From IMG/VR virus record IMGVR_UViG_3300017908_000183, positions 1-39,461 of that record: a DNA stretch of 39,461 bases; one strand, 5' to 3'. This document shows, piece after piece, positions 1-39,461 of the stretch. Within the stretch, counting starts at the first letter, position 1. Each line of letters starts with the position of its first letter. The position numbers and the translations under genes are program-made. The notes beneath the pieces are model-generated. The model was not told the origin of the DNA. It worked only from the letters and a program-made list of their open reading frames with translations, and ran no database searches. The DNA comes from a virus (Duplodnaviria > Caudoviricetes).

Positions 1-658
1 CATCTGCAGCAGTTGTTACCGTAGCAACATCTGACCAAGTGTTACCATCTGAAGATTTCTGTAAGATAACATCAATAGATTCAGCTGGATTAGAAGGACT
101 ATTTAAGATAGTCGCAGTATAATCAAATGCTGGTTCTACAAAGTTACCGCCATTGTCTGATGTACCTAAGGCAGCATCAGTACCTGCAGCAGTAGCATAA
201 TAAGCTGTTAAGCTGTTTGAGAAATCCATGCCAGAAACTGAACCGTTAGTGTAATTCGATAGGAATGGTAAATCTACTGTAAACATGTGACCTGCAGTCA
301 GATCAAAAGACGTAGACGAACCTGTGTAAACCCATACAACTTTAATAAGACCATTGTTGGCATCTACATTTGTTGTCATATAGTTGTCAGAAACTGAACC
401 TGCATACGAAACAGATGGTGTGTCAAAAACAGTATTATCATAAGTGAAAGCAAACTGAATACCTTTTACTGCTGTACCAGATGTATTGTCATAATAAATC
501 TGAACTGCCGTATTTGAAGAACTCGTAGTCGACTCTAGAGTGTACGTTGAATCAAAAATAACATACGGTTTGGTATTATCTGGTGCAGACGTCTGTCCGA
601 AGACAGTCAGCGATCCGAATACCAAGGCTAGTGTTAGAAGAATGTTTTTTAATTTCAT
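1..658 (-). CDS. Secreted cohesin-like domain protein (3'-truncated by window edge; absent from ORF track)
   Basis: Manual translation from ATG at 658: MKLKNILLTLALVFGSLTVFG|QTSAPDNTKPYVIFDS...AVKGIQFAFTYDNTVFD...NGLIKVVWVY...GHMFTVDL...; open to position 1. Signal peptide followed by Gln (typical of Bacteroidota); GIQFxFTYD resembles the cohesin motif; followed by a Cna-B/SdrD-like start (ESIDVILQKSSDGNTWSDVATVTTAAD). Confidence 0.7.
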   Translation of the reverse strand, partial: MKLKNILLTLALVFGSLTVFGQTSAPDNTKPYVIFDSTYTLESTTSSSNTAVQIYYDNTSGTAVKGIQFAFTYDNTVFDTPSVSYAGSVSDNYMTTNVDANNGLIKVVWVYTGSSTSFDLTAGHMFTVDLPFLSNYTNGSVSGMDFSNSLTAYYATAAGTDAALGTSDNGGNFVEPAFDYTATILNSPSNPAESIDVILQKSSDGNTWSDVATVTTAAD

Positions 659-673
659 TTGTTTTAATTATTT

Positions 674-1885
674 TTAGTTTTTATGGCCTGCTCTTATTAC
701 ATAGAAAGTCGTTGAATTTCCGTTGGCTAAATCAAAGAGAGACCATGCTCCGTAACCGGAGATCGTGGTTTTGTCGTCTGTGTCTACTGAAACTGCATTC
801 CAAATATATGGTTGCTGCCAGGAGTTTGTGGTCCATAATGTTGGTGCACTATTCGGATAGTTTGCAAATGCTGAATTACCATGTCTATTTTGGTGCATAG
901 TGTAAATATCCGAGACCGTAAAGGACCCTGTATTGTTAACATCCATTCTCCAGTAATCCTTGGAACTAACTGGACCTGTGAGAATTCTATCCTGAAACCA
1001 GTTAATATCTGAAACTGTCAGAATATCTGGTTCTGGACCGATGTCTATTGTAAAATCATAATCGTTGTAATCTAATGTGGTATTAAATGAATAATAGCCG
1101 TTTGAATCTGTTGTTGTAGTAGCTTGTGTTGTATATGAGAAACCTACTTGGTTTTTATTCTGTGTCTTTAGGTAAACTACTTGACCAGCAATACCCACTT
1201 CCTCTGCTCCTTTAATATAACCATCTGCTGTGATAGGTTCAAAATTAGGATCGGTAGCAGACCATTCTCCTAATGGATGTGAAGAACCATTATTACCACC
1301 TAGCTGATTAAATGAACTACCATTTGGTATTCTGTATTGAAATTGTGCTCCACCTTCACCACCATAGTTTTGAATTCTTAATTCAAATTCGTACCATTGT
1401 GTTTTGTCTAAGTAAACATTATCTCTCTGGTTCCATGTGTTCCAGCCATAATGTTTAGTAATAATATCGTTGGCATAACCCAGACCCTTAATCATAAACT
1501 CATGAGAGTCATCTGTTCTAGTTCTAAATGAATAGTTACCAGTCTTATTTGGTTTAAACCAACCATGATAAACTACTGCAAATCTATCGTTTCTAGCTCT
1601 TGGCGGGTCCCAGTTACCATTGATAATACCAACGCCTCTTGGACCTTGATAACTTAAAATATCTACTGTTGTATCGACATGCAGTACTGTACCTTGAGAG
1701 TTTAAATTGACCATATTGTCGAACTCTGTATGTGAATTAGCATTACCAGAATAGCCTGTACATCCTTGGTTACAATTGTTCTGGTGAGTTTTGAGAGACC
1801 TTACGTTTACTGTAGTAGTAGATTGCCCATACATCGTTCCCGATGCCAGGATAAAAAATATAAGAATTTTTAGCAAGTATCTCAT
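674..1885 (-). CDS. Secreted PA14-domain protein with Cna-B-like and dockerin-like C-terminal modules
   Basis: Likely start MRYLLKILIFFILASGTMYG|Q at 1885 (signal peptide); PA14 motifs FAVVYHGWFKPNKTGNYSFRTRTDDS and ELRIQNYGGEGG; TTTTDSNGYYSF (Cna-B-like); LTVSD...DVNNTGSFTVSDIY (dockerin-type Ca-binding loop). Confidence 0.75.
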   Translation of the reverse strand: MRYLLKILIFFILASGTMYGQSTTTVNVRSLKTHQNNCNQGCTGYSGNANSHTEFDNMVNLNSQGTVLHVDTTVDILSYQGPRGVGIINGNWDPPRARNDRFAVVYHGWFKPNKTGNYSFRTRTDDSHEFMIKGLGYANDIITKHYGWNTWNQRDNVYLDKTQWYEFELRIQNYGGEGGAQFQYRIPNGSSFNQLGGNNGSSHPLGEWSATDPNFEPITADGYIKGAEEVGIAGQVVYLKTQNKNQVGFSYTTQATTTTDSNGYYSFNTTLDYNDYDFTIDIGPEPDILTVSDINWFQDRILTGPVSSKDYWRMDVNNTGSFTVSDIYTMHQNRHGNSAFANYPNSAPTLWTTNSWQQPYIWNAVSVDTDDKTTISGYGAWSLFDLANGNSTTFYVIRAGHKN

Positions 1886-1963
1886 AATACTACTCTGAAA
1901 GCCTGATGGCCCATGTACAAACATGTAAGGAACTTTGGCTAGACCTTTTTTTATATTATTGTA

Positions 1964-1972
1964 TTATATATC
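1964..1972 (-). promoter_or_regulatory. Putative late promoter GATATATAA (drives PA14/cohesin genes)
   Basis: Same 9-mer found upstream of sheath, tube, tape measure and neck genes. Confidence 0.6.
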
Positions 1973-1994
1973 TTTGTTTTGTGGTCATTCTAGA

Positions 1995-2003
1995 GATATA
2001 TAA
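1995..2003 (+). promoter_or_regulatory. Putative late promoter GATATATAA (drives M43 protease gene; divergent pair)
   Basis: Exact motif on + strand, 66 nt before ATG 2070. Confidence 0.6.
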
Positions 2004-2069
2004 ATTGACCTCGCCGGAACGCCGGCAGCACTTCTTTAGGTCAGAAAATCAATAAAATTTATTAACTGA

Positions 2070-4979
2070 ATGAAAGCAAAAAAGCTGTTATTGGCTTTGG
2101 TTGCACTATTTGCTATGGGCGCTGTCCTGGCACAAAGTGACGACCCTGGGCCACCATGCGGAACCGACGAATTGATTCTACGCAATCCATTCTTAGAGGA
2201 AGCAATAAATGGTAGATCGTTAAATGACTGTGATACAGACTATGATTTACCAAACGAACAAGTACTCACAATACCTATGGTATTCCATGTTATGCACACT
2301 GGAACTTCAATAGGTGTTGATGAGAATATAAGCAACGAGCAGATTTATTCTGCCGTGGAAAACCTAACTGATAGATTCAGAGCTGCTCCTGGTGCATTAG
2401 GAGTTGACGAGAATACTATTGACTCTAGACTTGATTTTTGTTTAGCAGGCACAGATCCTGCTGGCAATCCCACCAATGGAATAGTCAGATATGATATGTC
2501 TGGTTATTCTGACTACATGGAAGATGGTGTTACTACCAATCCTAGTTTTTATAGTGACGCAATGCCCGATAATACGTTAAAGGACATCGGCTGTTGGGAC
2601 CCTGACTTTTACTGCAATGTTTACATAGTTACTGAGATTAACGGTAACAATGGGGGTAATGGAGTACAAGGCTATGCATATCTCGGTCCAACAGGTGATT
2701 GTAGGGATGGAATTGTATTATTATACAATGTCGTTGGCACAGAAGGCACTTTAAAACCTGGTCGAGATATGAACACTACGCTTCCACACGAAATGGGTCA
2801 CTATCTCACTCTCTATCATACATTCCATAACGGTGCAAGTTCATGTGATTATGTTGAATCTAATTGCTGTGCGCAAGGTGATAGAGTCTGTGACACTCCA
2901 CTTCAAAGCTCATCAGCAAATGGCTGTAGCTCAGTTTGTGATTCTGATCCAGCTAACTATATGGATTACACGTCTCAGACTTGTAAGACTCTATTCACAG
3001 AAGGTCAGATTGATAGAATGAGAGATTGTATCGCTTTTCAAAGACAAGACTTAGTCTCTGGTACTATTGATTGTTTTCAATTGGATGATGAACCAACATG
3101 TGATGTTGATTTAATAGGCTATGACCCTGTAACTCATCAAGTTTCAGTTGCCATACTCAATGGTGAGAATTGTGGTTGTAATGAATTTACAACAGTGGAT
3201 GGTAATACATGTGGACCTGGTAGTTCATCTGTTGTACAGAATAATTCATCCATTACTCACTTTGTTTTTGGTCTACATATCTATGAAGACTACACCCAAG
3301 GACCATGTTCACAAGCTAATTACCATCCTGGTTGGACTTTCGCATATCCTGTAGGTCAATCAACTCTTCAGATTGGTAATGATGGTCTAGTTGCAGGAGA
3401 CACTCTTAATGTCGAACTAAATACATTCTTTGATTGGGAATGTTTATTAGAAACAGAGTTAGAAGATGGTCAATGTTGGCAAATGGTAGTTTGGCAGATT
3501 AATCTATCTCAAACTGCTGATATTAATGATTTTCCAACTGAGTATTGGACAGATACTTGTGGTGTTTGTGCTGAACAAACTCAAATGTACCCCGATATTG
3601 ACTTAAGCAATAACTATTTAGTTTGGTGTCCAGATGAATTACCACCTCCACCACTATATCCTGGTTGTACAGATGAATTAGCAGTTAACTTTGACCCTAA
3701 TGCTACAACTGACGATGGTTCATGTGAATTTCCAGCTGTTTTAGGTTGTACCGATCTAACTGCTTGTAACTATGACCAGAATGCAGATGAGAATGATGGC
3801 TCTTGTATTACATGTGATACACCAAACGGTGAAGAGCTTTGTAATGCATATCATAATGATGAAACTTACTGGGAATACTACTGTAATCTATTTGGCTGTT
3901 GTGTAGAAGAGTCTATTGTCGATATACAATTAGATTCTCTCTGGGTAGAATACACTAACTGTAATATCTACAATCAAGTACCTCCTGGTTGTGCACCTGG
4001 TATTAGATACCATCAAGTTGCTACTAATATAGGTACAGATTCTATTTACAGTTATCTATGGTCTTGGACTGGACCGAATGGTTGGACTAGTCAATCTGTA
4101 GAATTCGGAGTTAACTTTCCTAACAATCCATTCTATGCCGTGGCCTTACCTCCTGGTCAACAGACTAACGTACTAAATACATTTAATCAGGAATTAGTCT
4201 GGGAAGAAGGTGATGAATTATGTGTAACTGTTAGTGTGGTTGGTGACCAAGTAGATGAAGACCTATCTAATAATACTTATTGTATTACTTTACCAGCATA
4301 TCCGGTTTGTATCTGGGGTTGTATGGACCCTTGCGCTGATAACTATAATCCAGACGCAACTTGTGATAGTGAGAATTGTGAATATCCAGATCCTATTGTA
4401 GATACAGTTTATGTAGAACTACCACAGGACACTGTTTTTATTGAGACGATTGATACAGTTTTTGTTGAACTGCCACAAGATACTCTAATCGTGGAATTAC
4501 CACCAGATACAATTACTGTCATTGAATATGTGCAGATTACTGATACTCTAGAGATAGAAGTGATAGAGTACATTTATCTAACTGATACTATTGTTGAAGT
4601 TCAATTCATTGATTGTAATACTGGTCTACCATGTGAAGATGACCCTATCGGTAGTCCAACAGATGACGACTGTTGGCCATGGTCAGTTTATATTCCAAAC
4701 ACATTTACTCCTAATAACGATGGGTGGAATGATGTCTGGAAGATTATCCTAGATCTAGGCTGTTGGGTTGATGTTGAATTTAGAATCTATAATCGTTGGG
4801 GTGGCTTAGTCTTTGCAGGTTATGGTGATGACTATGAATCATATCCATATTGGGATGGTAGTATGCAGGGTGGACCTTCCTATGTTGCAGATGGAGTTTA
4901 CGTTTATACATTTAAAGCAAGAAGATGGAATTCTCCTCAGGTCCATCAGAAAAACGGACATATAACTATATTTAGATGA
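2070..4979 (+). CDS. M43 (pappalysin/ulilysin-like) zinc metalloprotease with GCTD repeats and T9SS type-B (gliding motility-associated) C-terminal domain
   Basis: Signal peptide; CGT cysteine-switch-like propeptide; TIPMVFHVMH; HEMGHYLTLYHTF zinc motif; NYMDY Met-turn; GCTD-x-A-x-N(F/Y)-x-x-x-A-x-x-x-DGSC repeats; C-terminus IPNTFTPNNDGWNDVW...IYNRWG...WDG...GVYVY...GHITIFR. Confidence 0.9.
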   Translation: MKAKKLLLALVALFAMGAVLAQSDDPGPPCGTDELILRNPFLEEAINGRSLNDCDTDYDLPNEQVLTIPMVFHVMHTGTSIGVDENISNEQIYSAVENLTDRFRAAPGALGVDENTIDSRLDFCLAGTDPAGNPTNGIVRYDMSGYSDYMEDGVTTNPSFYSDAMPDNTLKDIGCWDPDFYCNVYIVTEINGNNGGNGVQGYAYLGPTGDCRDGIVLLYNVVGTEGTLKPGRDMNTTLPHEMGHYLTLYHTFHNGASSCDYVESNCCAQGDRVCDTPLQSSSANGCSSVCDSDPANYMDYTSQTCKTLFTEGQIDRMRDCIAFQRQDLVSGTIDCFQLDDEPTCDVDLIGYDPVTHQVSVAILNGENCGCNEFTTVDGNTCGPGSSSVVQNNSSITHFVFGLHIYEDYTQGPCSQANYHPGWTFAYPVGQSTLQIGNDGLVAGDTLNVELNTFFDWECLLETELEDGQCWQMVVWQINLSQTADINDFPTEYWTDTCGVCAEQTQMYPDIDLSNNYLVWCPDELPPPPLYPGCTDELAVNFDPNATTDDGSCEFPAVLGCTDLTACNYDQNADENDGSCITCDTPNGEELCNAYHNDETYWEYYCNLFGCCVEESIVDIQLDSLWVEYTNCNIYNQVPPGCAPGIRYHQVATNIGTDSIYSYLWSWTGPNGWTSQSVEFGVNFPNNPFYAVALPPGQQTNVLNTFNQELVWEEGDELCVTVSVVGDQVDEDLSNNTYCITLPAYPVCIWGCMDPCADNYNPDATCDSENCEYPDPIVDTVYVELPQDTVFIETIDTVFVELPQDTLIVELPPDTITVIEYVQITDTLEIEVIEYIYLTDTIVEVQFIDCNTGLPCEDDPIGSPTDDDCWPWSVYIPNTFTPNNDGWNDVWKIILDLGCWVDVEFRIYNRWGGLVFAGYGDDYESYPYWDGSMQGGPSYVADGVYVYTFKARRWNSPQVHQKNGHITIFR

Positions 4980-5233
4980 AAAAGTTTATTTTAATTCCAA
5001 TCATGTTTATGGGTTGTCTCAATCCAAAACAGATACCAAACAGAGTTCAAAAGAACCCTGACAAATTTGTAAGAACTATTTTAATAGATGTAAGATGGAA
5101 TGGAAATGATGTTAATGAACCTTGGCGTAAAGCTATTCACTTAGACAAAATGTTTTATGACAATTTAGGTTCTAAATTGACATTAACACAAGATCCACAC
5201 AATCCAGATTTATTCTGGTTAGAGAGTGAATGA
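4976..5233 (+). CDS. Small putative lipoprotein
   Basis: MKKFILIPIMFMG-C lipobox-like signal; ATGA overlap with the protease gene. Confidence 0.6.
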   Translation: MKKFILIPIMFMGCLNPKQIPNRVQKNPDKFVRTILIDVRWNGNDVNEPWRKAIHLDKMFYDNLGSKLTLTQDPHNPDLFWLESE

Positions 5234-5257
5234 AAGAGGGGCTTCGGCCCCTCTTTT
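5233..5257 (+). terminator. Rho-independent terminator with C(UUCG)G tetraloop
   Basis: AAAGAGGGGC-TTCG-GCCCCTCTTT followed by T-rich tract. Confidence 0.85.
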
Positions 5258-5272
5258 CTTAATATATAATAT

Positions 5273-5641
5273 ATGAAGTTAATATCTCTAGACTGGTTTC
5301 AAGCCCCACCCATTGATTTTGAACATAAGCAATATATGCTTTATGCTTACCTTCAGTCTGTAGATAAATCATATCTTTCACAGAAAGTATCTCCACATCT
5401 TTTGCATTTAGAAAGATTACAACAAGAGATGGATTATTTTATTGGTAGATATGATATTATGAGAAAGGCTTTCGATAGAAACAGATATGACTATTTTGAT
5501 AATCCTAAGCTAGAAGGTGAAGATAATCATGAAATAGAAGAGATTGTAGAAATTGTTGATTTTTCTCTACCTCAGATTAAAACTAGAATTCATCAAGGTT
5601 ATCTCATCTTTGAGAGAAACCCAAGACAAATCTTATATTAA
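5273..5641 (+). CDS. Hypothetical protein
   Basis: 122-aa ORF preceded by the late-motif variant AATATATAA (5261-5269). Confidence 0.7.
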   Translation: MKLISLDWFQAPPIDFEHKQYMLYAYLQSVDKSYLSQKVSPHLLHLERLQQEMDYFIGRYDIMRKAFDRNRYDYFDNPKLEGEDNHEIEEIVEIVDFSLPQIKTRIHQGYLIFERNPRQILY

Positions 5642-6223
5642 GTTATTGGCATAGTTAACACTCAAGACCAGAGCGTTAATTAAGATCTTCATACCGATTG
5701 CAATCAGGATAATACCGAAGACTCTTTCCATAATCGTTAGACCTACTTTACCCAGTTTTCTTTGAATGTAATCTGCTGATTTTAAGAAAGCATAGATTGC
5801 AATTGCATTTGCAAAAATTGCTACGACAATTGTAGTTGTTGTAAAATCTTGATTTAATGAAATAATAGTTGATAGAGTACCAGGACCTGCTACAATAGGA
5901 AATGCAATAGGGAAGATTGAAGGTGGCATAGGTTCCCCTGAAGACTCTGACTCAATACCCAAGACCATTCTTACACCAAAATAAAGTAGTAGCATTGCAC
6001 CAGCCAATGCAAAATGAAATACTTGTAGACCTAGTAATCTAAAGATAACATCTCCAATAAAGAGAATTGAAATCATAATTACAGTTGCTACGATAGTAGA
6101 TTTAGCAGATTCTACCTCTCCATTCTCTTTTCTTAGTCTGATAATCAGTGGCACGTTACCAGGCATATCGATGACGGCAAAGAGTGTCAAAAACACCGTC
6201 AACACGTTTAAAACAAATTCCAT
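5633..6223 (-). CDS. MarC family inner-membrane protein
   Basis: LFAVIDMPGNVP, FPIAFPIVAGPGT and ERVFGIILIAIG motifs; six hydrophobic segments. Confidence 0.9.
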   Translation of the reverse strand: MEFVLNVLTVFLTLFAVIDMPGNVPLIIRLRKENGEVESAKSTIVATVIMISILFIGDVIFRLLGLQVFHFALAGAMLLLYFGVRMVLGIESESSGEPMPPSIFPIAFPIVAGPGTLSTIISLNQDFTTTTIVVAIFANAIAIYAFLKSADYIQRKLGKVGLTIMERVFGIILIAIGMKILINALVLSVNYANNLI

Positions 6224-6624
6224 TACTTAAGTCTTTTTCTCAAATCAGTACTCGACCATTCGTGGCCTCGGCTATTATATATTATCTCTATTCCTTTTGT
6301 TTCACATATATGTTTTGCTGTGAAAGGCTTCTTTTTATATTCCTCGCCAATTATTCTGACGTCTAGTTTAAAAGACTTAAAAATGTTTTCAAGATCTTCC
6401 TCTGTTGTATATGGTACAATCTGATCTACCCACTTAACGGCATCTAATTGAATCCATCTTTCCACGATAGATTGTACTGGTTTGTTTTTCTCTGGTCGGT
6501 CGATTGTAGGATCTGTTTGTAGCGCGCAGATCAGAAAGTCACAGTGTTGTTTTGCCTCCTCTAACATTTTAATATGACCGGCATGTAGTAGGTCAAAAGA
6601 TGAGCATGTAATTCCTATCCTCAC
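6223..6624 (-). CDS. Cytidylyltransferase (glycerol-3-phosphate cytidylyltransferase-like)
   Basis: FDLLHAGH (HxGH) motif and C-terminal SSTDLR. Confidence 0.85.
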   Translation of the reverse strand: MRIGITCSSFDLLHAGHIKMLEEAKQHCDFLICALQTDPTIDRPEKNKPVQSIVERWIQLDAVKWVDQIVPYTTEEDLENIFKSFKLDVRIIGEEYKKKPFTAKHICETKGIEIIYNSRGHEWSSTDLRKRLK

Positions 6625-7763
6625 AGTTTAATTGTATTACTAATAATATCTGCTATATTTTTAAAATAATCCTCATCATTTCCATGTTTAGTAACCATCG
6701 CTGCAGTACCTATTCTAATACCAGATGTTTCCCATACTCCTCTTGGATCGTTAGGAATTGAGTTTTTATTTACTACTATGTTATGTTCAGCTTCTAATTT
6801 ATCTGCAACTTCTGCTCCTGATTTATCTCCAGTGTGAATTAAAATAATATGAGAGTCTGTTCCTCCTGTTGTCAGCTTAATACCATTTTGTTTGAAAGTC
6901 TGACACATTAGTTGAGCCATTTCAACTACTTGTTTTGAATACTCTTTAAATTCAGGTGTAGATGCTTCATGGTATGATTGTGTTTTACCTGCAACTTGAT
7001 TCATCAGGGGTCCACCTTGTGTTCCTGGGAAAACACCTGAGTTAATCTTCTTAGTGTAATCTTCATTGTTCCAAAGAATCATTCCACCTCTAGCTCCTCT
7101 TAGAGTTTTATGAGTTGTTGAAGTTACAAAGTCAGCATAAGGTAGAGGAGACTCGTAAACACCACCTGCAATTAGACCACTATAATGAGCCATATCTACT
7201 AGAAGTAAAGCACCAACTGAGTCTGCTATCTTTCTGAATTTTAAGAAATCAATTTGACGAGGATATGCAGATGCTCCGGCAATAATCATTTTAGGTTTTA
7301 GATTATGTGCTTTTGCTGAAACTTCACCATAATTTAACCAACCATCTTCATTAACTCCATAGAAATGATTATCAAACCATTTTCCACTTAGATTTGCTGG
7401 TGAACCATGAGATAGGTGACCACCTGCTGACAAGTCCATACCTAGAATAGTATCACCTGGTTTTAAGAATGCTTTGAAGATTGCTAAATTAGCATTAGCT
7501 CCACTATGTGGTTGTATATTTGCAAAATTACAGCCATATAGTTTAGTAACTAATTCAATACCATAATTCTCTAGTTCATCATAATTACCACAACCATTAT
7601 AGTATCTCTTACCTGGAAAACCTTCAGCATATTTATTAGTAAATACAGAACCACAGAAGTATCTTACATCTTCTGATGCAAAGTTTTCAGAAGCAATAAA
7701 ATTATGTTCTTCTCTCTGTCTTTTTCCTTCTTCTCTTAGAATGTTAAGTATCTTATTGTTCAT
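6621..7763 (-). CDS. glyA: Serine hydroxymethyltransferase
   Basis: IASENF, NKYAEGFPGKRYY, GGHLSHG, DMAH, TTHKTLRGARGG (PLP lysine), SGIRIGT. Confidence 0.97.
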   Translation of the reverse strand: MNNKILNILREEGKRQREEHNFIASENFASEDVRYFCGSVFTNKYAEGFPGKRYYNGCGNYDELENYGIELVTKLYGCNFANIQPHSGANANLAIFKAFLKPGDTILGMDLSAGGHLSHGSPANLSGKWFDNHFYGVNEDGWLNYGEVSAKAHNLKPKMIIAGASAYPRQIDFLKFRKIADSVGALLLVDMAHYSGLIAGGVYESPLPYADFVTSTTHKTLRGARGGMILWNNEDYTKKINSGVFPGTQGGPLMNQVAGKTQSYHEASTPEFKEYSKQVVEMAQLMCQTFKQNGIKLTTGGTDSHIILIHTGDKSGAEVADKLEAEHNIVVNKNSIPNDPRGVWETSGIRIGTAAMVTKHGNDEDYFKNIADIISNTIKL

Positions 7764-7996
7764 TTTTGATTTTTAGATTTAAACCTATTAGCTTCTGATG
7801 TTTTTGTGTGTTTGGTTTTTCTACCTTTAACTCTTTTCCTCCACATTTTAAATGAAGACTCTTTCATGTGAGTTCTCATTATTTTTCTAACATCATTTTC
7901 TTTTAAACCGAATTGGAATTCTATAGCCTCAAATGGGGTTCTGTCTTCCCATGCCATTTCTATGATTCTATCAATATCTTGATTAGTTAACTCCAA
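7760..7996 (-). CDS. TIGR03643/DUF2805 family protein
   Basis: RIIEMAWEDRTPFEAIEFQFGL...SFKMWRKRV signature. Confidence 0.85.
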   Translation of the reverse strand: MELTNQDIDRIIEMAWEDRTPFEAIEFQFGLKENDVRKIMRTHMKESSFKMWRKRVKGRKTKHTKTSEANRFKSKNQK

Positions 7997-8481
7997 TACT
8001 TCTTTTTGTGAGCCTTTTTGAGCTTTAGATATTTATCGTTATTTCTGGCGAGTACCCAAAAATCATGAAAGATATTTGCTGCTATCGCCTTAGGTGATCT
8101 GTCTCTATCTGTCTCTAGAGGTAAGACCGACCACTCCTTTCCTTTTAATTGCCATTTTCTACCAGACTTATGATTTGCATATCTTCTAGCTCTGGTAAAA
8201 CCCATGTGAATAAATTTCTTACACATATCAGCTCCAATGAAATCGTCTTGTTTTAAATAGTCTAAGAACATTTCATAGATTTTAGTCGCTGATCTTTCTG
8301 CAATCTCAGGAGTCTTAAATCTCCAGTATTGTCCTATTTCAGATTTATATGGTTCACAGATAGTTACGCCTTGTTGACCTCTACCTGAATGATATAGATG
8401 TGGGTTTTCACGATAGTTAATACCATGCTTCCATCTATAGTCTTCGTCTCTTGTTAGATATTTAGGTTGTTCTCCAGCCAT
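7987..8481 (-). CDS. DUF4385 family protein
   Basis: GRGQQGVTICEPYKSEI...WRFKTP...DFIGADMCKKFIHMGFTRARRYANH signature. Confidence 0.85.
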   Translation of the reverse strand: MAGEQPKYLTRDEDYRWKHGINYRENPHLYHSGRGQQGVTICEPYKSEIGQYWRFKTPEIAERSATKIYEMFLDYLKQDDFIGADMCKKFIHMGFTRARRYANHKSGRKWQLKGKEWSVLPLETDRDRSPKAIAANIFHDFWVLARNNDKYLKLKKAHKKKYWS

Positions 8482-9175
8482 GTTTACTTACTAATGATGT
8501 TTCTGCGTTTGATGATTGATTGAACCAGTCTTCTCTAGTCGCTATAACCGACATTGTTTTAACTGGAAATAATTCTTCTATATCTTGTCTTCTGTGATTT
8601 AGATACGTTGCCGTAATAAATTCATCAGAAGGTATGATATTCTTTTCTAACTGATAATCTACTAATTTCTGTGCGCCAGTTTTAGTTAGAATGTATGCGT
8701 GCATATTGTAATGTAGAGATGGAATACAAAAAGTTTCGTCTAGAATAACATCATTGTCTTCATTGAATATCCATCTACCTAGAGAACAATAGTCCCATAC
8801 AATCGGTAGATCTGGATTAACTTCTGGTAAAGCATACATAGATTTAACTGCAAAGAAATCTTCTTCTAGAACTAAACATCTTTCTTCTTCACCTTCAGCA
8901 ATTCTTTTCCATGCATTAATGTGACTTAGTGCGCATCCAACTTCACCTGGATTAATTGGTTGCTTCCAAAATTTATTCCATGTATGTGGTTCTTTTGCCC
9001 AATCTTGATAGACATGAACTCCTTCTGGCATAGGGTCTTTTCTACCATCATGACCTGTTAGAATTTCATATCCAACTTTATTTGCAAAATCACAATTCTC
9101 TAATCTCTGCTGAATAGAGTCAATTTTCTCTTGCGTTACATTAATTGCTAGTATGTAAACTTTATCGATCTTCAT
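8462..9175 (-). CDS. Glycosyltransferase family 25
   Basis: GEVGCALSHINAWKRI, LVLEED, HAYILTKTGAQKL motifs. Confidence 0.85.
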   Translation of the reverse strand: MKIDKVYILAINVTQEKIDSIQQRLENCDFANKVGYEILTGHDGRKDPMPEGVHVYQDWAKEPHTWNKFWKQPINPGEVGCALSHINAWKRIAEGEEERCLVLEEDFFAVKSMYALPEVNPDLPIVWDYCSLGRWIFNEDNDVILDETFCIPSLHYNMHAYILTKTGAQKLVDYQLEKNIIPSDEFITATYLNHRRQDIEELFPVKTMSVIATREDWFNQSSNAETSLVSKHGWRTT

Positions 9176-9183
9176 CGAGTAAA

Positions 9184-9735
9184 TTAGTTTACGTTTGTAT
9201 CTGCTTTAGGTGGTATTTGTGGAGTATCATCTGCGCGAGCTTCACCAACTCCTTTTGGATCTTGCATCCAAGCAATATACTGGTCTATCATTCTTGACAG
9301 AGCTTCTGGTTTATCATCTTTCTTAAACTTCACTTTAATTGAAGCCATTCCATTTGAACCAGGAGGATTATGTTTACATGGAGCGCCATGGTCTACTTTA
9401 ATCTCTGCTATATTATGCTGATAGTTTTTCTTTCTGAATAAACCTAACAGATCTTTCTTTAGATCTGAAGTTTTGTGTGGGTCATCGCCAAACTGTAATC
9501 TTGCTGCAAATTCAATCTCTAATTCTGATAGACCTACTGAACCATGGTCAGCAAGAATAAAGAGAGGTACAACCATCTCTTTTTCACCAACTTTAAATGT
9601 CTTTGTGATTGGACTACCATCCTCGTTGAAGTAGTTACGAATTGCATTGATGTGTTGTCTCTCAGAAATACCTTGAGAAACCATTGCTGCTTCTAGCAAT
9701 CCACCAATTAATTCTTCGACGTTTAGTCTTGCCAT
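9184..9735 (-). CDS. DUF2589 family protein (copy B)
   Basis: LIGGLLEAA...VPLFILADHGSVGLSELEIEF...KVKFKKDDKPEALSRMID; paralogous pattern to the upstream gene. Confidence 0.7.
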   Translation of the reverse strand: MARLNVEELIGGLLEAAMVSQGISERQHINAIRNYFNEDGSPITKTFKVGEKEMVVPLFILADHGSVGLSELEIEFAARLQFGDDPHKTSDLKKDLLGLFRKKNYQHNIAEIKVDHGAPCKHNPPGSNGMASIKVKFKKDDKPEALSRMIDQYIAWMQDPKGVGEARADDTPQIPPKADTNVN

Positions 9736-9757
9736 GTGTAGTTAACTTAAGTTGATT

Positions 9758-9786
9758 GTTATACTTAAAATGTTGTTATTGTTTCA
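9758..9786 (-). promoter_or_regulatory. AAAC-N17-TATAAY promoter (putative middle/ECF class)
   Basis: TGAAAC-17 nt-TATAAC upstream of ATG 9735. Confidence 0.65.
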
Positions 9787-9791
9787 ATACT

Positions 9792-9819
9792 AAAAAAGCC
9801 CTCAGATGAGAGCTTTTTT
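9792..9819 (-). terminator. Rho-independent terminator between the two DUF2589 genes
   Basis: AAAAAAGC-C-CTC-AGAT-GAG-A-GCTTTTTT inverted repeat with A/T tails. Confidence 0.75.
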
Positions 9820-9840
9820 GAATGCGTTTGTAAACTTAGA

Positions 9841-10455
9841 TTAAGCTGCGCCACCGCCGCCAGCTGCCGGAGGAGCTGTTGGAGATTTCTTAGTTGGAGC
9901 TGTTGGAGTAGGATCCATCATTGATACTAAAGCATCAGATAATTTCAACATACCTTCAGTTGGCTCTAATTGCTGTGCGTGAACTTTCACGTTATACTTT
10001 GCAGAATTGTCAGTCTTTCTAGTATTCTCTTTTGAAGAAGATACTTTACCAGACATTGACGCTTTGAACTTCATACCGAACCAGCCGCCTGATGCAGATG
10101 CAGACATTGATGCTTCAGAAGAAGATTTGTCTGTTGCTACGTCAGAAGTTTGAACTTCCATATTAAATTCAATATCGGCACTTTGTACAGCTAAAGATGG
10201 TAGCGGAACTAGTGGTAACATCGGCACTTTCGCGTAGTGCTCTTGCCAAGATTGTTCACCTGTATTAGGGTCAGTCATGACTTTGTTAATTTGTACATCT
10301 AACGCTCTAGTTTCACCTTTAATGAAAGCTACTTCGTTGATATATCTCCAAGTTACCTCGTTTAATTTTGCTTGACCTTTCGCCATTCCGACTAGAGGTG
10401 AAACAATTAGATCTTCGATTGGAAGACCTCTGAATTGATCTGCTATTCCTGCCAT
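9841..10455 (-). CDS. DUF2589 family protein (copy A)
   Basis: FRGLPIEDLIVSPLVGMAKGQAKL, VPMLPLVPLPSLAVQSADIEFNMEV, NSAKYNVKVHAQQLEPTEGMLKL. Confidence 0.8.
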   Translation of the reverse strand: MAGIADQFRGLPIEDLIVSPLVGMAKGQAKLNEVTWRYINEVAFIKGETRALDVQINKVMTDPNTGEQSWQEHYAKVPMLPLVPLPSLAVQSADIEFNMEVQTSDVATDKSSSEASMSASASGGWFGMKFKASMSGKVSSSKENTRKTDNSAKYNVKVHAQQLEPTEGMLKLSDALVSMMDPTPTAPTKKSPTAPPAAGGGGAA

Positions 10456-10485
10456 TTGTATTGAGTTTTATTTAAGTTATACAGT

Positions 10486-10494
10486 TTATATATC
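10486..10494 (-). promoter_or_regulatory. Putative late promoter GATATATAA
   Basis: Exact motif 30 nt upstream of the DUF2589 copy A start. Confidence 0.6.
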
Positions 10495-10520
10495 TCCACT
10501 AATATAGAAATATGTTACTC

Positions 10521-10745
10521 TTATATTAGTTTTTGCTTGTTCTCTCCGAACGTTGCAATATCACTATATTCGTCCTTAATTTTCTTGATACTACCAAGTG
10601 CTTCTGTCACTTCTTTCCGCATTTCTTCTGGTACTTCAAAGTTCATTACCGACTGACAAGTTGGACATTGACAGATTGGGTTTTGTATCAACCATTGTAG
10701 ATCGACATGAAGTGGAGTTTTGCAGACTGGACAGGGTAAAGGCAT
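10521..10745 (-). CDS. Small zinc-ribbon protein
   Basis: CPVC...CPTC pairs followed by a helical tail. Confidence 0.75.
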   Translation of the reverse strand: MPLPCPVCKTPLHVDLQWLIQNPICQCPTCQSVMNFEVPEEMRKEVTEALGSIKKIKDEYSDIATFGENKQKLI

Positions 10746-10987
10746 TATCCTAGTGGTATTAATATGTAACCTGTAATTAAATAGAGGATATAAATGAAAA
10801 CCAAAAACATAACAACCTCAAGAAGGAATTGCTTCCATATCGGTTGTTTGAATTTCCAATCTTTGAATTTGTTAGGTTTATCTGCTCCTGTCTTCTTAAC
10901 TGCTTTCTTAGTTAAGTACTCTGTGATATTTCCTTGTAAATCTTTTATCCAGATTAAAGGAGCTAATAATTTCTTTAGTAGTTTCAT
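10745..10987 (-). CDS. Hypothetical membrane protein
   Basis: 80 aa with C-terminal hydrophobic helix; TAATG coupling. Confidence 0.6.
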   Translation of the reverse strand: MKLLKKLLAPLIWIKDLQGNITEYLTKKAVKKTGADKPNKFKDWKFKQPIWKQFLLEVVMFLVFIYILYLITGYILIPLG

Positions 10988-11121
10988 TAAGCTAGTAGAC
11001 TAGCGATAACCAAGGTAATTGCCATTCCAATAAAAGAGATAAAAGCTAATTTATATGAGCCTTCTACACTTCTTCTAGAACGTCCTTGCCAATCGTTAGG
11101 GTTCCAATTTTTATCTTCCAT
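10987..11121 (-). CDS. Small membrane protein (44 aa; not in ORF track)
   Basis: MEDKNWNPNDWQGRSRRSVEGSYKLAFISFIGMAITLVIASLLA*; TAATG overlap with next gene; promoter just upstream. Confidence 0.6.
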   Translation of the reverse strand: MEDKNWNPNDWQGRSRRSVEGSYKLAFISFIGMAITLVIASLLA

Positions 11122-11125
11122 AACT

Positions 11126-11153
11126 GTTATAGTTAATAACTATCTTTTGTTTA
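11126..11153 (-). promoter_or_regulatory. AAAC-N17-TATAAY promoter
   Basis: TAAAC-17 nt-TATAAC. Confidence 0.6.
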
Positions 11154-11154
11154 T

Positions 11155-11577
11155 TTATACGGGACCGCCAGGCTTATGTACCAGAACTGCATCTACTTTC
11201 TCTTCTAGTACTCTGTACCATTTAATCAGATGTGAAGCTGTTCTGTAATTTGTCGCTAATGGAACATTGTGCACATCACATAATCTCATTAACATAGAAA
11301 TATCTACATCATGAGCATGTTTACCCAACGGATCTCTGAAGAAAATAACTAGGTCTATATCTCCATTGGAAACCATTGCTGCAATTTCAGCATCACCTCC
11401 CATTGGACCAGAATTAAGTCTCTTTACTTTTTTAATACCTGCATGTTTAACATGCCCACCAGTTGTGCCAGTCGCTACTATTTCGTTATCTGGCATATTG
11501 AAGAAATCTAGTCTCTTCGACACGAAGGCTACCATATCTGCCTTCTTGTTGTCATGTGCTATTAAAGCTATTTTCAT
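11155..11577 (-). CDS. mgsA: Methylglyoxal synthase
   Basis: True start MKIALIAHDNKK at 11577 (the track extension overlaps tRNAs); ATGTTG, SGPMGGD, FFRDPL, HDVDI, LATN motifs. Confidence 0.95.
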   Translation of the reverse strand: MKIALIAHDNKKADMVAFVSKRLDFFNMPDNEIVATGTTGGHVKHAGIKKVKRLNSGPMGGDAEIAAMVSNGDIDLVIFFRDPLGKHAHDVDISMLMRLCDVHNVPLATNYRTASHLIKWYRVLEEKVDAVLVHKPGGPV

Positions 11578-11591
11578 ATATTTTATTTTAG

Positions 11592-11666
11592 TGGGCAATG
11601 AGAGATTCGAACTCCCGACCCCCTCGGTGTAAACGAGGTGCTCTGAACCAACTGAGCTAATTGCCC
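11592..11666 (-). tRNA. tRNA-Val(UAC)
   Basis: GGGCAAT/ATTGCCC acceptor; CCTCG-TT-TAC-AC-CGAGG; GTTCGAATC. Confidence 0.93.
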
Positions 11667-11674
11667 CAATAGTT

Positions 11675-11702
11675 ATTATACACCATTTCTGGCAATAGTT
11701 TA
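11675..11702 (-). promoter_or_regulatory. AAAC-N17-TATAAY promoter
   Basis: TAAAC-17 nt-TATAAT just upstream of tRNA-Val and mgsA. Confidence 0.6.
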
Positions 11703-11703
11703 G

Positions 11704-11777
11704 GGTGATTAGTGGGGATCGAACCCACGACAACTAGAACCACAATCTAGTGCTCTACCAACTGAGCTATAACCACC
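11704..11777 (-). tRNA. tRNA-His(GUG)
   Basis: Encoded G-1 opposite C73; CTAGA-TT-GTG-GT-TCTAG. Confidence 0.93.
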
Positions 11778-11783
11778 ATGTAG

Positions 11784-11856
11784 TGATTCCGGCGGGGCTC
11801 GAACCCGCGACCCTCTGATTAAAAGTCAGATGCTCTACCAGCTGAGCTACGAAATC
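11784..11856 (-). tRNA. tRNA-Lys(UUU)
   Basis: TCTGA-CT-TTT-AA-TCAGA; full cloverleaf. Confidence 0.93.
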
Positions 11857-11874
11857 TGTTCACCTCACACGCGG

Positions 11875-11948
11875 TAGGAATGAAGGGACTTGAACCCCTG
11901 ACCTTGACTATATAAGAGTCCTGCTCTAACCAACTGAGCTACATTCCC
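11875..11948 (-). tRNA. tRNA-Ile(UAU)
   Basis: GGGAATG/CATTCCT acceptor; GGACT-CT-TAT-AT-AGTCA anticodon arm (G27-A43 mismatch); GTTCAAGTC. Confidence 0.85.
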
Positions 11949-12006
11949 ATGTTGAAAACACCTTTTAATTTGTAGAGGTGCAAGACTCGATGTGTGTTGT
12001 GATTTG

Positions 12007-12088
12007 TGCGGATGAAAGGACTCGAACCTTCACATCAAATGATACTAGTGCCTAAAACTAGCGCGTCTACCAATTCCGCCACATCCGC
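12007..12088 (-). tRNA. tRNA-Leu(UAG)
   Basis: CTAGT-TT-TAG-GC-ACTAG; long variable arm. Confidence 0.93.
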
Positions 12089-12090
12089 AG

Positions 12091-12365
12091 TACCGAGGTG
12101 AGCTGCGCCTGTCCGAAGATCAGTGGCATACACGCTTACTCAACTCTACCCTGATGGTTCTACTCCACAGGGTGTCGGAGTCGACTCCATTTTAATACTT
12201 TAGGAATGATATAGAGTCATCAATCATTCGTGCAACCTCCATCATTATAGTATCGTCAGCGCGTAGGAGATATGGCCTGACAATGTCTTTACTCCACTTA
12301 GACTCCGTCTTTCGACTTGTAGGCGTGAGATTTGACGCCTCGTTGTTCGGTTGTAAACCTATCTA
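12091..12365 (-). ncRNA. Unassigned ~270-nt structured RNA inside the tRNA array
   Basis: No ORF in the track; GC higher than typical intergenic DNA; multiple stems (AGGCGT/ACGCCT, GTC-GAAA-GAC, GGAGTC/GACTCC, TTGTCAG/CTGACGA, GAATGAT/ATCATTC, ACCCTG/CAGGGT, long hairpin capped by C-TTCG-G). Confidence 0.55.
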
Positions 12366-12370
12366 AGAGC

Positions 12371-12512
12371 TGGGGAGTGGGGGACTCGAACCCCCACTTC
12401 TGCCTAACCAGCCTAATTACACCGCATAACTAGTATGATGCTTTCGGCTTTTTTATCCATGATGCCATCACGAATAAGCTGGAGCGTCATAACCACTTTT
12501 GACTAACTCCCC
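12371..12512 (-). ncRNA. 142-nt tRNA-like RNA with ~70-nt expanded anticodon arm
   Basis: Acceptor GGGGAGT/ACTCCCC-A; D stem GTCA/TGAC with GG; T arm GGGGG-TTCGAGT-CCCCC; centre closed by CCAGCTTA/TAGGCTGG enclosing a large insert. Confidence 0.75.
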
Positions 12513-12520
12513 GTATTTAG

Positions 12521-12594
12521 TACACCAGACAGGATTCGAACCTGTGACCGTCTGCTTAGAAGGCAGATGCTCTATCCAGCTGAGCTACTGGTGC
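12521..12594 (-). tRNA. tRNA-Arg(UCU)
   Basis: TCTGC-CT-TCT-AA-GCAGA. Confidence 0.93.
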
Positions 12595-12606
12595 ATTTGT
12601 ATGCTT

Positions 12607-12694
12607 TGGTACCCGGGGACGGGCTCGAACCGTCACGGCCTTTCAGGCCAACAGATTTTAAGTCTGTCGTGTCTACCAATTCCACCACCCGGGC
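12607..12694 (-). tRNA. tRNA-Leu(UAA)
   Basis: ACAGA-CT-TAA-AA-TCTGT; long variable arm; encoded CCA. Confidence 0.94.
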
Positions 12695-12758
12695 ATACAT
12701 TAGCGATATTTCAAAGAGCCTTTTGGGAACAGTTATATATTATTCCCTGAGGTTAGTT

Positions 12759-12905
12759 TCAGAGTGAAGCCTCGATTGCTTCCAGCTCCATTTCAATCTC
12801 CAGTGCGTAACTGCGCTTTTGATTTTGAGTCATGTTGGCGATTTCTTTTTCAGAGTAGCCAGCGGAGAGAAGCAATTCGTTCTCGTAGTTGTTGATGTCA
12901 ATCAT
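12759..12905 (-). CDS. Small acidic hypothetical protein (48 aa)
   Basis: MIDINNYENELLLSAGYSEKEIANMTQNQKRSYALEIEMELEAIEASL*; third of three tightly packed small ORFs after an early-type promoter. Confidence 0.55.
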   Translation of the reverse strand: MIDINNYENELLLSAGYSEKEIANMTQNQKRSYALEIEMELEAIEASL

Positions 12906-12906
12906 T

Positions 12907-12981
12907 TTACTTTTGATTTTCCATTTTGGTGGCAGCGTATGCCATAAAGAAGATAATTCCGAAAAGAATAAAGTATTCCAT
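12907..12981 (-). CDS. 24-aa single-pass membrane peptide
   Basis: MEYFILFGIIFFMAYAATKMENQK*, tightly packed between neighbours. Confidence 0.4.
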   Translation of the reverse strand: MEYFILFGIIFFMAYAATKMENQK

Positions 12982-12983
12982 AG

Positions 12984-13100
12984 TTATTTTTCTATTGGTT
13001 CGTAGATATTATAGGGTTCATTAACTCCGTCTTCATTGTAGCGATTAACGGTAACTTCTTTGCAGTAACCCACGCCTTCGATGTAAACTATGTTGTCCAT
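12984..13100 (-). CDS. Small hypothetical protein (38 aa)
   Basis: MDNIVYIEGVGYCKEVTVNRYNEDGVNEPYNIYEPIEK*; A/C-rich leader after the promoter. Confidence 0.5.
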   Translation of the reverse strand: MDNIVYIEGVGYCKEVTVNRYNEDGVNEPYNIYEPIEK

Positions 13101-13122
13101 TTGTGTTGTTGTTTAATTACAG

Positions 13123-13174
13123 TACTAATATACGAAATAAATCTGACAATAAAAAATCTGAAGGCAATTATTTT
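13123..13174 (-). promoter_or_regulatory. 52-bp early-type promoter, copy 1
   Basis: AAAATAATTG...TGTCA-N11-TATATTAGTA; resembles the Bacteroidota -7 element TAnnTTTG. Confidence 0.65.
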
Positions 13175-14028
13175 GTTAAAAAAGCAAAAGAATTCCAGTA
13201 GTCATAGTAGAATTTATAGTCATGTTGACGTAGCCATTCTGAAATTCTCTGTAGACGACTTGCATCGCCATTTAGTCTTTCAGGAGAGATATTAATAGTT
13301 TCAAAGATAATCAGCTCAGGCTTAGAGTGTTGTTCAAAGTCCATTGCCATAATAATTTCATCGTCAATACCTTCTAGGTCTAAATGCATCCATCGATAAT
13401 CATCTGCCTGCATTAGTTCTCTAATACCAACAGTTTCTTTCATCGTACCTACCACATCTTCATGGCCTGCATGTTTCAATGCATGGTCGTAATCTATTGT
13501 GTTTGCTTCACCTGTACCGAATTCATACCAGCTGACCTGCTGTCCATCTGTTGTGACAATACAGTTTTGTACCTGCATGTCAGGCCAATTCTTCTTACAT
13601 TCAAAAGCTGCTTCTCTGCTACCTTCCACTAAGTCTGCAATGAGTTGACCAGACTGAAGTGGTTTTACCCACTCACCATGAGTTCCATCATTCGTACCTA
13701 TTACAATACCTTTTGCACCTTGATTTCTAGAAGCCCATTCATATAAGAAAGTATGTGTTGCATCTAGTGGTGGTTGAAATGATTTTAGTAGTTTACCTTG
13801 TTTTGTAGTAACTCTAGCTTCACAGTCTTCTAGTTGAAGCGGATCCCATGTTGCAAACCAGTCAGGTTCTAGCTCGGTAGACCATTTTATTTTACCTTCT
13901 TCCCATATAGTAAATCTGAGTGGAAATTCACTCTTGTCAAGCAACCATCCTGCAGAGAAGTCCACTTTACAGTGAATTTGTCCCAATGGATGCTCTGGAG
14001 ATTTCTCTATGAATTTAAGGTTTATCAT
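13168..14028 (-). CDS. FkbM-like SAM-dependent methyltransferase with N-terminal extension
   Basis: IVIGTNDG, LVEGS, WMHLDLEGIDDEII, PELIIFE motifs. Confidence 0.6.
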   Translation of the reverse strand: MINLKFIEKSPEHPLGQIHCKVDFSAGWLLDKSEFPLRFTIWEEGKIKWSTELEPDWFATWDPLQLEDCEARVTTKQGKLLKSFQPPLDATHTFLYEWASRNQGAKGIVIGTNDGTHGEWVKPLQSGQLIADLVEGSREAAFECKKNWPDMQVQNCIVTTDGQQVSWYEFGTGEANTIDYDHALKHAGHEDVVGTMKETVGIRELMQADDYRWMHLDLEGIDDEIIMAMDFEQHSKPELIIFETINISPERLNGDASRLQRISEWLRQHDYKFYYDYWNSFAFLTK

Positions 14029-15062
14029 TGAATAAGGTGTGGTCGTGCTTCTGCAAGTCCTGCGTTAGTTACTACATTATATTCTACAGTGGCTTGATAG
14101 TCCATGATGTTTTCAGCACCTGCATAAGAGAATGCCGACCGAACTCCATCTGTTAGTCCGTTGACAATAAATCTAACTCCACCTTTGAAAGGAATAGTTG
14201 TAGATTCACCTTCAACATTTCTAGATTTTTGACCATGTGTGACTTTAGTCTCTAGTGAGGCAGAACCACGATAGCGCTTGAAAAGACCTGCTGGAGTTTC
14301 TATGATTGCTCCTGGAGATTCTTTAGTACCTGCAAGTAGTGAACCTACCATTACACAATCTGCACCAACTGCTAGAGCTTTAGCAATATCACCAGATGAT
14401 TTGATTCCACCATCTGCCATAATAGGAATTCCATGTTGATCTGCAACTTGAACAACTTCTTCAATTGAAGTAACATTAGGTACACCGAAACCAGTCTTAA
14501 CACGAGTGGTACAGAGAGAACCTCCTCCAATACCAACTCGTAGACCGTCTGCTCCCCAAGAAATCAAGTCTTCTGCTGCTTCTGCCGTTGCAATGTTTCC
14601 AGCAATAACATCCGTAAACTCTGATAGATTTGCTTTCAATTCGGTTAGAGCTACTTCCATGTTTGCATGATGTCCATGTGCAACATCGACTAGAATGATA
14701 TTACATCCAGCTTCCTCAAGCTCGACTGCTCTATCTAAATAATCGCCTACGACACCTACTGCTGCCATAACCGGTAAATGTGCCATTGACACATCACTAT
14801 CTCTAAATGATACTAGTTTTTTAACTTGCTTAACTTGTTCTTCAATAGACATAAATCTATGAAGACATCCGACACCACCCATTTCCATTAGAGTAGATGC
14901 CATTTCAAATTCTGTTACTGTGTCCATACATGAACCTACAATAGGCATGTCGATTGACCAGTTTTTACTGACTGGAACAGTTAGTGAGATGTTTTGACGT
15001 GTTGGAACGTCTGAATAATGAGGGATGAGCTGAATGTCATCGTAGGTAAGAGCTTGTCGCAT
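14025..15062 (-). CDS. IMP dehydrogenase / GMP reductase family (no CBS domains)
   Basis: [33 protein letters not shown] (catalytic Cys), ADGGI, YRGSAS; guaB versus guaC not resolvable by eye. Confidence 0.92.
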
Positions 15063-15095
15063 TAATTTTTTGTGTTGAATTATTTAACTGTGATA

Positions 15096-15124
15096 GTTAT
15101 ACTACGACAAGCTCTGATTGTTTC
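15096..15124 (-). promoter_or_regulatory. AAAC-N18-TATAAC promoter
   Basis: GAAAC-18 nt-TATAAC upstream of the IMPDH/GMPR gene. Confidence 0.55.
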
Positions 15125-15721
15125 TTAAATACTTGAAGCAATAATGGCTTTTCCTCTACGAATTCTGTTTTTGATAGTCTGAAGAGGTAGATTATATTTC
15201 TTAGCAATATCTTCATATTTCATATTGTTAAGCAATCTGTCTTCTAAGATACCTTTGTACATTGGCTTGAGTGTTTCAATACCTTTTAATGCAGCTTCAT
15301 ATCTGTTCATTAATTCAGCATCTTCTTCATAGAAGTCTTCTTCTGACTTATATTCCATTTCAACAAGTAGATCTTTTGCAGAAGTTCTAGCATAATATCT
15401 AGACACTTCAATACCAGAATCTCTAAGTGCATCGATAGATCTTTTCTTGTTTCTCTGTCTGATGTAACCTAGACACTCGTTGAATGCAATTCTGTATAAC
15501 CACGTTGTGATTTGATATTGTGGATCGTATTGATCGATTTTAGTCCACATCTTAGTGAGAGTATTTGTGACAATATCATCTCTTACTTCGCTGTCTTTTA
15601 CAACATTGAAGACATAATTTTCGAGACCTGGCTTAATTTTATCATGAAGGACTTTGTAGTCTTTTTCTGATTTTGATTTGATAAAGTTTTCGGCTAGTTC
15701 TCGATACGATGTTTTTGGCAT
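15125..15721 (-). CDS. ECF-type RNA polymerase sigma factor
   Basis: Region 2 (DDIVTNTLTKMW...TTWLYRIAFNECLGYIR) and region 4 (MKYEDIAKKYNLPLQTIKNRIRRGK). Confidence 0.9.
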   Translation of the reverse strand: MPKTSYRELAENFIKSKSEKDYKVLHDKIKPGLENYVFNVVKDSEVRDDIVTNTLTKMWTKIDQYDPQYQITTWLYRIAFNECLGYIRQRNKKRSIDALRDSGIEVSRYYARTSAKDLLVEMEYKSEEDFYEEDAELMNRYEAALKGIETLKPMYKGILEDRLLNNMKYEDIAKKYNLPLQTIKNRIRRGKAIIASSI

Positions 15722-15758
15722 ATTTTTTAATGTTTAACGTTAGACAATTTTATATATG

Positions 15759-15810
15759 AACAAATATAATAAAAATTCTTGACATAAAAAAGAGTTTTGG
15801 CAATTATTTT
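15759..15810 (-). promoter_or_regulatory. 52-bp early-type promoter, copy 2
   Basis: AAAATAATTG...TGTCA-N11-TATATTTGTT. Confidence 0.7.
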
Positions 15811-15862
15811 GTTCTTCATATAGTAATAATTACATGTTCTAGATAAAACTTACATTATCTAG

Positions 15863-15914
15863 TACAAATATAATAAAAAAATTTGACACTAGAAAATGTT
15901 TTTGCAACTATTTT
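15863..15914 (-). promoter_or_regulatory. 52-bp early-type promoter, copy 3
   Basis: AAAATAGTTG...TGTCA-N11-TATATTTGTA; tandem with copy 2. Confidence 0.7.
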
Positions 15915-15933
15915 GCAAAAAGTTATTAACAAT

Positions 15934-16452
15934 TTAGAAATCTTCGAATATACTTACTACTTTAGAGAGCTCTTGTGGTCTGTGGCTCCATAGATCTGTA
16001 GAGACATTAATAATTCTCTTCTTTGGATCTGATTTAAAAGATTTAGCAGGATAGCCAATGATAGAAAACCATTTCTTAGTTTTACCAGGCCATGCTCCTA
16101 GTGGATAATATGATAGTGAAACTTTGTTGACATTATCTGTTTCAATACACTTTATGATTTTACACCCAGGTCTAAGCATGTTCTTGCTATCTAACATTTC
16201 GATTGCTTCATCATGTTCACCTAGACAAAAGTGAATTTTACCATTTAGTCTTAACATTGCGTCTTGAGCAGTCTTAGGGTCATGTGCAAAATTACCTAGA
16301 TGATAAACTGTATCGTCTTTAGTTACAACAGTATTCCAGTTGTTAATTAAAGCATCTGTCATATCATCTACATGCTCAAAATCTCTACCATACTTTTTTA
16401 TTGCGCCAGGTCTACCTAACTGTAGATTTGACGTCACATATACTTTACCCAT
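15934..16452 (-). CDS. Calcineurin-like metallophosphoesterase fold protein with degenerate metal ligands
   Basis: YVTSNLQLG, MTDALINNWNTVVTKDDTVYHLGNF, LGEHD, SYYP, INVSTDLW match the family layout, but the ligands are substituted. Confidence 0.75.
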   Translation of the reverse strand: MGKVYVTSNLQLGRPGAIKKYGRDFEHVDDMTDALINNWNTVVTKDDTVYHLGNFAHDPKTAQDAMLRLNGKIHFCLGEHDEAIEMLDSKNMLRPGCKIIKCIETDNVNKVSLSYYPLGAWPGKTKKWFSIIGYPAKSFKSDPKKRIINVSTDLWSHRPQELSKVVSIFEDF

Positions 16453-16453
16453 A

Positions 16454-16990
16454 TTAAGCTACTATAAATTTGATGTTGTAATTATCCCAAAGCTCTTTAC
16501 AAACAGCTTGTTCGTTTACACCACCTTGTGCATTTTGAATTCTTTTATCTTCAGAAGTGTCAATAAAAAGATAGAGGACAAAATCATAATGTGTCGCATA
16601 AATTATAGACTGGCCGATACCAGCTCTAAGATCTGTGCCTCTTGAACCCTTCTTAAATTCAATTGCAATTTTAATATCATTCATTTCTACTACCATGTCA
16701 GGTCTATTTCTAGTACCCATAAAAAGAATGTGATTAACGGTAGTATTTACATCACCTTCCCATTTTACAGAAGACTTTACAGCCTCCTTAGCTTTTTCTT
16801 TATCCTCTTCACCACCTTCTAATACATAATTAGTTAGGTCTTTAATTAGGTGTGGATAAATGAATTGCTTGATCTGATCTTCTGACTTTTTCTTATAGTT
16901 CAGAGTTCCAAAAATATCATCGTGTGTAATACTTTCAGAAATAAGATCTAAAAAATCTATTCTCTTCTGAGATTTACTTGCTTGCTTCAT
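16454..16990 (-). CDS. Putative PD-(D/E)XK nuclease-fold protein
   Basis: RPDMVV...IAIEFKK and GIGQSIIY motifs. Confidence 0.55.
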   Translation of the reverse strand: MKQASKSQKRIDFLDLISESITHDDIFGTLNYKKKSEDQIKQFIYPHLIKDLTNYVLEGGEEDKEKAKEAVKSSVKWEGDVNTTVNHILFMGTRNRPDMVVEMNDIKIAIEFKKGSRGTDLRAGIGQSIIYATHYDFVLYLFIDTSEDKRIQNAQGGVNEQAVCKELWDNYNIKFIVA

Positions 16991-17483
16991 CTGCGACTGG
17001 TTCTAATTCCGCTTCCACCTCTTCAGCTGAATTTATCTGAGTTTCTAATTCTGCAATTTCTTGGTGCATTTCAGAAATCTCTTTGTTCATTTCAGCTAAT
17101 TGGGCCATAGCATTAGATACAGTCTCGCCAACATGCGTTAACATTGTGATGAATTTTCTAGCAGGTTCAATACCTTGGCCTTCTACATTTAGAAGTGCTT
17201 GGTAAAGAGCATTCAATTCATGACCTCTTAGGGAAATGATTGTATCTTCACTATCGGAACTTAGTAATTCTTTATTTTGTTTTTTAAGCTGGTCATAAAG
17301 TGAAACAATAACTGCAGCGTTATTAGTTTTCCATGTGTAACCCTTGTTTAAGTGGTCCATCAAAGTCTTAACCATCTTTCGGTCATCAAACTGAATATCA
17401 AAGGTTTTTGCCGCAGCATCTGTCTGCATTTGGTCAACCTTTTTAGTTAGTTGTTCTTTTTGATCTGTTAGAGTCTTGCTCAT
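16974..17483 (-). CDS. Hypothetical coiled-coil protein
   Basis: 169 aa with heptad-rich termini. Confidence 0.7.
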   Translation of the reverse strand: MSKTLTDQKEQLTKKVDQMQTDAAAKTFDIQFDDRKMVKTLMDHLNKGYTWKTNNAAVIVSLYDQLKKQNKELLSSDSEDTIISLRGHELNALYQALLNVEGQGIEPARKFITMLTHVGETVSNAMAQLAEMNKEISEMHQEIAELETQINSAEEVEAELEPVADEASK

Positions 17484-17519
17484 ATTGTTTAATTTTAGTG
17501 TGTTTAATATATATTCTCC

Positions 17520-17996
17520 TTAAAAGTCATCATTTTTGACATGTAAATCATAGTCTCTGAAACCAGCAAACTGTTCTTCATCAGTCTGCATTCTTCTATA
17601 AATAGAATCATTTGGATCGTTTCTATCATTTAATCTCTCAAGTCTAGTAACTCTCGAAGGATCTAGATAAATTACCATACATCTATCTCTGTAATCCTTA
17701 GGTAAAACATCTAAACCATCTTTTGACATTATCATAACATCAGCTTGCTCAAATTCTTCTTTTGTCAAACCATAGTACCAGTCGTTAAATACCATGTGTT
17801 CTAACATTGAACCTTCTTCAAGTTTTGATTTAAACTGTTCTTCAGTCATAAAATGATAATCCACACCATCTTCCTCATTGTGACGTGGGGGTCTAGTTGT
17901 GCAACTAATACCCGGCTTAAATTTTCTACTGTTTAGTAATCTGTTCTTTAAAAAATCTTTGCCTGCGGCTGCTTTTCCTACTAGGATTAACTTCAT
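17520..17996 (-). CDS. gmk: Guanylate kinase
   Basis: GKAAAGKD P-loop, TTRPPRHNEEDGVDYHF, WYYG. Confidence 0.9.
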   Translation of the reverse strand: MKLILVGKAAAGKDFLKNRLLNSRKFKPGISCTTRPPRHNEEDGVDYHFMTEEQFKSKLEEGSMLEHMVFNDWYYGLTKEEFEQADVMIMSKDGLDVLPKDYRDRCMVIYLDPSRVTRLERLNDRNDPNDSIYRRMQTDEEQFAGFRDYDLHVKNDDF

Positions 17997-18001
17997 AGTT
18001 C

Positions 18002-18265
18002 TTATACTCGTTCTTTCTTTTTTGTTTTGACTTTGGTTGGTCTTTTTCTTTTCTTAGGAGTTGTATCTGGGAATCTGCTAAAATCACCCATACCATCGTA
18101 ATCCACTTGATCTGGCATACCATGTCTGGAGTAATAATTTCTCATCTCTGGATCTTGCATAAACTCGTCCCTCTGAGATGTGTGGCCCCAATGAATTGCT
18201 CTAAGTAGTGCATAAAGATACACCACGAAAATACAAAGACCAACAATAAACATTGTAGTTGTCAT
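18002..18265 (-). CDS. Hypothetical membrane protein with basic tail
   Basis: N-terminal TM helix; TAATG coupling. Confidence 0.65.
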   Translation of the reverse strand: MTTTMFIVGLCIFVVYLYALLRAIHWGHTSQRDEFMQDPEMRNYYSRHGMPDQVDYDGMGDFSRFPDTTPKKRKRPTKVKTKKKERV

Positions 18266-18504
18266 TATTTTGCGTTTTTAAATTTCTTTCTTCTCATAGC
18301 GTCCCTGGCCGCTAGTGATCTGTAGTAGTCATTTCTTCTCTGACGAATTGCTACAGAAAGAGCTAAAATTGATGGTACCCAAATACCAACAAAGATGCCT
18401 TCTAATTGATACCCTGAAAACCATAGTCCTACTGAATATAGGAATGATAAAAATGATAGTACCACAGGGTAATATAACCAAAAATATAGTTTAAGCTTTT
18501 TCAT
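18265..18504 (-). CDS. Hypothetical two-TM membrane protein
   Basis: GIFVGIWVPSIL hydrophobic motif. Confidence 0.65.
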   Translation of the reverse strand: MKKLKLYFWLYYPVVLSFLSFLYSVGLWFSGYQLEGIFVGIWVPSILALSVAIRQRRNDYYRSLAARDAMRRKKFKNAK

Positions 18505-18625
18505 ATTTGTTTTTTATTGATTTTACGATTAGTGCTGCTATCATTATCATAGCAGTCATGTTAATTGCATTGGGGTGCCAGTGTTCTCCACAAAAACCTA
18601 ATGCATGATAGATAAATTCACTCAT
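18491..18625 (-). CDS. Small hypothetical protein (44 aa; not in track)
   Basis: MSEFIYHALGFCGEHWHPNAINMTAMIMIAALIVKSIKNKYEKA*; fills the gap, ATGA overlap with the upstream gene. Confidence 0.5.
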   Translation of the reverse strand: MSEFIYHALGFCGEHWHPNAINMTAMIMIAALIVKSIKNKYEKA

Positions 18626-19245
18626 TTTTGTTTAATTTGATGTGTTCTTAAGTCTCTTATGACGTCTTTTCGAACTGTTTCTAAATACTTTTTTCTTTTG
18701 GCAGTAGATACGAATGGTACTGCCCAGAATTGTTTGGTCTTAAACCATAACGACCATCTCCAACCGAAGACAAATGTAAATACTCCCATTACTAATCTTA
18801 GTTTAGGAGAGTTCAAATAAAGCGTTCTAACGGGCAGAGAAGGTGCACCATGTGTTATATAGGTTCTTACCTTCTTGTCGCTTAGAAACGGCCTGGGATA
18901 CGCGTACGGACCTATAACAGGTACGAATTGATATGCATAGCCTGGCGTTAGCACTTCATCGAAGAATATCTCCATTCTTGGTGTTAATCTAAACCACCAA
19001 ACTGGTGAAACGAAATAAATTCTATCTGCCCAATCAACTAATTCTTTATATTTTTTCATTAGTTCTTCTCTGGGTCTAACGAATTTATCTCTGTATAGAT
19101 CGATAACTTCTATTTCATTTAGATAACCCTTTTCTTCTAGTAGAGTTTTCTTGATGGTTTTAAATATACCATTGTAACAGAAAGATTTCTCATCAGGATG
19201 TCCGATGACAATTAGGTTCTGCATTCTTTCTTTCTTCTTGGCCAT
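18622..19245 (-). CDS. Flavodoxin-fold NAD(P)H-dependent oxidoreductase
   Basis: GHPDEKSF, IDLY, WADRIYFVSPVWW, FFDEVLTPGYAY. Confidence 0.85.
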   Translation of the reverse strand: MAKKKERMQNLIVIGHPDEKSFCYNGIFKTIKKTLLEEKGYLNEIEVIDLYRDKFVRPREELMKKYKELVDWADRIYFVSPVWWFRLTPRMEIFFDEVLTPGYAYQFVPVIGPYAYPRPFLSDKKVRTYITHGAPSLPVRTLYLNSPKLRLVMGVFTFVFGWRWSLWFKTKQFWAVPFVSTAKRKKYLETVRKDVIRDLRTHQIKQK

Positions 19246-19353
19246 TATTTCTTTTTTACTGGGTTTTCATTTTCGTCATATTCTGGTGCATTGATTAATT
19301 CGTACATAATCCATACCCAACATAAAACTAATATAGCAAGTGTTATTTTCATC

Positions 19354-19779
19354 TTATTTCTTTTTGAGTAGCCAACTACTCGATTGAATTTTGTCACCTA
19401 GGCCGTCGACGAGTTCAACGCCTAATTCTCTACAGATAACTGCTTCTGGAATTGTAGTATTATCTTGGTCTCCGCCGTTTGCAAACATAAATTTACGATG
19501 GTGTGTTCTATTTCCGGTTACTAATTTTGCAATAGACTTAATTACTGTTCTATCTTCATCTATTGACAGTATTGCTTTGTCAACTACTCTAAGTGATTTT
19601 ACAATCTTCAATCTCTCATCTTGGTCTTGAAATGCAGCAGAACCTTTTAGTTCTCTCTGTAGATCTGAGTTAACGATAACCCATAGTTTATCACCTTGTG
19701 ATTTTGCATTCTCAAAATACTCAATGTGACCTTTATGAATTGGATTAAAATAACCGCTAACTATTACTACTCTCTGCAT
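19354..19779 (-). CDS. Cytidylyltransferase family protein
   Basis: SGYFNPIHKGH, FANGGD, KIQSSSW. Confidence 0.85.
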   Translation of the reverse strand: MQRVVIVSGYFNPIHKGHIEYFENAKSQGDKLWVIVNSDLQRELKGSAAFQDQDERLKIVKSLRVVDKAILSIDEDRTVIKSIAKLVTGNRTHHRKFMFANGGDQDNTTIPEAVICRELGVELVDGLGDKIQSSSWLLKKK

Positions 19780-20156
19780 TAAAGTTTTTTGAGTTGTTTT
19801 AAGTCTTGTTTACTGAAGGAACCAATCTTTGAATTGACCCATAGAAAAACTGTATCGTTAACAAACGAAAATTTATCTAGGTCGTATCTGTCTGTTTTGA
19901 TATTACCTTCAGACCTTTTCATTACTTTGCTTATATTGTTGACAAATTGTTTAAACTCTTTATCTGTCAATTCCAATTTACCTTTTGTTTGAACAAACAT
20001 TCCATTTTCATCAAAATAGACTGGGTCGTTCTCATCGTCAAAAGTAATAATATACTTATTGTCTTCTAATGTTATTCTTGTGTTTCCTTTTTCATTTTCA
20101 AATACAGTCTGACTAAACATACTTACTGAAAACAAAAGTGCTAATAGAAATTTCAT
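19779..20156 (-). CDS. Hypothetical secreted protein
   Basis: MKFLLALLFSVSMFS|Q signal peptide. Confidence 0.65.
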   Translation of the reverse strand: MKFLLALLFSVSMFSQTVFENEKGNTRITLEDNKYIITFDDENDPVYFDENGMFVQTKGKLELTDKEFKQFVNNISKVMKRSEGNIKTDRYDLDKFSFVNDTVFLWVNSKIGSFSKQDLKQLKKL

Positions 20157-20306
20157 AAAAATTTATTAAATTCTGTTATTTCCTTTTTACGAGCTTTTTC
20201 TAATTTGTTTGCATGATATTCTTTGGCATATTGTTCCATAATACTACTCAACATTGTGTGATGTGAGAAAGCATCAGAATAGACGTGCATTTCAGGCCAT
20301 TCGTTT

Positions 20307-21146
20307 TTATTTAACCATTCTGCCGCTGTCATACAAATAATCTGCTAGTTCATCTCTACTCGTTGGTACGTTATCCCACTTTGGGTCGTACCAGAATGTT
20401 CTACCATTTCTATCCTTTCTCTTTGACATAGTTGGATTACCATAGCAAAGCATAAACTTCTCAGTAATTGCATTATCACCAAATGGATTATCCCAATCTT
20501 TGATTGCACCGCCACCTTTTGCATAGGCTAGAAGCGGAATGTCTCTACATAGGTCTAATAGTTTTGGATATTTAGCGAATTGCATTCCTGCTGGAAGAAA
20601 TGGGTCAACATCACCTGCTCTATAAATTATCTCTGCTCTTAGATAGTTACCAATACCATTAAAGTATTTTTGGTCCATCAGCATTTCATAGAGTGGTTTC
20701 TTCAGTTTTGTCAGGTTAGTCATAACATTAGTCCAGAACTCATCGTATTCTGTCGTTGGATCTGGTCCTCTCTTCTTATTCCAATCTTGAGCTACTTTCC
20801 ATTTACCAAAACGTCTAACATCTACAAAACATAATGTAGTACCATCTGATCTGTAGAAAAATAGGTGAGTGTGTTTTGGCTCTTGGCCAGTATTTGTAAC
20901 TTTGAAATGACCAGTCATACCCATCGTAAATTGAATAGGCATTGATACCTGGTTTCTTTCCATAGTAAGAATCATCTCTTTACCTCTAGATTCTGAAGTA
21001 ATAGTAAATTCTTGATTGTTGAAATACTCTTGGTCAATATCTTCACACTTATGAATGGGGTTCTTTTTAACTCCAATATAAGTCATACCTTCCGATACTT
21101 GATTGACGTAGTCTGATGTGAATTTGAGTTCCGCTAACTCTGGCAT
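20307..21146 (-). CDS. Fpg/Nei family DNA glycosylase, NEIL1-like (zincless finger)
   Basis: MPELAE catalytic N-terminus, RGKE, FVDVRRFGKW, DQKYFNGIGNYLRAEIIYR (H2TH), DRNGRTFWY; no C4 zinc finger. Confidence 0.9.
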   Translation of the reverse strand: MPELAELKFTSDYVNQVSEGMTYIGVKKNPIHKCEDIDQEYFNNQEFTITSESRGKEMILTMERNQVSMPIQFTMGMTGHFKVTNTGQEPKHTHLFFYRSDGTTLCFVDVRRFGKWKVAQDWNKKRGPDPTTEYDEFWTNVMTNLTKLKKPLYEMLMDQKYFNGIGNYLRAEIIYRAGDVDPFLPAGMQFAKYPKLLDLCRDIPLLAYAKGGGAIKDWDNPFGDNAITEKFMLCYGNPTMSKRKDRNGRTFWYDPKWDNVPTSRDELADYLYDSGRMVK

Positions 21147-21162
21147 AATAACTGATTTAGTT

Positions 21163-21191
21163 GTTATAGTTAACTTTCCTCAGTTGTTTCA
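21163..21191 (-). promoter_or_regulatory. AAAC-N17-TATAAY promoter
   Basis: TGAAAC-17 nt-TATAAC upstream of the glycosylase. Confidence 0.65.
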
Positions 21192-21242
21192 TACAAATTC
21201 CAAGAGTCTTCCCAATAGATGTGGTCGTTGTTTACTCGCGGC

Positions 21243-21500
21243 TTAACGTAGTTCATAAGTCAATTCTGCTTCTGGGTCTTTGATAACTTTTACGACTTGA
21301 GGTACAGGCGCATCATGAATTGATAGGACATGCAGTAGACGTCCGAACGCGCCTGCCCTACATAAACCTTCAACTCCCTGACTGATGTCGCCAGGAACCC
21401 TTAAAATGGGTGTGATGTGCATCCACTCAAAACCTTCATCACTCATTTGTGAGTAGTCTAAAATTAGTGGATCGCTAGAAATTATATTCTCCATATTCAT
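21243..21500 (-). CDS. Hypothetical protein (start uncertain)
   Basis: ORF track; the true start may be an internal Met. Confidence 0.45.
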   Translation of the reverse strand: MNMENIISSDPLILDYSQMSDEGFEWMHITPILRVPGDISQGVEGLCRAGAFGRLLHVLSIHDAPVPQVVKVIKDPEAELTYELR

Positions 21501-21639
21501 CTAAGTCGTCGATTGACTTAATTTCTTTGTAATTAAACTTTTGTTCTTTACTGCGAGCTTTCTTCTTTTTAAACTGCAGTTTCTTTCGCCGATTGGCTTC
21601 GGCGTCTTGGGCCTCTTCAGGCTTGCTCGACTTTTTCAT
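21475..21639 (-). CDS. Small basic hypothetical protein (54 aa; not in track)
   Basis: MKKSSKPEEAQDAEANRRKKLQFKKKKARSKEQKFNYKEIKSIDDLDEYGEYNF*. Confidence 0.5.
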   Translation of the reverse strand: MKKSSKPEEAQDAEANRRKKLQFKKKKARSKEQKFNYKEIKSIDDLDEYGEYNF

Positions 21640-21653
21640 TAAAATTATGATTA

Positions 21654-21905
21654 TTAATTATCCGAGGGAGGGGTAAATTTAGTGTCTGGATATTCCCAGT
21701 TGTCTTGCATTGCTCCGCTACCTGATGTGGCAGTACCACAATATGGTCCTGGATTGCCAGTCCAGTTAGGCTCGGAAAAGAAGACTCCTGGCGAGTAAGG
21801 GTAGTATGTAGTATCTTTCTTCTCTTCATTGAGAAGTACAACTGCTTCTTCTGCAGTAATTTGTTTTTTATCTAAAAGTCTTTGTACGATACTTGCTCGT
21901 GTCAT
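21654..21905 (-). CDS. Hypothetical protein
   Basis: 83-aa ORF co-oriented with neighbours. Confidence 0.6.
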   Translation of the reverse strand: MTRASIVQRLLDKKQITAEEAVVLLNEEKKDTTYYPYSPGVFFSEPNWTGNPGPYCGTATSGSGAMQDNWEYPDTKFTPPSDN

Positions 21906-21925
21906 AATTTAAGTGTGTTTATTAC

Positions 21926-22231
21926 TTATACTTCAGTTTTCTCAATTTGTTCCATGATAGCTGTGATTTCTTCTCTAGTTTTCCAACCAATCACGTCATC
22001 CGTTACATTCGGAATAATCTTCTCGGTTGCAAAATTATCATCACCATCCAAGATTGCTATCTCAAAAGCTGAGTATTTGTCGGCTTCGTTAAGTGCTATT
22101 TTAGGAGTACAGTAGAAATACTCACCTGCTACTACTGATAAAGTAAAACCATTATCAAATTTATGTTGTGCTGCCCAGCCCTTGTATGTGCTAGGATGTC
22201 TCTTAAATTCTAAATCGTTAAATGTCGCCAT
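21926..22231 (-). CDS. Hypothetical phage protein
   Basis: FDNGFTLSVV...FEIAIL...DDVIGW pattern typical of small phage proteins. Confidence 0.65.
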   Translation of the reverse strand: MATFNDLEFKRHPSTYKGWAAQHKFDNGFTLSVVAGEYFYCTPKIALNEADKYSAFEIAILDGDDNFATEKIIPNVTDDVIGWKTREEITAIMEQIEKTEV

Positions 22232-22409
22232 CTTCTTCTGTTAAAAAAGTTAGTATTAAGTATAAGATTAGAGCTGGAACATACGGCGTAAAGAATAAAA
22301 TTAACGCTGCAAATCTCCATAATACTGGATCTGTGTTAGTGTATTCTGCTAATCCACCACAAATACCAAATAGTTTTCTACGTTTTGTACTTCTTCTAAA
22401 TAGTTTCAT
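22218..22409 (-). CDS. PspC domain protein
   Basis: MKLFRRSTKRRKLFGICGGLAEYTNTDPVLWR...LYLILTF; start at 22409. Confidence 0.8.
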   Translation of the reverse strand: MKLFRRSTKRRKLFGICGGLAEYTNTDPVLWRFAALILFFTPYVPALILYLILTFLTEEDGDI

Positions 22410-22517
22410 ATTACTGGTTATTAAGATAGACAATCATTGCTACTATTGAACATAACACTAAAAGTGCTTTGCCTATCATATCCATGTCTTTTTCTGTTAG
22501 TTTCATATTCTTTATTG

Positions 22518-22591
22518 AGCCTTTAGAGGGACTCGAACCCACGACCTGCTGATTACAAATCAGCTGCTCTAGCCAACTGAGCTATAAAGGC
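22518..22591 (-). tRNA. tRNA-Thr(UGU)
   Basis: GCTGA-TT-TGT-AA-TCAGC. Confidence 0.93.
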
Positions 22592-22595
22592 TTTT

Positions 22596-22681
<86 letters not shown>

Positions 22682-22793
22682 TGTTTTTTACAGTAATGGT
22701 CCTGCACTACCTGAATGTTCTGCAGCCTTCATCCTCTGTTCTTCAATCCATACCCAATAGGCATGCCATTTCTTAATTCTCCTCCAAATTTTT

Positions 22794-23048
22794 TTAATCA
22801 AATCCAGTTGGGTGATTAATTTTTTCGTTTTCATGTACTTTGTCATACTCATATTTGCCTTTGATGAATTCATTTAACGCCCTTCCTTGGCTTTCAGCTT
22901 TATTAAAAGACTCGAAATCATCGCGACTAACATCGTGATATATGTAGGTTGCATGGTTAAAATGTACCGTTAAAGTTTTATGTTTATAGTTATATGCAGC
23001 ACCGGTTAGGGTTGAACTGTCATATTGACAAATGGTTGATGTAATCAT
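22794..23048 (-). CDS. KTSC domain protein
   Basis: SSTLTGAAYN...LTVHF...YIYHDV...FNKAESQGRALNEFIKGKY. Confidence 0.85.
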   Translation of the reverse strand: MITSTICQYDSSTLTGAAYNYKHKTLTVHFNHATYIYHDVSRDDFESFNKAESQGRALNEFIKGKYEYDKVHENEKINHPTGFD

Positions 23049-23064
23049 AAAGTCTAATTTATGA

Positions 23065-23092
23065 ATTATACCATGCTACTAAAAATAGTTTC
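23065..23092 (-). promoter_or_regulatory. AAAC-N17-TATAAY promoter
   Basis: GAAAC-17 nt-TATAAT upstream of the KTSC gene. Confidence 0.6.
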
Positions 23093-26000
23093 TTAACTTA
23101 CTAAGTCGTCTAGGTCTTTAATCTTGATTCCCTTAGAAGTAAGTGTTCTTCTCAGAGTTTCAATTGCACTTACGACCGCAGCTGAATTTCCACCACCGCC
23201 CATGCCGGTTACACCACCGACGAAGTTTCCAATAGATGTTCCAATTGTACCTGCTGCTTCTTCAATAAAGTTACCTTGTGCAGCAGTACCAGTTTCTACT
23301 GTAGTTCTAAATGTCTCAATCATTGCAGTTAAGTTTTCTAGTGCAGTCGATAGAGATTCACCCATTGCTTCTAGAATATCTTCTGGAGATTCACCACCTT
23401 CAGCTAGAACTGCAAGAGCTTCGAACATCTGTCTAGTTTCAGTTAACTTAGCCAGATCCATCGCGTTGATGCCTTCAGCAATTGTTGGGAATGCTGTAGC
23501 AGTTGCGCCCATGTTAGCACCGATTGCATTCCAAAGTTCAGTTTGAGCTTCGTAACCTGCAATTGGTCTTAACATACCGACTCTTCCAATAAATAGACCT
23601 TTAAATCTATCGAATGCTTCTGGTTCTACACCACTAATTGCCGAAGTAATTTTAGGTACAGCACCACCTAATTTCTCATAAGAATCACCGATTGCAATGA
23701 ATAACTCTTTTCTTGAGTTCATCATTTCAACATCAGACATCTTACCACCATAAATAGCAGTAAATGCATCTAGTTGTTCTGCTTGAACTGTATTAATAGA
23801 ACCAACAATTAGAGGAATAGCAAACGCCATTCTCATATAAGACATTGTTAGTCCCTTTAAGTAATTAGTTTTTGATTCAAATAATTCAGCTGGAGATTCA
23901 CCGCCAAAGATAGCAGCAAATGCTTTTGCTTTATCTACAGTAAATGATGCGATTGCAGATACGATAGCTGGAATTGCAGTACCTAATTTCTCATAGGTTG
24001 CTCCTATCATACCAATCAACATAGTCTTACCAGCGATTAGAGCAGAGTCTGAACCACCAGCGTCTGTGATTGAAGAAATCATTGCAGTAACCTTTGCTTT
24101 AACTTCTTCTGCATCACCAACAGAACTTGTAATCTTAGTTACATCTTCTACCGCATCAGCTAAAGCAGAGTAAGGATCTGCTAATTGTAGTGCAACTTCA
24201 ATACCTTTCTCAAAGTTAGACTTACTAAACCATCCACCACCTTTAGCAGCATCTGATTTACCTACTTGTTCAAATACACCAGCTAAACCAATAATGATAG
24301 CTTTTGTATTCTTAGTTAATTTTTTAACTAACGAACCTACATTACCAATAGATTTAAAGCCAGTTGGATTACCATCTTTATCATAACCTGTTGGGAACTT
24401 TAAGTTCGCCATATTCTGTACTCCATTTGCTAAGTTATATAGGGGTTCACCCATTTTCTTAACAACTTTAATACCTTTTTCATAAGACGATGAAGTAAAC
24501 CATGTACTACCCTGAGCAGCATCTGATTCTCCTACTTCTGCAAATGTCTTACTTAGACCTGTAACAATTAATTGTGTATTAGCAATCAATGCAGGAACTG
24601 CGGTTGTTAGATTGATAGTCTCATATCCTGTTGGATTACCGTCTTTATCATAACCGGTTGGGAACTTTAGTTCCGCCATTGCTTGAACACCTTTTGCAAT
24701 ACCTTTTAGTGCTCTACCCATACCACTTACAGCAGAGATACCCTGAGCTACAACTGAAGTATCAGAGCCAGAACCAAATAGTGCTGACATAATACCACCA
24801 CCTCCACCTGGATATTTCTGACCTACTTTAGCGAATGTATCAGCTAGACCACTTACAATGTAGTCCATATTCTCTGATAGTTTTGGTAGATCTGCTTCTG
24901 CAACAACCTCTTTAAATACTCTTAAACCTTTTGCAATACCAATTAGAGCTGCTGAAGCTAAGATTAATGTTGGTGCACCAGCTAGAATACCTGCGATTGA
25001 TATAGGTCCTAATGCTAAACCAGCTGCAATGGCTTCCATTGCAATCTCAAAGTTAGTCTTCTTACGACCAGCACCAAAACCTAAGAAACCTTCACTAACT
25101 TCACCAGACCAATCAAATGCTTTCGAACCTTTACCATTGGCTAAAGCACCTAGTGCTTTAAAGTCGACGGATGCAATTGCTTTTAAACCTAAGCCTATTA
25201 CAACTAGAGCACCACCAGCTAGAACCATTGCTGCAGCACCTGGAATAATAAACATCGCTGCTGCACCAGCACCTGCCATAGCAAGTCCTAGACCAACTAC
25301 GATAGCACCTACTTGGCCAATGAACTCCCAACCTCCTGTTTCAAGGGGTTTCGAAATCATCTGTAAACCAAGTCCAATTACAACTAGAGATAAACCTGCG
25401 AATATCATCGCTAAAGCACCACCAACAATATATGATTTCAGTAGACCAGCAAGACCAAACACTAGAGCTACACCACCGACTACCGCTGCAATCTGTAAAG
25501 TTCTCTCCATTGGTGGAATTAAAATATCAGCTAGTGCTAATGCTGTTGCTAATGTAACTATGGATAATGAAACCAGCATTAGAGTAAATGCCATGTTTCG
25601 CATAGATTTATCGATACCTAATTTATCTAATAAGAAGAATGTTAGACCAATACCTGCAATAACTGCCATGGCAACCATAAGTCCTTTTAATACTGGCATC
25701 GCTACGACTGATAATAGTGCTAGAGTACCACCTAATAGAAGTAGACCCATACCTAATGATTTAATAGAATCACCGAAGTCTTCCATTCTCTTAGGATCTG
25801 CACCAATCATATCTAAGATTTTAAATACACCTGCAATACCTACTAAGATAACTGTAGTTGCTAATAGACCAACTAGAGCTGGAATAGCTAACAGAGCTAC
25901 TAGAGCTAATGAACCTGCTAATTTAAGTATTGACATACCTACATCACCAAGTAACACTAATTTCTTCATTCGTTCCTCATCTAAGCCTTCAGTTGCATAC

Positions 26001-26473
26001 ATAAGACCTTTCAACATCAGCATAATTGCAGGTACCCAAACGATTGAAGCTACGGCAGCAACCAGGAGTAGTGGTGTTGCCAAAATCATATATCCTGCGA
26101 ATTTTAGAATGGAAAGTCCTACGTCGCCCAAAACAACCAGACCTTTTGTTAATGCATCCATTTTTTCAGCAAGTTCCTTTCCAGGACCTGCTTTTTCTAA
26201 TGCATCGACAATAAAGCCTAAGCCTAGACCAATAGGTTTGAGGGTTGGAGCTACTAATTTTAAGACTATTGCTTCTTGTAAACCACCTTTACCTGAAGCT
26301 GTTCGTTCTTCAAGGTTTTCCAATGCAGTAACCATTCGATCCATACGATCAAATAGCTCTCCACCTGGGTTTAATGCCACGGCGGTTTGTTCTGTGTTAT
26401 CTCTGATTTCTTCTAGAAGACCGGTTTGTCCTCCTAGTTTATCAAAGGCACTTTGTAGAAACTTAAAGTTCAC
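23093..26473 (-). CDS. Probable tail tape measure protein
   Basis: 1126 aa, Ala/Gly/Leu-rich helical and hydrophobic; internal repeat LKFPTGYDKDGNPTG (x2); located downstream of tube and chaperone/hub genes. Confidence 0.75.
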   Translation of the reverse strand: MNFKFLQSAFDKLGGQTGLLEEIRDNTEQTAVALNPGGELFDRMDRMVTALENLEERTASGKGGLQEAIVLKLVAPTLKPIGLGLGFIVDALEKAGPGKELAEKMDALTKGLVVLGDVGLSILKFAGYMILATPLLLVAAVASIVWVPAIMLMLKGLMYATEGLDEERMKKLVLLGDVGMSILKLAGSLALVALLAIPALVGLLATTVILVGIAGVFKILDMIGADPKRMEDFGDSIKSLGMGLLLLGGTLALLSVVAMPVLKGLMVAMAVIAGIGLTFFLLDKLGIDKSMRNMAFTLMLVSLSIVTLATALALADILIPPMERTLQIAAVVGGVALVFGLAGLLKSYIVGGALAMIFAGLSLVVIGLGLQMISKPLETGGWEFIGQVGAIVVGLGLAMAGAGAAAMFIIPGAAAMVLAGGALVVIGLGLKAIASVDFKALGALANGKGSKAFDWSGEVSEGFLGFGAGRKKTNFEIAMEAIAAGLALGPISIAGILAGAPTLILASAALIGIAKGLRVFKEVVAEADLPKLSENMDYIVSGLADTFAKVGQKYPGGGGGIMSALFGSGSDTSVVAQGISAVSGMGRALKGIAKGVQAMAELKFPTGYDKDGNPTGYETINLTTAVPALIANTQLIVTGLSKTFAEVGESDAAQGSTWFTSSSYEKGIKVVKKMGEPLYNLANGVQNMANLKFPTGYDKDGNPTGFKSIGNVGSLVKKLTKNTKAIIIGLAGVFEQVGKSDAAKGGGWFSKSNFEKGIEVALQLADPYSALADAVEDVTKITSSVGDAEEVKAKVTAMISSITDAGGSDSALIAGKTMLIGMIGATYEKLGTAIPAIVSAIASFTVDKAKAFAAIFGGESPAELFESKTNYLKGLTMSYMRMAFAIPLIVGSINTVQAEQLDAFTAIYGGKMSDVEMMNSRKELFIAIGDSYEKLGGAVPKITSAISGVEPEAFDRFKGLFIGRVGMLRPIAGYEAQTELWNAIGANMGATATAFPTIAEGINAMDLAKLTETRQMFEALAVLAEGGESPEDILEAMGESLSTALENLTAMIETFRTTVETGTAAQGNFIEEAAGTIGTSIGNFVGGVTGMGGGGNSAAVVSAIETLRRTLTSKGIKIKDLDDLVS

Positions 26474-26539
26474 TAGATTACTCCTTAGTATTTTTTAAAG
26501 TTAAGGGGCATGCTTTGGGAACATGCCCCTAATACTATA

Positions 26540-26548
26540 TTATATATC
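26540..26548 (-). promoter_or_regulatory. Putative late promoter GATATATAA
   Basis: Upstream of tape measure, followed by hairpin AGGGGCATG/CATGCCCCT (about 26503-26530). Confidence 0.65.
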
Positions 26549-26549
26549 T

Positions 26550-26861
26550 CTACAATTTAGGCATCTTTATAGAAGGTTGCTTCATTGTAGGGACCTTAGG
26601 CATCTTTGGCGTTTTATATTTAGAACTCATTGAATTCTGTCTCTCGTTCGCCTGTTCTTGTTGGTCCTTTTGTTGTTTGTTTCTCTCCTTGATGTATTCT
26701 GAAAGATTCTTCACGTAGTACCAGTATTCGTAGTAGTACATGTTTTCAATTTCAGAAGGTTGCATCCTGAGATGAATGCCCAGGTAGAACTTAGTCTTAA
26801 AGTAATTCTCCAGCGAGATCTGAAATAATGAAAAGACTTTTGATGCCACCTGGGAACTCAA
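26550..26861 (-). CDS. T4 gp51-like baseplate hub assembly / chaperone C-terminal part (start uncertain)
   Basis: SLENYFKTKF...PSEIENMYYYEYWYYVKNL; overlaps the upstream gene in the +1 frame with no ATG before the conserved segment. Confidence 0.55.
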   Translation of the reverse strand: MSSQVASKVFSLFQISLENYFKTKFYLGIHLRMQPSEIENMYYYEYWYYVKNLSEYIKERNKQQKDQQEQANERQNSMSSKYKTPKMPKVPTMKQPSIKMPKL

Positions 26862-27801
26862 GAGGGGCCGATGCCTTCTCTCCGTCTATGGTGGTTTCTA
26901 GTGTTGCTTGAACACCAATTCTCATTCTTTCAGCTAATCTGTAGATTACCATGAACTTTTTCTCATCCCATGCCTTATAGTCAACCTCTAATTGAAAGAT
27001 TTTGTTTAGGCCTAATGATTTCCAGTCTGACTGAACATAAGGTAGGACTTGAATAAAAGCTTTATCAAACTCAACTTCTTTTTCCTGACGATCTTTAAGA
27101 TAGTTAGTAACCTCTTGCATTACACCGATTGTAGGTGGATGCATTTTTACTTCACCAGCAGAACGTGTCTTAATAACATAAGTTCTAGCCTTTTCGTCAT
27201 AGTATTTTTCAATCTCTTCGTCAATAGTAGTTGGTACTAAATTCTTGATTGCTAATTCTATGTCAACTGGCCTTTTACCCTGCTCGGTTTTACCTTTTAA
27301 CATTAATTTGTTTTCAGGTTCTGGGAAAGTTAAGTCTCTTACACTAAGTAGGACGATGATTCTGTCTTCTTCAAGTAGGTCTTTATAGGAAAGTCTCTTT
27401 TTGCCAGAACTCATCTGCATACATGATTCAACGATTGAGTTTAACTTCTCTTCCATATCGATATAGTTATTCTCATCCATTGTTGAGAAGTGTCTAATTT
27501 CAGCAGCTTTCGCAGATCTGATTTTAATTACACTGTCCGCAGGATAAAACTTACCTTTTGATGGTAGTTGTTCTTGGTCTAATACATGCCATCCTAAAGC
27601 AGAGTCTGAAGACTGTGCTCTGTCTGGTCCGAAATTACCCATATTAACTCTACCTAAACCGCCTGCAGCTACAGCAGCTTCCATATCTGTTGCTTCTGCA
27701 TCTGTAGTTTCTACTTGAGGATCGTTAATAGCATCTTTAGCTTCTAAGGCTTTTGCCATTTTAGCTTCCTCTGCGCTAAGTTTCTTTTTCTTGTCGCTCA
27801 T
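26797..27801 (-). CDS. T4 gp26-like baseplate hub / tail assembly chaperone
   Basis: LPSKGKFYP...IKIRS...DR motif; position between tube and tape measure. Confidence 0.6.
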   Translation of the reverse strand: MSDKKKKLSAEEAKMAKALEAKDAINDPQVETTDAEATDMEAAVAAGGLGRVNMGNFGPDRAQSSDSALGWHVLDQEQLPSKGKFYPADSVIKIRSAKAAEIRHFSTMDENNYIDMEEKLNSIVESCMQMSSGKKRLSYKDLLEEDRIIVLLSVRDLTFPEPENKLMLKGKTEQGKRPVDIELAIKNLVPTTIDEEIEKYYDEKARTYVIKTRSAGEVKMHPPTIGVMQEVTNYLKDRQEKEVEFDKAFIQVLPYVQSDWKSLGLNKIFQLEVDYKAWDEKKFMVIYRLAERMRIGVQATLETTIDGEKASAPLEFPGGIKSLFIISDLAGELL

Positions 27802-27803
27802 AT

Positions 27804-28022
27804 TTATTTACTTTTTAGGTTTTTCAAATTTTGTTTTATGTAAGATTTTTGGTCCAAGCTTCTCTTACTAAGCTCGTCTTTTATTAAATTGCGTATAAAT
27901 GCGCTCACTGAAATAGGACGTTGTTCATATTCGAGTGCATCATTTAGAATAACTCGATTGACCTCACGAACTTCATCTTCAGTCAGTAAGACTTGTAATT
28001 TTTTGGTTAATTTATCACTCAT
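27804..28022 (-). CDS. Small ribbon-helix-helix-like protein
   Basis: KKLQVLLTEDE...SVSAFIRNLI pattern. Confidence 0.5.
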   Translation of the reverse strand: MSDKLTKKLQVLLTEDEVREVNRVILNDALEYEQRPISVSAFIRNLIKDELSKRSLDQKSYIKQNLKNLKSK

Positions 28023-28062
28023 AATCTCTTATTATTAGGATATTATATTATGTTTTTTGAGT

Positions 28063-28100
28063 TTAAAAAAAGGGGGCTGAAAAACAGCCTCCTTTTTTAA
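28063..28100 (-). terminator. Rho-independent terminator after tail tube
   Basis: AAAAAAGGGGGCTG-AAAAA-CAGCCTCCTTTTTT (+ strand reading). Confidence 0.85.
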
Positions 28101-28116
28101 CTAAAAACTTTTAAGT

Positions 28117-28674
28117 TTATGTCAACTCTTCAGTGTAAACGTCACACTTCCAAGTTACTTCTAATGCTCTAGGCTCTGCATCTGCATAGTCTAATCCATC
28201 CACTAGGTTTACACCTGATGTAATGAAACAGTCATCTAGAGTAACTTTTCTATAAATGTCACCTTCTCTGTTGAATTGTACAACAACAATAGTACCTACA
28301 TAATTCTTCTTAAGACCCATTTCTCCAGTTTCAGGGTTGTAAGCTGCTCTGTACCATTGTCTTAATGTTTTGTAAATGTAAGCCTGGTTAGAGTCGTTTA
28401 GGTTAAGTGAGAAGTTAATAGTCAGATCTACTGAAGTTTGACCAGCCATACCTGCGTATGATCTGTCAGCAAACTTGTATTTCTGAGTGACTGCTTCTAC
28501 ACCTGGAGCTAATCCGTCTAGACCTGCTACTGTGTTAACTTGTTGTAAAAGGAACTCTTGCCCTGCAACACCATCCGGTGGTAAAATAGTTACCTCGAAT
28601 AGGTTACCTTGTACTGGCTCGAAATTTCTACCTTTCTTGCTAGTTTGGTCCTCTGAATAATGTGGTAAAGCCAT
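28117..28674 (-). CDS. Tail tube protein (T4 gp19-like)
   Basis: Follows sheath; NLFEVTI...YKTLRQW...YNPETG...GLKKNYVG...LDY...VTWKCD. Confidence 0.85.
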   Translation of the reverse strand: MALPHYSEDQTSKKGRNFEPVQGNLFEVTILPPDGVAGQEFLLQQVNTVAGLDGLAPGVEAVTQKYKFADRSYAGMAGQTSVDLTINFSLNLNDSNQAYIYKTLRQWYRAAYNPETGEMGLKKNYVGTIVVVQFNREGDIYRKVTLDDCFITSGVNLVDGLDYADAEPRALEVTWKCDVYTEELT

Positions 28675-28696
28675 ATCTTAATTTTTCTTATTTTAT

Positions 28697-28705
28697 TTAT
28701 ATATC
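28697..28705 (-). promoter_or_regulatory. Putative late promoter GATATATAA
   Basis: Upstream of tail tube. Confidence 0.7.
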
Positions 28706-28714
28706 GTTGTTTTC

Positions 28715-31579
28715 TTATGCAAAGTTACCTGTTGCGATCTCACCTGTGTTTAGTACTGTCACCCTAGATACTAGAATCTCAAGACCTTTAACTGGTTCTA
28801 CGAATGTATCAAGAATACCCATGTTGTTGTCGATTACTTCAGCCGTGTTGTTTGAAGTGTCCATGATATTCTTAAAGTCGAATACACCACCGTCTTTCTT
28901 AACTGATTCCATAAAGTTATCAGCTAAAGTTTTGATTTCTAATCTAGTTTGAGCGTTGTTAAACTCGAACAGATAGTTCTTAAGAATTTCAGCTAGACCA
29001 TCCTCGATGTAAATTAATACTTCTCTTACGTGAGCAGAAGAAAGTGCTGATTGAATTCCTTGTTGTGCTGTTTTATTACCTTTGATCGTTAAACCAACGC
29101 CTCTTTCAAATACAATTGGGTTGTAACCGAATGGCTCAAGTACATCTCTGTCGAATTTGTCAAATGCAAATTCTAGAGACTGAACACCTGTTCCACCTAC
29201 AACACCTCTTCTTGGGCCTGCGATGATTGACCATGGTAATGCATCTAAAAATTTATCAATATAGTTGTTTGATACGTAAGCTGCTGGTGGAATAACTTTA
29301 GTTCTACCATTCTCGATTACATTTAAACCAGGACCGTAGTAGAATGCGTAGTTAGCACCTTCGTTGATCGATGGTAATGTATAAAGAGCTGATGGGTTTA
29401 ACTCTAAGTTACCTCCAGTTGCTACTGTGTTCACGTCAAATGCACCTGTTACAGTGTTTAAGAATGATGGGTTAGTAGATGCTTTGAATTCTTTCACCAT
29501 TGGTGCGTTAAGAATTGCTGAAGCATTTTGTCTTTCTTTACATAAGAATGATAATTCTTCTTTGTTAAGTAATCCACCGTTCTCTAATGAACCGAATGTA
29601 TCAACAACATATCTGAATGTAATGTTGTCTTTGTCAATTAAAGCGTTTCCTAAACCAGTTCCCGGCTTAATTGCAGCAAGTAAGTCAGCGATTAGCTTGT
29701 CTCCTTGTGTTGCACCTTCTAGTGGGAAAGTTTTGTATACACCTGCAGATTCTTCATATCTCTTAAGTGCATAACCTGGTCTAGATGAAACTACTCTATG
29801 AGTTTCAAATCTATAGTAAGTTACTCCTGATACGACAGACTTAACAATCTTCTTAATTCTAGAAAGTTTGCCACCGTCACCAGGTACATACATACCTACT
29901 TTAATATCTGAATTCCAAGCTACAGTACCTGCTGCTGACTCATCAGCATTGAAAATAAAGATACCAGCGCCATTTGCAGTAAATGACCATCCTTCAGCTA
30001 ATGTTGGGAACATTTCCGCTCTTGAGTTAGGTTGTAATGTCCATACATCAAATGATGATTGGATGATTGCGCTGAATGCAGCTAATGCAGTTTGGTTAGC
30101 TCCAACATATTGGTCAGAGAATGCAACACCACCACCTGCAGAAATTTCTACTGTGTTATCGTTAGGGTCTACAGTAATATCTGAGATTTGTGTATATTCA
30201 CCTGCATTTACAGATAATAGGAAGTTACCTACTATTAATGAGTTATATGCATCAGGACCGTGTGATAGTTTTAAGTTACCGTTTGCTAGCTTTGTGATAG
30301 TTACAGGACCACCGTTAACGAATGGAGCAGCAGTACCAGCAGCAAAAGCTTCATATCCTTTTGAGATTTGTCCTGAAGCTGTAATTGTTACTTGGTTTGC
30401 ACCTGTATCGTCAATCGCAGTGATTGAAACATATTCACCAGCAGTTAAAGCTTCTAAATACTTAGAAGTTGTAATACCGTGAACAGAGCTTAAAATCGCA
30501 GCAGATACGTTTGTACCGTTGATAACTAATTGATTGTTATCATTGTCAACTGATACAATACCGCCTTGAGCTGTTAAATCTGCGATAGTTTCTGATGCAA
30601 CTTGCTTCACTTTATGTGATAAAACTTCGTAATCATTGTAGATGTCGAAACCGTTACCGATTAGGTCGATTTGTGGAAGTGCATCTTCTTGTACTGCACA
30701 GAATAAACCTGTTCTTCTAGCCTCCATGTTAATTAGAGTCTCGATGTACATTTGATTACCTTCAGCATCAATAAATTCTGGTATTAAAGATACACCATCA
30801 TATTGTGCTAAAAGAGTTACTTCTCTTAATCCAGCGAATTGAGCAAACTGATTTCTAAATAAACCATCCTGATCGAAGTAATCTCCGTAGTTAGGATCGT
30901 TATTTAATTCAGCAGCGTCAAATTTGCCTTTAAATACAAATACATCTACTAAGTAGTCTGATACGTACTCGTCAGCGTCAACTCCTTCTGGAATGTTAGC
31001 TTCACCGTACCATTCTCTCGCTGTTAACTCAAAGCCTCTAACATCTGCAGCTTGTCTAATGATAACTGTAATTGGATCTTGCTTGATGTTAACAAATGAG
31101 ATTGCATGATTTTGATCTTCTGCAGCAGCACTTAATAACTTCTCATCAGAAGGTACCCAGAATTTATCTGTATCAAAAACATCTGAATACTTCTTAGAAG
31201 TCATTGCAGAAGCTTGAAGTGAATTAGCTGATAAACCTTGTACTGCAGAGTTAGTTGCTGGTGAGAAAATACTCACTTTGTCATCGTTAGATGCAGTAGT
31301 CATGTTCATAGCTAAAATTGGACCTCTTGATAGAGCTTCAATAGCTGATCTGTGGAAGAACATATTTTTCTTTTCTAAGGACTTGTCAATTCCACCGAAT
31401 ACTTGCTTAAATTGCTCTACATCTTCTATAAGAACTGGAGTATTGTAAGGACCTTTATTAGATCTACCTACAACTAGTCTGATAGTTTCCGCAGGAATGT
31501 TAACGGTTTGTGACTTGTCAAACTCTAGACGATATACGCCTGAGCTTTTGAACTGTAATAATTGAGGACTTAATGCCAT
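28715..31579 (-). CDS. Tail sheath protein (T4 gp18-like)
   Basis: SSGVYRLEFDKS, GRSNKGPYNTPV, PWSIIAGPRRG, NPIV, GNKT, LFEFNNAQTR, FVEPVKGLE. Confidence 0.92.
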   Translation of the reverse strand: MALSPQLLQFKSSGVYRLEFDKSQTVNIPAETIRLVVGRSNKGPYNTPVLIEDVEQFKQVFGGIDKSLEKKNMFFHRSAIEALSRGPILAMNMTTASNDDKVSIFSPATNSAVQGLSANSLQASAMTSKKYSDVFDTDKFWVPSDEKLLSAAAEDQNHAISFVNIKQDPITVIIRQAADVRGFELTAREWYGEANIPEGVDADEYVSDYLVDVFVFKGKFDAAELNNDPNYGDYFDQDGLFRNQFAQFAGLREVTLLAQYDGVSLIPEFIDAEGNQMYIETLINMEARRTGLFCAVQEDALPQIDLIGNGFDIYNDYEVLSHKVKQVASETIADLTAQGGIVSVDNDNNQLVINGTNVSAAILSSVHGITTSKYLEALTAGEYVSITAIDDTGANQVTITASGQISKGYEAFAAGTAAPFVNGGPVTITKLANGNLKLSHGPDAYNSLIVGNFLLSVNAGEYTQISDITVDPNDNTVEISAGGGVAFSDQYVGANQTALAAFSAIIQSSFDVWTLQPNSRAEMFPTLAEGWSFTANGAGIFIFNADESAAGTVAWNSDIKVGMYVPGDGGKLSRIKKIVKSVVSGVTYYRFETHRVVSSRPGYALKRYEESAGVYKTFPLEGATQGDKLIADLLAAIKPGTGLGNALIDKDNITFRYVVDTFGSLENGGLLNKEELSFLCKERQNASAILNAPMVKEFKASTNPSFLNTVTGAFDVNTVATGGNLELNPSALYTLPSINEGANYAFYYGPGLNVIENGRTKVIPPAAYVSNNYIDKFLDALPWSIIAGPRRGVVGGTGVQSLEFAFDKFDRDVLEPFGYNPIVFERGVGLTIKGNKTAQQGIQSALSSAHVREVLIYIEDGLAEILKNYLFEFNNAQTRLEIKTLADNFMESVKKDGGVFDFKNIMDTSNNTAEVIDNNMGILDTFVEPVKGLEILVSRVTVLNTGEIATGNFA

Positions 31580-31610
31580 AGTTGTTCGTTATTATTTTTT
31601 AATTCTTTTA

Positions 31611-31619
31611 TTATATATC
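31611..31619 (-). promoter_or_regulatory. Putative late promoter GATATATAA
   Basis: Upstream of tail sheath. Confidence 0.7.
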
Positions 31620-31636
31620 CTTGTCTTTCTGCAAAT

Positions 31637-33469
31637 TTATTTCAAAAGGTCATAAATATCATATTGTAAATCTCCAGCCTGGTCATTGTCCTTGAATAGG
31701 ACTGCTTCCATCTCATCATGGAGTTCTGGTTCTATGAAATCTAAGAGCTCTTCCACAAAATCTGCATAGTCTGTCGTGTTAAAAAATTCGGTTGCAGTAA
31801 TACAAGTCATAATTACGTCGTCATTACCCATTTGAGCGCCATAACTACCGTTTGGAAGGGTTCCAAACAAGGATGCCTCAGTCACTGTAACTTCATCTGT
31901 TAAATCTAATCTATTTATCTTGTAAAGTTTCGCAAAGTTCTGGCAGAAGATAGCTTTATTGTCAGATTTTAGTTTTATACCTGGTTTTAAAGATCTACCG
32001 TCATGTCTATGCTTAAATTTAACTATCATTTCATCATCAAAGTCATTTCTTTGTGGAAAAATCTGTCTTAGATAATTAAACAATACAGTACCATAAGTAT
32101 TATATTCAACAATCATCTTTACGTTCTCCGAGTAGAATATGTCGACTGATAATGTATATAGTACTTTTGCGAAATCTTCAATTACGTGCTCATTTGATCT
32201 GAATCTACAGACTTGGTCGAACTTGAAGAAATCATACATCGCACCAGGATTAACAACATTCTTTATTTCTTCCTTATTCATTGGACTAACTTGGAAGACA
32301 TTAATTACTGATGCGTCACCACCATTACCTTCTGCAATATCCACTGAGAATAGCCAGAAGTTCTCAGCATCTTTACATGTATCAATATCAAAGTCTGGAT
32401 CCCACTCTAAGAAACCTTTAGTATCAATAGAGATATAGTCGAACTCATCGAAGTCATGATAGACATAAGGCTTCATGCGCTTTCTCATCTTTTTCATATC
32501 TACTGGGTCTAGAAGTAGATTTGAACTAGAAACGAATTCATTTCCATACTGTTTATTGAATGCCTCAATTGAACCTAAGTTTTTAAGTTCTCTTTCGTAC
32601 CACTCTTCGTCTCGGTCAGGATGTTGCCACCAGTCGATACGCATAGGATGATATTCATTATCGCCACGATCTGCTGCTGCGTATATTTGGTAGAATTTGT
32701 TAAAGCCATTTGGTGTTGATGTAATTGTAATTCTTGAGACTTTCGACGAGGATAGTGTAGGATATACGTTCTCATAGAAAGAATCTGCAATTGATGAATG
32801 GACGTGAGCAAACTCGTCCAAGTATAAGTTGTGAATTGTAAAACCAATACCAGATTTTGCTGTGGTTGATTGTCCAATGATACGACAACCATTATCACAT
32901 CTTACATTCATGACATCGTATTTGATAATACCAGGCTTCATGAAGAATGGAAGATTTTCAATAACTGTTTTAGCTTTATCAATAATTTCTTTTGTTGAGT
33001 CAGATTTATTGGCAAGTAACAGAGTGTTCTTGTCCATATTAAATGTTAGATACCAAGCATTGAAGATAGATGCTGTAACTGTTTTACCCATCTGACGAGA
33101 AGCTAGTACAATGTTAAATCTCTCATTCTGTAGATTTCTCAACATTTCTACCTGATAATCTCTTAGCTTTACTTGTTGAATACCATTATCTGTCATTACC
33201 ACTGCATACTTCTCTGCAAAATATACAATGTCAGCGGCGCATCTAGCTAGCTCTTGAATTTCTTCATCGGTATATTCAAATACTATATTACCTTTCTTTA
33301 GAAATTGTCTACCCTCGTAGAATGGTAACTTAATCTTAGGACGATAACCCTGGTCCATAGCAACCAATAAGTCATTGATTTGCTTGGTAGACCAAACAAT
33401 TCTTTCCGAGGCTGCCTGTGGCCCTTCCTCTTTCGGAATCCATTTATTATCTCCTACGTAGTCTGACAT
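31637..33469 (-). CDS. Terminase large subunit (T4 gp17-like)
   Basis: LRDYQ, SRQMGKT (Walker A), LYLDEFAH (Walker B), TSTPNG, VDIAEGNGGD and NDDVIM nuclease motifs. Confidence 0.96.
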   Translation of the reverse strand: MSDYVGDNKWIPKEEGPQAASERIVWSTKQINDLLVAMDQGYRPKIKLPFYEGRQFLKKGNIVFEYTDEEIQELARCAADIVYFAEKYAVVMTDNGIQQVKLRDYQVEMLRNLQNERFNIVLASRQMGKTVTASIFNAWYLTFNMDKNTLLLANKSDSTKEIIDKAKTVIENLPFFMKPGIIKYDVMNVRCDNGCRIIGQSTTAKSGIGFTIHNLYLDEFAHVHSSIADSFYENVYPTLSSSKVSRITITSTPNGFNKFYQIYAAADRGDNEYHPMRIDWWQHPDRDEEWYERELKNLGSIEAFNKQYGNEFVSSSNLLLDPVDMKKMRKRMKPYVYHDFDEFDYISIDTKGFLEWDPDFDIDTCKDAENFWLFSVDIAEGNGGDASVINVFQVSPMNKEEIKNVVNPGAMYDFFKFDQVCRFRSNEHVIEDFAKVLYTLSVDIFYSENVKMIVEYNTYGTVLFNYLRQIFPQRNDFDDEMIVKFKHRHDGRSLKPGIKLKSDNKAIFCQNFAKLYKINRLDLTDEVTVTEASLFGTLPNGSYGAQMGNDDVIMTCITATEFFNTTDYADFVEELLDFIEPELHDEMEAVLFKDNDQAGDLQYDIYDLLK

Positions 33470-34134
33470 TATTCTTCTGTTGGTTCAACGTCTTCAATAT
33501 CCTCATTCGCACCATCAATACCAGCACGAATTGCAGCCATTAAGTCTTTTGTACCTCTTTGGATATTTTTATTACCAGTATCTCCACCTGCTCCTTCAAT
33601 CTCAGCTTGATTCTGTCTTTGTTGATAGATTTCTATATCTCTAGCAATTCTCTTTGTACCTTCTTCTGCAGCCATTAGATACATGGTCTGAGATTTAATA
33701 ATATCTAACATTGACTTCTGTAGAGTTGCTAGTACTTCGAACATTCTAGGTGCTAATTCACCTGAGTCAATAGTTTCTAATAGAGTGGTTAAGGCTCTTT
33801 CACCAGCCTGTAATTGATAAATGAGTGACGACATAGTCATCTCATCCATTTGTTTCTTAGCTTTGATATACTCATCTTGTTCAATAATATCTGCATCCAG
33901 ATAAAATTTCATTAGACTTGTAATTGTCTTTTGTGCCTTTTTACTAGCACCAGCTTTCAACTCTGTATAATTAACCAACGGTGCAATATCTGTTGGTCTA
34001 GCTTGAATAGGCAGATCTTTAGGGTCGTTTTCTACTTCTAGAGGACTATCACCAATTAAATCATCTAGCTCTTTCCTAATATCATCTGCTTGTTCTGCTA
34101 TAGTTCGTTTTTTCTTTGAATTTTCTTCACTCAT
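33469..34134 (-). CDS. Probable terminase small subunit (T4 gp16-like)
   Basis: Coupled to TerL (TAATG); PRMFEVLATLQK and GTKDLM motifs; late-motif variant GATATATAG at 34151-34159. Confidence 0.7.
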   Translation of the reverse strand: MSEENSKKKRTIAEQADDIRKELDDLIGDSPLEVENDPKDLPIQARPTDIAPLVNYTELKAGASKKAQKTITSLMKFYLDADIIEQDEYIKAKKQMDEMTMSSLIYQLQAGERALTTLLETIDSGELAPRMFEVLATLQKSMLDIIKSQTMYLMAAEEGTKRIARDIEIYQQRQNQAEIEGAGGDTGNKNIQRGTKDLMAAIRAGIDGANEDIEDVEPTEE

Positions 34135-34192
34135 AATATGATATTATATCCTATATATCTTACAAATCTATCTACAATAGATCGTAGAGCAA

Positions 34193-36154
34193 TTACCTGT
34201 TTTGGTTATATCTTCTTAATTGGATAGAAGGAACTGCGTTATCGATAATATGTGCTAAGTGGTTATCTCTAACTACATACTGTTGTAGAACATTAGTATG
34301 TTGGTCTTTACCAATAGTTTTCTTAAATAATCTAAAGTTAGTTAGTGCTAATTTACCTGGCATAAGTGACCATTGCTTCTTAGTATTCCATCCCATAGCT
34401 GAAGGAATTTCTGCAGTAGCATCCATTACTTCTTGTAGAGAATCAGAAACTGGCATTGAAGTTAATGTATTACTCTGTGGGTTTAACTTATACACATAGG
34501 CTCCAGTATTCGCGAAACTATTATTTAGATTATAGACTAATCCATACCAATTACCATTTTCTACTGGAGTTGTAAATGGATATTGTAGAACTTGGTCATT
34601 AACGTATGCTTTAATTACAGTTTTATTGACTGTAAGTTTTATACCTTTATTACCTTGCCATCCATCAATAATAGTCTGCTCTGCAGTATTAGATGTTAGA
34701 TTAGGTTTAAACCAAGTAGTAATAGCTAAGTTTTTATCTACAGGTAATACAGAGTATTTCTTATATAGTAGTGCTTCGATACCTAAGTCTTTTACAGACT
34801 CTAAGTCATAAGAGTTCTTTGCAATAATTGTCCACTTATTTCTAACCTCTTTATCTGAGATAGTTAAGCCATTGTGAATTCTATCTCTAATTCCATCAGC
34901 AACTTCTGAGAATACTGTTTGATATTGAGCTGGTTTTCCAATCTGAGTGTACTCGTCTTGAATCTCTTCACCGAATACTTCTTCAACTCCAGTATATAAA
35001 TCATCTAGTGCTGTATCGATTGCTTGTCCTTCTGCAGTATCTGTATCAATAATACTAGAGCTTCTCTCTTCGTATTTCTTCAACATTAATCTCCAATAAG
35101 TCATAGTCTGATTGAATTCATCAGCTAAACTTACAGAACTAACTTCATACATTCTATTCATAATTGGAATGTACATATAGTCTCTTGGTCTTGGATGAAT
35201 ACCTTCACCGAACGCTTGTTCCATCTGACCTTTTGTAATATGAATCTCAAATTCTTCAAAGCCCATACCGAAAATATCATAAGTAAATTCTCTGGTTGGC
35301 ATTTCATTATCCGGAACCATAACTTTTACATTACCCTGCTCTTTTACATTATAGAGTGAGTATTCCATTAAGACAACATCTCTAGATCTCTTGTCTGGTT
35401 CTACTCTAAAGTATTGAGTGTCGTGACCCCACATCTTAGATGCTAATTCACTGATTTCAGAGTAAATTGCTACAGGTCTAGCTAAATTATATGGATCGTA
35501 AATAGGATCTGAACAGTCAATTACGATATTAGTACATCCTGGTAAATAAGGATCTGTACAGTCTGTACATATTTGAGGACAAGATTGAATTGTTCCATTT
35601 GCAGTCTGTAACTCAAATGTAACTGATAATAGACTTAAAGATTTTAATGATTGTAGACGATAAACCTCTGCTTTTACATCTACCCAAAATGGTTTTGTAG
35701 GATCGATAGTTAAACCTAATAAATCTCTAGGACCAATTCCATTATTTAAGGGTCTTAATTCTGACATTTGACCACCATCTTCCTCTGTAGATTGTGACCA
35801 TCTAAATTCGTATGTGAAATAGTTATCTTGATCTGGCACTTCATACCATGGAGCAGCCGCTGCAGTAAATTCAGCGTTTGTCTCAGTTGTAATTGTATCT
35901 GCTGTAATAGTTTGAACTTGAAAAGTTTGACCACCAACAATAAATTGACTACCTGGTGTTAATGTCCAGTTGACACCAGTACCTCTCATTACGTTACTGC
36001 CTTCATTAACTTCTAGAGTACCAATACTATTTGGACTGTTTACACCAACTAAGATGTTATAGCCTAAAACTCGCTCTACGTTAGAATAAGGTTCCTGTAG
36101 TTTAGCGAAGAAATAATCTCCTATTGCATCTGCTGTAAAATTTGTTACCGCCAT
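34193..36154 (-). CDS. Neck protein (T4 gp14-like core) with N-terminal extension and C-terminal LamG/ConA-like domain
   Basis: PRPRDYMYIPIMNRMYEVSSV resembles gp14; AITTWFKP...GNWYGLVY...LTNFRLF resembles LamG. Confidence 0.6.
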   Translation of the reverse strand: MAVTNFTADAIGDYFFAKLQEPYSNVERVLGYNILVGVNSPNSIGTLEVNEGSNVMRGTGVNWTLTPGSQFIVGGQTFQVQTITADTITTETNAEFTAAAAPWYEVPDQDNYFTYEFRWSQSTEEDGGQMSELRPLNNGIGPRDLLGLTIDPTKPFWVDVKAEVYRLQSLKSLSLLSVTFELQTANGTIQSCPQICTDCTDPYLPGCTNIVIDCSDPIYDPYNLARPVAIYSEISELASKMWGHDTQYFRVEPDKRSRDVVLMEYSLYNVKEQGNVKVMVPDNEMPTREFTYDIFGMGFEEFEIHITKGQMEQAFGEGIHPRPRDYMYIPIMNRMYEVSSVSLADEFNQTMTYWRLMLKKYEERSSSIIDTDTAEGQAIDTALDDLYTGVEEVFGEEIQDEYTQIGKPAQYQTVFSEVADGIRDRIHNGLTISDKEVRNKWTIIAKNSYDLESVKDLGIEALLYKKYSVLPVDKNLAITTWFKPNLTSNTAEQTIIDGWQGNKGIKLTVNKTVIKAYVNDQVLQYPFTTPVENGNWYGLVYNLNNSFANTGAYVYKLNPQSNTLTSMPVSDSLQEVMDATAEIPSAMGWNTKKQWSLMPGKLALTNFRLFKKTIGKDQHTNVLQQYVVRDNHLAHIIDNAVPSIQLRRYNQNR

Positions 36155-36183
36155 ATTGAAAGACTATGAGTCTATTATTTTTA

Positions 36184-36192
36184 TTATATATC
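36184..36192 (-). promoter_or_regulatory. Putative late promoter GATATATAA
   Basis: Overlaps the stop of the upstream gene, about 30 nt before the neck gene ATG. Confidence 0.6.
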
Positions 36193-36834
36193 TGACTCCC
36201 AGTCGGTGATTAAGAGCATTTCAGGGTTATCTGACTCATGATGCTCTAATGTATGGATAAATGCGTTAGTTACTCCTAGAATTTCTACTGTATTATTCTC
36301 CTGTTGGAATAAATCTAACGAGTTTAAGAAATCTTTTAGTTTAAATGTTTTAAATTTCTCGTTACGTCTAATTAGGCCTGCTTTCTGTAGAATAGTATTA
36401 GCTAATTGTAGTTCATGTGGATTAAATAAGTCAAACATACGAATACTTCCTCTAAGAATTTTAATATCGTATTTAATTGTTTTAACCTGGTCTACATTTA
36501 CAATTCTATTATAGCTAGAATTCATATTTAGATTTACTCTAATATATCTTAGATTTGGCATTGTTTGGAAAATTTGCCAAATAAAGTAAATTGAGGTAGC
36601 CTCTTTATGTATGTTGACATCACTAACTGCAGAGAATCTATTGACATCATCTCTAAAACCTACTTGCAAGTACTCTAACATTCTATCTTTTGAGACTAAC
36701 ATAGATTTATCACCAGTGGATCTGGTCTTAAAGTCTCTCATGATTACACCCCATAGTTTGAGGTCGATTGAGTTGTACTTGTATAAAGTAATGTCGATTA
36801 CTTCTGCAAAGTGATCTTCAGGCTTATTTTGCAT
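36184..36834 (-). CDS. Hypothetical protein
   Basis: 216-aa ORF; no motif recognised. Confidence 0.7.
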   Translation of the reverse strand: MQNKPEDHFAEVIDITLYKYNSIDLKLWGVIMRDFKTRSTGDKSMLVSKDRMLEYLQVGFRDDVNRFSAVSDVNIHKEATSIYFIWQIFQTMPNLRYIRVNLNMNSSYNRIVNVDQVKTIKYDIKILRGSIRMFDLFNPHELQLANTILQKAGLIRRNEKFKTFKLKDFLNSLDLFQQENNTVEILGVTNAFIHTLEHHESDNPEMLLITDWESDI

Positions 36835-37252
36835 AAACTTCTATCTGTTCTTCAATTTTTTTCAAGTCAGAATAGAGTGCATCTTTAGCGAATAGTTTAA
36901 GTTCGTCAAATTCTCTCTGTCCGATTTCATTTTTATCCATATAGATCTCTATAGACCTATCGCTGGGATTATATTTATCAGCCACATTTTTCTTAGCCTT
37001 TTTGGTTTTTGTGTAAAACCACCCAGGAACAGATTTGAACCTAGAGGCTACTGTAGCCCAACATTCAACCACATTGCCTCCATTTATACCGTTGATATTA
37101 AATAACTGCGCATTGCTAGGATATTTAATAGACATAAATCGATTAATCATGAAATGATGTCTCTTCTTGCTATGCTGTTTTAATTTACTGTATTGCGCAG
37201 GCTTTGTGAACATTATTTTCACAAAGTCAAATAACTTTGTTTCGTCTAACAT
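36824..37252 (-). CDS. Possible clamp loader small subunit (T4 gp62-like)
   Basis: LFDFVK...FMINRFMS pattern; near the clamp loader large subunit. Confidence 0.45.
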   Translation of the reverse strand: MLDETKLFDFVKIMFTKPAQYSKLKQHSKKRHHFMINRFMSIKYPSNAQLFNINGINGGNVVECWATVASRFKSVPGWFYTKTKKAKKNVADKYNPSDRSIEIYMDKNEIGQREFDELKLFAKDALYSDLKKIEEQIEVYAK

Positions 37253-37256
37253 GTTT

Positions 37257-37284
37257 ATTATATGTTAATAAGTACTAAAGTTTA
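37257..37284 (-). promoter_or_regulatory. AAAC-N17-TATAAY promoter
   Basis: TAAAC-17 nt-TATAAT. Confidence 0.6.
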
Positions 37285-37440
37285 CTTACACCACTCTTGA
37301 AAAGCCATTTGATATGCCTCTTCGATGCCGTAACCTTCATCTAAGAATTTATATGCCCATCTTTGTACTTCTTCTTTCATACCATAAGCATTAGCTTCTG
37401 CTAAAATCTCTTCAATTAGTAAATGCTCATTTAATGTCAT
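37282..37440 (-). CDS. Small hypothetical protein (52 aa; not in track)
   Basis: MTLNEHLLIEEILAEANAYGMKEEVQRWAYKFLDEGYGIEEAYQMAFQEWCK*; TAATG coupling. Confidence 0.6.
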   Translation of the reverse strand: MTLNEHLLIEEILAEANAYGMKEEVQRWAYKFLDEGYGIEEAYQMAFQEWCK

Positions 37441-38708
37441 TAGAATAATTTTTTAGTTGGGTCTTTCTTTGTAGTTCTTTTTTGCGTTTTTTTACCTACT
37501 AGTTTCATTGGAGACTTCTTAGGCTCTTCTGGAACATCCATACCTGCAAATGGGTCTGGTGCAAAATTAGCTTTCTTAGCAGTCTCTAACCAATCCGTAC
37601 CTTCTAAGATTTTATCCATCTCCATGATAGATTCTTTAGACTCGATTGCACCTTCCCAATCTAATTCAATAGCTTCATAGATAGCTTTTTGAATTGGATC
37701 TGGAATAGTCTTATTGTGCAATAACATAAGAGCTATGTTAGTAGTCAGATTAGTTTTGATTAGAGTAGTATTTGTTTGTCCTACAACTCTGTAAATAATA
37801 TCTGATAGAATATCTTTAGCTTCTGATGAGAATAAGAAGTCAATAGTAAAACCATCATATTCTTTTACATACTGCTTCCAGATATTATCTGCAGTTTTAT
37901 CTGTGATAGAATAGTTTCTAAGTTTACCATTCTTCATTTCTTTCTGCCATGTTACAACTGACTGGATATTATCTGATTTATCACCGACAAGTATTTTCTT
38001 GAAGATAAACTCATCACAGTCTACTTCTTGAATCTTAATCTTGTTAGCTTTAACCCAGTCTAGAATATCATTCTGATAGTTATCTCTAGTCATGGCAGAA
38101 CCGCCCATGTTGAATAACATATCATCATTAGATATTTCTTTAGTTGCTGAAGTATTCATGTCCTTCTCGAAACCTTTATATGCATAAAGAGTTTTCTTAG
38201 TATTGTAGTACCAAATAGTGTGAGCATCATTAGTATCTGAATAGTTAACTAATTGAATTAAGTCTCTGTCACCTGTCCAAACAATACATGATTTACCTCT
38301 GGCATTCAACATAGTTGACCAACCGAAGATAACATCATCTGCTTCTGCACCTTGAATTTGATGTACAGTAACACCTTTACTTGCTACAACTTTTTGGAAT
38401 TCTTCATAGACTGCATATACTGATGGCCAGTCTACTGTTTGATTTTGTTTTCTTGTACCTTTATAGTCGGATGCAGGGAATAGGTCCTTTCTCCATGATT
38501 TAGAGTCTACTGCTAAGACTACGTCGTCTACAAACATTTTTAACTTTCGCATCTCTGATGCAAAGTCAATGGCTAACTTACGCATAAACTGCGCTCTCTG
38601 TTTATCATCTTCTAGTAGTTTACCTTGCTTAGGTTTAGGTAATACGAATAATCTACTGAAGACGAAATAGTTACCGTCGATTAATAGTGTATGTTTTCCC
38701 ACTTTCAT
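37440..38708 (-). CDS. 5'-3' exonuclease / flap endonuclease (T4 RNase H-like)
   Basis: LLIDGN, WRKDLF..YKGTR, EADDVI, TGDRDLIQL, LVGDKSDNI. Confidence 0.92.
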   Translation of the reverse strand: MKVGKHTLLIDGNYFVFSRLFVLPKPKQGKLLEDDKQRAQFMRKLAIDFASEMRKLKMFVDDVVLAVDSKSWRKDLFPASDYKGTRKQNQTVDWPSVYAVYEEFQKVVASKGVTVHQIQGAEADDVIFGWSTMLNARGKSCIVWTGDRDLIQLVNYSDTNDAHTIWYYNTKKTLYAYKGFEKDMNTSATKEISNDDMLFNMGGSAMTRDNYQNDILDWVKANKIKIQEVDCDEFIFKKILVGDKSDNIQSVVTWQKEMKNGKLRNYSITDKTADNIWKQYVKEYDGFTIDFLFSSEAKDILSDIIYRVVGQTNTTLIKTNLTTNIALMLLHNKTIPDPIQKAIYEAIELDWEGAIESKESIMEMDKILEGTDWLETAKKANFAPDPFAGMDVPEEPKKSPMKLVGKKTQKRTTKKDPTKKLF

Positions 38709-38732
38709 ATCTTGTATTTCTTATGCTTCCTA

Positions 38733-38784
38733 TACAAATATAATAAAAATATCTGACATAGAAAAATTATTTAACACTTATTTT
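38733..38784 (-). promoter_or_regulatory. 52-bp early-type promoter, copy 4
   Basis: AAAATAAGTG...TGTCA-N11-TATATTTGTA. Confidence 0.7.
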
Positions 38785-38787
38785 GCT

Positions 38788-39461
38788 TTAATTTGCCTTT
38801 ATTATACCTTGTATCTCGTAAACGCAACTCAACATTGTGATTACGGGATCGATTACATGAACTCTCTGCTGTTGGTGTTTAGCTACAGAAATAATGATCT
38901 GTGGGATATGCTTTACCGATTGCAATTGTTCTTGTTGTATATATTCGACAAACTCTTCACCTAACGTTTGTAATACATCATCTACTCTATTAGAATAATT
39001 GCTTACTAACATTTGGTAATTCTTAGCTGGATCTGTCTCATTAAATACTAATTCAAAAACATCTTTATAGACTGAGTTAAATCTCTTAACATCTTGTACT
39101 GTAATGTTAGTAGTGCCTTGAGTCTTATAGCCTTGTAGTTTGTTTAGAGTAGATCTTAGATCTGGGAAATTACGTCTAACAAACTCTACAAGAGCCTCTT
39201 TATCGATAGTCATTCCCTCTTGCTTACAGATCTCATATACTCTACGAATATACTTCTTAGTCAATTCAGACTCTTCTTCTTTATCAAAGTCAAAGTTAAT
39301 AACTTCAAATCTTGAAAGGATAGGATCTGGTAATTTATTAATGTAATTACAAGTTGCAATAAACCTAGAGTTACTAGCAAATTGCTCCATTGTAGCACGA
39401 AGTGCTTTAAAGAACTGGTCAGATACACCGTCAACCTCATCGAGGATAACCACTTTAAATG
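38788..39461 (-). CDS. Clamp loader large subunit (RFC / T4 gp44-like), 5'-truncated
   Basis: VILDEVD (Walker B), ALRATMEQF, FIATCNY, ILSRF, FPDLRSTLN. Confidence 0.92.
   Translation of the reverse strand, partial: FKVVILDEVDGVSDQFFKALRATMEQFASNSRFIATCNYINKLPDPILSRFEVINFDFDKEEESELTKKYIRRVYEICKQEGMTIDKEALVEFVRRNFPDLRSTLNKLQGYKTQGTTNITVQDVKRFNSVYKDVFELVFNETDPAKNYQMLVSNYSNRVDDVLQTLGEEFVEYIQQEQLQSVKHIPQIIISVAKHQQQRVHVIDPVITMLSCVYEIQGIIKAN

Follow-up and report, generated by a model that had tools for sequence, protein, structure and literature searches.

What occupies the ~430-nt gap in the tRNA array of this virus, how is it made and what might it do? In the window (the whole stretch of viral DNA analysed, 39,461 nt), a scan of 27 of its 78 ORFs found a T4-like terminase, tail sheath and clamp loader and one protein bearing a type IX secretion signal; the sequencing data sets that match the window best are marine. 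Together these suggest a marine myovirus with a Bacteroidota host. ARAGORN places genes for tRNA-Leu(TAA) and tRNA-Arg(TCT) on the minus strand, followed by the gap and by genes for tRNA-Leu(TAG), Ile, Lys, His and Val. Within the gap, an earlier note had placed a single, highly structured RNA of ~270 nt at 12091-12365, possibly of a new phage class.

Two elements in the gap of a tRNA array

As judged by sequence comparison, the flagged stretch is two separate structured RNAs on the minus strand, module A (12370-12291) and module B (12284-12093; Table 1). Among the first 89 homologous loci, nine have a tRNA mimic and the first 80–85 nt of the flagged stretch, the remainder of which is present in L081 only. 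Module A stands without B in L001-L004, L082, L083, L088 and L089, as it does in most relatives, and B stands without A in L360, there behind tRNA-Ile; the two are adjacent in the window and in L081. Because A is found without B in relatives and B without A in L360, they are independent elements, and the proposal of one ~270-nt class does not hold. The proposed 5′ edge is 5 nt short of the start of module A at 12370.

The strings listed in the earlier note can all be read directly on the minus strand, and no ORF of at least 40 aa overlaps the stretch, as had been claimed. The GUC-GAAA-GAC hairpin is P4 of module A, and UUGUCAG/CUGACGA, GAAUGAU/AUCAUUC and ACCCUG/CAGGGU are stems of the three pseudoknots of module B; homologs back all of these. 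A long hairpin capped by UUCG is likewise backed by homologs as the end of module B, although the UUCG loop itself is not conserved. GGCGU/ACGCC is present in every copy, but it served as a search pattern and so gives no covariation evidence. Two helices were lost on comparison: the adjoining copies of GGAGUC/GACUCC leave no loop and GACUCC is AGCUCC in both homologs, and the UCGG of a possible CCGA/UCGG closing helix is missing from L081 and L360. Nor is the stretch highly structured as a single nested fold, since its minimum free energy (−73.1 for 275 nt) is close to that of shuffled sequences (−70.6±5.1; z −0.48), 65 of 200 being as good. Its structure lies mostly in pseudoknots, however, which the folding program used cannot form.

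The view that this is a conserved, uncatalogued non-coding RNA is borne out: homologs are kept, and Rfam 15 gives no match at gathering score or at E≤10. No family falls on A or B, in the region or at the homolog loci, nor is the stretch RNase P, SRP, tmRNA, GOLLD or ROOL. Homologs also supply a covarying fold for 101 copies of A and compensated stems in B, though not for one joint RNA. The suggestion that flanking tRNA shapes could release the RNA agrees with its ends, the 5′ end being position 74 of the mimic and the 3′ end lying 4 nt before tRNA-Leu(TAG). Overall, what the earlier note observed is partly confirmed and how it was interpreted partly supported; new here are the identity of the upstream tRNA shape as a 142-nt anticodon-less mimic, the four pseudoknots and the stand-alone bacterial copies.

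Table 1. Features in and around the gap, from high to low coordinates
Feature	Position	Strand	Basis or remark
Weak sigma-70-like promoter candidate ahead of the tRNA array	12739..12768	-	9/12 matches; number found not above chance
tRNA-Arg(TCT)	12520..12594	-	Adjoins the mimic upstream in the window and in L001-L004, L082, L083, L088, L089
tRNA mimic without anticodon, 142 nt	12371..12512	-	7-bp acceptor stem, D arm, T arm, discriminator A12371, no CCA
Module A, ~80 nt	12291..12370	-	G-C start at tRNA positions 74-75; P1 12367-12362 with 12302-12297
Module A P2 hairpin, loop-E-like cap	12362-12345	-	Homolog alignment
Module A near-invariant core including P3	12344-12317	-	Homolog alignment
Module A P4	12316-12307	-	Homolog alignment
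Module A pseudoknot	P3 loop 12329-12327 with tail 12294-12292	-	Loop/tail pairing across homologs
Module B pseudoknot 1	12235..12284	-	S1 12283-12277 with 12259-12253; S2 12271-12266 with 12240-12235
Module B pseudoknot 2	12183..12229	-	S1 12229-12223 with 12210-12204; S2 12218-12211 with 12190-12183
Module B pseudoknot 3	12148..12181	-	S1 12180-12177 with 12166-12163; S2 12173-12168 with 12153-12148
Module B terminal hairpin with internal loops	12093..12146	-	Next element a tRNA in the window and L081, a U-run in L360
tRNA-Leu(TAG)	12006..12088	-	tRNA search and Rfam; RNase P cleavage before it would fix the 3′ end of A+B

Elsewhere in the window, the minus-strand spacer between tRNA-Leu(TAG) and tRNA-Ile(TAT) (11962-12005) is near-identical in L089 and partly kept before tRNA-Ile(TAT) in L360, and may be a small conserved element. 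Two DUF2589 genes lie in tandem at 9184-10455 (minus strand), close to auxiliary genes for methylglyoxal synthase, SHMT, IMPDH/GMP reductase, guanylate kinase and an ECF-like sigma factor.

Module A behind tRNA-like genes and on its own

Homologs of module A came from two viral pattern scans (at least 120 stretches each, many of them chance matches) and from a GTDB scan (at least 120 stretches, 63 of 64 parts). There are at least 207 distinct core matches, and 132 of those listed also have the P4 hairpin and a closing P1, a few of them chance matches. A covariance model seeded with 53 hand-picked copies was run on 100 chosen sources, and 101 copies were aligned. In this alignment, which is fitted to the model, 94.9% of cells are paired, against 34–43% in slid controls. 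Changes on both sides occur in 13 of 18 pairs (6/6 in P1, 2/3 in P2, 4/4 in P4 and one in P3), such that three of the four helices, P1, P2 and P4, covary; the invariance of P3 is partly by design, since P3 and its flanks were the search pattern. The P2 cap (U-A-G, G-A-A) and a G-A-G linker are conserved at 98–100%, the 53 seed copies having been chosen with these motifs. By the usual motif rules, we take this cap to be loop-E-like.

A pseudoknot joins the 3′ side of the P3 loop to the bases immediately behind P1, with at least 3 bp in 52 of 71 distinct loops; 3000 shuffles gave a mean of 33 and a maximum of 45. Opposite solutions are seen, for example CC with GG and GGG with CCC. As far as sequence comparison can define it, module A folds into a four-way junction that also contains a pseudoknot, its linkers being near-invariant. 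Likeness of the core to 23S rRNA was set aside on a best E of 0.6 against one Patescibacteria 23S. A larger conserved RNA in L553, L512, L226, L267 and L314 includes the core of module A but differs in its loop; several copies have a T-arm-like hairpin behind them, and this RNA may be a further subfamily.

Upstream of module A in the window lies the mimic, in which a branched insert takes the position of the anticodon loop and one hairpin loop holds a palindrome (12434-12429). It folds more stably than shuffled sequences (z −2.96), yet is called neither by ARAGORN at its defaults nor by the Rfam tRNA model. The tRNA-shaped genes ahead of other module A copies span 71–146 nt where well delimited, mostly 110–146 nt; a script delimited 36 of them, with a few wrong starts, and could not delimit 13 more. 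Reading these genes as intron-containing tRNAs fails, as ARAGORN in intron mode returns Ile, Val, Tyr, Trp and Phe for close homologs, with no shared anticodon. Because close relatives are given different anticodons, we consider them mimics. In the inserts of 20 representatives (7 rows dropped beforehand), 6-nt palindromes are modestly enriched, at 32 against 21.8±4.4 with a maximum of 38. Palindromic hairpin loops centred on CUAG, GAUC and GUAC are kept in relatives of the mimic and are possibly kissing loops. Further odd tRNA-like elements lie in related arrays (L001:5375-5455 and L083:1530-1770). One odd element has no normal D arm (28 bits to the Rfam tRNA model in L326), and in the other a long insert comes after a 5′ half that resembles tRNA-Leu.

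The register between tRNA shape and module A is kept. In the window, G12370 is the first base after discriminator A12371, and of 88 distinct core copies 51 have an upstream T arm, 45 of these with G-C at tRNA positions 74-75. The aligned set includes 46 viral copies; P1 starts 2 nt past the discriminator in 32 of the 36 that have a T arm. By eye, the domain directly before A in L184, L192, L302 (two tandem units) and L580 is circularly permuted and YrlA-like (T arm, looped acceptor, D arm), with A at the anticodon-stem end of the tRNA domain; these domains match the YrlA model at E 1e-4 to 2e-3, under the gathering score. There are also minimal forms (L261, L266 and L313), where the core hairpin sits right behind a tRNA-like CCA end and a palindromic loop replaces the pseudoknot tail.

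Blastn of GenBank phages with three module A copies returned short core matches only. Inspected by eye, two Pseudomonas phages (D6 and Psa21) and the Yersinia phage fHe-Yen9-04 combine the core with G-C at 74-75 and a mimic that lacks an anticodon; comparison of D6 with Psa21 shows covariation in P1. The cultured phage IME10 carries a divergent form of module A. The core also occurs in Erwinia phage ChrisDB (within its tRNA array), phage CUS-3 (in the leader that separates Q from holin), Arthrobacter phage Kumotta (ahead of an HNH gene) and Acinetobacter phage SR. The covariance model gives the cultured-phage forms low scores (13–18 bits), and they are therefore either divergent subfamilies or alike in the core only. 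The CUS-3 leader stretch is near-complete in 119 of 5426 E. coli genomes. A match in Arthrobacter phage Waltz lies inside a gene and was taken as chance, and the exact core is absent from a Vibrio locus (L838). The gene-free late leader of CUS-3, which is P22-like, is dense in hairpins without an Rfam match at E≤0.5 (L835:500-1105), and an annotated amber suppressor tRNA lies just before the mimic-module A unit of fHe-Yen9-04 (L839:273-345).

On GTDB contigs, module A belongs, going by record titles, largely to Patescibacteria, with Enterousia and one Nanoarchaeota record besides, and 48 of the 55 model-aligned copies there have no T arm. These stand-alone copies are built as genes: a sigma-70 promoter lies 4–14 nt before P1 (mostly 8–11) in 36 of 48, against none of 36 viral copies with a T arm, and a terminator follows in 44 of 48, against 3 of 36. 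Reckoned from the usual −10 spacing, the stand-alone RNA would start ~2–4 nt before P1, matching the phage copies; its first base is more often A. Because these copies have both promoter and terminator, module A would work without a tRNA domain and keep the same short 5′ leader. Its spread is patchy. Counts, all lower bounds, are 3 of 151 genomes of Patescibacteria (about 2%), 6 of 301 in one order of that group and 4 of 101 in the Enterousia family, each including the centre genome (2/150, 5/300 and 3/100 without it). The two patescibacterial counts speak against a universal housekeeping RNA.

Of the 34 stand-alone copies with enough flank, 17 have a convergent downstream gene and 17 a co-directional one (14 others are too short), and no gene family recurs. 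A riboswitch or other cis leader was discarded, because downstream genes are equally often convergent and co-directional. Judged from sequence, the flanks of 115 loci hold no recurrent partner protein beyond secA, ychF-like and secD-like synteny among relatives. In L543, L526, L514, L542, L572, L585 and L633, stand-alone A and a secA-like gene converge at their 3′ ends; judged from sequence, that gene has a SEC-C motif. Neither Ro60/TROVE nor RtcB was found in the five carrier genomes searched (drafts, maybe incomplete), and Ro60/TROVE is absent from the 27 window proteins scanned.

Module B and RNA contigs across the locus

Only L081 and L360 carry further copies of module B among 830 loci (four viral pattern scans, and a metagenome scan over 2 of 64 parts). 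The three copies are 65–70% identical, and an unguided search found the same three H-type pseudoknots in the same order in each, with compensated stems. The pseudoknot chain scores 36–37, a value reached by none of 150 shuffles per sequence (maximum 33), although most shuffles still give some three-knot chain. The terminal hairpin folds in all three copies, no more stably than shuffled sequences (z +0.36 to −1.02). Module B is three tandem pseudoknots and a hairpin, which with three sequences is thin support for a family. A strain variant of the stretch in RNA and DNA contigs differs at ten listed sites; mapped by hand, most lie in linkers, one mends a mismatch in the hairpin and one breaks a pair also broken in L360.

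tmRNA, too, has a string of pseudoknots (pk2–pk4), and is marked by a G3-U70 alanine acceptor, a CCA end and a tag frame. The mimic has G3-C70, no CCA and no tag frame, ARAGORN finds no tmRNA, and the Rfam model reaches 14 bits on 17 nt of the T arm only; tmRNA was accordingly rejected.

Two contigs from RNA libraries of one study, X15 and X16, span A and B, and X18 spans most of A. All three metatranscriptome contigs run across the 12371/12370 junction between mimic and A; they may represent precursor or DNA, and such contigs give no ends, strand or level, nor can their depth rank expression. Bridging of the junction counts weakly against fast, constitutive cleavage. X15 and X16 also show a joint that skips 12281-12090, that is module B, with 24 letters on its short side, and that is absent from four DNA runs of other samples. 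Because relatives without B exist as DNA, we lean towards strain variation rather than splicing, the evidence being weak either way.

Proposed release from a tRNA-like tag and competing explanations

RNase Z cuts behind the discriminator of CCA-less tRNAs, and in other systems tRNA tags release the RNAs downstream of them. The reading that we favour, tentatively and at somewhat short of an even chance, is that the mimic is such a processing tag, that RNase Z frees module A and that A then binds a protein. The whole array would be one transcript. RNase P would cut it ahead of the mimic and of tRNA-Leu, and a cut by host RNase Z after A12371 would leave a 282-nt piece of A and B, perhaps split or trimmed further. 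Freed module A would act on its own, probably as a protein-binding decoy, its near-invariant A-rich linkers and P3 forming the surface to which a host protein or small ligand would bind. Module B would be a separate passenger RNA whose pseudoknots likely confer nuclease resistance.

We favour a tag because the promoter and tRNA position 74 give the same 5′ end and because A is complete without a tRNA domain. Moreover, the mimic is variable and without a conserved anticodon, in contrast to linkers of A that are 98–100% conserved (partly through the search design). A decoy role is suggested by unpaired conserved bases, strong promoters, the lack of a cis target and confinement to phages and to reduced, host-dependent cells. 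It is nevertheless the weakest step, no partner gene having been found in the flanks examined and no TROVE or RtcB in the carriers. Three observations count against a tag. The kept G74 fits the first G of a ribozyme, and RNase Z does not need a strongly kept G74. The five permuted domains identified by eye (L184, L192, L302 twice and L580) are ones from which RNase Z could not free A. The RNA contigs that bridge the junction weigh weakly in the same direction.

Those same permuted domains and bridging contigs suit an explanation in which mimic and module A stay together as one two-domain RNA of ~220 nt, like a Y RNA: the elbow would bind one factor (a nuclease, the ribosome or a tRNA enzyme), A would tether another, and the bacterial copies would be reduced forms. 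The fixed 3-nt spacer could then be a geometric constraint, standard and permuted tRNA domains are both joined to A, and the palindrome excess in the inserts hints at a role for the mimic itself. In YrlA Y RNAs (Chen et al. 2014, PMC4201824; Rfam RF02553), a tRNA-like domain is joined to a second module; the window mimic also has a tRNA-like domain, and the five permuted copies share the order of T arm, acceptor and D arm. The window mimic, however, has standard topology, no Ro60 gene was found in the genomes searched and the YrlA scores are far under the gathering score. The Ro60-binding motif GNCGAAN0-1G is not in A, where CCGAA is followed mostly by C and then A inside the junction (column frequencies, by eye). 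That 48 of 55 bacterial and archaeal contig copies do without a tRNA domain, that Ro60/TROVE is absent from 5/5 carrier genomes searched and that the mimic is an intact CCA-less substrate among array neighbours needing processing all tell against a lasting two-domain RNA, which we regard as unlikely, if a serious contender.

The preserved G74 and the permuted domains also bear on a third explanation, that module A is a new self-cleaving ribozyme cutting off the mimic at 73/74 like theta ribozymes, or cutting internally. Theta ribozymes, minimal HDV-like RNAs (Kienbeck et al. 2024, PMC10879173), are small pseudoknotted phage RNAs whose first G lies right behind the 3′ end of mostly CCA-less tRNAs, and many of their copies lie away from tRNAs. 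Module A shares this first-G placement in 45 of 51 T-arm copies. G74 is kept across divergent phages, junction bases are invariant while outer helices vary, the pseudoknot lies near the 5′ end, the spread is patchy (2/150 Patescibacteria, 5/300 in one order and 3/100 in the Enterousia family, centres excluded), and self-cleavage would also account for release from permuted domains. The folds differ, in that theta and HDV-like ribozymes are nested double pseudoknots (P1, P1.1, P2, P3) with a catalytic C in J4/2, whereas P1 of module A closes P2, P3 and P4 and there is one pseudoknot. Module A also follows anticodon-less mimics and occurs as a promoter-terminator gene in Patescibacteria, and any catalysis by it is hypothetical.

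Rfam scans of the region and homolog loci gave no HDV-like match, nor any to hammerhead, twister, twister-sister, pistol, hatchet, hairpin or glmS at E≤10 (11900-12800), E≤5 (20 homolog loci) or E≤0.5 (15 more). The stand-alone promoter would leave ~0–3 nt before A, almost nothing to cut, and the first base there is more often A; RtcB is absent from 5/5 carrier genomes searched, and the contigs crossing the junction are a further, weak objection. Self-cleavage by module A is rather unlikely. Quite unlikely, too, is its boldest form, a ribozyme class unrelated to HDV. In phages as different as jumbo myoviruses and lambdoid prophages it would mature the 3′ ends of anticodon-less mimics, which once freed would join through palindromic kissing loops, and in Patescibacteria it would persist as a gene of its own.

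A and B could instead be stability elements, exonuclease blocks or end protectors of the tRNA-array transcript. Both lie directly 3′ of tRNA-shaped RNAs, and B is a pseudoknot string ending in a hairpin, with a U-run in L360. Bacterial module A, however, sits alone between promoter and terminator with nothing to protect, and its near-invariant unpaired bases exceed what a roadblock needs, which makes this improbable. That the 275 nt are one integrated RNA closed by the CCGA/UCGG helix is very improbable: the two modules lie side by side in the window and L081 and could be released jointly by processing, but eight loci have A and no B, L360 has B and no A, homologs do not keep the closing helix and z is −0.48.

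Phage T4 has two non-tRNA RNAs of unknown role in its tRNA cluster, RNAC and RNAD (species 1 and 2; rnaC 139 nt, rnaD 119 nt; PMC3014915). Module A shares their habitat but not homology: the T4 tRNA cluster gives no match to the module A model with filters off, and blastn of the region finds tRNA-Leu only. Compared with the mimic by blastn and by eye only, rnaC ends in a T arm (by eye) and has a length near 142 nt. GOLLD and ROOL are phage RNAs near tRNA islands, with pseudoknots and unknown function, and palindromic kissing loops are known in GOLLD and OLE (Kretsch et al. 2025, PMC12286853). Proximity to tRNAs and pseudoknots recur in our locus, and the palindromic loops of the mimic recall those kissing loops; by contrast, A and B are far shorter (80 and 190 nt), have no Rfam match and assort independently. 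We found no description of A or B in the literature, although supplements outside that search (PMC10690425, PMC11109978 and the database of a 2026 bioRxiv record, 10.64898/2026.10.21.760802) may list unnamed candidates; core strings of module A are absent from those supplementary files of PMC10690425 that were examined.

Module A, compact, widespread and with a core that hardly varies, is an RNA class in no catalogue searched (Rfam 15), and it links phage tRNA arrays with stand-alone genes of ultra-small, host-dependent bacteria. Either a promoter or position 74 of a tRNA mimic apparently sets its 5′ end. These two routes offer a testable explanation for the upkeep of anticodon-less tRNA look-alikes by phages, a question that goes back to T4 RNAC and RNAD.
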